DNA of 64,000 nucleotides from Pseudogymnoascus verrucosus (taxonomy: Eukaryota): NCBI GenBank assembly GCA_001662655.1, contig KV460218.1; one strand, 5' to 3'. Made by a program: the position numbers and the translations under genes. A model generated the notes under the pieces. That model worked only from the letters and a program-made list of their open reading frames with translations. It did not search any database and had not been told where the DNA came from. This document shows positions 1 to 64,000 of this stretch, piece by piece (positions within the stretch are counted from its first letter, which is position 1; each line of letters opens with the position of its first letter).

Positions 1-623
1 TCTACCAACTGCCACCTCCCGCCCCTTCCCATCTCGAACAACTTCCGCGACTTCTAACCTTCCATAGCCCACAGCGGAGATTACAACCTACACTTTCCTC
101 TTCCTCTTCCGTCCCTCATCCCTCGTAAAAAAAACTCCTCCCTCCCCTCCGATATAGCTATAACCCACTAAGATTAGTCCCCTACTAGCTCAACGGCGGG
201 CGGGCAAGGCAACCCACGTGGAAAACGCCCAGCCCAGCATGTGACCCCACTTTCCCTTCGTTTCTTCCTTCCTCCCAACAATCTAATCTCCCGATTCGGT
301 GTTTCGAAACATTTGGGATCGGGAAGATGGGGGGTCACGTGAGGAGCCCCTTTGGGGGGGGTGCTGGATTGGGAAATTAGACAGATTAGACATGTTTTTA
401 GTTGGTCGTGTGTGTGTGTGGTAAGGGATTGGTAAGAAAGCCTGGAATGGCGATGCGAGGGGGGATGGATGGGATGAGGTGTCGATTTCCGACATCTGGT
501 GGCGGCGGCTAGAATTCCCTACCCAGCTGTGAGGATGATGTGGTGGTGAAAGATATCTTTCGTCAGCTCAGCGTATCGCCCACTCACTTGCCACCCCCCT
601 ATTTTCTTATTCTCCCCCTTCCT

Positions 624-662
624 CTCCCTCCTCTCCCTCCTCTCCCTCCTCTCCCTCTCCTC
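624..662. repeat. Pyrimidine-rich short tandem repeat, unit approx. CTCCTCTCC
   Basis: Imperfect 9-bp tandem units in a C/T-rich intergenic tract. Confidence 0.6.
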
Positions 663-2776
663 GCCTTCTCCCACTCTCCCTTTCCCTCCTCCCCTCACCC
701 ACTCACCCAACTCGCGCACTCACCGAACTCGCGCACTCACCCAACTCACCCCTCCATCTTACGCACAGTACCAAAAAAACGACCTATCTCACACCCCCTC
801 ACCTCCCTCGCCACAATGTCATGACACCTGTCTCACCAACCTCATCTGATCTTAGCCATGTCTCAGACCGCCCTTACTCGCCAAAGTACGCCTCACTTCC
901 ATACATACCTACTTCCATACATCCATACATACACACTTCCACCCACCTACATACACTACCACCCGCCCCGTCCGCTTCGGGAAGAGGACCAAGACCTTCA
1001 AGGAGAGACGAAGCCTCGGCGTAGACCAAGAAGAAGCGTGTATCCCGCCCCTATAACCTCTCTAGGCATACGTGCGTCGCTCGATATGGTGTTAGACTAC
1101 GAAAGGGCGGCACGATGGGCTGGATTGGGGGTGATGGCGGGATAGGTGGTCGATCCCATCCGCGGCGGCGGCGGTGGTGGTGGTGGATGCGGTGGATTGG
1201 GGGGGTCCGCTCGCTGCTGGTGCTGGTGCTACTGCTGTATCCCTGAGAGGCGTAGAATGGGGTTGTACTTCTGGCGCGGCGCTGTTGTGCTTCCGTAGCT
1301 GCCGGTGTTGATGCTACTGACGCCTACTAACACTGTATTACCATACCAACACCACTGATGCTGCTTGCTACCATTACCAACAACGCACAGAGACCCTTCC
1401 TTCCTTCCCCACGGATCCCGTTCCCGCATCGCTTACACCAGACGACCACCACGTACCACCAACCAACCGTCCTCCCAACCCACGAATGCATGCAAGAAGC
1501 CACCCACCACCCACACCCACCCAGCCAGACAACCAGATCGGGACCGCGGATAAGTAGTTGTTGCATACGCCCGCCGCGCTATGGACTCGTTAGCGCCAGG
1601 GGGGGAGATGCATAACTCCTCCCGTGTGGATGCACTATTTTAGTGTTGCTTTTTTTTGCGGGAGGAGAGAGAAGAGAAGAAGGTGAGAAGTGATGGATTG
1701 GCGGGTATGGGGGGTTGGAGTCCGCGGAGGAGGGATGGGGGGGAGGGGGGTTATGCGGTATGATGGGGGTTATGTGATATGGGGGATAGGTTACGTGGAC
1801 TGGACTGGATTGGTGATACTATGACGGTGCGTGCGTGCTGGAATGGATGGAATGGATGGGCGGCTGTAACGGGGGTGTAACTTCTGTCATTAAAGGGCGG
1901 GTTGGTGATGTTACGAGTTTGTTATATGTAGTATTTAGTTTAGTTGTTGGTGGTAGGTAGGTAAAGGGCGTATGTAGACCACGGTATCTTTAGAGAAAAT
2001 CAATAGCTAAATACGCTCAACTAGTGATTACGAATACATGCGTCTACCCGTCCGTCTGCTCCTGTAGCATAAACAAAAAAGCCCACCTGGTGGTGCTTAC
2101 TGCTTCCTGCTGGGACAGAGCAGAAGGGGGACAACAGTGTCTGTTATACCATCTAGGTAGACGGTATGTACATTTAGCAAAACTCTGGTAGGCGAAAGGA
2201 GCGAATCCTGACTAAGAATACATGTGGATACCCGCCGGATGATGACATGCTCCGCGCAAAGCACACCTGGTGCTGGGACGACAGAGAGGGATAGGGAGGG
2301 ACAGCAGGGTGTCTGTTGTGCTTTTTGCTTGGTTTCTTGGTTGCTTGGTTGCTTGGTTGCTACTAAACGGTGGTCTAGTGGGGAGTAGAGGCTGGGTACG
2401 TATGTATCTTTAGAGTGATTTGTGTGGATGGATGGGGGGAGGAGTGATTAGGGGTACATGTGTGTACCCGGGTTGGTTTTTTGTGATATGGAGACAGATG
2501 GACAGCATACATATCGCATCGGCTGGGTGTATGTCACAGTTGGGACGGTATAGAGGGACAGGTAGAGGTACATCTCGGTTGTCAGAGGGGTGTGTTTACT
2601 AGAGAGAGTAGAGTTAGATTTGTAGGGAGTTGTAGGCAATTAGTAGGGAATTAGAGGTTTTGTCTGTCTCCATCTACAGTCAATTCCCTTAATGCACACT
2701 TATGCATGTACTGGTACTTCTCCCACTCTAACCTACAGGGTTGCTTCCTCCCATTTTCTTACTTCCTCCCATTTTC

Positions 2777-2880
2777 TACTACTACACTACTAGCTACTAC
2801 TATACTACTACCAGCTACTATACTCCTACTACTACTATACTACTGGCTAGCACTACTACTAATTCCTAGCTACTATACTA
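2777..2880. repeat. Degenerate (CTA/TAC)n microsatellite
   Basis: ctactacactactagctactactatactacta... visible directly. Confidence 0.7.
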
Positions 2881-3235
2881 ATTAATTCCCAGGACAGGCA
2901 CAGGCACAATCACAAGCACAGGGCAATAAATAACACAATCTGAATAATAATCTTAGCTCCATTCATATCCAATCCATATCCATCCCTCCTTCGCCCACTC
3001 CCACTCCCACCACACATCCAACCCCCTGCCCCCCTACACCCACCCCCCTGTCACCCCTTCCACCCCTGCCATCCCCCTTCCCACTGCACTCCACATCCAC
3101 ACCCTTCACACCCCTTCCCGCCCGTGTCACACCCATCTTTCTTATCCTGCCCTCCCCTTCTTTTTCGTGACTGACATTGTCTGAGAGCCAATTTTACCTA
3201 TCCCCAAACACCCATATCCAGAACATTTTCACTTT

Positions 3236-3258
3236 ACACACACACACACACACACACA
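3236..3258. repeat. (AC)n microsatellite
   Basis: Run of ACACAC... upstream of the kinesin gene. Confidence 0.85.
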
Positions 3259-3633
3259 AAAGTCTTGCAATCATACAAGCAAAAACAAACACATCGATTC
3301 CATATCGCCACGACTGCAAACGAAACAAAAGATCCATTATAGAAACCTCAGGGGAAAACAGAACAGATAAACACACGCGCAGTACACACGTCCCTTTTAT
3401 TTTAATTTAGCGAACGCGTCGACGACAACCACCCCCTTCTTCCGACACCACCACCCCAGATAATAATACCCCCGAACCCCGAATTTCTCTCACGACATCA
3501 AAACCCTCATACCATACCCAAGCGAATCCGCGCACCCTATGCCGTCGACCTAACGACCACGACCTCTCGGAGACGAGCAACCAGATTACCAAAAATAATA
3601 CCACATACACCACCGCGCGTTTTGTTCGCCGCG

Positions 3634-6600
3634 ATGGCTACCTCTCCGCCGGGGTCGCCGGATGTGCCTGCGCAACGGCCGATGAGCGTGTTGGTGCGCC
3701 CGTCGACGAGGAGTACGAGCCGGTTGAGCATGACGGGGAAGCTTGGGGGACAAGGGGCAGGAGGGAGTAGAGCGTCGGATGAGGATGGGAAGACGAGTGT
3801 GAGAGTTGGTGAGTCGCCTACATCCCAGGGGATTTTATAATTGCAGTGGGACTGTCGTGTGGGATTATTATTATTGTTTGGAACGGGAATTGGGAGTCTA
3901 CGTATGCTAACAGATTCCAGCTATCCGCGTCAGGCCGCCGCTCCGACCAGAGGACCCAGGATACGAACTTGTGCCGCAACGATTCCAGCGATCAATGGTG
4001 CAAGTCACCTCCCCAACAAGCGTTACAATCGACTCCCCCCAAGGCCGCAAGCTCTTCGTCTTCGACCGCGTCTTCGGCGAGGACGTCAACCAAGAAGGCG
4101 TCTGGGAATACCTCACCGAGAGCGTCAACGCCTTCGTCCAGGGCTACAACGTCTCCATGCTCGCCTACGGCCAGTCAGGAGCTGGGAAATCATACACCAT
4201 GGGAACATCCGGCCCCGACGACCAGGGCGACATGGATGTCATGGGTGAGTCGACAGGTGCTATTCTCTCACACCCTATTTTCATGGCGCAAGTCGACCCC
4301 GCTGGCCTTACATGCTGACACGTACCCTAGGTGTGATCCCACGCGCTGCCGCTGCGCTGTTTGAGAAACTCGAAGGCCCGAAACCAGCGAGCAACCGCGA
4401 CTCCATGTCCGCCCTGCGCGCGCCGAAGAGGTATTCCGCGCAACCCGGCGCGTATGCCGGGAAGCCCGCCGAGAAGAACTGGACGCTGAAGGCGACGTAT
4501 GTCGAGATTTATAATGAGCAGCTGCGCGATCTGCTGGTGCCGGAGCATGTGCCCATGGCGGAGCGGGGACAGGTCTCGATTCGCGAGGATACGAAGGGGC
4601 ATATTTTGCTGACGGGACTGCATGCCGTGGATGTTAATTCGGTGGAGGATCTGCTTAATGCGTTGAATTTCGGGTCCATGATTAGGCAGACGGATTCTAC
4701 GGCCATAAACGCTAAGTCGTCTCGCTCGCATGCGGTTTTCAGTTTGAATCTCGTGCAGCGCAAGAGTAGCACTGGTGGCCCGACGCCGAAGTCTGAGAAG
4801 CGATTCTCGGTCCCGCTTGAGGCTATGACTGGATCGGAGAGCTGGGTTACAATTGATAGCAAGTTCCACTTCGTCGATCTGGCTGGTAGCGAACGTCTCA
4901 AGAATACTGGTGCGCAGGGCGAGCGAGCTAAGGAGGGAATCTCCATCAACGCCGGACTCGCCAGTTTAGGCAAAGTCATCTCGCAACTCTCCTCCCGCCA
5001 AGCAGGATCGCACGTCTCATATCGTGATTCGAAGCTCACGCGCATGCTCCAGGACTCGCTGGGAGGCAACGCAATCACCTACATGGTTGCCTGCGTTACG
5101 CCAGCCGAGTTCCATCTCAGCGAGACCCTCAACACAGTCCAGTACGCCCAGCGCGCCCGCGCTATCCAGAGCAAACCCCGCATCCAGCAGGTCTCAGACG
5201 AGACAGACAAGCAAGCCCTCATCGACCGCCTCAAGGCTGAGGTCGCCTTCCTGCGCGAGCAAATCCGCAGCTCAGACCGTAACGACAACCCTGCATCACA
5301 TGGAGGAACTACAAGCGCACGCTCTGATCGCCGTAATGACGCGGAGATTGATCTCCAGAACCAGCTCTTGGATAGCCAGGAGAGCTACAATGCGCTTAGC
5401 TCGCGCCACGCCAAGCTCATCTCTGAGATGACCAAGGCGCGCGATACGGAGATAGCGGAGAATGCGACGAAGGAGGAGAACCTTGGCGATCGCGCGACGG
5501 AGAGGCTGCAGCGCTCGAATGCGTTTGCGGAGGCTGTTGAGCAGGTTGTGCTGGAGTACGAGGAGACGATCCGTAGCCTTGAGCAATCGCTGTCTAGCAC
5601 GCGCGCGTCGCTGTCGAATACGGAGACTACTCTTCTCGAGCGCGAGACTAAGTGCGCGTACATCGAGACGGTGAACTCGCAGCTCCAAGCCCGCCTACAA
5701 AAGCTTATGGACCGCGAGGCGAGCACGGAGAATTACCTCCATGATCTCGAGATTAAGCTTGATGGCCACACGAGCGGAGAGGAGAAGAACTCGGCCATCG
5801 TGGCTGAGCTGAGGAAGGAGATCGCGAGGGTTAGGGAGAATGAGGCCAGCTGCGAGGATTACATCTCTACTCTCGAAGAGCGTCTCGCTGAGTCCGACTC
5901 CGATGCCGAGGTCATGCGCCGCGAGATCGAGCGTCTCGAGCACGTCGTCGAGCGCCAACGCAGCTTAGGCAAACTCGACAAACTCCTGTACGAACTCGAT
6001 AGCGTGCGTCAAGGTGAGGCCACCGCCGAGACACCCGCCCCCGCCACCACCAACGGCAAGATCCCGCATTCCCGCAACATGAGCTACGCTAGCAGACACG
6101 GCCAATCCGAGGTCATCCACGAGCGCGACGAGATTGAAGGCTCTGAACCCCGCTCTCTCGACGATGAAGAGGAGGAGGAGGAGGAGGGACGCCGCACCCC
6201 CAATGACGTCCCAGCACTCAGCCCAGATGGCAGCACGCACTCTGAAACCGACGGCCCCGTCGACAACGGCGAGCCCCTCGACGCGGACGAGGCATCCACC
6301 CCCTCCGACACACGCGCGCGCACCCCCACTTTAAGCCGCAAACCCACCATCGACGTCGTGACAGCCGAGCTTCTCGACCTCCGCATGACTCACGAGTCCA
6401 CAGTGAGCGAATACGAGAACCTAGCAGCTAAATACGAAGAAGCGCTCCGCGCGCTCGCCGAGCTCCAAGACGTCGTCGAGGAGGGTCGCCAGCCATACGG
6501 GAACGCGAAGAGGGATAGCATGTTATCTGCCGCGACGCCGGCGCAGACGCGCCCGACTTCTTTTTTAGCCGTTGGAGATTCCGCGGGAGAGGCGCAGTCG

Positions 6601-9474
6601 AGATCGCTCTCGTCGGAGTTGTTCTTGGTTGGGGAGTCGCCCTCGTTGATTGCGCATGCGTCTGAGGGCGGGGAGGGTGCGGTTGTTCCTGTTCCCCACG
6701 CTGAGGAGGAGCGTGCGGTTGAGGAGGAGCAGCAGCAGCAGCTGAGGAGCGTCAGTGTACAAGATGAAGCTATTGCTGCTGAAGTCGAGAGTCTTCGCGC
6801 CCTCGCCGCTGAGCGGGAAGCCGCACAGCTCGAGCTGGCGGAGAAATACGCGCAGCTTGAGGAACAGCATGCAGAGACGCTGGATGTGGTCGAGGAACTC
6901 AAGACGGAGGTGCACAAGGCGAAGATGGACATGGTCCCCAAGTCACCCAAAACCGTCAGCCCCGTCATCCGCCGCAAGTCGAGCCAGGGCATGATGATCA
7001 TCGACCGCGCGCACCGCTCCTTCGCGTCCCTCCGCAACATCGCCTCCGAGCACTTCGAGGCGCAGCCGGATGTGATGCAGAATTTCGAACTTAACCTCAA
7101 CGCTGCGATGCATGAGCTGCATACGCGCTCGGAGCGGGTGCAGGAGCTCGAGGCGGATATGTTGGGAGTGAAGAAGGAGATGGAGAGTAAGATGTCGATT
7201 ATCTCGGGGTTGACGAGGGAGAGGAGTAGTATTAGTCAGGCCCCGATTGATATGTCGGCGCTTAGTCGCATGCAGGAACAGATAATGAGGAGTGAGAATG
7301 AGTTGAGGGTGCAGCAGGAGGTGCATGCTAAGAGGGAGGCGGAGTTGGGTGAGGAGGTGGAGGGATTGAGGAGGGCGATTAAGGAGGCGGGTGTTAAGCC
7401 TGCGCCTGCTGCTGCTGTTTCTGCTGCTGCTGCGAGTGTTGCGGCGAAGGATGTCGAGGCTGAGTCGACTGAGCGCTCGGTGCCGACGGAGGAGCAGGAG
7501 AGTGCTAAGGCGGAGCAAGATGGAGCCAACGCTGAGCGCGAGAGCAGGATTGCAGAGCTAGAAGACGAGCTGAAGAACTGGGAGGGCAGACACCAGGAGG
7601 CCCTCCAGTCGATGCAAGGAAGCGAGAGGCAGCTACAAGACACCATCACCAAGCTCGAGAACCAAATCAAGGCCGTCCAGCGCGACAACGAGATTGCCAC
7701 CGCCGCCGCGGCCGCCGCAGCAGCTACAGCCGTTGCAGCAGCCGGAGCAGCCGTCGTCGTCTCAACCCGCGAGCCCGAGCCAGAGAAGGAAGTTGAACGC
7801 GGTATCCCCGTCGAGGAATTCGAGGCCCAACAAGCACAGCACGAAGAGCGCGTGTCGAGCCTGCAGAAGGAGATCGACGAGCACCGCTCTGCTGTCCAAG
7901 CGAGCGCATCTCAGATCGCCCAGCTGGAAGAGGCGCACGCGCTGACAAAGTCGCAGCTCGCTGATACGGCGAAGGCGCGTGATCTCACTGCCGCCGAGGC
8001 AGAGGAGCACAAGTCCCTCGTGTCAAGGCTTTCGGAGCAGATTTCCGCGCATGAGGGTGTGGTGAAGGCTCACCAGGATGGGTTGGCTGAACTGCACGCT
8101 AGCCATGCGAGGGAGGTGGAGGAGGTTAGGGAGAGCGGGAAGGCGGAGCAGGAGGTTGTGCTGTCGAATCTGGCGGCGGAGCATCAGGTGAGTCTTGAGG
8201 CTATGAATAAGGAGCTCATGGATGCCCGTGAGGGGCTCATCAGCGCTGCTGAGAAGGTCGCTGCTGCTCTTGGGGTTGAAGCTAGCGTCGACGCGCTGGA
8301 AGACCGCATCGCCGAGTTGGCGACCGCCCATGCTGCGTTAGCCGGCGAGAAGACCCGCGCAGCAGAGATGGAAAGCCACGTCCTCGACTTGTCATCCATA
8401 AACGACAAGGTAATGAAGGAGCTCGAGACCGTCAAGTCCGAGCTCGCCACCCTCCTCTCCACCACCACCGCCTTCGCCGCCGTCCCCACCGCCGCTCACA
8501 CAACCGTCAAGGAGCAACTCGAAGTCCTCCGCGCCGAGATGTCGGCCCTCGAGACCAAGAACAAGAAAAACTCCCGCCTGGTAGAAGAACTCGAGGACCA
8601 ACTCGCCGCGAACTTCGACCAGCACCAAGCCGCCCACAACCGCCTCAGCACCCTCCAAAGCGAGCGCAATTCCCAGCTCGACGAGGCGAATGCCGCCAGA
8701 GCGCGCGTCGAGCAGGAGCTCAACGCCGTCAGGGAGGAGTACACAGCACTCCAGGTGAGTAGTCCCCGCAGCTCTCGCGCGCAGGGCGCCGGAAGCTGGA
8801 CGGGCGCTGATGCCGTCTCACAGGCGAAGCTGGATGAGATCGCCCTCTCTGACAACACGGCCGGGGCGCGCACATCCAACAGCAGCAGCTCGACCATCCG
8901 CAAGACGTCGAGCGTGCAATCGCTCATCCCGTCGCCGCCTCCCGCTGGGCCCTTGCCGCCGATCCCGCATATTTCGATCCCGCCGAACTCCCTGTCTCTG
9001 TCAGCGCCGCTGAGCCCGAAGGACGCGACGCTCGCGCTGGCGCAGATGCAGGAGGATCAGGAGGCGAAGATTAGGAGTATTGAGAAGCATCTTAGCGCTG
9101 AGAAGCAGCTTACGGCTACGCTGGAGGAGGCGCTCACGGATCTGGAGAGGCAGAGTAATAAGGTTAAGGCTGAGGCGGAGGCGTGGAGGAGGCGCGCTAT
9201 GGAGGCTGAGGCTGCGAAACGCGGGGGGGAGGAGGCGAAGAGGAGACTGGAGGAGCAGAGTCGGAAGTTGGAGGAGCAGGTTGCTGAGGCGAAGGTTAGG
9301 GAGTTGGAGAGGGTGAAGAGCGATGCGGGCGGGGGGGAGGCGAGGTGGAGTATTCAGAGAGGGGAGGCGGAGAGGAGGAAGAGGGGCGAGGCGGAACGGG
9401 TGACGAAGCAGTTGGAGGAGAGGATGGGGAAGGTGGCGAGTAAGAAGAAGAAGGGGAGCTTGAATTGCTTCTAG
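3634..9474 (+). CDS. Kinesin motor protein, kinesin-4 (KIF4/KIF21/chromokinesin)-like, with long coiled-coil tail
   Basis: Exons 3634-3808, 3921-4244, 4331-8754, 8824-9474 with GT-AG introns. Motifs VAIRVRPP, P-loop AYGQSGAGKSYT, NAKSSRSH, FVDLAGSER, HVSYRDSKLTRMLQDSLGGN, ETLNTVQYAQRAR. Confidence 0.95.
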
Positions 9475-10648
9475 TCTTCTTCTTTCTTTCCTTCTGACTT
9501 CCCTCTTCCCTCCCTTTCATGTCGATCTTCTGACTTCCTTCTGATACCCCCCCTTTTTCTGTTTCTTCTAATGACCCGGGGATGGGAGTGGGGGGGGTTG
9601 TATGGATGTACGCGTTTATGTATACACCTTTTGTTTTTTCATCTGCGAAATTGTGGATCGTCTTTTATCTATTTCACGCTCTGTTGGTCGATGCGCGATG
9701 CGAAATATATCTATCTGGCTTCGGAGCAGGGGGTGGGGGATCTTTAGTTTTTTTTTTTTTGTTACATTTATGGTTTCTTAGTTTTTTTGGGGGTGGAGAG
9801 AGTGGGGGGAGATAGGATGAATGAAGAATCTTCGTTTCTTGATCGTTAACTGTGCTTGTGCCTGTGCCTTTTGGATGTGAGTGATTGTGTGGGGAGGGGT
9901 GTGATGTGCAAGCTGTCGATGAGACTCGTGCTGCCCAAGACGTAAGGTCTTGTCATTGTTGGCTGAAGAAGCCATTACCACGGCTTCTTCGCTATGGTGG
10001 TGAGTATTATGAAGGTTGGATCATCCTGCGGCGCTAGGACAATCCTCCCTTGGCAAAGACGAGTATCCCGCCCTGCAACGCGCGTGTGTCTCCCATCGTG
10101 CACCCTAACTTCAGTCTAGGCTATAGATTAGAGGTAATCATTGCCCGTTGCCGTGATGCCTCCTCTTCCTTCCGCGTCACGACCCGCTTCCGCTACAGCC
10201 TCGAGGGCGTGATAAGGACTTACGTCGACAATTTCGCGGTGGTTCTTAGGTGGACTTCCAGAAAGGATGGGGGGGGAGGAGGTCGAGAAAAGGGGTGGGA
10301 TGGGTAATGGGAGGTGGGTGAGGGGGGGGGGGAGGATGGGGAGCGCCATGGTTCTATATTTTTGTGTATCAGAGAAGAATACTACATATTGCGCCTACGA
10401 GCAATTACCTTTGTTTTACATCTGTAAATAAGTGATTAAAGTGTTCTGGATTAGTTTATAGAAGTCCACAGACAGTACAGTCCCACATAGACACTTTACG
10501 GAATGCTGTATTGTCTGTAGTTAGTGAATGGAACACAACAATATGACCTGCCACCTGGGCTTCTGTTATACCGATTACCGAGTAATACGATCGAATCTAT
10601 TACTTCAAATCGCTAGAATCAATCAATCAATCAATCTAGAGCATCTAT

Positions 10649-12847
10649 CTATATACCTTCCCTAGGCCTCGTAAACGTCGTCACTTCGTAAAACTCCTCC
10701 GCCCCCCGCACCTCGTGCGCAACATCCACCTCCCTCAGCCCCACCGCACCAAACTCAAACCAATACCCCGTCCTATAATCGTCCTCAACACGCAACCCCG
10801 TCGCCCGCGCCGTGCAAGGTTCCTCTTCACACCCTACTGGAGAGAACTCGATCTCATGGGCGCGAAACAGCGCCACCCCGTCACTAGGATTGACAGCCCA
10901 CACACTTATCCTATCCGTCTTCTCGACGTAGCGATACACCGAGCGCCGCGACTCTGGTGACACTTGGCCGTCGGCGGCGGAGGTCAAGTCGCCGTCCTCG
11001 ATATACAGGTACTCCAGATCCACGCCCTCCATCGTCGGCGCGCGAGGGTGGAAAGTCGCAGTCCCTTCGAAGGAGCCGGATAGCGTAGGAGGCGTAAGAC
11101 TACTATGCACCCTGCGCTCGATGTCCCACAGCCCCTGTAAAGCGCGGAATGCGGCACGGGCTCTGAATTTGCCATTCACGCAGGCGTCGATGGTTGTCTT
11201 TAGGTCTTGCATCGTCGCTATGGCTTCTTCGTGGGCGTCTGTGCTGGCTAGGTAGCGTGCTGGACTTATAGGCCCTGTCCCTGCGTCGGGAAAGGGGGAG
11301 TCGTTGCGTGTGAGTCCGAGCGAGGAGGAGATTTCGGAGAGATAGCCGATGTAATCGCTGAACCAGTATTGTGGGATGTCAGGTCTACGATCCCTCATCG
11401 CCTGGCGTAGTGAGCGGAGCCGTTCGAGCGATTCATCGGGGTGGATTGGGATTTCTACTCTCTCGGACCATCGGGCGGCGAGGAGACGCGCTTGCATCTC
11501 CATTACGCCCCAGTACGGGCCTTCGTAGAAACCTATGAAACCCAGATCGGGAACGGCGGGGTTGAGCGTCTGATAGTTCTGTAGGAGGATGGGGAGGCGG
11601 GCGGAGGTTTCGTCGTACTCAAGGGCTTCCTTGATTTCTGGGCTGAGGAAAGAGAGGGCTGCTGTGGGAGTGTAGCCGTTGGCGATGACGGAGGCGCCGA
11701 TTTTGGGAATGAGTGCTTCAGCTCCGTCGTTGGTAGCTACAATTGCAGACACTGTGCTTGCATCCTGCTCTTTATACCCACTAACTCGCCCAGCGACGGG
11801 GATAATAAGACCAGAGCGCACGAACTCAGCGTAGCTCTCGCTCAGCGTCGCATATGGGGTCGTCTTCTCTTTGGTAACCAGCGCCTCCGCACCGAGATCC
11901 TTCTGCTCTCCAACCATGCCGTAGACGGCATAATACCGCGTTGCTGTGGCTTCTGGGTCTAGAGGCCCGGAGCTGGATACTATTGGGCCTGGTTGACGCC
12001 ACTTTAGGTCGTAGAAACTGAGATCGAGTGGCTTGAAAGTGTTGAGGATGCCGCCGGGGATGTAGGGAGGGATGGCGTAGAGGGGTCGTGGTGTTACGTG
12101 GTATACTTTCATGCCTTCGAACCTATTTCTGTGGGTAGATGGATTTGGGCTGTACTGCGACGAGGAGAGCTGGAAAGCTATATTGCTAGCAACCTCGCCG
12201 GCTGAGTTCCCCCCGCCGTAAACCAAGATGTGCTTGCCGGTATGAAAGCTTTGATCGGTGAAGAGGTCATCTAGTTCTCGAAACTGGGACGTATGCACCT
12301 CTTTCACCGTTTTCGATGGCGGGATCAAACGGCTTGGGATGCTAGGCTTAGAGAAAAATCCAGCAGCGTTGATCACGTAGTCGAAGTATGCCGTCTCCTG
12401 CTTCGTGTTTGCTCCAGCCGAATCTCCTGGCTCTGGACCGCCGACCTTGGTTTCTGCCACAACCTTCCACTGATGACCACCATCCTGTTCTACGCGATCG
12501 GCGCTGATAACGCGGTGTCTGAATTTAAACGTGCTACTCGGCACGTATCTATCCCTATAGAGCTCGAGGTATTGTCCGACTTGCGCAGCAGCGGGGAACA
12601 TCGGCACGTGGTCCCCAGTCCCCAAAGATTGCCATGACAAGTCTGAGAAGCCAACCGTGAACTTGCTGAGGTTTGTTGGTGTGCGAGGGCTTAGATATCC
12701 ATCAGACTCTGACTGCTTGGGAAAGGCCCATATTCCTCCGACCTTGTCATCTTTCTCGTAAACTGTGACTCTGAACCCATTTTGGAGGAATGTCTTGGCT
12801 GCGACGAGCCCGCCAGGTCCAGCACCGATGATACACACGGATTTCAT
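10649..12847 (-). CDS. FAD/NAD(P)-dependent oxidoreductase (FMO-like) with C-terminal DUF6314-like domain
   Basis: Intronless. First ATG at 12847 (MKSVCIIGAGPGG, Rossmann motif), VGGIW, FMO-like EVHTSQF, second motif GGGNSAGE. C-terminal GLWDIERRVHS...FEGTATFHPR...YLYIEDG resembles DUF6314 from memory. Confidence 0.85.
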   Translation of the reverse strand: MKSVCIIGAGPGGLVAAKTFLQNGFRVTVYEKDDKVGGIWAFPKQSESDGYLSPRTPTNLSKFTVGFSDLSWQSLGTGDHVPMFPAAAQVGQYLELYRDRYVPSSTFKFRHRVISADRVEQDGGHQWKVVAETKVGGPEPGDSAGANTKQETAYFDYVINAAGFFSKPSIPSRLIPPSKTVKEVHTSQFRELDDLFTDQSFHTGKHILVYGGGNSAGEVASNIAFQLSSSQYSPNPSTHRNRFEGMKVYHVTPRPLYAIPPYIPGGILNTFKPLDLSFYDLKWRQPGPIVSSSGPLDPEATATRYYAVYGMVGEQKDLGAEALVTKEKTTPYATLSESYAEFVRSGLIIPVAGRVSGYKEQDASTVSAIVATNDGAEALIPKIGASVIANGYTPTAALSFLSPEIKEALEYDETSARLPILLQNYQTLNPAVPDLGFIGFYEGPYWGVMEMQARLLAARWSERVEIPIHPDESLERLRSLRQAMRDRRPDIPQYWFSDYIGYLSEISSSLGLTRNDSPFPDAGTGPISPARYLASTDAHEEAIATMQDLKTTIDACVNGKFRARAAFRALQGLWDIERRVHSSLTPPTLSGSFEGTATFHPRAPTMEGVDLEYLYIEDGDLTSAADGQVSPESRRSVYRYVEKTDRISVWAVNPSDGVALFRAHEIEFSPVGCEEEPCTARATGLRVEDDYRTGYWFEFGAVGLREVDVAHEVRGAEEFYEVTTFTRPREGI

Positions 12848-13460
12848 CGAATTGGCTAGAGATCTGTGACCGGGAATCAAGGGATGGTTGTTGGATGTAA
12901 TTATATTTGTTCGTGTTTGCGATGTGTCATGGATGCTGTCAGCAAATGCGGCAAGCGTCGGATCTGCAGCGCATGCATGGTGATTCGCAGTAAGATTCTA
13001 ACGAACAGTACTCGTGCCACCTAACAGTCAGGAGGGTGACTGTGCACAAAAATAATGGTTACTGGAACTATGATTGAAATGAAGAAGTACGATCGCCCAA
13101 ACCGACAATTAATAAGTTAGTTTCTCATAAGCACTCCTGCCGCCTAAAAGTATGAACGAGAAGCCACGCATGACAGCAACCTAGAGGCTTATAGCGTCTT
13201 ATAAACCTTGTTATAGCTTTAATTGTTCATAGCAACTGTAAATAAAATAGGGGATCTTAATAACTCAGTAACAGAGCTTTCTTATCAGCTAGTTGCCAAA
13301 AGGTCGTCGCCATCTCACCGCTACTACTTCAACAATGACGCATGATGTTTGTGATGAATTTATATTTGGTAAATTAGTGATTATGCCAGCTCGGGGCGGC
13401 TCACTTTAATCTTGTGAAAGTTAAAATTTATCTCTCGAATATTAACCTCTACTCGCATAA

Positions 13461-14759
13461 CTAATGGTGCTGCTGCTTCTTATTCGCCGAGAAGACGTAT
13501 TGCGCGCGCAGAACATATGGATCATCCGAAGGCCCGTAAATCTGCTTCTTGCTTCGCTGCCACTCCGGCTGGTTGATGGCATCAACCCAGTCCTCGACCT
13601 CCATGACGATGCATCCGTACGCTGGTACAGTGCGTCTGACATCGGTACCCTGAGTCGACTTTACGGGTAGAGTGCCTAGATAGATTATATTAGCTTGAGT
13701 TTCGTAAACAGTCACTGTTCAGGGGCCTCATACTATCGTAGTTGTTGCAGGTGTAGATCTGGAATGCCTCCTGCTCGCTGAAAATGTCAATTTGGATGCC
13801 GCTCCATGGGCTGCTGAGCACGGCCACTGGCTTAGAGTGCCAGTCGTATGGACCATCCTGTTCTCGGTTCACGAGGTAGCAGGTATCTATCAAGGGTTAT
13901 TAACGTGTCAGCGACTATAAGGCACCTACTCACCATATCCGGTGCAGCCTTCGCCACAGTTACCAACGAGATCAGGGGCCGTGAGATTGGCACCGAGCTG
14001 CTTTGGTGCGGACCAGAAATCGTTCACTGACCCCGGTTGGTTTGGGAGTATCGTTCCGTCTGGAATCAGGATAGAATCAACACCAACTCGCTGGCCAGAG
14101 TGTGGCAGCCACAGCGAATGGTTCAGGATTGTTCCTGTCCCGGGGTTCTGGAAACCGTCAAGGTTCCAGTAAGTGTGGCTACTCAGCATGATCGGGGTCT
14201 TCTTCGTGGTGGCGTGGGCAACCATGGTGATATCCCAAGTCAGATCATTTAGCGTGTAAGTAATATAGCTGATAACTTCTCCAGGAAAGCCTTGGTTTCC
14301 ATCCTCATCAGTGATGGTGAAGGTAATAGAGTTGCTCGTCTGTGCAGTAACATTGAATACACGGTGATCCCAGCCGTTTGGTCCTCCGTGAAGAGTATTA
14401 ACTCCATCTGGGTGCTCAGGGGTAGGGTGTTCATTTGGCAGGATGTTGTAGGTAACACCGTCGATATCAAAAGTAGAGTTCTTGATACGATTGGCATATC
14501 GGCCAGGCACGGAACCCCAATGCGCATGTATGGGGTCTTCCGCGTAGTAAGTGGCATTGTCGAAGCCTAGGACAACATCACGCTCACGGCCATCTGCATC
14601 TTTGACGAATAAGTTCGAGATACTAGCTCCGTAGGCTACAAATTGAGCTCGGAGACCCTTTGAGGAAATCGTGTATTTTCCATCCGAGTCTGGCCCAAGC
14701 CCTGTTGCAGCAGCTGGAGCCAGCAGAGAGGCAAGAAAGAGTAGATTTTTAGACAGCAT
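13461..14759 (-). CDS. Aldose 1-epimerase (galactose mutarotase family), predicted secreted
   Basis: Signal-peptide-like MLSKNLLFLASLLAPAAA. Motifs DVVLGF, GRYANRI, LHGG, GFPG, HTYWNL, DTCY, FQIYT, MEVE. Two introns near 13.89-13.93 kb and 13.69-13.73 kb. Confidence 0.92.
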
Positions 14760-15768
14760 CTTCAATGCAAATTGAGAAGATTCGAAAACAGCAGGACGCG
14801 GAGTTGGAAAGAAAAACAAACTGAAGAGGGGAAACAAGGAATATAACTCAAGCTCGGTAGGAGATATTCCAGCTAGACTCCAGGAACCGGACTCCCAGGG
14901 ATTACACTGCATCTTGGGAACCCTTGAACGAGCAATTTAGCAGAGGTTCGGGGTGCACTCCGAACCACATTCGGTGAAATCTCAATGCGGAATGATCAGC
15001 ACAAATGCGGGGCATTGAAGCTAAAGCTTACGCTTCCTTCACAAATCCCTGAATGCAGTGCAGTGTAGCTACGAAAAAAGGGCCGAGTAGCACATCACAT
15101 CAACGTATCTAGTCTGCACTATCCGCTTCCTTCGGATCAAAATGGTCTAAACAGCATGCAAGACAAAACAAGTATCATTATTCGTGGTTGCAATATAAAA
15201 ACAAATGATCATGCGGGTGTCAACGTTCCATCCAGCGGCAAGAACACACCCCACCGGAGCTAACGTCGGTCCGCCGTCACCGCGCCAAACCCCGCACTGG
15301 TTCCCCAACAACAAGCAAGCATCATTTGCTATATCCAAGGTTTAAGCCCAGGGGCATATGTAGTTGGCCGCTTAAATCTTGCGGAGTTATAATATCCGAC
15401 CACACTCTTCTATTGCAATTGCAGGGTTTAGATTAGTAAATAAGGCGTGGAATTGCTGGGTAATAAGCTGGAACGCGGTCTCATATTCACACTCCAAATT
15501 GCCCGTCTTCACGGTAAATTATCACAAGCCTAGATCCTCCATCTTTCCGCCCATTCACAGGGCTTCCATTGATTAGTTAGAAAGGCAATCGCCATAGTAG
15601 TAATTTAAGCTTTTGTGGGTTCACAATGGCATGCGGCAAATGGTCGCTAGTTACTTCATGAACCCGAGGCAAGTATTTAGCCTAAGTCAGATTTTATTGA
15701 ACTTACTGTCGCATCTACCTCTACATAAAAAGCATTTTGGCCCGCCCAGTTCCATATACGAGCATAAA

Positions 15769-18176
15769 TCAATATCGCAGGGAAGTTAAATCGTCAAATG
15801 AGTAGCCTCTTTCCGGGTAATTCAAATCCCACATGTCAGAGCTGGAAGTATCGCTGACGGCAGCCGAGAACATATCCGGAAAAGCTAACCCCGAGAGCTG
15901 TATTCCGTCCTCACTATCGAGTGATAATGGAGTGAAAGGTTGATATGCAAAAGCTTCGAGATCAAATGTCGACTGCTTCAGCGGTACAGAGAGGCCTCCG
16001 GTTACCGTTTGGCTTGATGTCTTCTCAACAAGTAGATTTTTAAGGCCGGTCCTCGCTGTGGTTGCAATATTCCACGAATATGACATCTCCAGGAGTGCAT
16101 CATCCAAGACGTACAGATCTTTTACTAGCGATCCTCGTCTCTCCCCGTCACAAAAGTCCATCATGGCGAGAATCGCGTCGGCTGCAGTGATACCACCGTG
16201 AACCAAGTTGAGGGGGACTTTGGTGAGGGTGTACTGTGACCGGAAACGTCGCAATATAGAGAGAACTATATCAACCGATGCCCCACAGATATCAACGGCA
16301 TCTGAGACTAGCTTTGGTTGGTTTGGTTGTGACTGTTCCCACAGCGGTTGGGGATTAAGGAGAAAAGGAAGATTCAGAGAAATTTGGGAGATGTGATAGA
16401 CCATGCTATTATTTGCGTTAGTCTTGGCCTATACAGCGATATAAAGCGATAAACTTACTGTAGAGCAGCAATACTTGGAATTACGGCGTCAGAGCATGAA
16501 CCCCAGCGATTCCAACGGAGTTCCCCAGGAAGAGTGCTGTGCCAACCCCAAAGTCTAGTGTTCAACTCGCTGATAGCCACTTCTGTCCAGCGACGAGTCG
16601 TTGGTTGCTGGGCCGATCCTTTAGATGAGAAATCTCTCGGAAGTAGAATGTCATGTATTATTTTAAACAGCTCCATTTGTTTTTCTGCTGGCGAAGTTGG
16701 ATCTGTGAGTGTTTCGGGTTCTTCTAGGTCCGACAAGCCGTTTTGTTCCAGCCAATGGTACCATATAGAGTGTGTTCTGTATATTGAGTTAGTGGGTTAT
16801 CATTATTTCTCGAAACCAAGAAATTTTACCTTTCAACCTCTTTACACCCCGTCGATTGGGCCTGCTTGGCAATTACAGGCAACCTGCCTAACACTTGACT
16901 TATCATTCTGGTGGATGGTTAGTCTTGCACGACTGCAAAATGCGCAAACAGGGGCAACTTATCGGATTTATAACAGTTTGCAAACGTACGCCGTCGAGAG
17001 TCAATATCTCGCGGGGTACTCGGGTTTCCGTGACTACTATCGTTTAGTTCTTCACACATCCTAAATGCGATACCTTGAACTCGTCAGCTTTGCAAGTTGT
17101 TAAATCAGAACCTGGGCTGTCATACCAGAGAGCATCCACGCCTGCGTGAAGTTGCCTTGGCCGATTTGGTAGAAGGAGCATAGGGTGAGAGTCTGAATAG
17201 AAGACTCTTGAGGTTCTAGTAATCCTCCTGACTCGAGGCTTCGGACAGCGGCATCGTAGAAGCATCCAGCAAGGTCTCTAATCGTCTTTTCCGGAGATAG
17301 CAAAGCCCCAAGTGCACAGATACTGAATTCTAGACTTCTAGAGGAATTCTTGCTGGTATACGAATGGTTCAAGAAGCCCAGCAAGAACTTGTCGCGATCA
17401 ACAAACATACACTGCGGGTAGTGCCATCGGAAGAAAAGCGCCACACACTCGGCGATAACATGACCACCAACTTCAGTTTGGACATCGACATGGGCTGGTT
17501 TATACGGTGTAGAGAAATGTATGGACGGATGTTCGGCAGCTGATTTCAGAACTTTCGAGTTTCGAAGGCTACTGGGTCCAGGGTAGTTTGTTTGTCCTGC
17601 AAGTTAAATCGTTAGATAGTTCCGAATCAACCGGTCGAGAATGGGTGTTTGCCTTACTGTCTTGACTGGGAGCAACTACCCCACCCCAGTGACTGCCGTC
17701 AGAACTTGGCGAAGCAACAGAGCCTGCATCCTGATACACTGGGTTTGGAGATTCAAATCCGAAATTGACGGAATCATTGGTGGCACCATGATCGGAGTTC
17801 CCAGCTGGGTTTATCTCATGCAAGAGACTCTCTAATGCGCCAACTCTATCCTCCAAAGCATTCACATACTCGCGCGAGATTGGGGCACGCTTCATTCCAT
17901 CGCCTCGAAACTCACACCGCACTCCTGCCGCGGTACAGCGTTGACATGGAGAAGTTCTTGAGCATTTTATCTGCAAAATCTTAGAAAAATATCACATAGG
18001 TAGAGGTATGGGCGCATGTAGGGAAGTTTGTGGATGGTGAGACTCACTTTACGATCTTGACACCGCTTGCACCTGGAATTCCAGAGTCAGTGAGTGATAG
18101 ATACTTCGACTACTACCAGAGATAATTTGTAAACTTACGAGACTCGCCGCCTTTGGTCAACCTGTTGTTTATTCAT
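15769..18176 (-). CDS. Zn(II)2Cys6 transcription factor with fungal middle homology region
   Basis: Exon 1 18176-18139 plus 25-nt exon 18072-18048 plus exon 3 rebuild CKRCQDRKIKCSRTSPCQRCTAAGVRC. Downstream LFFRWHYP...AWMLSGIAFRM typical of the fungal TF domain. Several introns; internal boundaries partly approximate. Confidence 0.85.
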
Positions 18177-18791
18177 TGTTATCTGTTATACTTCAGATAT
18201 AACGCCTTGCATGTACAACGAAAAATGGCCAAAGGAAAGTATGAAGGAGAAGTAAAGTATCCACGGCGGTGGCTGCCCCAAAACAGGCTTGGCAAAGCTG
18301 ATCCAATCGCCATATCAATTGCCCAGCACGCAATCTATATCAGTGCACACCCCTCACTGATAACAGACAGATAACAAGGAGCCATCAATCAACTTAGTAA
18401 GCTACATAAAGCACAGCCAGCCAACCAGAATTTTGAAAATAATCAGTCAATAAACAGTTCAAATACTTCCAAGTATGGTAAGGATACTGGTTCGTGTTGG
18501 ACTGTTTCTATCATGGCATTTTTATTAATTGCAAGCATTTTTCATCGCAACTATACAGCGTTGATTTTTGGCCAGGTTATCACCAATAATCTCACATTAT
18601 TCCTTTGATGATACCAGGAAATGATTTTATCATATCAAGGCGAGTTGCTCAAACTGCCATATTTGAGGCCCAGAAACTGTGATAAAAATTATCGCTAAAA
18701 TCTAACGTATAATCCAAGTAACACCGGCTGAATAATAATAACACTACGCCTGAGAATATATTCTTGGTTCCCAAAGTTCCAAACGAGATAT

Positions 18792-20819
18792 CTAATGAAC
18801 AAATCGGACATTGAGTCGTCGAGAACCAGTATCCGTTGTAGTCTCCATATACGTCGACTTTTCCGAGTCACTCAACTTATTCCAGCTCCTCTCTTTCGCC
18901 TGGTTACGTTTGACGTAGTATAACTTCGCAAGAACAAAGATTGCAATGTTGGCGGAACAGAGGCCAAGGAGCACCTTGTTTCCGGTGTAATCTGGGCAGG
19001 AATTAGCACTATGTAATAACCATAGAAGGAAAAGCCGGGTACGCACAGTATGGTTTATCATTGTCGCGGTAAATGTTTGCGGCAGCGATGGAGCCGAATT
19101 GGTAGCTCATGTTGTAAAGTGCAGTCGAGACGGCTCGAGTTGCGACGCTGTTTGCATTTCGAGAAATCATGCCAACTAAGATTGCATGGGCTATTAAAGT
19201 CAGAGGTGACACTAATGTTAATGTTGTTCTGAGGGACTTACTATATGGTATTCCATTGACTCCTGTCAACAGAGCGTATCGTACCCAAGGGCTTGCAGAC
19301 ACCGGAATAGTAACAAGACCGACGAAGAATGGGAACATCCAGATGTTACTCCAAGCACTGATCAACATCCTCTCATTAAATTTCTCACTGACCCAAACAA
19401 CCACCAAGACCTGAATGAAGGGGTCAGAAATCTCTCCTGGAACATTGACGCGAGATACTTACATTGATAAAGAAGAGAATAAATCCAGGAATCGCAAGGA
19501 CGTTGGCTTCGAAAACTGAGTATCCCAGATTCTTCAAAGTTAGAGATAGATAGCTCGCAGTGGGCTGGTAAGGCAAGAATGCAAGAACGCCGAGCTAGGA
19601 ACTGTTAGCACACCATATCACACTACAACAGTCAGCAACAGGCAATACTAACAGTATAAATAGGCCAAAGGTCAACATCCTTCAGCGCCTTCCACAGACC
19701 CTTGAGGTCGACATGCTGCCTGTTGTTCATATCCCCCTTTGTTGGATCGTCTCGCAGAATTCGATTCACCAGAATGCCTTCCTCACGGGGAGTGAACCAG
19801 CCATTCTTCCCGTTCAGAAAGGACGCCTTTCCGCGTAATATATTGCTCGTCTCCGTAATACTGGCAGGCATAACAATGAATGTTATAAGCCCCACAACAA
19901 TACTCATAAGACCTTCGATAAGGAAGAGCCAGCGCCAGCCTGCCAACCCCGCAATACCTCTCATGGCCAGAAATCCGCCGGCCAATAACGATCCGATAAT
20001 CTGTGTCAACGGGATAGCTGTGTAGAAGAATGAGATGCGAACAGGGAGCTCATTGGATTTGTAGAAATAGGATAGGTATAGAATCATCTCGGGAATGAAG
20101 CCGCCTTGTGAGAAGCCGAGGACGGCGCGTGTGATATAATACCCTGTTCGGTTCTTGATGAGGCACTGGCAGGCACTGATGGTTCCCCAGGTAATGACAG
20201 CAAATGGAGTCATTATATCCGGACCGATTTTCTTTGATAGTAACCCTCCGGGTAGCTCTGCGGCTAGGAAAGTGAAGAAGTAGATTGTTTGGCCATTGTT
20301 GAAGTCATTAGTGTTCATGCCAAGATCACCGAGCTGCATAGAGCTGTTAGAGAAAGCTTAACCAGATAGCTCAATTGTGGGGACAAACCAGATTATCAGA
20401 AAGAGCACGATTGATGTTTCTTCTATTTAGATCAAGACTTGAAAACACTATCCAGACCCAGAGCATGATTCGAAGATCAAGCTACAAAATATCAATAACA
20501 TGTTTTCAACAATATAAGGAGAACATACTTTGCGGACTAGCCTCTTCTCCTCAGTCGAGTCCCATTGAAGCAAGGCATCGAATCTATGACGCCCTTCATA
20601 CTTTGCAGCCTCATAGACACCGGTCCAATAGCCTAAGTTTCCAGAATCCGAGAAGATGTGCTGCTCTGTCGAGCCGTAGTTTGCATTCTTATGCTCCTTA
20701 GCGCCGCTGTCAATCTCGTCGTCGGTAATGGAAGCAGATATCGAGCTCGGGTTCGAGTTATCAACCTCAGTATGAGTTGGCTTAGTAGATTTCTCGTCTG
20801 GGTAACTATTCACTGCCAT
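18792..20819 (-). CDS. MFS transporter, allantoate permease (Dal5/ACS) family, Soa1/AstA-like sulfonate/sulfate transporter
   Basis: YEGRHRFDALLQWDSTEEKRLVRK, LDLNRRNINRA, AAELPGGLLSKKIGP, GWRWLFLIEG, RILRDDPTKGDMNNRQ, NIYRDNDKPY. Multi-exon. Subfamily call from recalled N-terminal motif. Confidence 0.85.
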
Positions 20820-21766
20820 GTTTAATTGCCGCGTTGGTTTGGCTTCTATCACTTAATGACCAGAGGATCGTAATCTCAACAATATTATTATATCAAATAC
20901 ATGGACTTCAAATGTTTATACACGCCGTCGTATCCAACCCCCCGTCAACCCCAACGCCCCTTGAAGCGCCATGCTTATCTTCACAGCGCTGAACGCGCAC
21001 TCACCACTGACGCCAGCATCAATGGGACATCAAGTCGCAATCAACCCTCCCATATTCGCAATCCGCTGCGACCTTCACTGTCTCGTGTTTCGATAAATCG
21101 GGTTATCAATGTAAGAGTTGTTGGAAAATTTGGCTATCACGCCAGTGTGGATCATCCAAGTGCTTGGTCCCGCGTTGGCGGACTTGGACTCCTATCTTAG
21201 GCGCGGAGTTGAAGTCCATTAGCGTGGAAAGTTTAAAACTCCCCCCATGTTAAACCCCGAGTTATCGAGTTAATTGGACTTGGCGGAAACCTTGTCAGTA
21301 AGTGAACCCTAGAGGTTTCTCCACAGTGTTTGTTGAGCACGTTTTTGAGATCATCATGTAGGGCTCAGTGCTTCGTGTGCCGGCGTCCGGCCATGAAAAC
21401 CCCACGAGTTCACATGTTAACCCCAACATCACTCGGCCAGAGTCCAGGTATAATAACTTTGAGCTAATAGTATTTCTCTCTCACACTCTATTTTTGAGTA
21501 ATTGATAGAATAATTATATCCTCTAGTAATTAAAAGTATTTTTCCATTACAATTCTTGTAATTACTGTAGTAATATCAAGGGACTATTCACTCGGACTCT
21601 TTTATAACTAGGCCCCTCTTTTATTCCAATGCGATATATTTTAGAAAATTATTTAAATTCTAAAATATTTTCATTCATAGCGGTCGTATGCTCCCATAAT
21701 ATGTACTCATAGAACAGCCTCTATTGCGAATCATAGTCCAAACAAGCATCCCCCTATAAGATCTTA

Positions 21767-23560
21767 TCAAGAACGATTGAGACTCCTTCCCCGTGCGAAG
21801 AATGCCGAGATAAGAGCAATCACCGTCACCACAGTGGTCGCAATAAAAGTGTATTTCAGTGCTTCATAATACACTTGTCTGGCGATTGCTTGGACGTCAG
21901 GAGGCAGATCTTTGATCACTGTGACGCTGTGTCGGATCTCGTCCAGTATCTAGGATACAGTTGTCAGCCATTGGGACATTTAGAGCTTCGCCTTCAGTTC
22001 CAGACACATACCTTGTCTTTGTTGGGTATCCCTTCTAGCGCTATTGGCAGCCGTGTCGACAGAATATTCTGAATCAGAGTCGACGAGGCGGCAACTCCCC
22101 AGACTGTGCCCACGGAGCGGAAGAGATACACCATTGATGTCGCTACAGCTTGATCTTTGTGCTCAAATGCAGCTAGAAACGTGAATAATATGCTGGGATA
22201 TGCAATCCCTTGGCCAAAATTGGCTGGGAATAGATATACCAGATACTTCCACTTCGAATCATGGAATTCGAAAGATGCAACTAAAGCATTCCCAAGTATC
22301 ATGAAGAAGCAGCCAGTTCTCACTAATTCACTCAGTCGTCCATAACGCGACATGATGTAGCCAGCAACTACACCTCCAACTGGGGTGCCTAGGGATGGGA
22401 TAACGAGGCGCATCCCAGCTTCGGAGGGGGTGTCGAGGAGTACAACTTGGAAAAATAGCGGTAGTATGAAAAGAAACTAAGAAGGCGTCAGTGATGAGGT
22501 TTCCGAGCGAGACTTGTTACTTACAGCATACGCGGCCATCCCAACGCACACATTGCTGATCTGATTCGAGATGGCAAGTGTTCCCCGGAGCATACTCATT
22601 GGCATTACCGGAATTGCTTCCGTGCGCGACTCGACAACGACAAAGGCTGCAAGAAGCACCACACTGATAGCTAGAGAAGCAATGACTCTAATATCTGACC
22701 ATGGATAATTATTACCACCCATACTCAATGCCGCAAGCTGCGCCGACAGCCCCAAGACCAGCAAGAAAGCACCGCTCAAATCGATCTGTTTCCATGTCGA
22801 AGTCTTCGGCTTAACCAGCCCCTCCTGATCATTCTCCACAAATGTACTCGAGTGAAGGTCCTTGACGACGAAATACCCAACCACACACGCAAAAGCTGAG
22901 ACAGGCACTTGACACATAAAACACCACCTCCATCCGATAGTATCTGCGATGACCCCCCCAAGACTGGCACCGCATATAGACCCGAAGCCGTGTAGCACGT
23001 TCTGGCAAGCCTGGTACATTCCTCGCTCCCGAAATGGGATCATATCCGAGTTAATGATCGTAGCCATTGTCATGAGCCCGCCGCCGCCGAGCCCGGTCAA
23101 GGCGCGCATCAGATTCAAAGACACGAGGTCAGGCGCGAGGGCGCAGCCGAGGCAGCCAACGAGAAAGGTCAGTGTGGCGGTGAAGAAACATACTCGGCGT
23201 CCTAGGATATCGCTGAATCGCCCGTAGAGGGGTTGGAAGGCAGTAGAGGTGACTAGGTAGGAGGTGGTGAGCCATGAGATCGTGTTGGCGGCGTTGAATT
23301 CCGAGCCGATTACTGCGTAGGTTGATGCCGTGATCGTTCCATCGAAGCCGGAGAGGAAGACGTTTGAAAATATTGCTGTAAATAGTTAGCCTCTGGCGAG
23401 TGGCATCTGAAGGTCTGTGTTAAGTAATACCGATTTCGATCCAGATGAACCCTGCTGGGGGTTTCCAGGTTGACTTTGTAGGGCTGGCGATTGCAACATT
23501 GCTGAGCAGCGGTTCTTGCTCCCCATTTAAAGTTTCGTAGGTATCATGACGGCGGTCCAT
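21767..23560 (-). CDS. MFS transporter, DHA2/Vba (vacuolar basic amino acid or multidrug) type
   Basis: FLSGFDGTITASTYAVIGSEF, SWLTTSYLVTSTAFQPLYGRFSDILGRR, RALTGLGGGG, GWRWCF, FRSVGTVWG. Three introns; last exon ends ARGRSLNRS*. Confidence 0.88.
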
Positions 23561-24419
23561 TTGTTCCTGCGGTCCAGCCTCTCAACATATCCCCGTCCTG
23601 ATTATTTGAATAGAAGCCAAAGAAACGAAATATAGATCCGAAAAAGTTGTTTGGAGAACGCCGAGGGGAGAGTCGCCAACACAACGAGTATTAAACGCGA
23701 CAAGTAGAAAAATAGATTTTACAAAAATCCGAGAAAGATAAGAAACAAACCTACGTCAATCAACCACCCCGGTAATTAATCCTGCCATGCCAGCGTGTAA
23801 AACGTGTTGCATGCATTAGCCCTCGTGCTCTGATCGTGTCGCGGACAGACGCACGAGGCGAAAGTGGAGAGAAGCGGACACGAAGTCCACAAGCGCCGAT
23901 ATCGTCTTGATCACAGATCGTGCTAACGGAGTCGAACTCCACCCCCATGAATTGCGTCAGAATGCTTAAGATGGTATAATTGGCATGTTGACTTTTTTGA
24001 ATTATATTGGATATGCATGTGTTGTGAGGCACGGAGTCCAAGTCCGTTTGGTGAGGCCAATCATGCAGGACCCGGCGATGAACCCCGCGTCCCGGTTTGC
24101 GGAGGCGAAGTCCTTGAAGCTATCACGTCAAAGCAGCTCATTTTGACAAGTCAGCGATGTGGTGATCGATGAGCTTCAGAGATGTGGGTTAGTGGGGTTT
24201 TTTTTGGAGGGGTAGTATGTTGGCAAATGAAGGTATTTAGCTATTCGCTGATGCTCTCAAATATCTTCAAGGTGAGCGTACTTTCGTGACTGTTCTTGTC
24301 ATTGATTTAAAAAAATCGAAGCTCCCATTCCCCCCATAAATCCTTCTCAATATCAATGTTAGTATCTATAAGCTTTACCCCGCCCCCAAAAGTTCAGCAG
24401 CTGATCAAGAACCTACAGC

Positions 24420-26181
24420 ATGAGTCCCACGAAGACAGGGCTCGGAAGCCTCATGAAGCTTGCTCTAGGCTTAGCAGCCGTTCCACTCGTCGCTGCAGAC
24501 TGGCAATTCAAATCCCGTCCAGATCTTGCCCCGCCAAAGCTCAACATCACCATCCCCGCCACCGCAGATGTTGAGAGCGGCTACATCTTCATTGCACCAT
24601 TCGCCGGTTTCCCAGAAGGCACGCGCCACGGACCGCTCCAAGCCGCCCCTTACATCTTCACAGACACCGGCGACCTCGTCTGGTCTGGCTTTACATATTT
24701 CTCCATCTGGGCCACCAACTTCCAAGCCGGACGGTACAAGGGAAAGGATGTCCTGTTCAGTTTCGAGGGAAGTCATAATGCGGCGTACGGACATGGACAT
24801 GGTCACACTACTTTCTTGGACCAGAATTACAACACCATCCGCGAGCTACGCGCGGGTAACCACAGGTTGACTGATAAGCACGAGTTCATCATCATCAACG
24901 AGAAGACCGCTCTGATCCAGATCTACCACCCTGTTCCGTATGATCTTTCACCATACGGCGGATCCCCAGAGCAACAGTGGATCGTCGACGCAAGATTCCA
25001 AGGTAAGACCCCACTCCAGTCACATGTATCAAGAACTTAAACTAACAACCCCAGAACTCGACATTGAATCCGGCGAAGTCCTCTTCGAATGGAGCAGTCT
25101 CGAGCACGTCTCCCCCTCCGAAGCCTTCCTCCCCCTCAACCCCGGCCAAGCCGGCAGCGGCTACAACTCCTCCGACGCCTGGGACTACTTCCACATCAAC
25201 AGCGTCGACAAGGACGACCAAGGGAACTACCTCATCTCGGCCCGCGACGCCAACGCAGCCTACAAGATTGATGGCCGAACTAGCGAGATCCTCTGGCAGC
25301 TTAGCGGGAAGTCGACTGACTTTGAGCTTGGGGAGGGCGTGGAGTTCGCGTTCCAGCATCATGCGAGGTATTTGAGTCGATCGGAGGATGGGAAGAAGGA
25401 GGTTATTTCTATTTATGATAACTCGGCTCATGGGACTGAGAATGGACGTGGTGGAGAGGTGCATTTCAACGCTACGTCGGCGGGGAAGATCATCGAGGTC
25501 GATACCGAGAACTGGACCGCTACGCTGGTGCAGGGTTTCTACCCACCTGATGACCTGCTGTCCAAATCGCAAGGCTCGACGCAGGTCCTGCCCAACGGTA
25601 ACGTGTTGGTGAACTGGGGCTCTGAGGGTGCCATCACAGAGTACAAACCAAATGGCGAGCCAATCTTCCACTTCTACATGGACTCCGGCAGCCTAGGCGA
25701 GGGCGTCGAGAACTACCGCGGCTTCCGATACAACTGGACCGGCATCCCGCACGAGGCACCAGCAGTTGTAGCGCTCAACGATGACGACGAGGGAGAGACC
25801 AGCATCTATGTTTCTTGGAACGGCGACACGGAGACGAAGCACTGGCGCTTTTACGAGATTTATGCGAATGGCAAGCGTGAGTTGCTGGGGACGGCGAAGA
25901 GGGAGAGCTTTGAGACTGTGTTGACGGTTGAAAGGACGGGGATTAGGAGTGTGCAGGTTGTGGCGCTGGGGGCGGAGGGGGAGAAGTTGGTGGAGTCGTC
26001 GGTTGTGAAGCCGGATGTGTTGATTCAGGAGTATAAGGGTGAGAGTGTTAAGAGCAGTAAGGGAAGTAAGAGCGGAGGCAAGAGCAGCACCAGCACGAAG
26101 GTTGAGAAGCCATGCGGTGGGGGGTTCATGGGTTGGTTGATGTTCAAGGGACAGAAGATCATCAGGCCTCAAGACTTGTAG
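24420..26181 (+). CDS. Arylsulfotransferase (ASST family), predicted secreted
   Basis: Intron 25003-25054. Motifs FKSRPDLAPP, DKHEF, WDYFHINSVDK, YLISAR, FQHHAR, SQGSTQVLPNGNVLVNWG, YRGFRYNWTG. Signal peptide from ATG 24453 (MKLALGLAAVPLVAA). Confidence 0.92.
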
Positions 26182-27302
26182 TCTCGTATACGGACCCCGA
26201 GTTTATGTAGTGTAGTAGCTATGCCGAGAATTTGATACCATGAGTTAGTTAGCTGACCGAGTGTCCTGATGTTGCTATGTTATGTTACGGTTCTCATGCT
26301 CTGATGTTTCTTCGTAATGTTACTGTACAGGTCCTGATGTTGGTATGTGATGTTACAGTCTTACAGGCTCCCAGCTTCTCCCCGCATCCCCACACTACAT
26401 CCAAGTGAACGGACCAACACCAGGCCGCCTTGGTTGCTCTTTGTTGTCGTATAGCGGATCCTTCTGTCCCTCCTCCGTCCAATCAACATCCCACACAGCC
26501 TCGGCCCAGGTGTCTCCGTCGCGCAGCCAGTTTCCAGCATTTCAGGGTCCCTCACCTCGGGACTATGCGGGGTACTCGGCGCGGTACTCGGAGCGGTACC
26601 TCACCGGCTACCAACCACCACACGCGACACTAAGTACCTGCTTTCTTTTTCCCGGTATCAAACACTTTCTGTTCTGTAACTGTACATACATAAGAGACAT
26701 AAGAGACATTTCCATAAGCAGCAAGAGGCAAGACATTGATCCTCTCGTGCAGCTGTGCATAACGGACTTTACGCGCCCACCTGGTTAAATACGGTAGCTA
26801 TCGGCCCGCGAGGCTATTTGCTCCTTCTCCCCCACACGAGCGACGTGTTGGCGACGACGACAACGAGGATAACGACGAGACTGAGCTGCGAAATCTGAGA
26901 TGATAGCTCCGATTGCGAAGAGGAGAGTTTGATATACCTGAGTGCTGCCGCGGGATTGTTGCTCTGAGACGCCGGTTTAGCTAGACTGCCATGCGAGTGA
27001 GCTGCTGAGAGAGAGCTTGATACCCTGTTGGCCACGCCGCCGGATACACGACTCTCCACTCTAACACAGCTCAGATAAGAAGGTAAGCATATGGAGAAAT
27101 TGCGACTGGGCTTGTTCTAACTTTCAGCAGTAGTAGATACGCTCAGAAACTCTCAAATCTCCACTCAGCCCAATAAGTCGTTTTCTACATGACCAAGAAT
27201 ACACAGGCACCCCGCCCATAGACTATCCGCCTTCCACCAAGGACTACGACCAAATTTTCTCTTACAGCTTGAATATAGAAGCTCACATCCTCTGTTTTAA
27301 CC

Positions 27303-30300
27303 ATGATAACCCAATCCACAAGGCTCTGTGGGGCCTTGGCCAACCACACAGCATGGCTCTCCCAGCCCACAGTAACAACCCTCAACCGCTCCAAACTCCG
27401 CCTCTACCACTCCACAACACGCCTCTATGAAGAGAAGAAACCCTCTGAGGCCGAGCCCGAAGCCGAAGCCCCCGTCAAATCAATCCCCTACTCCGAGCTC
27501 ACCATCGGTGTCCCCACCGAAGTCTTCCCCGGCGAGCGCCGCGTCGCCATGACCCCCGCCAACGCCGCCCTCCTCCTCAAGAAGGGATTCAAGCGCGTCA
27601 TGGTCGAGCACGGCGCCGGCTTCGCGGCCCAGTTCCCCATCCACGATTACGAGGCCGCTGGCGCCACTATCGCCAACTCCCGCAACGTCTGGACCGAGAG
27701 CGATATCGTGCTTAAAGTGCGCCCCCCTCGCTTGACGGCCGGGAACCCGACGTGGGCGAATGAAGAACCGCAGTTTACTAGCCATGTGAACAACTTCGTG
27801 GACGGTTTCAAGCCGGGTTCGGTTATTATATCGATGCTGCAGCCGAGTTTGGACCGCAATAGGCCGGTCGTGGATATGATGGCCAAGAAGGGGTTGACCT
27901 CGTTTGCCATGGATATGATTCCACGAATCTCGAGGGCGCAGACATTCGATGCGTTGAGCTCCATGGCGAATATCGCCGGATATAAGGCTGTTTTGGAGGC
28001 TTCGAATCACTTTGGCCGATTTATGACTGGGCAGACGACTGCGGCGGGGAAGATCCCGCCTTGTAAGGTGTTGGTTATTGGAGCTGGTGTTGCTGGACTC
28101 AGTGCTATTGTTACGGTAAGCAGTTAGCTGCAGTTCGATAAGGGGACAATTCTGACATATATAGGCTCGCCGCATGGGCGCTATCGTCCGTGGTTTCGAT
28201 ACACGAAGTGCTGCACGCGAGCAGGTCCAGTCGCTCGGAGCAGAGTTTATCGAGGTCGATATGGAAGAAGACGGCTCTGGAGGTGGCGGTTATGCCAAAG
28301 TCATGTCGAAGGAGTTTATCGCGGCAGAGATGAAGCTCTTCCTCGAACAGTGCAAGGAGGTTGACATTGTCATCACGACTGCACTGATTCCTGGCAAACT
28401 GGCTCCTACCCTGATTACTGAAGAGGTTTGTTATTCCTGCATTGTGATTTTTGTGGCTTACAGCTGACAATTTGTAGATGGTATCGGCAATGAAGCCTGG
28501 CTCTGTCGTTGTTGATTTGGCTGCTGAGGCTGGTGGTAACTGCGAAATCACTGTACCAGGCGAACTGGTTACTCACAAAGGCGTGACTGTGATTGGTACG
28601 CTCTCATATATTGATTCACTGCATAGACACTAACGTATGAAAGGTTATACGGACTTCCCATCACGTCTCCCGACACAGTCGTCCACATTGTACTCCAACA
28701 ACATCACTAAATTTCTCTTATCTATGTCACCCAAGGAGAAGCACTTCGGTATCGACTTAAACGACGAAGTGGTCCGACGCTCCATCGTCACCTACAACGG
28801 CGAATTCCTCCCCGCTCTGCCTCCCCTCGCACCGCCTCCCGCACCCGCACCAAAGGCAGCCGAGGTCAAGGAAGAAGTCCTGGCTGTGACCCCATGGCAG
28901 AAAGCTTCCCGGGAAGTCATGACTGTCACCGGCGGCATGGGCGCCGTCCTCGCTCTTGGAAAGCTAACGGGGCCCCTCTTCATGGGTAACCTCTTCACCT
29001 TCTCTCTCGCTGGTCTGATCGGCTACCGCGTCGTCTGGGGCGTCGCGCCCGCCCTGCACTCCCCGCTCATGAGCGTCACCAACGCCATCTCTGGAATGGT
29101 CGGTGTCGGTGGCTTCTTCATCATGGGCGGCAACTACCTACCCGAAACGATCCCGCAATTCCTCGGCGCGGCTTCTGTGCTCCTTGCGTTTGTCAATGTT
29201 ACCGGTGGCTTCGTCATTACGAAGCGCATGCTCGATATGTTCCGTCGCAAGACTGATCCCCAGGAATACCCGTGGCTTTACGCCATCCCGGGTATACTCT
29301 TTGGTGGTGGTTATATCGCTGCTGCTTCGACTGGTATGGCTGGGCTCGTCCAGGCTGGGTACCTGGTTAGTTCTATGCTCTGTATTGGATCCCTCTCTGG
29401 ACTTGCGTCGCAAGCAACTGCTCGCACGGGTAACCTCCTTGGTATACTCGGTGTAGGGTCCGGAATCCTCGCCTCTCTCGCAGCCTGCGGTTTCACCACC
29501 CCACAGCTAATCCAAGTTCTCGCCGTCGCTGGTCTAGGTTCCGGAATCGGAGGAGTAATCGGACGACGCATCACCGCGACGGAGCTCCCCCAGACAGTAG
29601 CCGCACTCCACTCTGTCGTAGGTCTTGCCGCTGTCCTCACCTCCATCGGCTCCGTTATGGCTAGTGTGGGTGGTGATCACATTTCGATGCTTCACATGGT
29701 GACTGGGTACCTCGGTGTCCTGATCGGTGGAGTGACCTTCACCGGGTCTATCGTGGCTTTCCTCAAGCTCGCAGGTCGCATGTCTTCCAAGCCCACAATC
29801 CTCCCCGGCAGACACCTCATCAACGGCGGCATGCTCGCCCTGAACGCCGCAACAATGGGTGCCTTCGTCACAATGGCCCCCGGCGCTCCAGCCGTTGCCG
29901 CTATGTGCCTCACCGGCAGCGCCATCCTCTCTTTCGCCAAAGGATACACAACCACCGCCGCCATCGGCGGCGCCGACATGCCCGTCGTCATCACGGTCCT
30001 CAACGCCTACTCCGGCTTCGCCCTCGTAGCCGAAGGTTTCATGCTCGGCAACCCCCTCCTCACCAGCGTCGGCTCCCTCATCGGCGTCTCCGGCAGCATC
30101 CTCTCCTACATCATGTGCAAAGCCATGAACCGCTCCCTCACCAATGTCCTCTTCGGCGGCATCTCCTCCGCGCCCGCACGCACAGACTACAAACTCGAGG
30201 GCGAGCTAACCACCACCTCCGTCGACGAAGTCGCCACGAAGCTCCTCGAAGCCGAAAGCGTCATCATCGTCGTAGGCTACGGCATGGCGGTCGCCAAAGC

Positions 30301-30742
30301 GCAATACGCGATCGCGGAGTTCACGGCCCTGCTGCGCGCCCGCGGCGCTAAGGTCCGCTTTGCTATCCACCCCGTCGCGGGCCGCATGCCGGGACAATGC
30401 AACGTCCTTCTCGCCGAGGCGAGCGTGCCCTACGACGTGGTGCTGGAGATGGACGAGATCAACGACGATTTCAACGACACGGATCTGACTATCGTGATTG
30501 GGGCGAACGACACGGTGAATCCGATCGCGCTGGAGAAGGATAGTCCGATTGCGGGGATGCCGGTGCTGCATGCGTGGAAGAGTCGGAATACGATTGTGAT
30601 GAAGAGGGGGATGGGGAGTGGGTATGCGGATGTGCCGAATCCGATGTTTTATAAGCCGAATAATCGCATGTTGTTTGGGGATGCGAAGACGAGCTGTGAT
30701 GCTATTGTTGCGGCTGTTAAGGCGGGGGTGGAGTTGAAGTAG
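27303..30742 (+). CDS. NNT: Mitochondrial proton-translocating NAD(P) transhydrogenase (single-chain dI-dII-dIII)
   Basis: Introns 28116-28164, 28426-28477, 28596-28643. Presequence-like N-terminus; [61 protein letters not shown]. Confidence 0.97.
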
Positions 30743-30943
30743 ATGGAGACGGTTATGTTTATATTGAGGGTTATGTTTATATTGAGGGCTAGGTGCTGAG
30801 CCTGGGAGAGTTTGAATGTAGATAGCTCGACGCGTTTTTTAGCATTTACAGTTTTTGTTCAGATTTTTACTGGTTTTCTTGATATTTGCTCTGACTCCGC
30901 TGCCTGAGGAGCTACGTTAACTACCTCGTACGCAGAAGTCCTA

Positions 30944-32911
30944 TCATGACCCGTCGAAATTCCAGTTACTTGAGTTACAGCCCAGGTTCGCGTCCACGCT
31001 GGTCATGTCTTCGAGCCATGAACAATCCTGAAAGCAATCCGTATTGGGATCTGTCGATTCAAACGCTGCGAAAAGATCGTTTGGTGCTTCGATAGGGGGG
31101 CTGGCGACGCTTTGCGTCCTTGACCAGAACGGAAATACTGGACACCGACCGGGTTTTATCCGTTTATTACAAGGCTTAGCTTCGCTCTCAAACGCCGTCC
31201 CATGGACAGGTTCCCCATCAACCGAGCTGGCACTCTGAGGCAGTTTCTTAAGCCGTTCATAAGACGTCTTGACATTCGCGAATATAGGCCCCATCAGCGA
31301 AAACAGATCCCGTCCAGCGGGAGCTTCTGCAGTCGAACCAGTAATGCTTTGCATACGGTAGCAAAGCAGGTCGAGGTAGATTTCTAGTTTGACTTTATCT
31401 CTTGCAACGCACACGTCCCAGAGAGGGAGCTGCGGGGTGCCTATTGATAAAACGTAGAGAATATAGACACTGCCTATCAAACCCCACCATTGAGGCACGG
31501 CAAGCTTTGGATACTCGGAGAGGGAGAATGAAAGGAATGTCTCTACGTAGCATCGCGCGGAGTCGAGGCAGGCCATTATCACGTCGAGTTGACTGGACGT
31601 GGGGGCCGCATTCAAGCCACCTAGACTCTCCTTGTTTACCATACCTTTACTTAGCATGTCCATTTCATAGGCATGCAAGGTCGCAAGACAAGATGCAAGG
31701 GTTGTCGGCAAGCAATCTGAAGGTTCGTTGGGCAGTAATTCGTCTAGCTTTGCTCGGAACGTTTTCAGATGTGTTTGGACTTGTTCTGAGCTGGATGAGC
31801 ATGAGTAATCAATATTGGTGGGTAAGAGTAGATCATGAAATTCGTCGCCGAGAAGCTGGGTTTGAAGAAGCGGCAGTATAAGAGCATCTGTCTCGTATTC
31901 TGGGTCTTTTGATAGAGATTGGGCGCATTGCATCATGTATTCGGTATAGTGAATATTGTTTGGTTTTCGCCATACCCACGCCGAGGCCGAGGAGAGGTAG
32001 TAGCACCCGATATACGCTCTTCTGGCTGCTCTGCTAAAGAATATATCATCTGGTGCCCCGCCAGCTGAGGAATGATGATCTAACTGCAGGCCAGCCTTTC
32101 TAGCACTGGCCTCACAAGGCCCGAGATCAAGTCCCATATCGATGCAGATGCTAATAGCAACATGAAGAAGCTGATTGAAGAGTCGTTTCTTCGGGAAGTG
32201 GAAAAAGTGTTCCCAGGTGAGATAGATAAGAATGGCTTGTAGCAGATCAATACTTTTGTCTCCTTCAATCATGACTGTTCTCAGCAGCCGTTCCCGGAGG
32301 CTTCTCTCAAGCGTACTCTGCAAATCTGGGTTCTCACGGGATGCTGCAGCAAGCACCGCGTGTAAGAGAAACGGATGGTCTTGCCTCAGTGACTCAATTG
32401 TGGCCCCTTCTGGTACCACAACAAATGGGGAGTATTGGCACATTTCTCGGTACTTTAATAAGTACGCACCGGCGGTGCATGTGGTAAGAATACCACACCC
32501 GAAGAGCTGCTCAATAACGTGCTCGTCCTGATCAACAGAACCACTGTCCGCTACCTGGGTGCTCGAGGAACTTGATGCGATTGGCGCAGTATAGCTGCTT
32601 AAACTCGGATTATCCGGACTGAGATTCTCACAAGTCGAACCCTGAAGTGACTGGAGCTGGGCGTTGCTCGCCTCTAGCTGCCTAGCCAATTCTGATAGCT
32701 TTGCCTCCAAGGCTTCGACAGTAGTGGGGTCATCAGGTGCCTTCCGCTTCTTCCGCTGCTTTAGCTCCTCAAATACACAGCATGCACCTGACCTCTGGCA
32801 TTTCTGGCAGATATTCCCGCCGTCTGAAGAAGGCAGGCACCTAACTTTCAGGTCACGACAAGGCTTGCACGCACGTTCGGTCTTCCTGGGCTTACTTGGG
32901 CAGTTATCCAT
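30944..32911 (-). CDS. Zn(II)2Cys6 transcription factor (intronless)
   Basis: ACKPCRDLKVRCLPSSDGGNICQKCQRSGACC, then coiled coil and KSIDLLQAILIYLTW region. Confidence 0.92.
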   Translation of the reverse strand: MDNCPSKPRKTERACKPCRDLKVRCLPSSDGGNICQKCQRSGACCVFEELKQRKKRKAPDDPTTVEALEAKLSELARQLEASNAQLQSLQGSTCENLSPDNPSLSSYTAPIASSSSSTQVADSGSVDQDEHVIEQLFGCGILTTCTAGAYLLKYREMCQYSPFVVVPEGATIESLRQDHPFLLHAVLAAASRENPDLQSTLERSLRERLLRTVMIEGDKSIDLLQAILIYLTWEHFFHFPKKRLFNQLLHVAISICIDMGLDLGPCEASARKAGLQLDHHSSAGGAPDDIFFSRAARRAYIGCYYLSSASAWVWRKPNNIHYTEYMMQCAQSLSKDPEYETDALILPLLQTQLLGDEFHDLLLPTNIDYSCSSSSEQVQTHLKTFRAKLDELLPNEPSDCLPTTLASCLATLHAYEMDMLSKGMVNKESLGGLNAAPTSSQLDVIMACLDSARCYVETFLSFSLSEYPKLAVPQWWGLIGSVYILYVLSIGTPQLPLWDVCVARDKVKLEIYLDLLCYRMQSITGSTAEAPAGRDLFSLMGPIFANVKTSYERLKKLPQSASSVDGEPVHGTAFESEAKPCNKRIKPGRCPVFPFWSRTQSVASPPIEAPNDLFAAFESTDPNTDCFQDCSWLEDMTSVDANLGCNSSNWNFDGS

Positions 32912-34070
32912 GGTGCCAGCCAAGAAATAAGGTTGTGCATTGAACAATTCATCAATTATTGCATTTTGTAGGTAAAACGACCATGTGAGAGGCTCTTCTG
33001 GGCTCTCTCCGAGGTCGACGCGGCATTCGAAATTGTCGCTTAATTTCTCGCCGTCAGCGCCTGCTCTAAAAAATCAGGCGCTGAGGACCTGGTCCTGGCT
33101 TAATTAGGCTCGGGGTAATCTAGGCCGGATATATGGCTTGGCATCTAATGATAGGGCCGAACACAACGAGTCTAAATAACATATAGCTCCTACTATCAGT
33201 AGACGACCCGGAAGGAATACCTGCATTTGTGAATATACCTCCGCACAGGCATACAAACTGCCACGGCGATCTTCCTTCTTTTACAACTCTTGCAGAAATG
33301 ACATAGCCGGAGACCTGGGGAATGAGGGGCAACCCCAGATGCCACTGGGAATAGTTGCTGATCCCGAATCCTTCGAGGATGACCGCTGCTGGCGACCCCG
33401 CGATTCGTTCATGGATAGTCGTACAACGTTGCGCCATAACCGTTGGAGCTGCATTGAAGCTGCAATATGAGAGAGGGTGCGGGGTCAAAACGCAGTTCCT
33501 CGGAGGCCAAATTGTAGAAATTTGGTCCCCGAGAATCTACCCTTTGACTGCAGATTCAGTATAACGTTAGACTCTCCGGTTCCACCTTGTCAGCTGGCAC
33601 TACCGAGCTAGAAACCAACTTTGCATGTATTTCGATGCAAAGCTTTGGCCGTGGGTTGGTGGGTTAAAGTGTCTCTGGATGAGCCTGCAGAGTGGGGAGC
33701 CCTGTCTTAGTCCGCGTCTTCCTAAGACATATAATCGAAGGACGAGGGCCACCGCGTGTGTCCGGGAACTCGCCATACTTCCGAGCACTCTGACCTGCCT
33801 CTCTCATTTTGTGATCTGCATTATCATCCTGGTGAGCTGGTGTCACTCGCCATGTCAGTGAGATGGCTAGCCTTGGCTGCTTGCTGTGAGCAGGATGACA
33901 GAGACATTCCCTGCGGATTCAAGTGAGAGCTACCCTTCTTAAAAGGTTGGTCCTGGACGCCTAAGTATTTTTTTTTCTTTCTCACTTCTTATCGCCTCCG
34001 TCGCTCCGACAAGATTCACAGCCCTTTGTTTTGAAGTTGCTATCGTTTTCTTATACTTGCTACGGGCAAG

Positions 34071-36308
34071 ATGCATTTCAAAGCCAGCCTTCTTTTGCCG
34101 CTGTTGGCAGATGCTGTCCTAGCACGCAGTCTCGTAGGGGATTACCAGAAGCCCAATGTCAACCGAGCCGTTTCGTATGCTGTGAAGGAACCACCGTTGA
34201 CAACGGACTGGACCTACAAGGTTGGCACAAACCCATGGCCCGAATATCCCCGGCCTCAGCTTCAGCGCGCTGAATGGCAAAACCTGAATGGAATCTGGAA
34301 ATACCAAGATGCCGGCAGCTTAGATGCCCTCAATACCCCTCCCTTTGGTCAGGAGTTGGCTCAAGAGGTCTTAATCCCTTCTTGCCTCGAGAGTGGCCTT
34401 TCTGGAATCCTAGGCACTAACACGATATTTTCGTGGTTCTCTACCTCTTTCAAAGTTCCATCGTATTGGTCTGGACAGCAGCTCCTACTCAACTTTGGCG
34501 CAGTGGACTATGAGGCAACTGTATTCGTCAATGGCCAAAAAGCTGGTTTCAACCGCGGAGGTTACGCTCGCTTCACCGTGGACGTGACGAAATTCGTATC
34601 ACAAGATGGAGAGAACGAGCTGTACGTAATTACCTATTTCTATACAAAATATTTGGTGGCTGACGCATCTGAAATGTCAATAGGCTCATTTTTGTGCACG
34701 ACCCGACGGATAGTGACGGTGTTGTGATTCCAATTGGAAAACAGACCCTCCGTCCCAGTCACATCTTCTACACTCCCTGCAGTGGAATCTGGCAAAGCGT
34801 CTGGATTGAGCCTGCCGCCGCGGCAAACTACATTACTCAGCTTGATCTTGATGCTAATATGCACGGCCAAGGTGAGATAGCCAGTGAATATATCTGCTAT
34901 ATGAGCTAACATCAATATTAAAATAGTTAATGCCACAGTTCACAGCTCCAGTGGAAAGAGGACGGCCGTTACAGTTACTGTCTCTGACAGTAAGACAAAT
35001 AAACAGGTAGCCTCTTACAAAGGTTTCTCAGATTCTCCATTCCAGTTTACCGTCTCCTCGCCCAAGCTGTGGTCCCCTGACTCCCCGACTCTTTACAACG
35101 TCGCCGTCAAAATGGGCAAGGATAAAATTACTAGCTATACTGGATTCAGGACTATTGCCAAAGGTGAAGTTAACGGAGTCGTTCGACCCATTCTGAACGG
35201 AGAATCTATTTTCATGTTTGGAACCTTAGACCAAGGTTATTGGCCCGATGGATTATACACCCCTCCAAACAGAGAGGCGATGGTATTTGATCTGGAAACC
35301 CTGAAGAGTCTCGGTTTCAACATGCTCCGAAAACATGTAAGCAATTACTATCCAAATAACGAGCCAAGAAGCTAACTGTATTCGCCCTGAAAGATCAAAG
35401 TCGAATCTGACTTGTTCTATCAAGCCTGTGACCAAATGGGCATTATGCTCATTCAAGACATGCCATCTCTCGGCACGAGGCAACCAAATGCAGAGCAGCA
35501 AGAAGAGTTCACTCGTCAGCTTGAGATTTTGATCAATCACCACAAGAGCTACCCAAGTATTGTAACATGGGTGAGTACAACACCAGTCAATCCTTCTCCC
35601 CGACCATTACTGAGATATTCTTAGGTTATTTATAACGAAGGCTGGGGCCAGTTGATCGATGGGTATCCTGAATATGGCCTCACCGATCTTGTCAGGTCGC
35701 TCGACCCAACACGACTGATTGACGCCACCAGTGGATGGCACGACCATGGGGCTGGAGACTTCAGCGTGAGTAGAATAGCAACGTATTGGATTTGTTTGTT
35801 ACTAACGGGATCGATCAGGACAACCACCACTACGCCAATCCCCAGTGCGGCACTCCTTTCTATTCCATTGCATCCACCCCATTTGACCCCACCCGGATCG
35901 GTTTCCAGGGAGAATTTGGAGGAGTTGGACTGAACACTACAATCGACCAGTAAGTTTACCCATCAGGTAATTCCTGCAGCTTCTAACGGTACTCTCCTCT
36001 CTAGTCTCTGGAATGACCAAAATGCGATCAATGCCATCAACCAAACCTACGAGATCAACGAGTCGCTTGAGGCTTGGAATTACCGTAGCCATCTCCTTCT
36101 CAGCGAGCTTCTGGATCAGACCAAGATGTTTTCATGCAACGGTGGAGTATGGACGCAGACTACTGATGTTGAAGGCGAGGTTAATGGGCTCTTGACATAT
36201 GATCGTAGAATCCTTAGGACAGACGTCAAGCAGTGGAAGACGGATATTCAGAATCTCTATGACGCTGCTAAGGCCCGACGCACCACGGCGGGCATAGATT
36301 GGGCCTAA
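34071..36308 (+). CDS. Glycoside hydrolase family 2, predicted secreted
   Basis: Signal peptide; WPEYPRPQL, NLNGIW, LNFGAVDYE, GIWQSVW, LWSPDSP, GTLDQGYWPDG, GFNMLRKH, YNEGWG, GEFGG, WTQTTDVEGEVNGLLTYDR. About six introns. Confidence 0.93.
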
Positions 36309-36828
36309 AGATAACTACACTGGGCCACATAACTTAATAATCTCAGTGTATCCGTTAGAACCTAAATATATATATATGGTTTTGGGGATCACGACTACTT
36401 GATATCTTGTTGGCATTGGTGTACATGCTTTCTATTAAACCTCCACGTGCCGAAGGTCGGAGCAGGGACGGTGATGACCGCCAGCGATTATAGTAACTAT
36501 GACTAAAATGAAGGCTCTCGATCACCCAGGGCTATAATTTTCGTATTATAGCCTATCAATAAGCTAGAGAAGTTGAGTTTCTTCCGCGCCGGCTGTGGCG
36601 CTCGACCCACAACCCGCGACCCCGCGATTTGGCAGTGAGATTCCTCCGCGATCCGCGATCTGGGTTCCGCGATTTATCACTTGCAGTATCAGAGACCTTC
36701 CGTGGGACCCGCGCTCACATTCCTATAAGAACTCACAATTTATCATGCCATATCCTACTCTATAATCACTTCGTTGACGAAGAAACCCCATTCTTACGAT
36801 TAACACTTTCGATTCCGATTTATCCAAA

Positions 36829-37506
36829 ATGGCGCCCATCCAATTCGGGATTCTTTTGATTCCTTTCCAGATTCTAGACGTCATTGGACCAGTCGATATT
36901 CTCTCATCTTCCTCAATCCCCTACCTCAAGGGAAGCGGAGAGGCCATTGGGGAGACACTGGAATTCGCCGACCGTGGCCTTGATATTGAATTCCATTATA
37001 TCGGGGACACTATGGATGGGCTAGCTGGAACGGCAAATTGTACAATTAAGCCAACCACCACCTGCGCGACATGTCCCAAGCTCGATTACCTCCTCATTGG
37101 CGGACCGCATCCCGAATTCTTCCTTAACGTACCGGACGTCTTTGCAAACTTCATTCGAGAACGAGTAGATGGACTCCAGGGCCTGTTCACAACATGCACT
37201 GGTGGAATGGTTGCCGCCACGGTTGGTATTCTCGATGGCCGAACGGCGACAATGAATCATCAGTATCTGGCAAAGGCCAAGGAGCTGAAGCCGGACGTTA
37301 ACTGGTCATCGAAGCAGTGGGTTGTGGACGGGAAATTCTGGACGGCAGGCGGGGCAGTTGCTGGGATGGATATGTTTGCGCACTGGGTCACTGAGAAGTG
37401 CGGTCAGGACGTTGCGGAGTTTGGATACATGGCGCTGGATTTTGAACCTCGTGATGTGGACGGAAAACCGGTTCCTTTGAAGACAAGCCTTAGGGGTAAC
37501 AATTAG
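36829..37506 (+). CDS. DJ-1/PfpI (ThiJ) family protein
   Basis: FQILDVIGP, LDYLLIGG, nucleophile elbow TTCTG, WVVDGKFWTAGGAVAGMDM; intronless. Confidence 0.9.
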   Translation: MAPIQFGILLIPFQILDVIGPVDILSSSSIPYLKGSGEAIGETLEFADRGLDIEFHYIGDTMDGLAGTANCTIKPTTTCATCPKLDYLLIGGPHPEFFLNVPDVFANFIRERVDGLQGLFTTCTGGMVAATVGILDGRTATMNHQYLAKAKELKPDVNWSSKQWVVDGKFWTAGGAVAGMDMFAHWVTEKCGQDVAEFGYMALDFEPRDVDGKPVPLKTSLRGNN

Positions 37507-37767
37507 TGACTCCGCGCCCGATAGGTTCTATCGCAGGAAGTCGTCGGATTAGGCCCTGACAATGAATGTTCGGTCTTTAGGTGTTATAATGAGACCTAGA
37601 GAGCAGAGTAACTCAGTAGTGCCATAAAAATATAGGACATCGAATAAAATTCGGGTATTGATTGGTATGTGATCTAATGAGCCCTATCGACGCCTACGTA
37701 GCCAGATTTCCTATCAGCTTCCCTGATCCCACTAAAAAACGCCCCCCATAAATTCGTTAAGTCGTCT

Positions 37768-40036
37768 CTATCTCCGCCTTGACGACCGCGTGCTAGCAAC
37801 CGGCTCGAAAGCATCATCATCATCGCTAATCTCATCATCACTCAACTCTGCCTTTGCCTTCCCCTTTCCCCTCCCACCAACCTGGCTTCCCATTTGGCTG
37901 AAATTCAGCTGTGACTGCGTCGAGGGTTTAGCTCTCGTCGAAGCAGCCCTCTTTGGTTGACTTTTCGGAACTGGCGCCTCGTCGAGCATTACTATATCTT
38001 CATCGTCATCATCGTCAACGAACATCCCTGTGTTGACCTTCGACTTCGCAGGTGCCTTCTTCGGCGCAGGCGTCTTCTTTGGCGCTGCAGGTTTACGAGC
38101 AGCAGGCGCGGCGCGCTTAGCTGGGGCTCGCTTTGCGGGAGCAGGCGCAGGGGCTGGGGTATTAAATGGATCATCGTCATCCTCCACAATTGGGCTCGCG
38201 ACCCTTCCTCTCCGCCTCGCCGCTGCAGCTGGGGCAGGCGCAGGGGTATCGTCCTCATCATCCTTCTCCCAGGCGCCAGGCTGGTCCTCCCACTCGCCGT
38301 CCATATCCGAATCCCAGTTGACCGGCCTCGGCTTGAGTTTCCTGGATGAGCGGCCGCGACGCGCAAGCGTCCCTTCGTGGAACTGCTTGTCAATCTGGGC
38401 AGCGTAGCGTGCCATAGCGGAGTCAAGGTCTTCTTCGTCGTCTTCGAGGGAGAGCAGTGTCTGCACCTGCCCCTCGAGAGACTGATCCACAAAGACTTGC
38501 ATGGCATGCTTATCGTCCTTGTCCACGAACTGGCTGACGGCATCGCCGAAAGGCGCCTGAGGAAGGATCTTGAGGCTCTGCGCGTTGAGAAACTCTCGAA
38601 CGAGCTTGCTGACCTTGACATTATCGATGGACAGATTGGCTATGACGGACTCCTCAGGCATGTCGGCCGCGCCATCCTTCTTGCTGTTCGCGCCACCTCT
38701 GCTCTTGCGCCGCCAGAACTGGATAACATCATTTACGTTGGCAACCTTGCCAACAAAACGGTTGGAAAAGCGCTGTGGGTTTTCGCAATCGTAACGTCCG
38801 CCCTCGGGGGCCGTGTATTCGACTTTGAGGCGCACGAGAGGAAGGGGAACCTCGATTGGCTCGTCGCTGTCCGCGTCTTGGATTTCCAGCCAGTCACGTT
38901 TTGCCTCTTCAATTAGGTCTTCGACAACCTCCATCAGTCGCCGCGTGAGCTCCTGCTTATTTTCCTTCTTCTTGTCCAGGCCTTTGAAACGCCTGTCATC
39001 AGCGAGAACGATCTCTTTCGTAATGAACGGCCGTACTGTTTTGATACGGTGCTTTTCGACGGTAAATTCTCGGCCAGTTACGTTCAAGATTGCCACATGT
39101 TTTGGTACAGCTTCTCCTGGAACCAGGGACGTAGCAACTGACGAACCGGGCTGCATGACATGGAATGAGGTTTCAGGGTTATACTTTGGATCAATGAGGC
39201 ACTCGTGCTCATGTCCCCAAACGACCAGGTCCATAAATTCGGGCAAGAAGTTTTCCGGCAGATATCCCGTCTCGCTGTGAGCATGGTGGTTTTGGTGGAC
39301 GGCCATGATGTTAAACCAATCATCCTGTTGCACTCCAGGCTTAAAGAACGTCACTTTCCCGTCCCTGAAAGTTCTGAACAGCCGCTCATCTCTGACATTG
39401 CTCATGCCATATAATGCCAGTTTTGTTTGTCCTTTTTGCAGTAGAACCGGTTTTATAGCAATATTATCCGACTCCGGCGTCCTCCCAAAGTAGTTCAGAA
39501 GCCCTGAGACTTGCAGAAGATCGAGCGAGCAAAAGTGTCCATCTCCGGACGGATCATCGTGGTTTCCATGTATAGAAAAGACTGGTATGGCGACATTGAT
39601 ATCGGGATCTTCGTAGTTGACGTGGTTAAATGCCCCATCAAAGACTTCGTTTGCATCGCTCAGCATCTCGAGCTCACATGGTTTATCGCCCAGGCAGGTC
39701 ATCCGAAGAGAGCGCATGACTTGGTACATAGCCTTTCTGGAGGGCTTGTTATCGTGGAAAAGATCGCCCGCCAGGAGAACCATGTCGACCTGCACTTATC
39801 AGCTTATGACTCTCTGTGACCGAAGGTGGTGCCAACATCTTGTGTCTTCGCAAGGGTCAGAACTTCATGGAAGCTCTTCCAGCTGTCGTCCTTGCGGATC
39901 GGATCTCTTTCCTCGTAGCCAACATGGCTGTCTGTTGCAACTAGGATTCGTATAGTATCGGCGTCTGCCATGATGTTAGGTTTGTTCACTGGAATCTACG
40001 GAGCAAAGGAGGAGTATTACCTCCAAGTTCAGACAT
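37768..40036 (-). CDS. MRE11: Double-strand break repair nuclease Mre11
   Basis: Exon 1 40036-40021, exon 2 from 39964, second intron near 39.79-39.84 kb. Motifs [43 protein letters not shown]. Confidence 0.97.
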
Positions 40037-40364
40037 CCTGCCGCCTGCCTAGTCGCAGGCACTCAATGCCCACGTCTGCGCAAATTTTGCTTCAAATCTC
40101 CATGGGCAAAAAAACTCTTTAAATTCCACACCAGCACAGTTCTCAATACTATTTGTTGGAGGAATTCGGAGACGAAATGTATAAAAGCTATATAAATTCT
40201 CAGGCTCTCTCTCTGCCTGGAGCGTCTAAATCTGGGGAAACGCGACCTCCGAACACTAGCGCAGATAATCCCTGTCAACCTTTCCACCCCTTCCGAAATT
40301 TATCGCGAGACAGCTCCTTTGCGACGACGACATCCAACTCACGAGTCAATCACCACTCGCAACC

Positions 40365-40901
40365 ATGCTCCCGACACGAGTTCTACTGGCGCGGTCAGTC
40401 TGGAAAGGTATGCCCTTCGTCATTCCATACATCCACCCCAATTGAACCCTCACTAACTCGCTCGCTCGCAGGACCACACATCGTCCCGTAAGCCTCTCAC
40501 AGCGACCGATCCCACGCATCTCCAACGCAGACCAAGACTAACAATCCAGGCTTCCAATCGTGCGCTATGGACAGGGAGAGAAGGTCGTCCCCATCAGGAC
40601 GCAGCAGCGCTCGGCGACGATCCTGCCGAACTTCGTGGGGCTGAAGTTCCAGGTGCATAATGGAAAGGTGTACCACGATGTCACGATCACGGAGGATATG
40701 GTGGGACATAAGCTGGGCGAATTCAGCACGTAAGTTTTCTCTTACTTCAGTGGAATGGCAGTGGCGCATGCAGATGGTTGGGCTGGATATGAGCAGCTGG
40801 ACGAAGACGCTGAGATAGGACCGAGTGAACTGAAGATCTCGACTAACTGTGGCTATAGGACGAGGAAGCGGTTTACGTATAAGCAGAGTAAGAATAAATA
40901 G
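40365..40901 (+). CDS. RSM19: Mitochondrial ribosomal protein uS19m
   Basis: Exons 40365-40407, 40472-40487, 40550-40729, 40859-40901 give [22 protein letters not shown]...[20 protein letters not shown]...[24 protein letters not shown]. Absent from the ORF track. Confidence 0.95.
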
Positions 40902-41687
40902 ATGGTGTATACATGGGAATTTTGATGGCGTTTGGGTGGTCGCTGTATGATAGCGTTTTGTACGATATGGTACACTAGGAGCTTGTAAGAAGAGAAAAGA
41001 ATACACAGAATAGAATCTACAACCAAGCACCCGAGAACTCTTTGCACATCTGTGATACCATTAAAACACAATAGCGCCACCGTGCGTGCGGTCACATTGT
41101 CTGCCTATCAGCAGCGGCTCAGCTTATGGTAGTACAATACTGATGATGCCCAAAAGCCATGCCAAACCCGAGTCGATATAAATTATTCCGAGTAACCAAC
41201 TTGGACAATATAGTCTGAGTGATTGAGAGGATTGATGTTCTTATAGTTGCTGTGCACGTGCTATTGCGAATAGTCACTCTTCAATCTTTTGGGCGGCGTA
41301 AACTCTCAAAAGATTCATTCTCAATAATCTCAATTTTTTACTACTCTATCGACACACAGATCGGCTCCCCTTGCCAAACGTCCTCAGACAATGTTCCCAT
41401 CAATGCCCCGAGAGGCCAAACAACGAATCGAACAACGAGCACACACACGAAGAGAACAATCTGAAGCGAGTCTCATACACAGCATTCCCATAACCCCCTT
41501 CACTTCGTCTCCACCGTACTAAACGCAGTGGCATCGGGAACACCGTGCCAACCCACCCAACCATATCATAGCCACAAAAGAAAAAACAAAGCAGCCGTAG
41601 GCTCATAAAATATCATAATCTCCGTCTCGTGCTCCTTCCTACAGCCCCCTGATATACCGCTAAACACCCGCATCACCACCCAGCTGC

Positions 41688-43697
41688 TTAAAAGTCCCAG
41701 AAGTCGCCGCCTCCAGTCTGTGCTGCCGAGCCGGCCTTCTTCGGCGCAACGCCCTTGCTGAATGCGGTGCCGGCGCCGTTAATGCCTCCCTCCTGCTCGC
41801 CATCCGAGTCATCACCGAAACCCCAGCTGCGGCCTGCGCCCTTCTTGCCGCCCATTCCGTCACCGCCGATGACAATGCCCTTTTGCTTCTGTTGACCACC
41901 GCGCGAGCCCAAAGGCGTGATCTCCTCGTTCAGCGTGCTAGGCTTGGAGATGGGGATGTTCTCCTTCTGGTTAGCCGCAGAGACCTTGGGGACAGGAGAG
42001 TCATCGGTCATCGCGAAATGAGGATCGAAGTCCTTGTGGCGGTCCTTAACGTTCGCAATGTTACCGAGAGGACGTTGGGCCTGTGGCTTTATTGGTGTGT
42101 TTTCGTCAGTCATGGTGAAGTGCGGGTCGAAGTCCTTGCTGCGATCCTTCACGTTGGCCAAGTTTCCGACTCCGCGCTGGTTGGTGACTTCCGGCGATGC
42201 GCCATCCTCAGTGAACAAGTTGTTCTTATACAGGCCTAGGCCGTTGTTGGAGCCTGCCCCACGAGGACGACCGATCAGTCTAGGCTGACCCTCTGGGATT
42301 CCGTCATCCTGGAACTCGAAGTGGGTCTCCGCATCTTTGCGTGGCTGATCCTGCTTTGGCTTGCGGATTGGGGAGTCTGGAACCTCATCGTCTTCGTTGC
42401 CCCACTGCACGGCATCTTGCGCCCGGATTGCGAGCCCCTTTGTTGGCACGGACTTTGCAGGTGTATTGAAGTCATCAAAACCCCATGATGATCCGTGCCT
42501 GCTCTTGGCCTGTTGGGTCTCATTTGGTTTTGCTGCGGTTGTGGTATCGCCAGATGCAATTCCCGAACCAATGTCAAAGTGATTATATTTCGTGGGGTTC
42601 GGTTTGGTAAGGCTGATGGTAGACTTGTGTCCGGTCGATTGCTTGATAGGAGTATTCTCATCGGTCTCAAAGATTCTCGAAGGGTGGTAGTTCTTTCCCG
42701 CTCCAATCTTAGGGGCAATGGCGCCGATAGCAGAGTGCCTGTGGGATTCCGGGCGGCTATTCCTCGATGCAGCTGAGTTATCCTCCTCCTCGTCATCACC
42801 ATTGTCGAAGATTCTTGATGGCATGTAGTTCTTTCCGGCCCCGGCTTTGGGCGCAATGGCGCCTACAGCCGAGTGCTTGAATGGAGACTCTGAGCGATTC
42901 TCATTCGCTGGCGCACTCGAATTCTCTGAGTCTTGACCAACAAATAGATCATGGTAGTCGCGTGGCGGGGGCTTCGCTGATGCGCGTGGGGCAATCACTG
43001 TTGGCAATAGCTCTGGCTCCTCGTCCGCCTCACGGGGCGCGAATAGGGATAATGAAGAATGCGGGTCGCGAGTAACGTTCGTTGAGTTTTCGCGGGACCT
43101 GCGGAGGACTTCGCCCTCTTTCTGATATGGAGCAGCTGATGGCGCAGCAGGCTTCGCGGCTGCAACGACGCTGGATTGGATAAGCTTGACCTGGTCCTTT
43201 CCATCGCGTATAGGCCAGTTTCGTCCAGTCTTTCCAATCACATCGATCAACTTCAGGAGCGAGCCCTGGTCCCAGTTCAGTCGGATTTGGGTGATTTTGC
43301 CGTTCGCATCGAAGGAGACAATGTGAATCTAAACAGCCAAGTCATTAGCGCACATACAACCCCAAGTGGAACCAATTGAGCAACATACAACTAGAAATGT
43401 GACCTCGCGATCGGCGAGGAAGTTGTCGTCAATCCCGGGAAGGTATCCTCCTCCTCCCGTGAGGAATTCAAGCGTCAACTCGGTCTCAACAGCCAGAGAG
43501 CTTGATCCATCAACAACGTCGATGATCTTCTCAGACTTCTTCTTGATCTTTTTCGATTGAGTGTTCAAATGCTTGATGATCTCGGCTGGGCCATGGAAGG
43601 TCGTGAGCGTCGTAATGTAGTGGAGCGAGGCATTCTCAGCCAGAAAGCTGGAGTTTGGCGTCGCCAAGTACTGCTGGTAGGCAGCTTGAAGCGCCAT
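41688..43697 (-). CDS. Conserved fungal protein: N-terminal NTF2-like domain plus long disordered repeat tail
   Basis: Two exons, intron about 43330-43392. N-terminal ASLHYITTL...GGGYLPGIDDNFL...IRLNWDQGSLLK; tail ends DFWDF. Fold call from memory. Confidence 0.75.
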
Positions 43698-44098
43698 CTT
43701 GTCCGCGGTGTGGAAAGGACCTCAGAAGAGAAAGAGTATCCCGTTGGTTACGCGATGTAATTGGAAGAGTCGCGTCGAGCAGAGACAGAGTGGTGATCGC
43801 TTTCTTCTTTGACGGAATGGGAGAAACAGTGGTGGGTTGTTTGTGGGATGGGGGGGGAGACGTGTTATTCTTTTGGGACGCGACTTCCTTAGTGGCTATA
43901 ACCGCGGTTAATATATCAACTATAATATTTATCCACCGCAGTGAGGGCAAAGAAGGAGGAGATCAAACAGTATTTATTGTTTACAATGTACAGGGGGCTA
44001 ATTCGAAGAAAGTGTTTCAAGGGGAGAGTCTAGCTTGGCCTGGATCGTTTCGTCTCTTTTTGCGATTCCAAAATTGGCAACCCTTATCACGTCTCGAA

Positions 44099-44145
44099 GT
44101 GGCCTAGCAACGGATTGTCAAAACGCCTAGCAACGCCTAGCAACG
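44099..44145. promoter_or_regulatory. RFX X-box cluster (three CCTAGCAACG copies)
   Basis: GTGGCCTAGCAAC at 44099-44111 fits GTNRCC(N)RGYAAC; further copies at 44126 and 44136. Confidence 0.55.
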
Positions 44146-45919
44146 AGCCAAAATTCGCGTTAGTACACGTGTTACAGGCACCAGGGGCCATGTGCTAATG
44201 TTTTAGATTTTCCGGGGTATATTCTAGCACGGAACGACGCGTCAAAACAAGCGAATCACGAGTGGGAGATTCTTTCAAAGACAGACAGTTGAAATGCGGA
44301 TTGTCCTTTATTCCCTGTGAAGATTGAGTATATTTCTATTTGTATCCGGTTTCTGATGAAAGAGAACCAACCTATCTCGTCAATGAGAAAAGAAAGGCTG
44401 CTCATGTCCGAGCCCCAGACCATTCCTGCCTTTACTAAAGAAAATAGCTCTGGGCACCTTGGGCACCTGGGCACTGTCCTCCCCAAGAAAAAGAAAGGCC
44501 GCTCATGCCCAAGCCCAGAACAAGAGTTGCCGTCAATAAAGAAATAGCCTCTGAGCACCAAACTCCAAACCACACAAGAACCAAGCCTCTCGGCAACAGC
44601 CCCCTTTGCCCTTCATCATTCTCCAATTGGCAGAATGCGCAGGCTTCCCTTTCTCTTCATGACCCGCCTGGAAAACCGCAAGTCCAGGCAGGATGTAATC
44701 ATGTGAGAATCCGTAAGTAAAAACCTATTGCTGCGTCAACGTTCTGTTTGCAGATGGGGATTACAGACTTACATGGCCCTTGCATCCGTCAATTGGGAAG
44801 TTAGCTGGACCCTGCTTGAGGGGCGACAGAGATCCACCGATCCCCTAGCGTCCCGCAGGGTTTATTATTGCCAATGTCTGCCATGTGTTAGCTTTCAAGC
44901 GAGGGGGGGGCACTGACCGGATAGAGTAATTTTAGATCCCAATTTGCTTTTGGTGGCAACTCAGAGATGGGTGACTGTTCCCTCCGGGTCTGTATTTGGA
45001 TGCAAGTGCACTTTGTAGTACTCCCTGTATTCCGTCAGCATATGGGTCACAGTGGGTGGAAACTCACAGGCGAGTGCTAAAGCCAACGTCATATCTCACT
45101 CCGATCTGTTCTTCTCCTCGCAGAGGTATCTGGGTAAGTCTGTGGAACTGTTAGCAAAACACAATAGTAAGGAGTTCTTCACTTCTCTCTCTGCCCTTTT
45201 CTGTTAATATCTGTGAGGGCTGGCTTGATGCCTGTGGGGTTGTTTTTTCGGGAGAAAGGTCGACCTTATATCTACAAACGCGTTCTTTCACCTCTCATCA
45301 TCTCGCCACCTGTTTTGAATTCATTGTTTCAGGACCTTGTTATCAATTTAGCACAATGAATATGCAGCGCTTCGTGACTCCAATGGATCCAATGATCCAA
45401 TGCCACTCATTGAGTGCTTTGTGACGCATTGAAAGAGAACATATAGGTCCATTGATCCGATGTGTCAGTGAGAGACACTATCCTTTATGTCATTGGGATT
45501 GGCGATTAGCGGCGCAGTTTACTTTGTTTGGACGGACAAAGGAGCATTGTCGAGATGTGATTCCACCAACGATATTCAAACGATAGCGCTGTTAAACGAA
45601 GTCCAGAGCAGCAGACACAGCAACAATGTTTGCTTGTCTGCAGACTGGTTGTTATTGAAGCGTCTGTCCAGCAATGCATCCTGCCTGGGGACTGGCGATT
45701 ATCATGGCAGAACAGCGCCTGTTAACTCAGGTTTGCAAGTGCAAGCGTATCAATCAATGTATCGTGCTTGGAGACTGATGGCCAGGCATCCCCGAGTCGG
45801 AGGCAAGAGGTGACGGAAAAATGAAGTGCCTGAAACAACTCGCTTGCTATTCGGCATTGAGCTCATTGAGTGCACTCGACCAAAGTCTTCCATCTTCAAC
45901 GTACTGACCCAGTTCAAAC

Positions 45920-46423
45920 ATGAGAATCAGCGTGAGAGATATTGTCCGCGTCATTTGCTGTCTGTATCTTCCAGCGGATGAAACCACGGAAGCGAATACC
46001 ACGGACAGACAAAACGATAATGACTGGTTAAATCCTGTCTCGGGTGCCGGAGTCATTCCTGGACTTGATACGGATCCTGCATCTCGGCCAGCGAGATCGA
46101 CACTTGCTTGGGGCGTCAGACTTGGTTCAACAGCAATCACAGGCTGTCTGCCAACGCCTAGTGTTGCAGTTTCAGCAGAGGTTCCTCCAAGGCGATCGAA
46201 TAATAACCAAGAGGATGCTTCGACGCAGACAGATTTCGACGACTGCCTTGGGCAAAACAGCTCTCAAATATCTCCACATCGGACTTCTGTTCCTACAGTT
46301 CTCCGAGTTGGGAGAGCTGTGCAATCAGGGTCAGTAAAAGATAAGAGGAGGATGGCTCGGTGCAGCCGAATAAGGGAGGAGCAAACTGTTGCCGGCCAAG
46401 TGGATCTACAGGAGTCCCAATAA
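45920..46423 (+). CDS. Possible orphan protein (167 aa)
   Basis: Longest ATG-initiated ORF in a 3.2-kb otherwise gene-free interval; no recognisable motif. Confidence 0.3.
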   Translation: MRISVRDIVRVICCLYLPADETTEANTTDRQNDNDWLNPVSGAGVIPGLDTDPASRPARSTLAWGVRLGSTAITGCLPTPSVAVSAEVPPRRSNNNQEDASTQTDFDDCLGQNSSQISPHRTSVPTVLRVGRAVQSGSVKDKRRMARCSRIREEQTVAGQVDLQESQ

Positions 46424-46881
46424 GATGACGTTGGAGAGGGGCAAGATGTATCCATGAGATTACAGCTTCCCAAGGACAGTATTGTTGGGAAAGGGAAGGA
46501 AGCAGCCCACCAGTACATCGCATACAGCCCAGGAATCCGAAATTACTCTCTATAAAGCCCTGTCCGCAGTCTGAACTGAAAATAATTTTCATTCAGTGAG
46601 AGGATGTGATATCGAGAATTGTGAGAAACTTCCAAGGCCGAAGGCCTGAAGAGGGCCTATACATAGGAGTAGTGTCTATAGCAACTATAGTTGAAGTAAA
46701 GGCGTCCAATCACTCAGTACTCACAAGTGGAATCAAAGTGATATTTTCTATGAGTTTAAATTGCTGATATAAATCTAAAGGTATACTTTGTCCGTCATCT
46801 ATCTAACTTTTGGGAGTAGGTGTATAATTTATAAGTCCGTGCGTCCGTCCTTCCACAAATTAATATTCACATCATGTGACC

Positions 46882-46908
46882 ACGCGTACCGCCCTTGCAT
46901 TGACGCGT
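46882..46908. promoter_or_regulatory. Paired MCB elements (ACGCGT x2)
   Basis: ACGCGT at 46882 and 46903, 21 bp apart, just upstream of ATG 46958. Confidence 0.5.
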
Positions 46909-46957
46909 CTGTCGCATAACTCATTGTGCACATAAACATACATTCTAATGAAATACG

Positions 46958-49575
46958 ATGGAATCGCGTCGGGTCATTGCCGACTCAGACGATGATTGCT
47001 CGTCAATAAGTGCCGAGAGTTCCCCTCAAAAAGACAGGCCAGTCGCCCCAGTCGCCATCCCCAATGGCACTATAACAGAAGCCACCCCACCATCAGTTTT
47101 GGAGCCAGCGCTACGGCTAGGAACAGGCTCGACAGGTTTGCCTCCAATACCCCGTGGTACCAGTACGCAGTGCCGCTGACAATCTATACAGATTCTGTAC
47201 TCTTTGAACGAATCCGCAGTGATTATTGCGGTGCTCTTGACATCACATCTACAAACGAGTCGGCACCACAACTCTCCCCACGTCCGCCAGGGCTGGACGA
47301 ACGGATCATAAACCAGAGAATGTCTTCTTCAATATCCCAAGAAAGCGTCAAAAAACTCAAACGGAGCAATACGATGCATGGCTCATCGTTTACCTCTATT
47401 TCGGAGCCGACTACCTCCAATAAGAAGGCAAAGCGCTCGAAAAGTATGAAGGCATGGGAAGGGACGACACAGGTTACAAGCCCCGACCAATCCAAAGAGC
47501 TTCGACATGAGAACAGAGGCGGAGAAGAAAGAGAAAGAGATGAGTGGGACTTCCCAGGCAGCAGTGCTCCGGGTACTTCAGCTGCAATTCTGAGGAATAC
47601 GCGGCTTGAGAAAACAATGGCTGAAAGAACAGACGAGTTGGAGCTCCTGGGGAGCATTCCCTCCGCTAGGCCCTCGGAAATAAATGATATGGGCACAGAG
47701 TCCGGGGGTAGTGGGTTAATAACTTATGGAAAGTCGAGGAGGACGAAGACAATGGGCGACCAAGTGCCGAGTTCGTCGCCATACGTGGAGCCACGACGAA
47801 GAACAAAGGATGACAGCGAAACGGTCATCGAAAACAAAAAGAGGAAAACTAGGCAAGGGGTTGAAGGAGAACTATTTCCCATGCTACCAAAACCTAAGCG
47901 GAATAAACGAGCCCAGCCTGCCAACGACGAGTCTCTCTACAATGCGAGCGTCGCCGTAGTTGAGGAGCCACAGCTTCCACGGCTTAGCGCCTTGCCAACG
48001 TCCTTATCACAATATGTTTCAAATGAAGTCGGCATCAGTGAAGGCTCCACCGAGCAAGTCTCAATCGTGAAAGCAACAAATTTCGACAAGGTGGGTTCAG
48101 ATCTCATGGCACACAAAACGCCAACAGAAACTGTTCCAAACAGCCCTCGGGATACTTCACAGGATGTCTTTATCATCCCAGACAATAATCCTGGACATGA
48201 GTCTTCCGAGTTACCTTCATTTGATAGAGGACTTACCACGATGGTTATGGCAAATATGTTAACAAGCAGCCAAAATAAGGAGTACATGCACTATGGTGCG
48301 GCCTCAAGCGATAACAATCACATCTACTCATTGCCGGATATGATGGAACCAGCCAGAGCATTAAAACTCACAGATGCATCCAGCACCGTTCCAAACGATA
48401 CTCCTCGTCCAGACCGTTCGGCCGTTTCTTCCGCTATAGACTCAACAGGAGTAACCTTTCCACTTTCATCATCTCCTGTCGTCAATTCGGGTCGAAAGGT
48501 CAAGAGGTCAAAGACTGGGCTTTCATCCTCGGCAAGTAAGCCGAATCAGCAGAAACTATCTCGTCACAAGTCTATGGGCTATTCCGATAGGGAAGTTTCT
48601 GTCGATGAACTCGCGCTTTCGCAGCCGCGACACCAAATTTCGCCCATTCGTGCCGCTCATACCGTGTCGATTGAGTCTCTGAATGACCAGGAAATTAAAA
48701 CTGTTGACATTACGACCTCCGTCAATCCGCCCTCAAAGCAGAAAGCGAACGATGCAGATCTTCAAAGCTCGCAGGATTTTGGCCAGGTAACGGAAATGTA
48801 CCAACCGCGTCTCAGTGCCAGGAGATCGAAGACCTTGAGCGCCAAAGCAGACATTATTGCAAATGAAGAGTTTGCCAAGGGGCTGCCTATGAAGAGAAAG
48901 AGGAGGAAAATTACTAAGACGAAGGAGATCGTGGATGAGCCTTCGGCTGATGAGATCGGCCCTTCGGACGAATCAGCACAGACCCAGGCGGAGGAAGCTG
49001 AAAGACCAGAAAAGAGGAGCAAAGCAGCACATGCCCTCCCCGATACGCCCAAGTCTGCAGCAGAGTCACCCGATGAAGTTATTGAGGTTGAAAAGGTTGT
49101 GTCCCATAAGCGCCGGGGACGACATTCAAAGACTCCTGTGGAGAAATCGGCGCCAATAATCGAAGATTCAGACATGGACGACGATGAGATTGAAGCCACT
49201 CAAAAGCCTGTGGGCAAGACAGCACAGAAAGCCCAATCTAAATCGAAGGAAATTGAAGCCACTCAAAAGCCTGCGGGTAAAAAAGCACAGAAATCTAAAT
49301 CTAAATCGACGGAAATAGCAGGGAGCGATGAGGAAGAAGATGAAGATTCTGGTGATGCCGACACGGACCATGCACCAAGTCGCAACCGTCCCACGAAACC
49401 CACTATTCTTGCGCCGCCCCAGTCAACTCCACCGCCGAAACCAACGAAGGAGATGCAGACACCGAGCAAGCCATGCACTCCGCATAGTCCTCTGCAGAGT
49501 GGGAAGGTGCCGTATAGGGTTGGACTGAGTAAGAGGAATCGCATTGCGCCGTTGCTGAAGATTATCAGGAAGTGA
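46958..49575 (+). CDS. Low-complexity basic nuclear protein, resembling fungal AT-hook-domain hypothetical proteins
   Basis: Intron 47136-47191. N-terminal RRVIADSDDD, YQPRLSARRS, degenerate AT-hook KRRGRH, C-terminal HSPLQSGKVPYRVGLSKRNRIAPLLKIIRK. Confidence 0.75.
49185..49316 (+). repeat. 63-bp coding tandem repeat (two copies)
   Basis: EIEATQKPVGKTAQKAQSKSK / EIEATQKPAGKKAQKSKSKST. Confidence 0.85.
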
Positions 49576-50061
49576 GGAGAGAGATTTGAGAGGCGTTTTT
49601 TTTGGACCGGAGAATAGCGATACCCATTTGCTTGTTTGACCCTGAAAGGGGGTTGGCTATGATGTATGACTGGGTGGGTTGTCTGCTGGCTTGGGTGTTG
49701 GGGGGCGTGATTATATTGCTCTGCTACTAGCCCTGAATGCGATCTAGTCATTATTATGACGAGTTTGAATGATATATTCTCGTGAAATATACGAACACCT
49801 AGTGAACTCACATGGTATATGCACCTGTCACAAACCATGCCGCATATGTGACTCTGTTGATAGCTATAAACTGTCAATTGCAACCTAGCATTATAACGAA
49901 TAACCTAACGATAACCTCTCACAAAATAAAAGTACCCATAATAAACTAACGTGGTACATACAGGACTGAGCCCGCATTGCACTGATGTTGCCCTTACCCA
50001 TTGTCTCGCAAAGTCAATACTAACAACATGCGCTCCACCACAAAGCAAGTAACAATCGGCC

Positions 50062-51921
50062 CTACAATAACGCGAGCATCTCTTCCATCCTCAAAATTGA
50101 ATCGTCAAGATCTCGGCCTACCTCTACCGCCTTCACCTTAACACCGTCGAAGTCCTTAATCTCGAAAGTCTTATTCCGCTGCTCCATTTCCGTTTCCAAC
50201 CGGACTAACAAATGGTGTAGCTCACGGGTTTTTTCAATCGCAGTTTCTGTCTTTCGTCTTGCATTGATCCTAGCCTTTCTGAGAGGCTCATTTTTGTTGT
50301 CGACTTGGGTGTTACGTTTCGTAGTTGAGTCTGAGTCTGTAGAACTGCATGTGTCACTATCACTTTCTGGGGTGATATTCCCGCAGCCTACGCATTTTCC
50401 CATCTTGTAAAGCTGGTCATCCTTTTGTAATTTGGCTTCATCAGGCTCCTCGTGAGGCATCTTTTGTTCTTTAGATCGGGTTGGTTGCTCTCCGTCTGGT
50501 TGGCTATACCTTTTATCGTGCTCTTTTTGTGCCTCGCGAAATAGGCACACAAGATCTATGTTCGAAAGCCTCATAAACTCCGACTTAGGGATCTTTTGAT
50601 AAGGCATGATCCGTGCTATGCGAAGCAGCTCTGTTTGGTCTAATTGGGAAAGCTCTTCAATAGGCATACTAAGAGGTACGCATTGTGAAAGTTCGATGGG
50701 TGGTACAGGAAGCCTCATGAAAGATTCTCTCCGTGCTATATCGAGCAACTTCTCAAGGTTGGGTGGCTCGTAGGGCTTGAAAACATCGTCTCGTGCTATA
50801 TCAACAATTTCTACGAGGTCCGACTTTTTAAGTTTCTCGAGGTTCTCGTCTGTCTCGCACCTCGCTTGGTACACGAGATTTATATTAAGACGTACCTTGT
50901 CCTTTAAGGCGCGTGTATCAAGGAAGCTCTCCTTCGTATCGTATATTCCAGACTTCTCGGTTTTAGTATGCTGGTCCATCGTTCCCTTCTTAGTTTTGGC
51001 TCCCCCCTCAACGAAGTTTGTCGTCGTTGTTTCCACCTGCCCTTCAACTTTATCAAGCCAATCATCAGACTCGAGTTCTATCTTGCCAGGCATCTCCTTG
51101 AGTCCCTTTAACTCGAGTTCTGTCTTAGAAGTCTGAGAAGGCAGCTTATGAAACGTATCTTCAGGCTTGCAAACTTGATCGTCCTCTTGTAGTTTAGCCT
51201 CGTGCACGTTATTAGCCTTCTCTCTTTCCACATGACGTGAGACTTGATCCCTAGAATCGGCTACCTTATACTTCTTCAAGTCCTCCTTTCGTGCCTCGCG
51301 AAGTAGGTCCACGAGATCCGAGTTGGGAACCTTCACAAACACTGATTTAGGGATCCTATAGAAAGGAGTGGCTCGTGCTACGCGAAGCAACTCCATAAGG
51401 CCCAGTTTGGAAAGTTTCTCAAAGGGCATATTCTGTGCCTTAACAGACGGGGTAGTAAAGGATTTACCCCGTACTATGTCGAGTTCCTCCGCGAGACTTG
51501 GCCTCGGGGGCTCCAAAGCCTCTTCTCGTACTATGTCAAGAAGCTCTATAAGGTCTGACTTCATAAGTTTCTCTAGAGACTCGTTTGATGCGGAGCTAAG
51601 TCGATTTTTGGCACCTCTGTACAATCGTCGGCTTTCTTTCTTCTCAGCTTCGGTCTCGGAGTTCCACTTCTCAATTATGTCAACCTCCCACTTTTCGGCC
51701 TCAGTCCTTTCGTCAACCTCCCACGTCTCGGCCTCGGTCCTTTGATCGGCCTTCGACTTCTCTACGTTACTAGGAGACTGGTCCATAGTCCCATAGGCAT
51801 TCTCTTGATTCTGGATTTCTGAGTATCTGGGTAGTTGCTCGTCATCTGTATAAGGTTGCTCTAGAAGCGCTGCTGTCTCCTCTTGGCGTCTAAAGTACGC
51901 TCTCCAGTTGCGTTTTGCCAT
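50062..51921 (-). CDS. Orphan charged helical protein with internal duplication and C-terminal GKCxxC domain (paralog A)
   Basis: Intronless ORF, 619 aa from ATG 51921; no recognised family. Confidence 0.75.
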   Translation of the reverse strand: MAKRNWRAYFRRQEETAALLEQPYTDDEQLPRYSEIQNQENAYGTMDQSPSNVEKSKADQRTEAETWEVDERTEAEKWEVDIIEKWNSETEAEKKESRRLYRGAKNRLSSASNESLEKLMKSDLIELLDIVREEALEPPRPSLAEELDIVRGKSFTTPSVKAQNMPFEKLSKLGLMELLRVARATPFYRIPKSVFVKVPNSDLVDLLREARKEDLKKYKVADSRDQVSRHVEREKANNVHEAKLQEDDQVCKPEDTFHKLPSQTSKTELELKGLKEMPGKIELESDDWLDKVEGQVETTTTNFVEGGAKTKKGTMDQHTKTEKSGIYDTKESFLDTRALKDKVRLNINLVYQARCETDENLEKLKKSDLVEIVDIARDDVFKPYEPPNLEKLLDIARRESFMRLPVPPIELSQCVPLSMPIEELSQLDQTELLRIARIMPYQKIPKSEFMRLSNIDLVCLFREAQKEHDKRYSQPDGEQPTRSKEQKMPHEEPDEAKLQKDDQLYKMGKCVGCGNITPESDSDTCSSTDSDSTTKRNTQVDNKNEPLRKARINARRKTETAIEKTRELHHLLVRLETEMEQRNKTFEIKDFDGVKVKAVEVGRDLDDSILRMEEMLALL

Positions 51922-52006
51922 GTTTATAACAGAGTAATTAAGCAAAAACTGCTACTAAGGTGATAATTATTGTGTCTTGTATTTTTGTAAAGGCTGTGGC
52001 TGGTTG

Positions 52007-52260
52007 TGTAGTTTTAGATGCAGGGCAAGGGAAGTGGTGGGAGAGGGGATGAATATATAGGAAACGGCACTAATGAGAATCTAACCTACTCGTACGATGG
52101 ACATCTCTAGCCATGGAGCTACTGGTTCGTCCGCAAATTACTAAAATGGGCTTCGACATAGTGGAAGGCCAGTCACCTCCATCCTGTCCACGGTTTCCTT
52201 CCGCTCAGCGTCCCGGCTAAGAAGCTAATTCTAGAACGTAGTACTCGTGCGGCCCTAAAG
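52007..52260 (-). promoter_or_regulatory. Duplicated upstream module, copy A
   Basis: Colinear similarity blocks to 53474-53770; TATA-like TATATA near 52054. Confidence 0.75.
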
Positions 52261-52394
52261 CCTTAATAGTTACTGTACATAATTAGAGTAATAAGAGTAA
52301 ATGCAATTAAAATAATATAAATAGCTAGTAACAAGTTGTTCATCCTTACATACACGAAAAGCCCTCTTTATTCGCCTGCCCGTCGCTCATCCTC

Positions 52395-53432
52395 CTACCT
52401 TTCTACTAAATGATCAAGTGCTGCACCTATATAATCTGTGAACTCTGTGAGGCCTTGAAAGCCTTTAACCCCTAGAGTGTTATTTCGTTCGACATTACCG
52501 TCTAACGTTAACATCAAGCTATACAGCCCATAAGATCTGTCAACCACAACGCCTATTTCTTGCCTCGCTTTATCCCTAAGCTGCTGTAAATTCTCATATA
52601 CTTCCTCATCCTGGCCAATCTCGGCTGTATTCATCACCTTGTAGAGAGCAGCTGTTAAGTAACTACCTCCTGTTGTTATAGATCTATCTCCTATGCGGAT
52701 ACCACTGCAATTCGCGCACTTCCCTTCTAACGAGGCTGCCTTTATAGCTGCAGTCTGGTCCATGGCTTTTCGAAGTCGCTCGTCGTATCGTTGTTTACTT
52801 TGGTAAATCTTCCTTTCGGTTTTATCCCAGAGATTATCGCTCATTGCCTTATAATTCTCGGCAGCTTCAAGTTTCGACTCGCGGAGGTCATCTTGTATTT
52901 TATGTGCCCCATCTAGTTGCTGAAGAGCACTGTCCCGGTCCCTATAATCCTCATCCCGTTGCTTGCGAGCATCATCTCGGTCCTTGCAAGCATCATCGCA
53001 ATTCTTCGAATACTGATCTCGTTGCTTAAGAGCATCATCTCTTTCCTTGAGAAGCTCCTCTAATTGCCGCTTGTTCTCTTGTCCCACAATACGCAGCTCT
53101 GACCGTTCCAGTTCAGGGCGCCCGTTAATAAACTCACGCAGTGCGCTGTGGAGTTTCTCTCGGGGGCTAGTGTTCGGAACTGCCTTTGAAGGCTCACTAT
53201 GCTTAAGCTTCGACGCTGTCGCTTCAGACTCTCGCTCACCATTATCGGTCTTCGAGTTCCTAACATCAGAATTCGGATTCTGAGTTTCTGAATTCCCAAA
53301 GCACGCCTTCCAGCTGTGCTTCACCACATACCAGACGAGGTGCGAAAGAATTCCTGCTAAAGTGATAATAACTGCGTCTCTAGTGCCATTGTCCATAGAC
53401 AGTACCGTAAAAGCTGCGTATAATTCAACCAT
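52395..53432 (-). CDS. Orphan protein with N-terminal hydrophobic helix, heptad repeats and C-terminal GKCxxC domain (paralog B)
   Basis: Intronless 345-aa ORF; TM-like AVIITLAGILSHLVWYVV; 7-aa repeats. Confidence 0.75.
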   Translation of the reverse strand: MVELYAAFTVLSMDNGTRDAVIITLAGILSHLVWYVVKHSWKACFGNSETQNPNSDVRNSKTDNGERESEATASKLKHSEPSKAVPNTSPREKLHSALREFINGRPELERSELRIVGQENKRQLEELLKERDDALKQRDQYSKNCDDACKDRDDARKQRDEDYRDRDSALQQLDGAHKIQDDLRESKLEAAENYKAMSDNLWDKTERKIYQSKQRYDERLRKAMDQTAAIKAASLEGKCANCSGIRIGDRSITTGGSYLTAALYKVMNTAEIGQDEEVYENLQQLRDKARQEIGVVVDRSYGLYSLMLTLDGNVERNNTLGVKGFQGLTEFTDYIGAALDHLVER

Positions 53433-53473
53433 CTTGCCTGTCGTCTGTCTTCTTAATTTCAGTGACTCTTAGT

Positions 53474-53770
53474 TGTAGTTTTAGATGGCAGATAATAAAA
53501 ATGGTGTGTGGAAGACCGAAGCATATATGGGAGCATACATGGGACATGAGACAGTAGGATGATAATTCCACCTAATCGTACCTTTTTGGCACTTACCTCT
53601 CTGGCTAGGAGCTAAATGCTTCGTCTGGTTAACTAAAATAGGCTTTATATAGTGAAAGGCTAATCATCTCCGTCCCTCACTAACGAAGCTAGTTACTGAC
53701 ATCAGCCCATCTTATAATTCGTTAGTAGCACCTACCTTGGTAACATTTCACTACTCGTCCTGCCTAAAAG
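53474..53770 (-). promoter_or_regulatory. Duplicated upstream module, copy B
   Basis: Colinear similarity blocks to 52007-52260. Confidence 0.75.
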
Positions 53771-54234
53771 TATGGAGAAGAACTGTGCACAGCACATACG
53801 TTCACAGAGACTATGGTTAAAATAAGGATTTATAGGCACTCGGAACTGTAATCAAAAATCCAGTTACTCATAATTAGAACGAGAGAGATAAACTCTATCA
53901 GCTCGAATCGCTAGTATCGATCCTCAGCCAAAGAGATACCTCGTCAGAATCCCAGGCGACGCGAGGACAATATTCACAAACAAGAACGATTTCACAGAGA
54001 AAGATAACTACTTTTGTACAGTACAGTAATATATATTCTCAAACAAGTCCAACCCAATGCTACCTCCTGATATATACCAGATGCAACGCTCGAAGCCAAC
54101 CTACGAAAAATGCTAAATGAAGCTCCCATCCCCCCCTTCCCCCTTCTCAGTTCCTCTACCCTCCCCCTCCAGCCACAGTAACTAATCACCGCCCTCCCAT
54201 CGAGAGACCCTCACACCCATCCCCCTCCCTTCAG

Positions 54235-55434
54235 CTACTCACCCCCATACTCCTCATCATCGTCCTCCTCCACCCCCACAACCGCCAACTCCGTCTCAAC
54301 CAACGCCCTAAACTCCGCCCTCCCCATCCCCGCCGCCCGTGCCAGACGATACAAACTCTTCACACTAGCCCCGATATGCTGCCTCACAGCAGTATCATGT
54401 CTCCCCTCTCTCTCCACCTTATCCTCTAACACCTCCACCGCCGCAGACCGTCCACTCGTACTCGATTCCGCCGAGCGCGGCCGCGGCTGCTCAAGCTGCG
54501 CGTCTCTCTCTCTCCCTGCCCGTTCTACTTCCGTAATACCATTCCCGTTCCCGTTGCTATGCACCGCAGGACTCACAAACTCCCGCTCATGCTGTGCACC
54601 AAGACTCGATTCCACTTCCCCATTTGCGCCCGCCTCGTCGGGATCATGTGCGTCCAGCGCGGGCTGCACATCAGCGTACTGTGCGAAGTATGCGTCCTCG
54701 GCTCCACCGTCAACTTGGGTATTCCCACTCACGGGTGCCTGGCGCACGCTCGCAGGCGCAGGAGATCTGTTATCCGGCCCTGGTGTCGCAGCGGGCGTAG
54801 CGTCATATTGAGCCCAATACGCCGCATCATCATCTTCATCGCCATCATCCTGTACCGGCTCCGCAACCGTAGGAATCACCACCGCCGCATCCCCATTCGT
54901 CTTCCCTGCCTTAAACGCCTGTTCTGCCGCCTCTAGGCTTTCAAACCACTCACCCTCACTCTCCCCCTCATTTTTCAGCACCCCCACCTCCCCAATCCTC
55001 CACCCATCCACCGGCCCCTCACTATCCCCAACACAATACACACACCTAACCCACAACCCGACCCCCCCAATCTCAATCCTCGCCCACATCGTCTCCGCAT
55101 CCACCCTCCTATACCTAACCCCCACCTCCCTCCCATCCTCCCAATCAACATCGACCTCCACCTCCCCGCTCACAGGGTGCGGCTCGAACTTCTCCCCATG
55201 CGCGAGCGCAATCAACTTCTCCCCCGTGTCGTCGCTGGCGTAAGTGAGGAGGGGGAGCCAGGGGGTGGTGGGCGAGGCGAGGAGCTTGACGCGTTGCCGG
55301 AGGATGGGGGAGAGGTGCGGGAGGAGAGGGGAGGGGGCGTGGGGGAGGGAGCCGGTGGGGAGGGCGGTGAGGAGGGGTTGGAGGAGGGTGGGGGGAGAGG
55401 GGGGGGAGAGGGGGAGGGGGATTGCTGATGGCAT
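54235..55434 (-). CDS. Conserved-looking fungal hypothetical protein
   Basis: 399-aa ORF with LSPILRQRVKLL, EPHPVSGEVE, YWAQYD, YFAQYADVQPALD, HIGASVKSLYRLAR. Confidence 0.8.
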   Translation of the reverse strand: MPSAIPLPLSPPSPPTLLQPLLTALPTGSLPHAPSPLLPHLSPILRQRVKLLASPTTPWLPLLTYASDDTGEKLIALAHGEKFEPHPVSGEVEVDVDWEDGREVGVRYRRVDAETMWARIEIGGVGLWVRCVYCVGDSEGPVDGWRIGEVGVLKNEGESEGEWFESLEAAEQAFKAGKTNGDAAVVIPTVAEPVQDDGDEDDDAAYWAQYDATPAATPGPDNRSPAPASVRQAPVSGNTQVDGGAEDAYFAQYADVQPALDAHDPDEAGANGEVESSLGAQHEREFVSPAVHSNGNGNGITEVERAGRERDAQLEQPRPRSAESSTSGRSAAVEVLEDKVEREGRHDTAVRQHIGASVKSLYRLARAAGMGRAEFRALVETELAVVGVEEDDDEEYGGE

Positions 55435-56171
55435 CGTTGTGGTTGTGTGGTGGTGCGCTGGGCGCGGAGGGTTGTTGGAGGTTGAAAAGTTGTGATGATG
55501 CTGGGTGAGGTAGGATTTTTATTCGAGAGTGTGGGTGTAGTTGTTTCGTGGTGTGTTTTCGTGGAAGTTGGATCGTCTTTTATTGCTTGAGCTGCAGTTG
55601 ACTTGTGATCGTGGTAGCACCTTGTAGCTGCGTCCAGGATTTTCTCTCCCCCTTTACTTGTCTCGTCGTGTCTCAGTCTCGTCCTTGATTTCCTGTCGTC
55701 CAATGTCTTCTTGTCAAACCCTTCAGCAAAAAGAACAAATCAGGAGATATCGTTTAGTCGGACAAGAAACACCCTTCTACTCGGATCACAAGCGTCCCAA
55801 AATCACTCCATCCACTCTCCCTCCCTTCACCCGAACGATAAACGAGAACCAGGCTGCGCTTCAGCCTTGTTGGACCCTGTCAGGTGACGTAATGCCGGCG
55901 CGGTGATTCGTGGGTGGGCGGTCGCAGGGGTGGGTTCGGAATGGATGAGCGGAAGTGCTACATGGTCCGTGCGTTTTGCTTGGCGAAAGGCGCCGGGGAG
56001 GGGGGAGCGGCAATGGAGAACGGGAGGGGGCGGCGAGGCCAGGCCAGGACAGGGGGTTGTGATTAGGGGCTGAACAACTCTAGGTCGTCTCGAATTATGG
56101 GATTACTGTTATTATTTATATTATTTTGATATATTTATATATTCCCTATTTATTAACTAGTAACTAATCAT

Positions 56172-57857
56172 TTATACCCGATCCTCAACCCTCACAGGCT
56201 CCCTCATCGGTTCAACCCCCTCCTCATCCTCATCCCCATCCCTCACCCCACCATCCCCATAATCCGCCTCACTCCTCTCCCCCACCTCCTCCTTCGCCCC
56301 CCTATCCCCCATCTCCCACCCGTCCACCTTATCCTTCACCTCCCTCCTCCTCTGCCTCCTCTGCCTCCTCGAACAAAAAACCATCACCGCAACCCCTAAC
56401 AAAACCACAAACCCCGCCGCCCCCAGCCCAAGCCCCAGCTCCAAAGCCGTCGTTCCCTTCTTCTTCTTCTTCCCCCCTCCCCCATCTCCACCCCCATTCT
56501 TCCCATTCTTCCCCTTCCCCTCCTCCTTCCTCCCCCTCTCCAACCCCTCCAAAAACGTAGGACAGAAGACTTGGCCCCCCCCACAAACCTCACACCACTC
56601 CCCGACCCCCTTCCCCACCTCCCGCATCTCCTTCTCAAACTCCTCAAACTGCATATCCCCCTTCCCCCTCCCCCTCCCAAAAAGCGGGTACCCCACCAAC
56701 CTCGCCCCCTCCGCCGTGCCATTGCGGTACAAAAACCTAACCCACAGATCTTCCTTCCCCGGTCTCCCAGCCTCAGGGTCAGTGTGGGAGAAGACTTCGA
56801 AGACCATCATACTCCCCGGCTCCACGACGCCTTTGAAGCGCGCATCGTGGTCTGCGAGCCCGGAGATAGCTGAGAACCCCACGAACGGGGCGGACGAACT
56901 AAACAACAAATTCAGCTCCCCCGGCCTCTCCGACGTCGTCGCGCGACTCAAAAGATAAAGAACGCGCTCCGCAAACGTCCGCCCAGCAATAGGTTTCAAA
57001 ACCCCATCCTCCTCGCTATCCCCCCCACTACCCCTCCTAACCCCATGAACACCCCACCCCCTCATCCCCGCCAGCGCCCTCAACCTCGCCAGCGCAGCCG
57101 CAGGCAACGTCGCAGCAACAGAGGAATTATGCAGCGTCGCATACGCGGCATACTCATACAGTTGCGGCGCATTATGGTAACTAACCATCATCTCCGGTAC
57201 CACCCCCGCAAACACCCCCGGGACCAAGGACTTGAAAAACCCCTCGCTGGTCTGGGTGGTGTTGATGTACTCGCTGCTGTTGATTTGGGCTGCGGTGCTG
57301 AGGGCGTGTAAACCGCACCGATCAGACCCAGCAACCCAGATGTGATTCCAATCCCCACCCCCCGCCGTCTCGACGCGGCCATACTGATACCCCCCCAACG
57401 GCGCCAGCCACCCTCCACCCCCCGCTTTGGGACTCCCGCCCACTGCGGCCGGCGCGTCGACGGGGGGATACAAGCCCTGCAGAAACGCCCACGCGCTCGC
57501 GACGACTGGTTGTTCTGGCGCAGAAAGGACATGGACGCGTTGGTTATCGATGTAATTTCTGTGAAACCCGTGTAAAGGGACAAAAGAGGTATTGTGCGCC
57601 GAAGGACCAGTGAGGTAGCGACGCCGCATTAGGGAGCCGGAGGAGTGGGCTTGTAGGGCGCCGAGGGGGTTGAGGGAGGGGTTGGTGGGGTGGGTGAGGA
57701 GGGGGCGCCGCTCGCCGTGGTGGGCGAGGATTAGGGAGGTCCAGGCTGTGAGGGGCCGGTTGGGGGGGAATTGGGATTGTGGCGGTGAGTGCTGGGAGAG
57801 GGTGGTAGAGAGGAGGAGGAGGAGGATGCAGAGGAGGTGGGTTATGTAGGATGCCAT
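56172..57857 (-). CDS. Histidine phosphatase superfamily-like type I membrane protein, degenerate active site
   Basis: Signal peptide from ATG 57857; HHGERRP, LNPLGALQAHSSGSLMRRRY, SAWAFLQGLYPP, GSMMVFE, WVRFLYRNGT, WCEVC; C-terminal TM helix followed by RRQRRQRR. Confidence 0.85.
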   Translation of the reverse strand: MASYITHLLCILLLLLSTTLSQHSPPQSQFPPNRPLTAWTSLILAHHGERRPLLTHPTNPSLNPLGALQAHSSGSLMRRRYLTGPSAHNTSFVPLHGFHRNYIDNQRVHVLSAPEQPVVASAWAFLQGLYPPVDAPAAVGGSPKAGGGGWLAPLGGYQYGRVETAGGGDWNHIWVAGSDRCGLHALSTAAQINSSEYINTTQTSEGFFKSLVPGVFAGVVPEMMVSYHNAPQLYEYAAYATLHNSSVAATLPAAALARLRALAGMRGWGVHGVRRGSGGDSEEDGVLKPIAGRTFAERVLYLLSRATTSERPGELNLLFSSSAPFVGFSAISGLADHDARFKGVVEPGSMMVFEVFSHTDPEAGRPGKEDLWVRFLYRNGTAEGARLVGYPLFGRGRGKGDMQFEEFEKEMREVGKGVGEWCEVCGGGQVFCPTFLEGLERGRKEEGKGKNGKNGGGDGGGGKKKKKGTTALELGLGLGAAGFVVLLGVAVMVFCSRRQRRQRRREVKDKVDGWEMGDRGAKEEVGERSEADYGDGGVRDGDEDEEGVEPMREPVRVEDRV

Positions 57858-58638
57858 GATGGTGGCAGTTGAGCGAGTGTATGTGCTTTTGAACGAGTGT
57901 CTGTAGTGGTGATAGAAATGATAATGAGAAGTGACTGAGAGAAAAGGAGGAAAGAGAAAGCCAACAAGAAGACCATAAACGGGGAACACCTAGACGCAAT
58001 GAAAATAACAGACCAGACCTTAATAATCGTAACACACCTCCCCATAAAGAGGCCATGTTAGACCATCACATACCTTGGTAAAAACCGTAAATGGCGTGAA
58101 GCTATCCCCACGCCGGTGATGTTAGTTAGTGGTAGTGAGAGATGCTTATTCTCGTCCCATCCCCTCTTGGTGCCTGGGATCAGGCGACTGGCTTTGAGTG
58201 TTTGAAATGCGAGATCGGCGGGATAGAGTTCAGGACTGAATATCCAGATACGAGGACCTGTATTCTCCATATCATGTCTTGGTTCCTGTCATCAGCCAAC
58301 TCCCTGTCAGTCCCTATCATCCCTCTCCTCCCTCCCAGTATCCAGCCTCCCAACCCCCACCATCACCATTCCAGACCCTCAGAGCCCATAACAAACCATC
58401 AAAACCTGAGGACCTGTACTCCCTACCCTACCGCATCAGTAACTCACCTCCCCTCCCACCAATGTTCAGTTCCCAAAAAGCTCGTGGTGGTGTGATGAAG
58501 TCCCAACACCCATCTCACGCACTACAGTTAGCGTTGCACCGCCCACACGCGGGTAAGCACCCGCTAGCGCGACAATAAGGTTGAGACGCTCACTGCTGAA
58601 GGATCGCGGGAGTGAGAACTTTACACTTATCATAACAA

Positions 58639-58669
58639 CAGTCACTCAGTCACTCAGTCACTCAGTCAC
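58639..58669. repeat. (CAGTCACT)n tandem repeat
   Basis: About four 8-bp units in the ALDH 3' region. Confidence 0.85.
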
Positions 58670-58801
58670 CCACATAACCCCTCTATCTCATAGAAATCAT
58701 TGATTCAATTTTGCTACTACCAGTAAGCTATCGTACTCATTTAATCCCACGTAAACCCTTATTCCCCCATCCCATTTCCTTTTTCCCATTCCCAAACACA
58801 C

Positions 58802-60421
58802 TTAACCGAAAAGCGCATCCCCAAGACGAATCGACACCGTCTTCGTCTGGGTGTAGTTCGCCAACGCCGCCTCACCAAGCTCACGTCCCATACCCGACTC
58901 CTTGTACCCTCCAAACGGCGCCTGGTGGTGAATCATGTTGTACGAGTTGACCCACACGGTACCCGCACGGATAGAGTTCGCCACGCGCAGCGCAGTGTTG
59001 AGGTTGGTAGTGTGCACCGCAGACGCAAGACCGTAGTTGGAGCCGTTGCTCTTGGCAATAGCCTCCTCCTCAGTCTTGAACTTGGAGATAGTGCAGACAG
59101 GGCCAAAGATCTCCTCCTGGACAATCTTCATGTCCTCAGTGACATCCGAGAAGATGGTAGGCTGGATGAAGTATCCGACATCGCCGTGGCGACCACCACC
59201 AGTGGTGACGGTAGCGCCAGCCTTCTTGCCCTCATCAATGTATCCCATGATACGGTCGAACTGGAGCTGCGAGACCTGGGGTCCCTGGAAGGTCTCCGGG
59301 TGGAATGGGTCACCGACCTTGTTCGCCTCTGCGCGCTCCTTGAAGCGAGCGATGAACTTGTCGTAGATGCCCTCCTGGACGTAGATGCGGGATCCGGCGC
59401 AGCAGCACTGGCCGTGATTGAAGAAGATGCCAAAGTTGACCCAAGAGATGGCGTTGTCGATGTCGGCGTCGTCGAAGACGATGTTGGGGGACTTGCCTCC
59501 AAGCTCGAGGGTGACCTTCTTGAGGTTGGAGTCCGCGGCGGCCTTGAGGATCATGCGGCCGACGATGGTGGAGCCGGTGAAGGCGACCTTGTCGACGTCC
59601 ATGTGCGAGGAGAGGGCGGCGCCGGCGGTCTTGCCGAAACCGGAGATGATGTTGATGACTCCGGGAGGGAAGCCAGCCTCCTTGATCAGCTTGGCGGCGA
59701 ACAGGGCGGAGAGAGGGGTCTGCTCGGCGGTCTTGAGGACGACGGTGTTACCGGTGGCGATGGCTGGGCCGATCTTCCACGACCACATGAGGATTGGGAA
59801 GTTCCATGGGATGATTTGTCCACAGACACCGATCTGGTTGGTGTTAGTATGTTGGAGGAGAGGGAACAGAGTTGCTCGGGACTACTTACAGCCTCCTGGC
59901 GTGTGTATGTGAAGGTATCTGTGTTGGTGTCGATGGTCTTGCCCTCGATCTTGTCGGACCAGCCGCCGTAGTACCTCAAGCAGCCGACCGCAGCGGCGAC
60001 ATCACCCTTGGCCATGGAGATGGCCTTTCCGTTGTCGAGCGACTCGATGGCAGCCAGCTGGTCGAGGTTCGCCTCCATCAGCTCGGACAGCTTGACGAGC
60101 AGCTTGCCACGGGCCTCGGGTGTGACCTTGCTCCACTCGCCATTGAATGCTGCCCTGGCGGCGGCAACGGCGACGTCGACATCCTTCTCGGTGGCCTCGG
60201 CGACGGAGCAGATGACCTTCTCGGTGGCGGGGTTGATGACCTCGAAGGACTTCTTGTCTACGCCCTCGATGAACTCATTGTTGATGAAGCTGTGAAGAGG
60301 GGGTTAGTTAGTTGACTGTTTGTGGTGTTTCGGGAGGGACGGAGGGGGGGGAGTAAACGTACAGTCCAGTTGGCTGTTGGTACTTGCCGTTGGACGGGGT
60401 CTCAAGCTCGATGGTAGCCAT
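58802..60421 (-). CDS. aldA: Aldehyde dehydrogenase (AldA-like)
   Basis: Exons 60421-60363, 60289-59890, 59833-58802. Motifs [51 protein letters not shown]. Confidence 0.96.
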
Positions 60422-62174
60422 TACGTCGTTGATATCGTGAAGTTCGTAGGATAGCTTGGTATGAAATGGAAAAGAAGTTTTGTTTTGGGGGTATTTAGTT
60501 GTTTAATAAAGGAAGAAAGATGAGAGAGGAGGAAGAGGAGAGTAGTAGTAGATTTCGTTCGGGAGAAGTACGGTTTCACTCAATGGGTTAGAAGAGGGGG
60601 AGGGGTTGAGGTAGAGAAGGGGGGGGGGGCGATATAGGTGGATAGGTGGGTATGTGTGTTGGAGGAGGTTAGAGGTGGTTAGAGGTTTGGTTTGTACCGC
60701 ATTGTACGTTAAAGGCGGGGTCATATGAGCCATCTGAGCAGGAGCTTCCCCTTAGTCCGGTGGTCGACAAAGTACCGATGACATCTGTAGACTACAGGTG
60801 CTGTAGAGGCATTCGGTCTACCGGTATAAATGTCGCCGGGTATGAACCCCTCTATAGAGACGATGGAGACTAAACTCTCTAAGAGCGAGAATATTTGATT
60901 CCGTCTAATTCCTAGTATAGAATCTCCATATAAATTCGGGTTATTTGCGACGAGCGTACACCTAGACGTACGATAATAATAAATTGTCTCCATTGACACT
61001 CCTACAGGTTCTCCTACAGGTACAAGTTTCATCGGTCGGCGTCTATTATCGGATGCGGGCTATGGTCGGGTGTACAATTAGAAATGCTCTGCGACCCCTC
61101 TTTCCGCATCCGTGAAACAGACAAGAAGTTACTGGTTACTGGTTACTGGTTACTGCAGTTTACAAGGTTGACTACTAACTACTTACCCCAGACCCCGTTG
61201 GTCCTCGGCATTTATGGATGGCATTCATTGGTTCGGGATCGAGCTGCAGCAGTAAGCAGGATACAGCGGCGACAATTCCCATGCGGAGTATATTCATACG
61301 TACGTATGAATATTGAGGGGTGGTATGGAGTGTAGATGGGGTCTATATGGGGTTGTATATGGGAGTGTATATGGAGTGTTACGGGCTAAGCTTAGTAGCT
61401 AGTAGCTAGTAGCTAGTAAGGTCGATGAGTTCGATAGTACTGCATGTCACTGTATGGTATGTACATACAACGAACGATTCGGGATCTGAGTGTCATCGCT
61501 GCAACCAACGCGGTAACCAACGCGGCAAGGGTCCACGGAGGGAAGGAGCGATGCGGTACGATTCGGTACGAGTCGGCCAGGGCGAGAGAGAGAGACAGAC
61601 AAGTGCGAGTCGCACTGGATTGTATTATTGTATTATTGTAGTGCTTTGTATTGTACTTCTATCTCGAGTATACTGCAGCATTACACCTACGATAATACGG
61701 CAAGTTGGGGATAAATGGGAAAACTATATGTCCGCTCAAGGGCCGAGCTAGGAGTAGGAAAACACAGCCAAGACGGTTGATATAGGCGTTCTCTACTACA
61801 GTATGTTCTGTTTATATCCGTTCTATAGGTCTATAGGTCTATAGGTTCTATAAGTTCTATATATACTCCTACGAGTTTCATGAGTATACTATACATACAC
61901 TCCTTCCAAACTATAGCATGTCTAGTATTACACACCGTATACACCGCACACTCCTAACAGACCGCTGATTACTATACATACGTTTGCATGAACAGGTGCG
62001 GGTCAGATGGATCCAATATCAATGGGTCTGGCTCGATGGGGCTCCGACTCCAAGACTCCAATACATCATGAACTTGCTTTGTAACCCACTCTACTAGTAT
62101 CAGCCACGTGCGAGTCGCACTTGCACTTGATAGAGAGGAGGAGGAGGGAGTCCGATATCAAGAGTCAATTAATG

Positions 62175-62300
62175 GTCACGTGTATGTTTACACTTTTATC
62201 ACGTGAATTTCGATCGAGTTGATCACGTGTATTTATGTCATAATTATCACGTGAATTTTAATTAAGTTTATCACGTGCCTTGTATCAGTCTAATCACGTG
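62175..62300. promoter_or_regulatory. Phased array of six RTCACGTG (E-box/CDEI-like) sites
   Basis: CACGTG at 62177, 62200, 62224, 62248, 62272, 62295. Confidence 0.8.
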
Positions 62301-62746
62301 GTTCCAACGGTCTCTCTACCTGCCTAACTGTTATAATCGCACTGTACTGGGCAAAGAGATCTATAGAGACCGTAAACACCCAAGTAAATTTCAGAGCCTC
62401 CATATATATTTTATAAAACATTCTACGTCCAACTGTACAAACTTACCAATTAATTTTCTCCAAATAAATATTATTTTTTCCCCTTCCCTGATTGTTCGTT
62501 GGTGTATCTCCAATGCGAGGGCACGGGCAAAAGCGACAGGTCTCGCTGATTGGGGCTATGAGCTAATGGACGGGCCGGCGTTTTGCGCGCCGGCGGGAAA
62601 GAAGTAAGTGAGGAGAGAGGAGTCGGCAGTTCCTTACCAAAAGAACTTCTCACCCGCTTTTGCTCGCTCTCGATCTCGCTCTCAACACCAACGTCTACGT
62701 CTACCGATCCCCCTCACGAGACAGCATAGGGCCGGCCACCACCGAT

Positions 62747-64000
62747 ATGGAATCAATCACCGCCACCATGCCTATCGAACGTGAGTTCTCACCCGCGCAT
62801 TCCCATCCATCACCACCATGCCTCCACGCGACTCCCCCGTCCACCCCCTTCAACCACCACCCCCCTCGCCTTGCCCATCTTCTAACCACCAGTAACTAAC
62901 CACCCCTTCCCTCGCAGAACCCCAGATCAAATACGAATCCCCCTACAGCGCCGACCCTCCCCCGTACGACCCACACCAGCACTCCCCCCTCAAACGCCGC
63001 TTCTCCCCCTCAACACCCCACGCCCCAGCCTCAGATGAAAAGCGCCAGCGCATTGAGGTTTCTCCCCCGGCGCTGGGTGGGGATGACATGGATTTCGCGG
63101 CTATGATCGCTGCTGCCGCTGCTACGGCTTCGGAAGAGGCTGGGCCCGCGCCGCCGCAACAGCAACACCAGATGCAGCAGCACCAGCAACATAGTTTTGC
63201 GCCGCAGGAACCGTTGCCGTCAGTGGAAGGGTACCAGGCAGGGCAGGAGTTTGGGGGAAGCAGGGAGGCGGCGGCGGAGATCAGTAATGGGTTTTCAGCG
63301 GATCCGCATCTGTATATGCGAATCTTGAGTTTACCTATCCTGGAGAGCTTGTCTACGCAGATCCTCTCCACGCTGGCGCAGGGCCCGTACTCGGAGACGA
63401 TCAAGATCGTGACGCAGCCCGAGTCGGAGCTGGGACAGGCGTACGCGACGCTGAAATCGCTGTTTGACCAGACCAAGAAGATTTACTCGCAGCAGAAACC
63501 GTTCCTCTCGGCTGATGAGCTGAATATCCGCGAGCCGGAGCACCGCGGGACGATACGGACGACGAATCTGGCGACGTTTGTGTCGTCGGTGGTGGGGGGG
63601 CAGGATGTGGGGTTCTATGAGTTGAATGATCATTTTATTGAGACGTTTGTGGCGGATGGGGCGGAGTTGCAGACGGAGCCGGGACTGTTGTATTTGAATC
63701 TTAAGACGCAGATGTATCTCTCTGCGGTGTCGCAGGAGGAGCAGGAGAGGACGAAGGATGAGGTCTTGGATGATCTGTTTCCTGTTAGTCTTGGGGATAC
63801 GCTGAGGGCGAGGCATCCGGGGTCAGATCTTACGCAGAGTGAGATTGAATTTGTTAAGGAGGCGAATGCGAGGAGGGAGTATCTACAGAATGATTCTGGT
63901 GATCCGGATTCTATATGTAAGTCAACCCTCACCACCGCACGAAGCACTTTCTAATTTTATAGCTATCCTCTCGGAACAATACGCCTGGGAGGATTTCCTC
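62747..64000 (+). CDS. TBF1: Telomere-repeat-binding factor (Tbf1/TRF-domain) protein, 5' part, continues beyond the window
   Basis: Exon 1 62747-62780, exon 2 from 62918 in frame with ORF 63088, next intron near 63918-63962. MRILSLPILESLSTQIL, GQAYATLKSLFDQTKKIY, IRTTNLATF, VGFYELNDHF, LYLNLKTQ match the fungal TRF domain; Myb domain not visible. Confidence 0.8.

Follow-up and report, generated by a model that had tools for sequence, protein, structure and literature searches.

In the window, that is, the whole stretch of 64,000 nucleotides that was analysed, two intronless genes, here called A and B, lie one after the other on the minus strand. A sequence-only reading had drawn attention to them, and both ORFs were confirmed, with the GKC motif starting at 50400 in A (residue 508) and at 52724 in B (residue 237). 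That reading had also assigned different repeat modules to the two proteins, which agrees with the present analysis: A contains two helical modules of about 120 aa each (46% mutual identity) and a 33-nt unit in two copies, and B contains a heptad repeat encoded by a 21-nt unit in 3.1 copies (TRF, 52933-52997). The features of both genes are collected in Table 1.

Table 1. Features of genes A and B and of their upstream regions; positions are those of the window.
Feature	Position	Strand	Basis
Gene A, 619 aa (P0001)	50062..51921	minus	uninterrupted ORF
Region of A common with B: GKCVGCG, Ser/Thr/Asp-rich linker, two-helix hairpin (residues 545-618)	50065..50400	minus	alignments, AF2
Helical module 2 of A, residues 345-472	50506..50889	minus	identity to P0014/P0027; DNA repeats D1/D2
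Fusion junction of A, approximate, between ...NFVEG and GAKTKKGTMDQH...	50990..51006	minus	alignments to P0009 and P0014
Helical module 1 of A, residues 100-218	51268..51624	minus	invariant columns, AF2, identity to single-module relatives
33-nt x2 tandem repeat of A, encoding RTEAE(K/T)WEVD	51679..51743	minus	TRF and DNA repeat D4
[LP]PxY (PY) motif LPRY, A residues 30-33	51823..51834	minus	conserved position in A family
Promoter block of A, homologous to the block 5' of B	51973..52184	minus	alignment with shuffles
Gene B, 345 aa (P0002)	52395..53432	minus	uninterrupted ORF
Region of B common with A: GKCANCS, linker, predicted helices	52398..52724	minus	alignments, AF2
Long charged helix of B, residues 107-237, with RDxAxKx heptad repeats	52722..53114	minus	AF2 single helix, TRF, orthologue indels
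Hydrophobic segment of B, residues 19-37, DAVIITLAGILSHLVWYVV	53322..53378	minus	Kyte-Doolittle; AF2 helix 15-45
Promoter block of B, homologous to the A block; contains CACTATATAAAGCC and CATCTAAAACTAC	53439..53675	minus	alignment with shuffles

Full-length orthologues of A measure 619/630/560 aa. Residues 1-314 of A align with residues 1-303 of P0009, and residues 275-613 with residues 28-415 of P0014; these alignments show A to be a fusion, made in frame in the present lineage, of two older, single-module units, type 1 at residues 1 to ~306 and type 2 at ~307-619. Module 1 consists of four helices of the 'L..LL..AR' type (AF2 pLDDT 66-84) and shares 64-85% identity with the only module that single-module relatives possess. 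Module 2 shares 62-63% identity with the one module of P0014 or of P0027, as against 46% with module 1 of A itself. Among the 27 invariant columns of the A family, 22 are located in module 1, which is the best-conserved stretch of the family. Copy number of the 33-nt repeat differs among relatives, with one more copy in run X2 and also in P0003/P0004. The AF2 model of A is of low confidence overall (mean pLDDT 51.5).

The PY motif occupies the equivalent position in 16 of the 20 A-family sequences, the other four being N-terminally truncated; that is to say, it is present in 16/16 A-family proteins with a complete N-terminus, against 0/9 B-family sequences. In the AF2 model LPRY sits in a low-pLDDT region, so that it takes the form of an accessible [LP]PxY, as looked for in PY-motif ligands of Rsp5/NEDD4. 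The motif is short, only four residues, and its conservation could have another cause. Passages of PMC8509885 and PMC2824488 describe the recognition of PPxY and LPxY by the WW domains of the Nedd4 family.

Orthologues of B are 44-63% identical to it. Residues 19-37 have a Kyte-Doolittle mean of 1.82 and are a predicted membrane anchor; the corresponding segment reaches 1.42-2.22 in 8/9 B-family proteins, and the highest value among the 20 A-family proteins is 1.28. The charged helix is modelled by AF2 as one helix with pLDDT mostly 70-87 (mean for the whole of B 54.5, which is low), and its length depends on the species, as seen in indels among the aligned orthologues and in an additional 42 nt in run X2.

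No specific match in Pfam, in the PDB or at the level of the fold was found for A or B. The best PDB sequence-profile matches had E-values of 0.086, 0.35 and 0.1, Foldseek gave nothing against the PDB at E 0.001 or better, and the ESM Atlas gave no usable match, its own model of P0009 having a pTM of 0.22. A Pfam match to TraI_middle (E 0.0015; 19.1 bits, cutoff 27.6) was dismissed as chance. In a wide structure-similarity search, the matches were limited to residues 539-619 of A and were generic helical hairpins, with Z up to 10.1.

Relatedness of the two genes and of their promoter blocks

The C-termini of A and B can be aligned, as the sequence-only reading had noticed by eye. BLASTP gives 29/110 identities and 45% positives (E 5e-6), and the Smith-Waterman score of 83 was attained by none of 2000 shuffles of the B C-terminus (25.4±4.2, max 52). 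When the GKCxxC part was left out, the score was 73 against 23.0±4.3, again with 0/2000 shuffles attaining it; by these alignments the resemblance is real. The pattern 'G-K/R-C-x-x-C ... E.L.Q.R ... LY.L ... N.T.G..DF..L ... LD.L..R' runs through the C-terminal regions of both proteins in alignment A4, which holds 16 sequences. In A, AF2 places helices at residues 545-586 and 592-618 (pLDDT 56-68); helices are also predicted in the C-terminal region of B, yet with pLDDT <50.

Three further statements of that reading have to be revised. The N-termini, which had been called unrelated, are in part related: hhalign of the A family against the B family gives a probability of 98.9 (E 1.1e-17, 275 columns), the match begins at residue 98 of A and residue 84 of B, and a single copy of the 'DLxELLxxAR' helix of A is retained in B orthologues. 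The C-terminal region, which had been regarded as a constant domain, holds only 5 of the 27 invariant A-family columns. The CxxC, which had been proposed as a Zn site, is not conserved; there is only one per chain in A and B, and both Cys are found in 6/13 A-type and 5/6 B-type proteins retaining the site. Both the descent of A and B as diverged paralogs and the anatomy described above can be regarded as close to secure.

The duplication extends upstream of the coding regions, as had also been proposed. Over some 210-240 nt 5' of each ATG, 151 of 241 aligned columns are identical, and the score of 37 was attained in 0/500 shuffles (11.4±1.4). When 105 segments of the window were scored against the upstream region of A, the sole non-overlapping one above 22 was that upstream of B, with 37. 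Since the promoter blocks remain about 63% identical while the proteins have diverged far more, the sequences suggest that A and B are co-regulated through the blocks they have kept.

Distribution, expression and constraint within Pseudogymnoascus

Every named relative is a Pseudogymnoascus 'hypothetical protein', consistent with the lineage-specific family that had been put forward: 11/13 non-self matches of A and 5/8 of B are named as Pseudogymnoascus, and no other genus is named. A has orthologues in 11 or more named species or strains and is widespread in the genus, not sporadic. Orthologues of B are known from fewer named species than those of A (5 vs 11), and none was found from P. destructans; it is therefore probable that A can be found on its own, provided that B has not simply been missed in the annotation of that species.

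A profile of the C-terminal domain matched, among longer proteins, members of the A or B family only (12/12). The exhaustive search with the profile of alignment A1 has to be read with its composition in mind, since 422 N-terminal PigL_N columns from P0008 were retained in it: 140/150 of the matches listed are PigL_N proteins, distant relatives with scores under about 94 bits may have been masked, and the search gives no proof of absence beyond the genus. The 10 matches to the A part, among the matches listed, are P0003, P0010, P0013, P0015, P0024, P0025, P0027, P0031, P0048 and P0061. No metagenome locus matching alignment A1 was found. Two loci obtained with alignment A2 (30% identity, RD-heptad region only) were judged to be low-complexity look-alikes.

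The tandem order is old. In run X2, a relative diverged by about 6%, one 4562-nt contig spans A and B collinearly with 230 substitutions, and in run X3 both genes are covered piecewise at 95-99% identity; neither of these two related runs shows presence/absence polymorphism. V500_00796 (A-type) and V500_00798 (B-type) share one contig of 37,056 nt, and the tandem arrangement is thus probably retained in VKM F-4518. By sequence comparison, promoter and coding region are shown to have been copied together in a tandem duplication earlier than the split of the sampled species. The neighbours of the pair are Mre11, an aldehyde dehydrogenase, a histidine phosphatase and a TRF-domain gene; that is, the locus lies among housekeeping genes and outside any variable region.

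The P. destructans orthologue of A (VC83_08666) is transcribed in 21/21 samples at a low level, 3.7-11.8 normalised counts (File S1 of PMC12113139). A text search of the literature found no paper on VC83_08666, and it is absent from the supplement text of PMC5810475 and PMC13208438, which may be incomplete or list selected genes only. In run X1, labelled transcriptomic, flagged 'probably DNA' and hence of uncertain kind, two 151-nt contigs match the 5' half of A with at least 99% identity; they are not counted here as a sign of expression. Weak constraint is indicated by a pN/pS of roughly 0.74 (28 non-synonymous and 10 synonymous changes, from 40 of the 284 differences in run X2). The indels in the repeats of run X2 keep the frame (69, 42 and 3 nt). 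Several orthologue models are truncated or internally deleted (P0005, P0006, P0021 and P0022).

Interpretation of the pair

In our reading, A and B make up an ordinary lineage-specific paralog family, old and fast-evolving, which is confined to Pseudogymnoascus. After the duplication, B kept or gained its N-terminal hydrophobic anchor and lengthened its charged heptad helix, and A kept the N-terminal [LP]PxY motif and the four-helix 'DLxELLxxAR' modules and became a two-unit fusion in the present lineage. A possible mechanism may be attached to this history. The C-terminal region that both retain ends in a predicted antiparallel two-helix hairpin, and such hairpins may come together in four-helix bundles, forming homo- or hetero-oligomers. 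Hetero-oligomerisation through this common hairpin is what we infer for the pair; the predicted complex of the two hairpins scored 0.05 against a mark of 0.34, in a run without alignments, a result that speaks neither for binding nor against it. Membrane-anchored B could then serve as a scaffold, much like a spacer, on the cytosolic side of the membrane and recruit soluble A, the PY motif of which would dock the WW domains of a ubiquitin ligase of the Rsp5/NEDD4 type. The chain from hairpin pairing through the scaffold to ligase docking is in itself rather doubtful, and the paralog pair combined with a hairpin/scaffold mechanism is put forward as the best overall explanation, though tentatively.

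It is about equally conceivable that the two proteins have common ancestry and no longer cooperate, the hairpin serving self-association or no specific role and each gene having a minor, dispensable, lineage-specific function. Just 26% identity remains in the common region, the N-terminal features contrast, the B type is known from fewer species than the A type, pN/pS is about 0.74 and the P. destructans A orthologue is weakly expressed, all of which such independence would accommodate. However, it explains less readily why the promoter blocks, in which shared regulation is suggested, are still 63% identical and why the tandem order is kept in the relative diverged by ~6% and probably in VKM F-4518. 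Should function have faded further, the ORFs would be nearly neutral and drifting to loss. The pN/pS value, the low VC83_08666 counts and the four defective models point that way, but ORFs of 619 and 345 codons are intact here and in many species despite 40-75% protein identity, the PY motif and the module columns are invariant over that divergence, and the repeat indels stay in frame, so that drift to loss is an improbable account.

The sequence-only reading had raised the possibility of a poison-antidote (spore killer) or self/non-self pair, in which the common domain would mediate neutralisation or recognition. Lineage restriction, rapid evolution and variable repeat numbers in tandem paralogs fit such a pair, and the upstream part of the gene model of one A orthologue (P0008) carries PigL_N (PF17111, E 1.5e-69) together with a sub-threshold SesA match (E 0.034). 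Fungal STAND proteins, too, can have a domain of the PigL_N class at the N-terminus. Against this, there is no PigL_N gene in the window, and no toxin, nuclease, kinase, HET, NACHT, HeLo or multi-pass membrane domain was found in A or B; a search of A, B and four orthologues for HET, NACHT/STAND, HeLo and patatin-type domains was likewise negative at E up to 1. The housekeeping neighbours, the collinear pair in run X2, the genus-wide occurrence of A and the constant presence in both related runs argue in the same direction. No result favours this explanation, which is very unlikely.

A tether at the nuclear envelope or chromatin was considered as well, with the helices of A as SAP/HeH/LEM-like nucleic-acid-binding motifs and B as an anchor in the ER or nuclear membrane. 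The pattern 'L..L.K.DL.ELL..AR ... P.SDLVDLLREA' of A resembles SAP/HeH sequences, though in motif only, and no part of A is better conserved or better modelled than the modules. However, neither the whole proteins nor the isolated modules match SAP, HeH, LEM or Rho_N in Pfam at E up to 5 (the HMMER filters discard weak matches), and no Atlas match was obtained, which leaves the tether improbable.

Returning to the paralog family, a stronger form of it would be a two-part device specific to the genus, in which either B, as a ruler-like anchored helix, captures through the common hairpin the soluble PY protein A, which would bring the Rsp5 ligase to a particular membrane, or the hetero-oligomer is a recognition/neutralisation pair in genetic conflict. 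Such a device is a long shot; either version, if true, would mean that a new oligomerisation domain had arisen and diversified inside one fungal genus. Apart from any device, the locus is a clean and datable case of how a lineage-specific family is constructed: promoter and gene were co-duplicated, the copies diverged to the limit of detection, repeats grew in number and two units were fused in frame, and the many public genomes of Pseudogymnoascus could be used to trace these steps. Since the genus holds the bat white-nose pathogen, in which an A orthologue is transcribed, some interest attaches to proteins specific to it; no finding links the A/B family to virulence or to genetic conflict.

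Comparison with known systems

Fungal poison-antidote drivers (wtf of Schizosaccharomyces, Spok of Podospora, rfk-1/rsk of Neurospora) are, like A and B, lineage-specific, rapidly evolving and sometimes tandem paralogs. Among them, wtf genes encode multi-pass membrane proteins from one gene with alternative starts, Spok proteins combine nuclease and kinase domains, and meiotic drivers are polymorphic between strains. In contrast, A and B have at most one hydrophobic segment (B only), no enzymatic domain and a constant gene context in related genomes.

Bsd2, Ear1/Ssh4, Sna3 and the arrestin-related proteins are adaptors or substrates of Rsp5/NEDD4 ligases that carry PY motifs. Like them, A carries an [LP]PxY, which is conserved and lies in a predicted disordered N-terminal region; unlike them, it has no sequence similarity to any of these proteins, and no arrestin or SPRY domain was found in it. 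Residues 546-619 of A superpose on the hairpin units of designed heterodimers (6dmp/6dkm), of ESCRT-III CHMP4B/Snf7 (4abm/5fd9) and of prefoldin over 70-76 residues, with rmsd 1.1-1.9 and Z 9-10; this Z is under the level of about 13 common for helical models, and the sequence identity is 5-16%. The hairpin of A is thus a common arrangement and no evidence of membership in those families.

A and B also resemble taxonomically restricted ('orphan') gene families whose members multiply by tandem duplication. As in such families, A and B are hypothetical proteins of one genus, largely helical or disordered and fast-diverging, which were born by tandem duplication and later underwent fusion and repeat expansion. 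They differ in that the duplicated promoter is still recognisable and in that the copies carry contrasting N-termini, a PY motif in A and a predicted hydrophobic anchor in B.

A and B as modular paralogues with homologous promoters

Genes A and B (proteins P0001 and P0002) are carried on the same strand with 473 nt between them, B being upstream, and the genes around the pair are ordinary core genes. Since the Pfam matches start inside the profiles, the Mre11, aldehyde dehydrogenase and TRF-domain genes have introns or upstream exons. The two ORFs immediately adjoining the pair are Ser/Lys/Glu- or Pro/Ala/Gly-rich, and no Pfam family was found for either at E up to 5. The window is of fungal origin, and a tblastn search of its 64 kb gave no extra copy of A or B.

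Features of the A/B locus and its surroundings
Feature	Position	Strand	Remark
Mre11 ORF piece	37771-39783	minus	Pfam
Adjoining ORF, 751 aa	47320-49575	plus	
ORF A (P0001), 619 aa	50062-51921	minus	uninterrupted ORF
33-nt x2 repeat	near the 5′ end of A		
ORF B (P0002), 345 aa	52395-53432	minus	uninterrupted ORF
Adjoining ORF, 399 aa	54235-55434	minus	
Histidine phosphatase	56175-57857		neighbouring core gene
Aldehyde dehydrogenase ORF piece	58805-59788	minus	Pfam (Aldedh positions 142-461)
TRF-domain protein ORF piece	63088-63951	plus	Pfam

Between A and B, the C-terminal alignment opens at the GKC motifs, residue 508 in A (nt 50400) and residue 237 in B (nt 52724), and extends as far as the protein ends, with 29 identities in 110 positions (BLASTP, E 5e-6). 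The local score of 83, compared with 25.4±4.2 in shuffles, was reached by 0 of 2000 of them, and the helical part alone scored 73 against 23.0±4.3 (0/2000), so the likeness first noticed by eye in the sequence-only reading is real. Its proposal of duplicated promoters is also borne out: over ~210-240 nt upstream of each ATG, 151 of 241 columns are identical, and the alignment score (37 versus 11.4±1.4) was reached by none of 500 shuffles. The common blocks include GCCTT(C/T)CACTAT, AAGCC(C/T)ATTTTAGT, GTACGA(G/T)TAGGT and CATCTAAAACTAC. That is to say, A and B are paralogues, and since the promoters are homologous too, the whole gene unit was copied in the duplication.

The repeat modules do differ, as had been described, with two helical modules and the 33-nt repeat in A and 21-nt heptad repeats in B. 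The N-termini, which had been taken as unrelated, prove to be related in part: a profile built from 13 A-family sequences aligns with one from 9 B-family sequences, beginning at residue 98 of A and residue 84 of B and continuing to the C-termini, over 275 columns (probability 98.9, E 1.1e-17). Moreover, a single 'LSKPDLLELLNVARD' helix in the B orthologues resembles the A module, 36-48% of the 27-55 aligned residues being identical (E 1e-3 to 2e-6), and this helix is decayed in the window's own B. Nor is the C-terminal region, within the A family, the constant domain it was thought to be, since 22 of the 27 invariant columns of the A family lie in module 1 (residues 100-218) and only 5 from residue 521 onward. 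Both cysteines of the CxxC, earlier read as a possible zinc site, occur in 6 of 13 A-type and 5 of 6 B-type proteins holding the site; judged from these sequences, the family as a whole does not conserve the CxxC.

In protein A, model confidence is low over the first ~70 residues, which contain an [LP]PxY motif (residues 30-33) in 16 of 20 family sequences, the other four being N-terminally truncated. The helical modules (pLDDT ~66-84) are followed by a Ser/Thr/Asp-rich linker and then by a two-helix hairpin (545-586 and 592-618, pLDDT 56-68). In protein B, residues 19-37 are hydrophobic (Kyte-Doolittle mean 1.82), the same segment giving 1.42-2.22 in 8 of 9 family members, whereas no A-type protein exceeds 1.28 by this measure; from the charges on either side of this segment, most of B would face the cytosol. 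Residues 107-237 form one long predicted helix (pLDDT mostly 70-87), consisting partly of 'RDxAxKx' heptads whose number differs between species, and the C-terminal region common with A is predicted to be helical with pLDDT below 50. A 313-aa ORF with 'ERDxARKERD' heptads like those of B was also met on a high-GC metagenome contig (locus L002, 2770-3711, plus strand; also locus L001); it has no counterpart of the A/B C-terminal region, and its heptads are probably a convergent low-complexity helix.

Fusion, divergence and distribution

The majority of A-type proteins, at ~400 aa, carry a single helical module, whereas two modules are found in the window's A and its 619-, 630- and 560-aa orthologues. 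These two ~120-aa modules share 46% identity; the lone module of family proteins such as P0006 and P0009 has 64-85% identity to module 1, and that of P0014 and P0027 has 62-63% identity to module 2 (residues 345-472). In addition, A 1-314 aligns to P0009 1-303 and A 275-613 to P0014 28-415. Therefore, A is an in-frame fusion of a type-1 and a type-2 unit, in which the C-terminal region of the type-1 unit and the first ~65 residues of the type-2 unit were lost. In P0010 the module order is reversed relative to A. Altogether, the family comprises three or more old lineages (B, A type 1 and A type 2), among which fusion and variation occur.

In a relative ~6% diverged (run X2), one 4562-nt contig carries both genes collinearly, with 230 substitutions, an additional 69 nt at the 33-nt repeat of A and 42 nt in the heptads of B. 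A second contig of 2029 nt matches the window at ~80% in 51526-51676 (part of A module 1) and 53610-53746 (part of the B promoter), separated by 555 other letters, which indicates a further paralogue elsewhere in that genome. The 38 listed differences inside A (codons 391-613) comprise 28 non-synonymous and 10 synonymous ones, and pN/pS is ~0.74, a rough value from the 40 listed of 284 differences.

Searching with A gave 13 non-self matches (11 named Pseudogymnoascus, 2 unnamed) and searching with B gave 8 (5 and 3); the C-terminal profile, applied to longer proteins, gave 12, including A and B themselves, all of the A or B family. All named relatives are Pseudogymnoascus (Leotiomycetes) and are annotated 'hypothetical protein'. 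The A orthologue of the white-nose pathogen P. destructans (P0006, VC83_08666) is shorter, at 351 aa, with ~55 residues missing from the stretch that joins module 1 to the CxxC site, and the second Cys is replaced by Ser; no B-type protein from this species was among the matches to B. The exhaustive A-family profile search was compromised by the foreign N-terminal domain in the gene model of the A orthologue P0008, and the A part accounts for only 10 of the 150 listed matches; the family is therefore restricted to the genus as far as the searches reach.

Possible roles of the pair

The sequence-only reading further proposed a poison-antidote or self/non-self pair, and here only general traits fit, namely fast evolution, tandem paralogues and variable repeats. 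The proposal is unsupported, and several observations speak against it: neither A nor B has a toxin or allorecognition domain, the surrounding genes are core genes, A-type genes are widespread in the genus, and in the relatives available for comparison the locus keeps its gene order. Of the earlier interpretation, the lineage-specific family and its modularity hold, and zinc binding and a poison-antidote role are unsupported. PigL_N is a domain class that also occurs on fungal STAND proteins. In P0008 (V500_00796, Pseudogymnoascus sp. VKM F-4518), residues 1-422 hold a 420-residue PigL_N protein (PF17111, E 1.5e-69) preceding the A orthologue, which itself begins with a Met at ~residue 433, and P0008 is probably two adjacent genes merged by the annotator. 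Relatives of the PigL_N part run into the hundreds (635 profile matches at E 0.001 or better, with 140 of the 150 listed falling to it), and no PigL_N gene is present in the window.

We tentatively prefer, at well under even chances, a model in which B would be a membrane-tethered scaffold and A a soluble adaptor, co-regulated and meeting via the hairpin; that A and B no longer interact is about equally likely. In the scaffold-adaptor model, B would be membrane-anchored, the terminal hairpin could serve as an oligomerisation element, and the PY motif of A may dock the WW domains of an Rsp5/NEDD4-type ligase. PPxY and LPxY are described as WW-domain ligands of such ligases in PMC8509885 and PMC2824488. 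The only expression data found for the family are those of VC83_08666, which reached 3.7-11.8 normalised counts in each of 21 culture samples, other genes in the same table ranging from 0 to about 5000 (File S1 of PMC12113139). The PY motif of A and the predicted anchor of B are two testable handles, and the family is a moderately interesting case study of gene-family birth.

Comparison with known families and folds

No described family matched A or B across the Pfam, PDB, Foldseek and Atlas searches: the Pfam matches were sub-threshold, PDB sequence profiles gave E 0.086 or worse, Foldseek had no match at E 0.001 or better, and Atlas no usable one. With the structure-wide aligner, matches were confined to residues 539-619 of A and were generic helical hairpins such as the designed heterodimer 6dmp (Z 10.1; 71 residues superposed at rmsd 1.1) and the CHMP4B hairpin (Z 9.9), Snf7 also being matched, all below the level that the aligner calls common for helical models. 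In summary, A and B belong to a new, unnamed family, confined to the genus as far as searched, and of a familiar kind.

What the first reader, a model, noticed from the sequence alone, without database searches (positions are those of the whole stretch)
52007..53770. Upstream regions of the two orphans are better conserved than their coding 5' ends, with directional transitions
Seen: colinear blocks. TGTAGTTTTAGATG is identical (52007 vs 53474); a TATA-like box follows in both; ATGAGAATCTAACCTACTCGTAC vs ATGATAATTCCACCTAATCGTAC (18/23); GGAGCTA...TTCGTC; ACTAAAATGGGCTTCGACATAGTGGAAGGCCAGTCACCTCCATCC vs ACTAAAATAGGCTTTATATAGTGAAAGGCTAATCATCTCCGTCC; CTAA(C)GAAGCTA; TACTCGT...CCTAAA. In the longest block all substitutions are transitions and nearly all are C>T or G>A in copy B. 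The adjacent coding 5' halves show no visible similarity. Inference: selection for co-regulation or a reusable promoter cassette, with RIP-like mutation possibly speeding divergence.
Basis: partly seen in the sequence, partly recalled or inferred. Interest (0 to 1): 0.75.

Follow-up and report, generated by a model that had tools for sequence, protein, structure and literature searches.

The report
Shared promoter of old tandem paralogs
Two neighbouring fungal genes that looked unrelated are old copies of one gene, so their look-alike upstream DNA is the promoter that was copied with them; one copy later lost its membrane anchor, whose decayed code still lies in front of it, and this is an ordinary duplication in an uncharacterised gene family.

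Summary
The upstream similarity is real (score 113 against shuffles 29±4), but the two ORFs are not unrelated orphans. A (50062-51921, -) and B (52395-53432, -) are head-to-tail paralogs of a family whose named members are all Pseudogymnoascus hypothetical proteins (profile match 99.1%, E 1e-18). A third, truncated copy on contig C17 carries the same upstream module; no family-free copy was found. Homology does not stop at the start codons: A's 5' leader is a decayed copy of B's transmembrane codons 18-35 (36/54 bases), and A's first ten codons match B's 36-45 (21/30). So A probably arose from a B-like gene, kept the promoter and lost the anchor. The upstream blocks exceed synonymous-level identity (about 40%), which fits cis-regulatory constraint; 5' gene conversion is the main rival. 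The directional transitions hold only in the one block chosen (7 of 8, p=0.07); over eight blocks they are 16 in A against 14 in B, without clear CpA bias. Start sites, expression and protein function are unshown. Ordinary kind of event, uncharacterised family.

The parts
50062..51921 (-). ORF A, 619 aa, no hydrophobic segment; derived paralog with an internally duplicated helical domain and the shared C-terminal helical domain
   Evidence: highest 19-residue hydropathy 0.73
50505..51587 (-). Internal duplication in A (50505-50852 against about 51267-51587, 72% identical in DNA); absent from most relatives
51892..51921 (-). First ten codons of A (MAKRNWRAYF), homologous to B codons 36-45 (VVKHSWKACF); A's ATG stands where B has GTG
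   Evidence: 21/30 bases, all 9 differences transitions; protein alignment A4
51926..51979 (-). Decayed copy of B's transmembrane codons 18-35 in A's 5' leader (reads QDTIIITLVAVFA*LLCY against RDAVIITLAGILSHLVWY), out of frame with A by a 4-base insertion
   Evidence: 36/54 gap-free, shuffles maximum 30
52007..52020 (-). CATCTAAAACTACA, copy A; candidate transcription-start region (inferred from its place 32 bases past the TATA-like box)
   Evidence: 14/14 with B; copy C differs at 2 places; no RNA evidence
52053..52059 (-). TATA-like box, copy A
   Evidence: sequence; TATA consensus recalled, not tested
52073..52184 (-). Upstream conserved blocks, copy A (TCGTAC, GGAGCT, TTCGTC, ACTAAAAT...CTCCATCC)
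   Evidence: best window score 88 against null 27
52217..52260 (-). Two weak distal matches, copy A; not significant alone
52395..53432 (-). ORF B, 345 aa: N-terminal hydrophobic helix (about residues 19-37), long coiled coil with variable 7-residue repeats, GKCANC, C-terminal helical domain; the ancestral-type form
   Evidence: (hydropathy 1.82)
53298..53381 (-). B codons 18-45, the segment that matches A's leader and start
53474..53487 (-). CATCTAAAACTACA, copy B
53522..53529 (-). TATA-like box, copy B (CATATATG, imperfect)
   Evidence: sequence
53559..53675 (-). Upstream conserved blocks, copy B
53680..53770 (-). Two weak distal matches, copy B

Best explanation
The module is the core promoter, upstream sites and 5' leader of one ancestral gene, copied with it. 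Step 1 (shown): a B-like gene, with an N-terminal membrane helix, a coiled coil and a C-terminal helical domain, was duplicated head to tail with about 300 bases of upstream DNA; a separate dispersed copy C went to contig C17. Step 2 (shown in sequence; the order is inferred from C and the distant relative P0033 both having the helix): copy A lost about 64 bases around the old start codon, the membrane-helix codons decayed into its leader, and translation now starts at the codon that is GTG in B, giving a soluble protein. Step 3 (inferred): the proteins then evolved fast (dN about 0.66, dS about 1.3 in the C-terminal tail) while purifying selection kept the TATA box, the start region and a few factor-binding blocks, so both genes probably still answer to the same cue. 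Step 4 (inferred, weak): B anchors a coiled-coil rod in a membrane and A is its unanchored counterpart. RIP is not needed, though it may have touched the locus long ago.
For: Paralogy: hhalign 99.1%, E 1.1e-18, 279 columns; BLASTP 29/110, E 5e-6; A-family P0021 hits B at E 3.6e-6 in the genome; P0033 hits both B and A. Module tied to the family: copy C precedes a 165-aa B-like ORF; pattern searches gave only family copies above control level. Continuity from promoter into coding DNA. Constraint: promoter score 100 was reached by 0 of 300 simulations at 42% identity and 6 of 300 at 49%; 36/44 in the long block has p 4e-8 at 41% and 2e-3 at 60% identity (block chosen after the fact). The upstream DNA is also kept in distant B relatives, read from their over-long gene models: P0003 and P0004 give MLRSSTRHLY..., B's upstream frame MLRSSTHHFY... 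(13/21 and 14/20 by my count); P0009 (43% identical protein) keeps KHLAP, KVRL and PYML. A and B are adjacent on single contigs of 2 of 4 runs laid, and the segment with B's upstream differs by 2.8% where A's coding part differs by 7-8% (X3, X7). N. crassa orphan paralogs are often old head-to-tail pairs (PMC2684829, passages).
Against: No transcript, start-site or expression data. The promoter as a whole is only modestly better kept than the C-terminal coding DNA (simulated 55% identity reaches its score in 39% of runs; coding tail 49-52%) and no better than the 5' coding tract (68%). A's non-coding relic is better kept than neutral drift predicts (36/54 against 49% expected, p=0.007) and third positions of the 5' tract match more than those of the tail (19/28 against 29/70, p=0.025), which favours a younger 5' tract. 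In run X7 the segment holding A's upstream differs by 7.1%, as much as A's coding part (it also holds A's variable 5' end). dS rests on 46 sites and is near saturation. Protein models are poor (pLDDT 50 and 54).
Confidence: 0.7

Rival explanations
1. The 5' tract (promoter, leader and first codons) is younger than the A/B split: gene conversion or unequal crossing-over between the tandem copies re-copied it after the coding bodies had diverged, so its likeness reflects age more than selection.
For: Third-position identity 19/28 in the 5' tract against 29/70 in the C-terminal tail (p=0.025); non-coding relic 36/54; A is as close to B as C is in the relic (36 against 37 of 54) and in the promoter alignment (171/280 against 169/288), though C's protein is far closer to B; likeness drops to background after about B codon 45.
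Against: Small counts, tests chosen after the fact; identity is patchy, with large indels, unlike one recent tract; all three pairwise dS values are alike (1.1-1.3), which fits three copies of similar age with B the slowest; conservation in distant B relatives is not explained by A-B conversion; leaders can be under constraint.
Confidence: 0.17
2. RIP mutated copy B directionally and drove the divergence of the duplicates.
For: 7 of 8 transitions in the longest block are C>T or G>A in B, 3 at CpA/TpG; 30 of 46 differences are transitions; a RID-like methyltransferase with the EQT triad is in G000 (C43; triad as in PMC6709928, passage); composite RIP index +0.73 and +0.29 upstream of A and B and +0.08 in A's ORF, against -0.15 to -1.02 in 12 other ORFs.
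Against: 16 in A against 14 in B overall; CpA context 11 of 30 against a background of 42 of 160; in A's internal repeat 13 of 56 against 66 of 317; B has the fewest unique changes in the proximal promoter (11, against 41 and 34); indices are higher in A than in B, and single-copy-looking DNA at 60500-61900 scores as high; both frames are open.
Confidence: 0.05
3. The conserved stretch is kept as coding or RNA: an N-terminal extension, an upstream ORF or a structured RNA.
For: 3 of 8 B relatives (P0003, P0004, P0009) are modelled with an in-frame 30-60 residue extension over this DNA, with frame-keeping indels between them; B has a 21-codon upstream ORF starting in the TATA-like box.
Against: That ATG is out of frame in B, followed by a stop in C and absent in A; the other 5 relatives start at MVELY; no Rfam match at E up to 1; folding z-scores +1.94 and -0.03.
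Confidence: 0.05
4. The module is a mobile promoter cassette, or a transposon or solo-LTR fragment, put in front of unrelated orphans.
For: A third dispersed copy exists, with an internal tandem duplication of about 61 bases.
Against: All three copies precede homologous ORFs in register, and homology runs on into them; no further copies by patterns or profile; no terminal repeats seen. The genome searches are insensitive to diverged copies (searches did not find each other's copy).
Confidence: 0.03

Closest known systems
Old head-to-tail tandem orphan paralogs of Neurospora crassa (PMC2684829; passages seen)
   Same: Lineage-restricted, unannotated, adjacent head-to-tail pair with low protein identity (there a mean of 36%; here 18-28% in aligned parts) and no clear RIP trace.
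   Different: The passages seen do not treat upstream DNA; here the promoter and a decayed leader are the clearest record of the duplication. Another class of fungi.
Protein subcellular relocalization of duplicate genes by N-terminal change (PMC3879971; abstract and section list seen)
   Same: One duplicate changes its N-terminus and so probably its place in the cell, which may help both copies to be kept.
   Different: Here it is loss of a predicted membrane helix through a start-codon shift, with the relic still readable; localisation is predicted, not shown.
Repeat-induced point mutation (RIP, RID-dependent)
   Same: Linked duplication in an ascomycete with a RID-like gene; transition excess; mild TpA excess.
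   Different: No directional or CpA bias over all blocks; copies now too diverged and short to be substrates (thresholds recalled); frames intact.
Concerted evolution of promoters by ectopic gene conversion (own knowledge)
   Same: A 5' tract that seems less diverged than the gene body.
   Different: Only about 60-68% identity, with many indels; not a recent tract; untested without DNA of relatives.

Membership tests
Tandem whole-gene duplication with retained promoter | The two ORFs are homologous | tested here: met
Tandem whole-gene duplication with retained promoter | Same orientation, adjacent, upstream DNA in register with the coding homology | tested here: met
   adjacency also on single contigs of X3 and X7
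Tandem whole-gene duplication with retained promoter | Upstream blocks kept above the neutral level | tested here: met
   against a synonymous identity of about 40%; the neutral estimate is rough and conversion is not excluded
Tandem whole-gene duplication with retained promoter | The module works as promoter; start sites and expression shared | not testable with these tools
   needs RNA reads or a reporter
Protein subcellular relocalization after duplication | N-terminal targeting segment present in one copy and lost in the other | tested here: met
   hydropathy 1.82 (B), 1.86 (C), 0.73 (A); relic in A's leader
Protein subcellular relocalization after duplication | The two proteins sit in different places | not testable with these tools
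   needs tagged proteins
RIP-mutated duplication | RID-type methyltransferase in the genome | tested here: met
   EQT triad in L032, G000:C43; activity not shown
RIP-mutated duplication | Directional C>T / G>A excess in the affected copy | tested here: not met
   14 in B, 16 in A; B has the fewest unique changes
RIP-mutated duplication | CpA context bias | tested here: inconclusive
   11 of 30 against 42 of 160; 13 of 56 against 66 of 317; the context preferred in this genus is not known to me
RIP-mutated duplication | TpA/ApT above 0.89 and (CpA+TpG)/(ApC+GpT) below 1.03 (thresholds from PMC6759760, passage) | tested here: inconclusive
   passed by A's ORF and both upstream regions, not by B's ORF; also passed by other intergenic DNA
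Transposon or solo-LTR fragment | Many dispersed copies, independent of one gene family | tested here: not met
   three copies, all at family members; searches of limited sensitivity
Transposon or solo-LTR fragment | Terminal repeats, TG...CA ends, target-site duplication | not tested
   none noticed; the repeat listing was crowded by low-complexity DNA; no repeat library at hand
Structured non-coding RNA | Rfam match or fold more stable than shuffles | tested here: not met
   (minus strand folded only)
Allorecognition or poison-antidote gene pair | Known domains (HET, HeLo, NLR), trans-species alleles, killing phenotype | tested here: inconclusive
   no Pfam family in 11 members; the one HeLo-like fusion (P0016) is not mirrored in G000; alleles and phenotype untested

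The most novel reading that the evidence does not exclude
A and B are a functional pair, a membrane-anchored and a soluble form of one fast-evolving coiled-coil protein (an allorecognition or poison-antidote type locus new to fungi), kept co-expressed because their promoter and 5' end are held together by selection or repeated conversion while the bodies diverge.
Probability: 0.05. Interest if true: 0.7.

Novelty: new member of a known kind. Interest (0 to 1): 0.27.

Why it matters
As it stands it is a tidy case of an ordinary process: promoter footprints reveal that two 'orphans' are paralogs, and the decayed leader records how a duplicate lost its membrane anchor. It gives short candidate cis-elements (TCGTAC, GGAGCTA, ACTAAA) and a testable start site in a genus with little promoter data, and unites two annotated 'hypothetical' groups into one family. 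It would matter more if conversion were shown to hold the promoters together, or if the pair proved to act in self-recognition or spore killing.

Tried and rejected
DNA searches of G000 with each module found only themselves: too insensitive to count. TGTAGTTTTAGATG with one mismatch: 11 matches against 25 in the control, 2 exact; the other 9 loci show no extended likeness. CGTAC-CACTT-CTCT pattern: 8 matches against 13 in the control; 3 are B and the two units of C, and 4 of the other 5 loci were tested (the fifth overlaps one of them) and show none. Metagenome scan: 118 stretches, 2 loci, both coiled-coil chance matches at 30%. L021 (C15, E 0.027) is an unrelated low-complexity ORF by its sequence. 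P0037 is judged a repeat match. No RNA holder listed. Run X14 laid only 51 bases; only 40 of 374 difference rows were shown, so no per-base conservation profile could be made. Pfam: sub-threshold hits only. Atlas: no usable hit. Folds: pLDDT 50.5 and 54.5; A's model gave no Foldseek match at E 0.001 and only generic helical bundles at Z up to 10.4; B's model was not searched. No complex prediction was sent. In one search the first-ten-codon comparison was off by one codon and the 'preC' alignment failed; both were dropped, the first redone. Gapped identity figures are inflated (shuffled promoters reach 58%), so scores and gap-free blocks were used. Papers: no hit for five accession or locus names; PMC5750222 passages hold no mention of RIP; seen as listings. 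Supplements were not opened; expression tables there could bear on A's relatives.

Full report
Setting. The window is G000:C13:124001-188000 of a 30.2-Mb genome. The finding lies upstream of two intron-free ORFs on the minus strand: A (50062-51921, 619 aa) and B (52395-53432, 345 aa). B has 8 relatives besides itself among 4023 candidates, 5 of them named, all Pseudogymnoascus hypothetical proteins; A has 12 among 7998, 10 with an organism name, all Pseudogymnoascus. A joint profile found 20 proteins among 1.84 billion representatives; of the 11 new ones I looked up 10, and one carries an organism name, again Pseudogymnoascus. Unnamed members may come from other genera. Labels I use for other genes of the window (kinesin, ALDH and so on) are my reading of their sequences and come from no call.

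The observation. The local alignment scores 113 against 28.7±4.2 for 300 shuffles. In 150-base windows of B against A's locus the signal peaks at 53530-53679 (88, null about 27); the two distal matches are at background. The hand-picked promoter blocks hold 104 identities in 123 bases.

The ORFs are paralogs. Profile comparison gives 99.1%, E 1.1e-18, over 279 columns at 18% identity; BLASTP aligns the C-termini at 29/110; an A-family protein finds B in the genome; each family's profile finds the other ORF; the distant relative P0033 finds both. They share the KxSWxxxF start motif, an LxKxDLxELL helix, GKC and a C-terminal helical hairpin. A third copy C lies at G000:C17, about 387385-387882 (minus): a 165-aa B-like ORF that ends before the C-terminal domain, preceded by the same module with one 61-base unit doubled. 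No copy of the module was found away from the family, with the caveat that plain DNA searches missed even the known copies.

Homology runs through the start codons. A lacks about 64 bases that in B hold the ATG and the first 17 codons. What follows in A's leader is a decayed copy of B's hydrophobic helix: QDTIIITLVAVFA*LLCY against RDAVIITLAGILSHLVWY, 36/54 bases without gaps (shuffles at most 30). After a 4-base insertion A starts with ATG where B has GTG, and 21 of the next 30 bases match. B and C have a hydrophobic window of 1.8, A at most 0.73. C and P0033 both carry the helix, so its loss in A is the likelier direction (inference). The A relatives that have their N-terminus start at the same motif, so the loss is old.

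Is the promoter better kept than the coding DNA? Against silent sites, yes: third positions in the C-terminal domain match at 41-42%, and none of 300 simulations at 42% reached the promoter's score. Against the best coding domain, only modestly: 49-52% identity there, while 6 of 300 simulations at 49% and 39% of those at 55% reach it (no indels simulated, which is conservative). Against the 5' coding tract (68%), no. Support for constraint from outside the pair: over-long gene models of distant B relatives translate the same upstream DNA and match B's upstream frames; in runs X3 and X7 the segment with B's 5' half and upstream differs by 2.8% and A's coding part by 7.8% and 7.1%. Against: the segment with A's upstream differs by 1.6% in X3 but 7.1% in X7 and 1.9% in X2, where A's coding part differs by 1.7%. 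These segments mix coding and non-coding DNA. The 5' tract looks somewhat younger than the tail (19/28 against 29/70 third positions, p=0.025; relic p=0.007), which keeps gene conversion open at about 0.17.

RIP. Over the promoter blocks it is 9 of 12; with the relic and first codons 14 in B and 16 in A, CpA context 11 of 30 against 42 of 160. With C as comparator, B has 11 unique changes in the proximal promoter, A 41 (which may include changes on a B+C stem) and C 34. For RIP: a RID-like gene with the EQT triad (PMC6709928, two passages seen), and composite indices of +0.57 and +0.32 upstream of A and B where 11 of 12 other upstream regions are at or below zero; the twelfth is +0.65. A's ORF passes both N. 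crassa thresholds (PMC6759760, passage), B's does not. An old, mild episode centred on A cannot be excluded; directional RIP of B is not supported.

How it most likely works. A TATA-like box 32-35 bases before CATC(T/C)AAAA in all three copies and short blocks further up form a compact promoter; the TATA consensus and the reading of CATC as start region are recalled, not tested. The module was copied with the gene, and selection kept its blocks while the proteins changed fast (dN 0.66, dS 1.34 over 70 codons). B is predicted as a membrane-anchored coiled-coil rod (helix 107-237) whose repeat number varies between relatives and strains (a 42-base repeat in 3 of 4 runs); A is a soluble form with a doubled helical domain. 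No family or fold could be assigned.

Comparison and verdict. The closest known case is the old head-to-tail orphan pairs of N. crassa, in which no RIP trace was found (PMC2684829, passages), with N-terminal relocalization of a duplicate (PMC3879971, abstract). No paper in the library names the five accessions searched. No earlier finding lies near this place or resembles B. Verdict: real feature, known kind, uncharacterised family; interest 0.27.

Noticed in passing
L027 5386-6151 (G000:C17 about 387385-388150): Third paralog C: 165-aa truncated B-like ORF with the module and a doubled 61-base unit holding TCGTAC and GGAG(T/C)TAAG. A similar short protein is annotated in another strain (P0036), and run X2 holds a C-like piece whose two loose ends match C at about 26 of 30 bases by my count, far less than its A and B match (98% or more).
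   Followed up: partly
P0016; G000:C32 42170-43460 (L043, L045): One strain's gene model fuses a HeLo-like domain (PF17111) to A. In G000 the 90-92% identical HeLo-like gene is on another contig without the module: a rearrangement, misassembly or annotation fusion in that strain.
   Followed up: partly
P0007, P0013, P0003, P0016, P0002, P0027: A- and B-type proteins share contig lengths in three other assemblies (90276, 37056, 44772), so they are probably linked there; locus numbers differ by 6 and by 2 in two of them, so genes may lie between.
   Followed up: no
window 50505-51587: A holds an internal duplication of a roughly 120-residue helical domain (dS 0.95, dN 0.38); most relatives have one copy, and P0018 carries its extra copy at a different place in the alignment.
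   Followed up: partly
window 51690-51811 and 52932-52973: Short tandem repeats inside A's 5' end and B's coiled coil vary in number between runs (33, 42 and 75 bases).
   Followed up: no
window 51737-54300: Runs X3 and X7 show the same count (39 differences, 1 gap) over 52932-54300 but differ sharply over A's start and upstream (20 against 106, over unequal spans): a possible mosaic of haplotypes.
   Followed up: no
window 60500-62300 and 1750-3250: Intergenic stretches with RIP-like dinucleotide indices as high as A's; 62160-62300 holds several copies of (T)CACGTG, an E-box-like motif (recalled).
   Followed up: no
window 53861-53907 and 21458-21504: Weak inverted match (47 bases, 77%, E 0.006); contigs elsewhere in three runs also lay on 53890-53928 with 7 differences in 39. 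Probably chance.
   Followed up: no
window 53591-53596 (minus): A perfect 5' splice-site-like GTAAGT lies in B's module; it is not kept in A or C.
   Followed up: no
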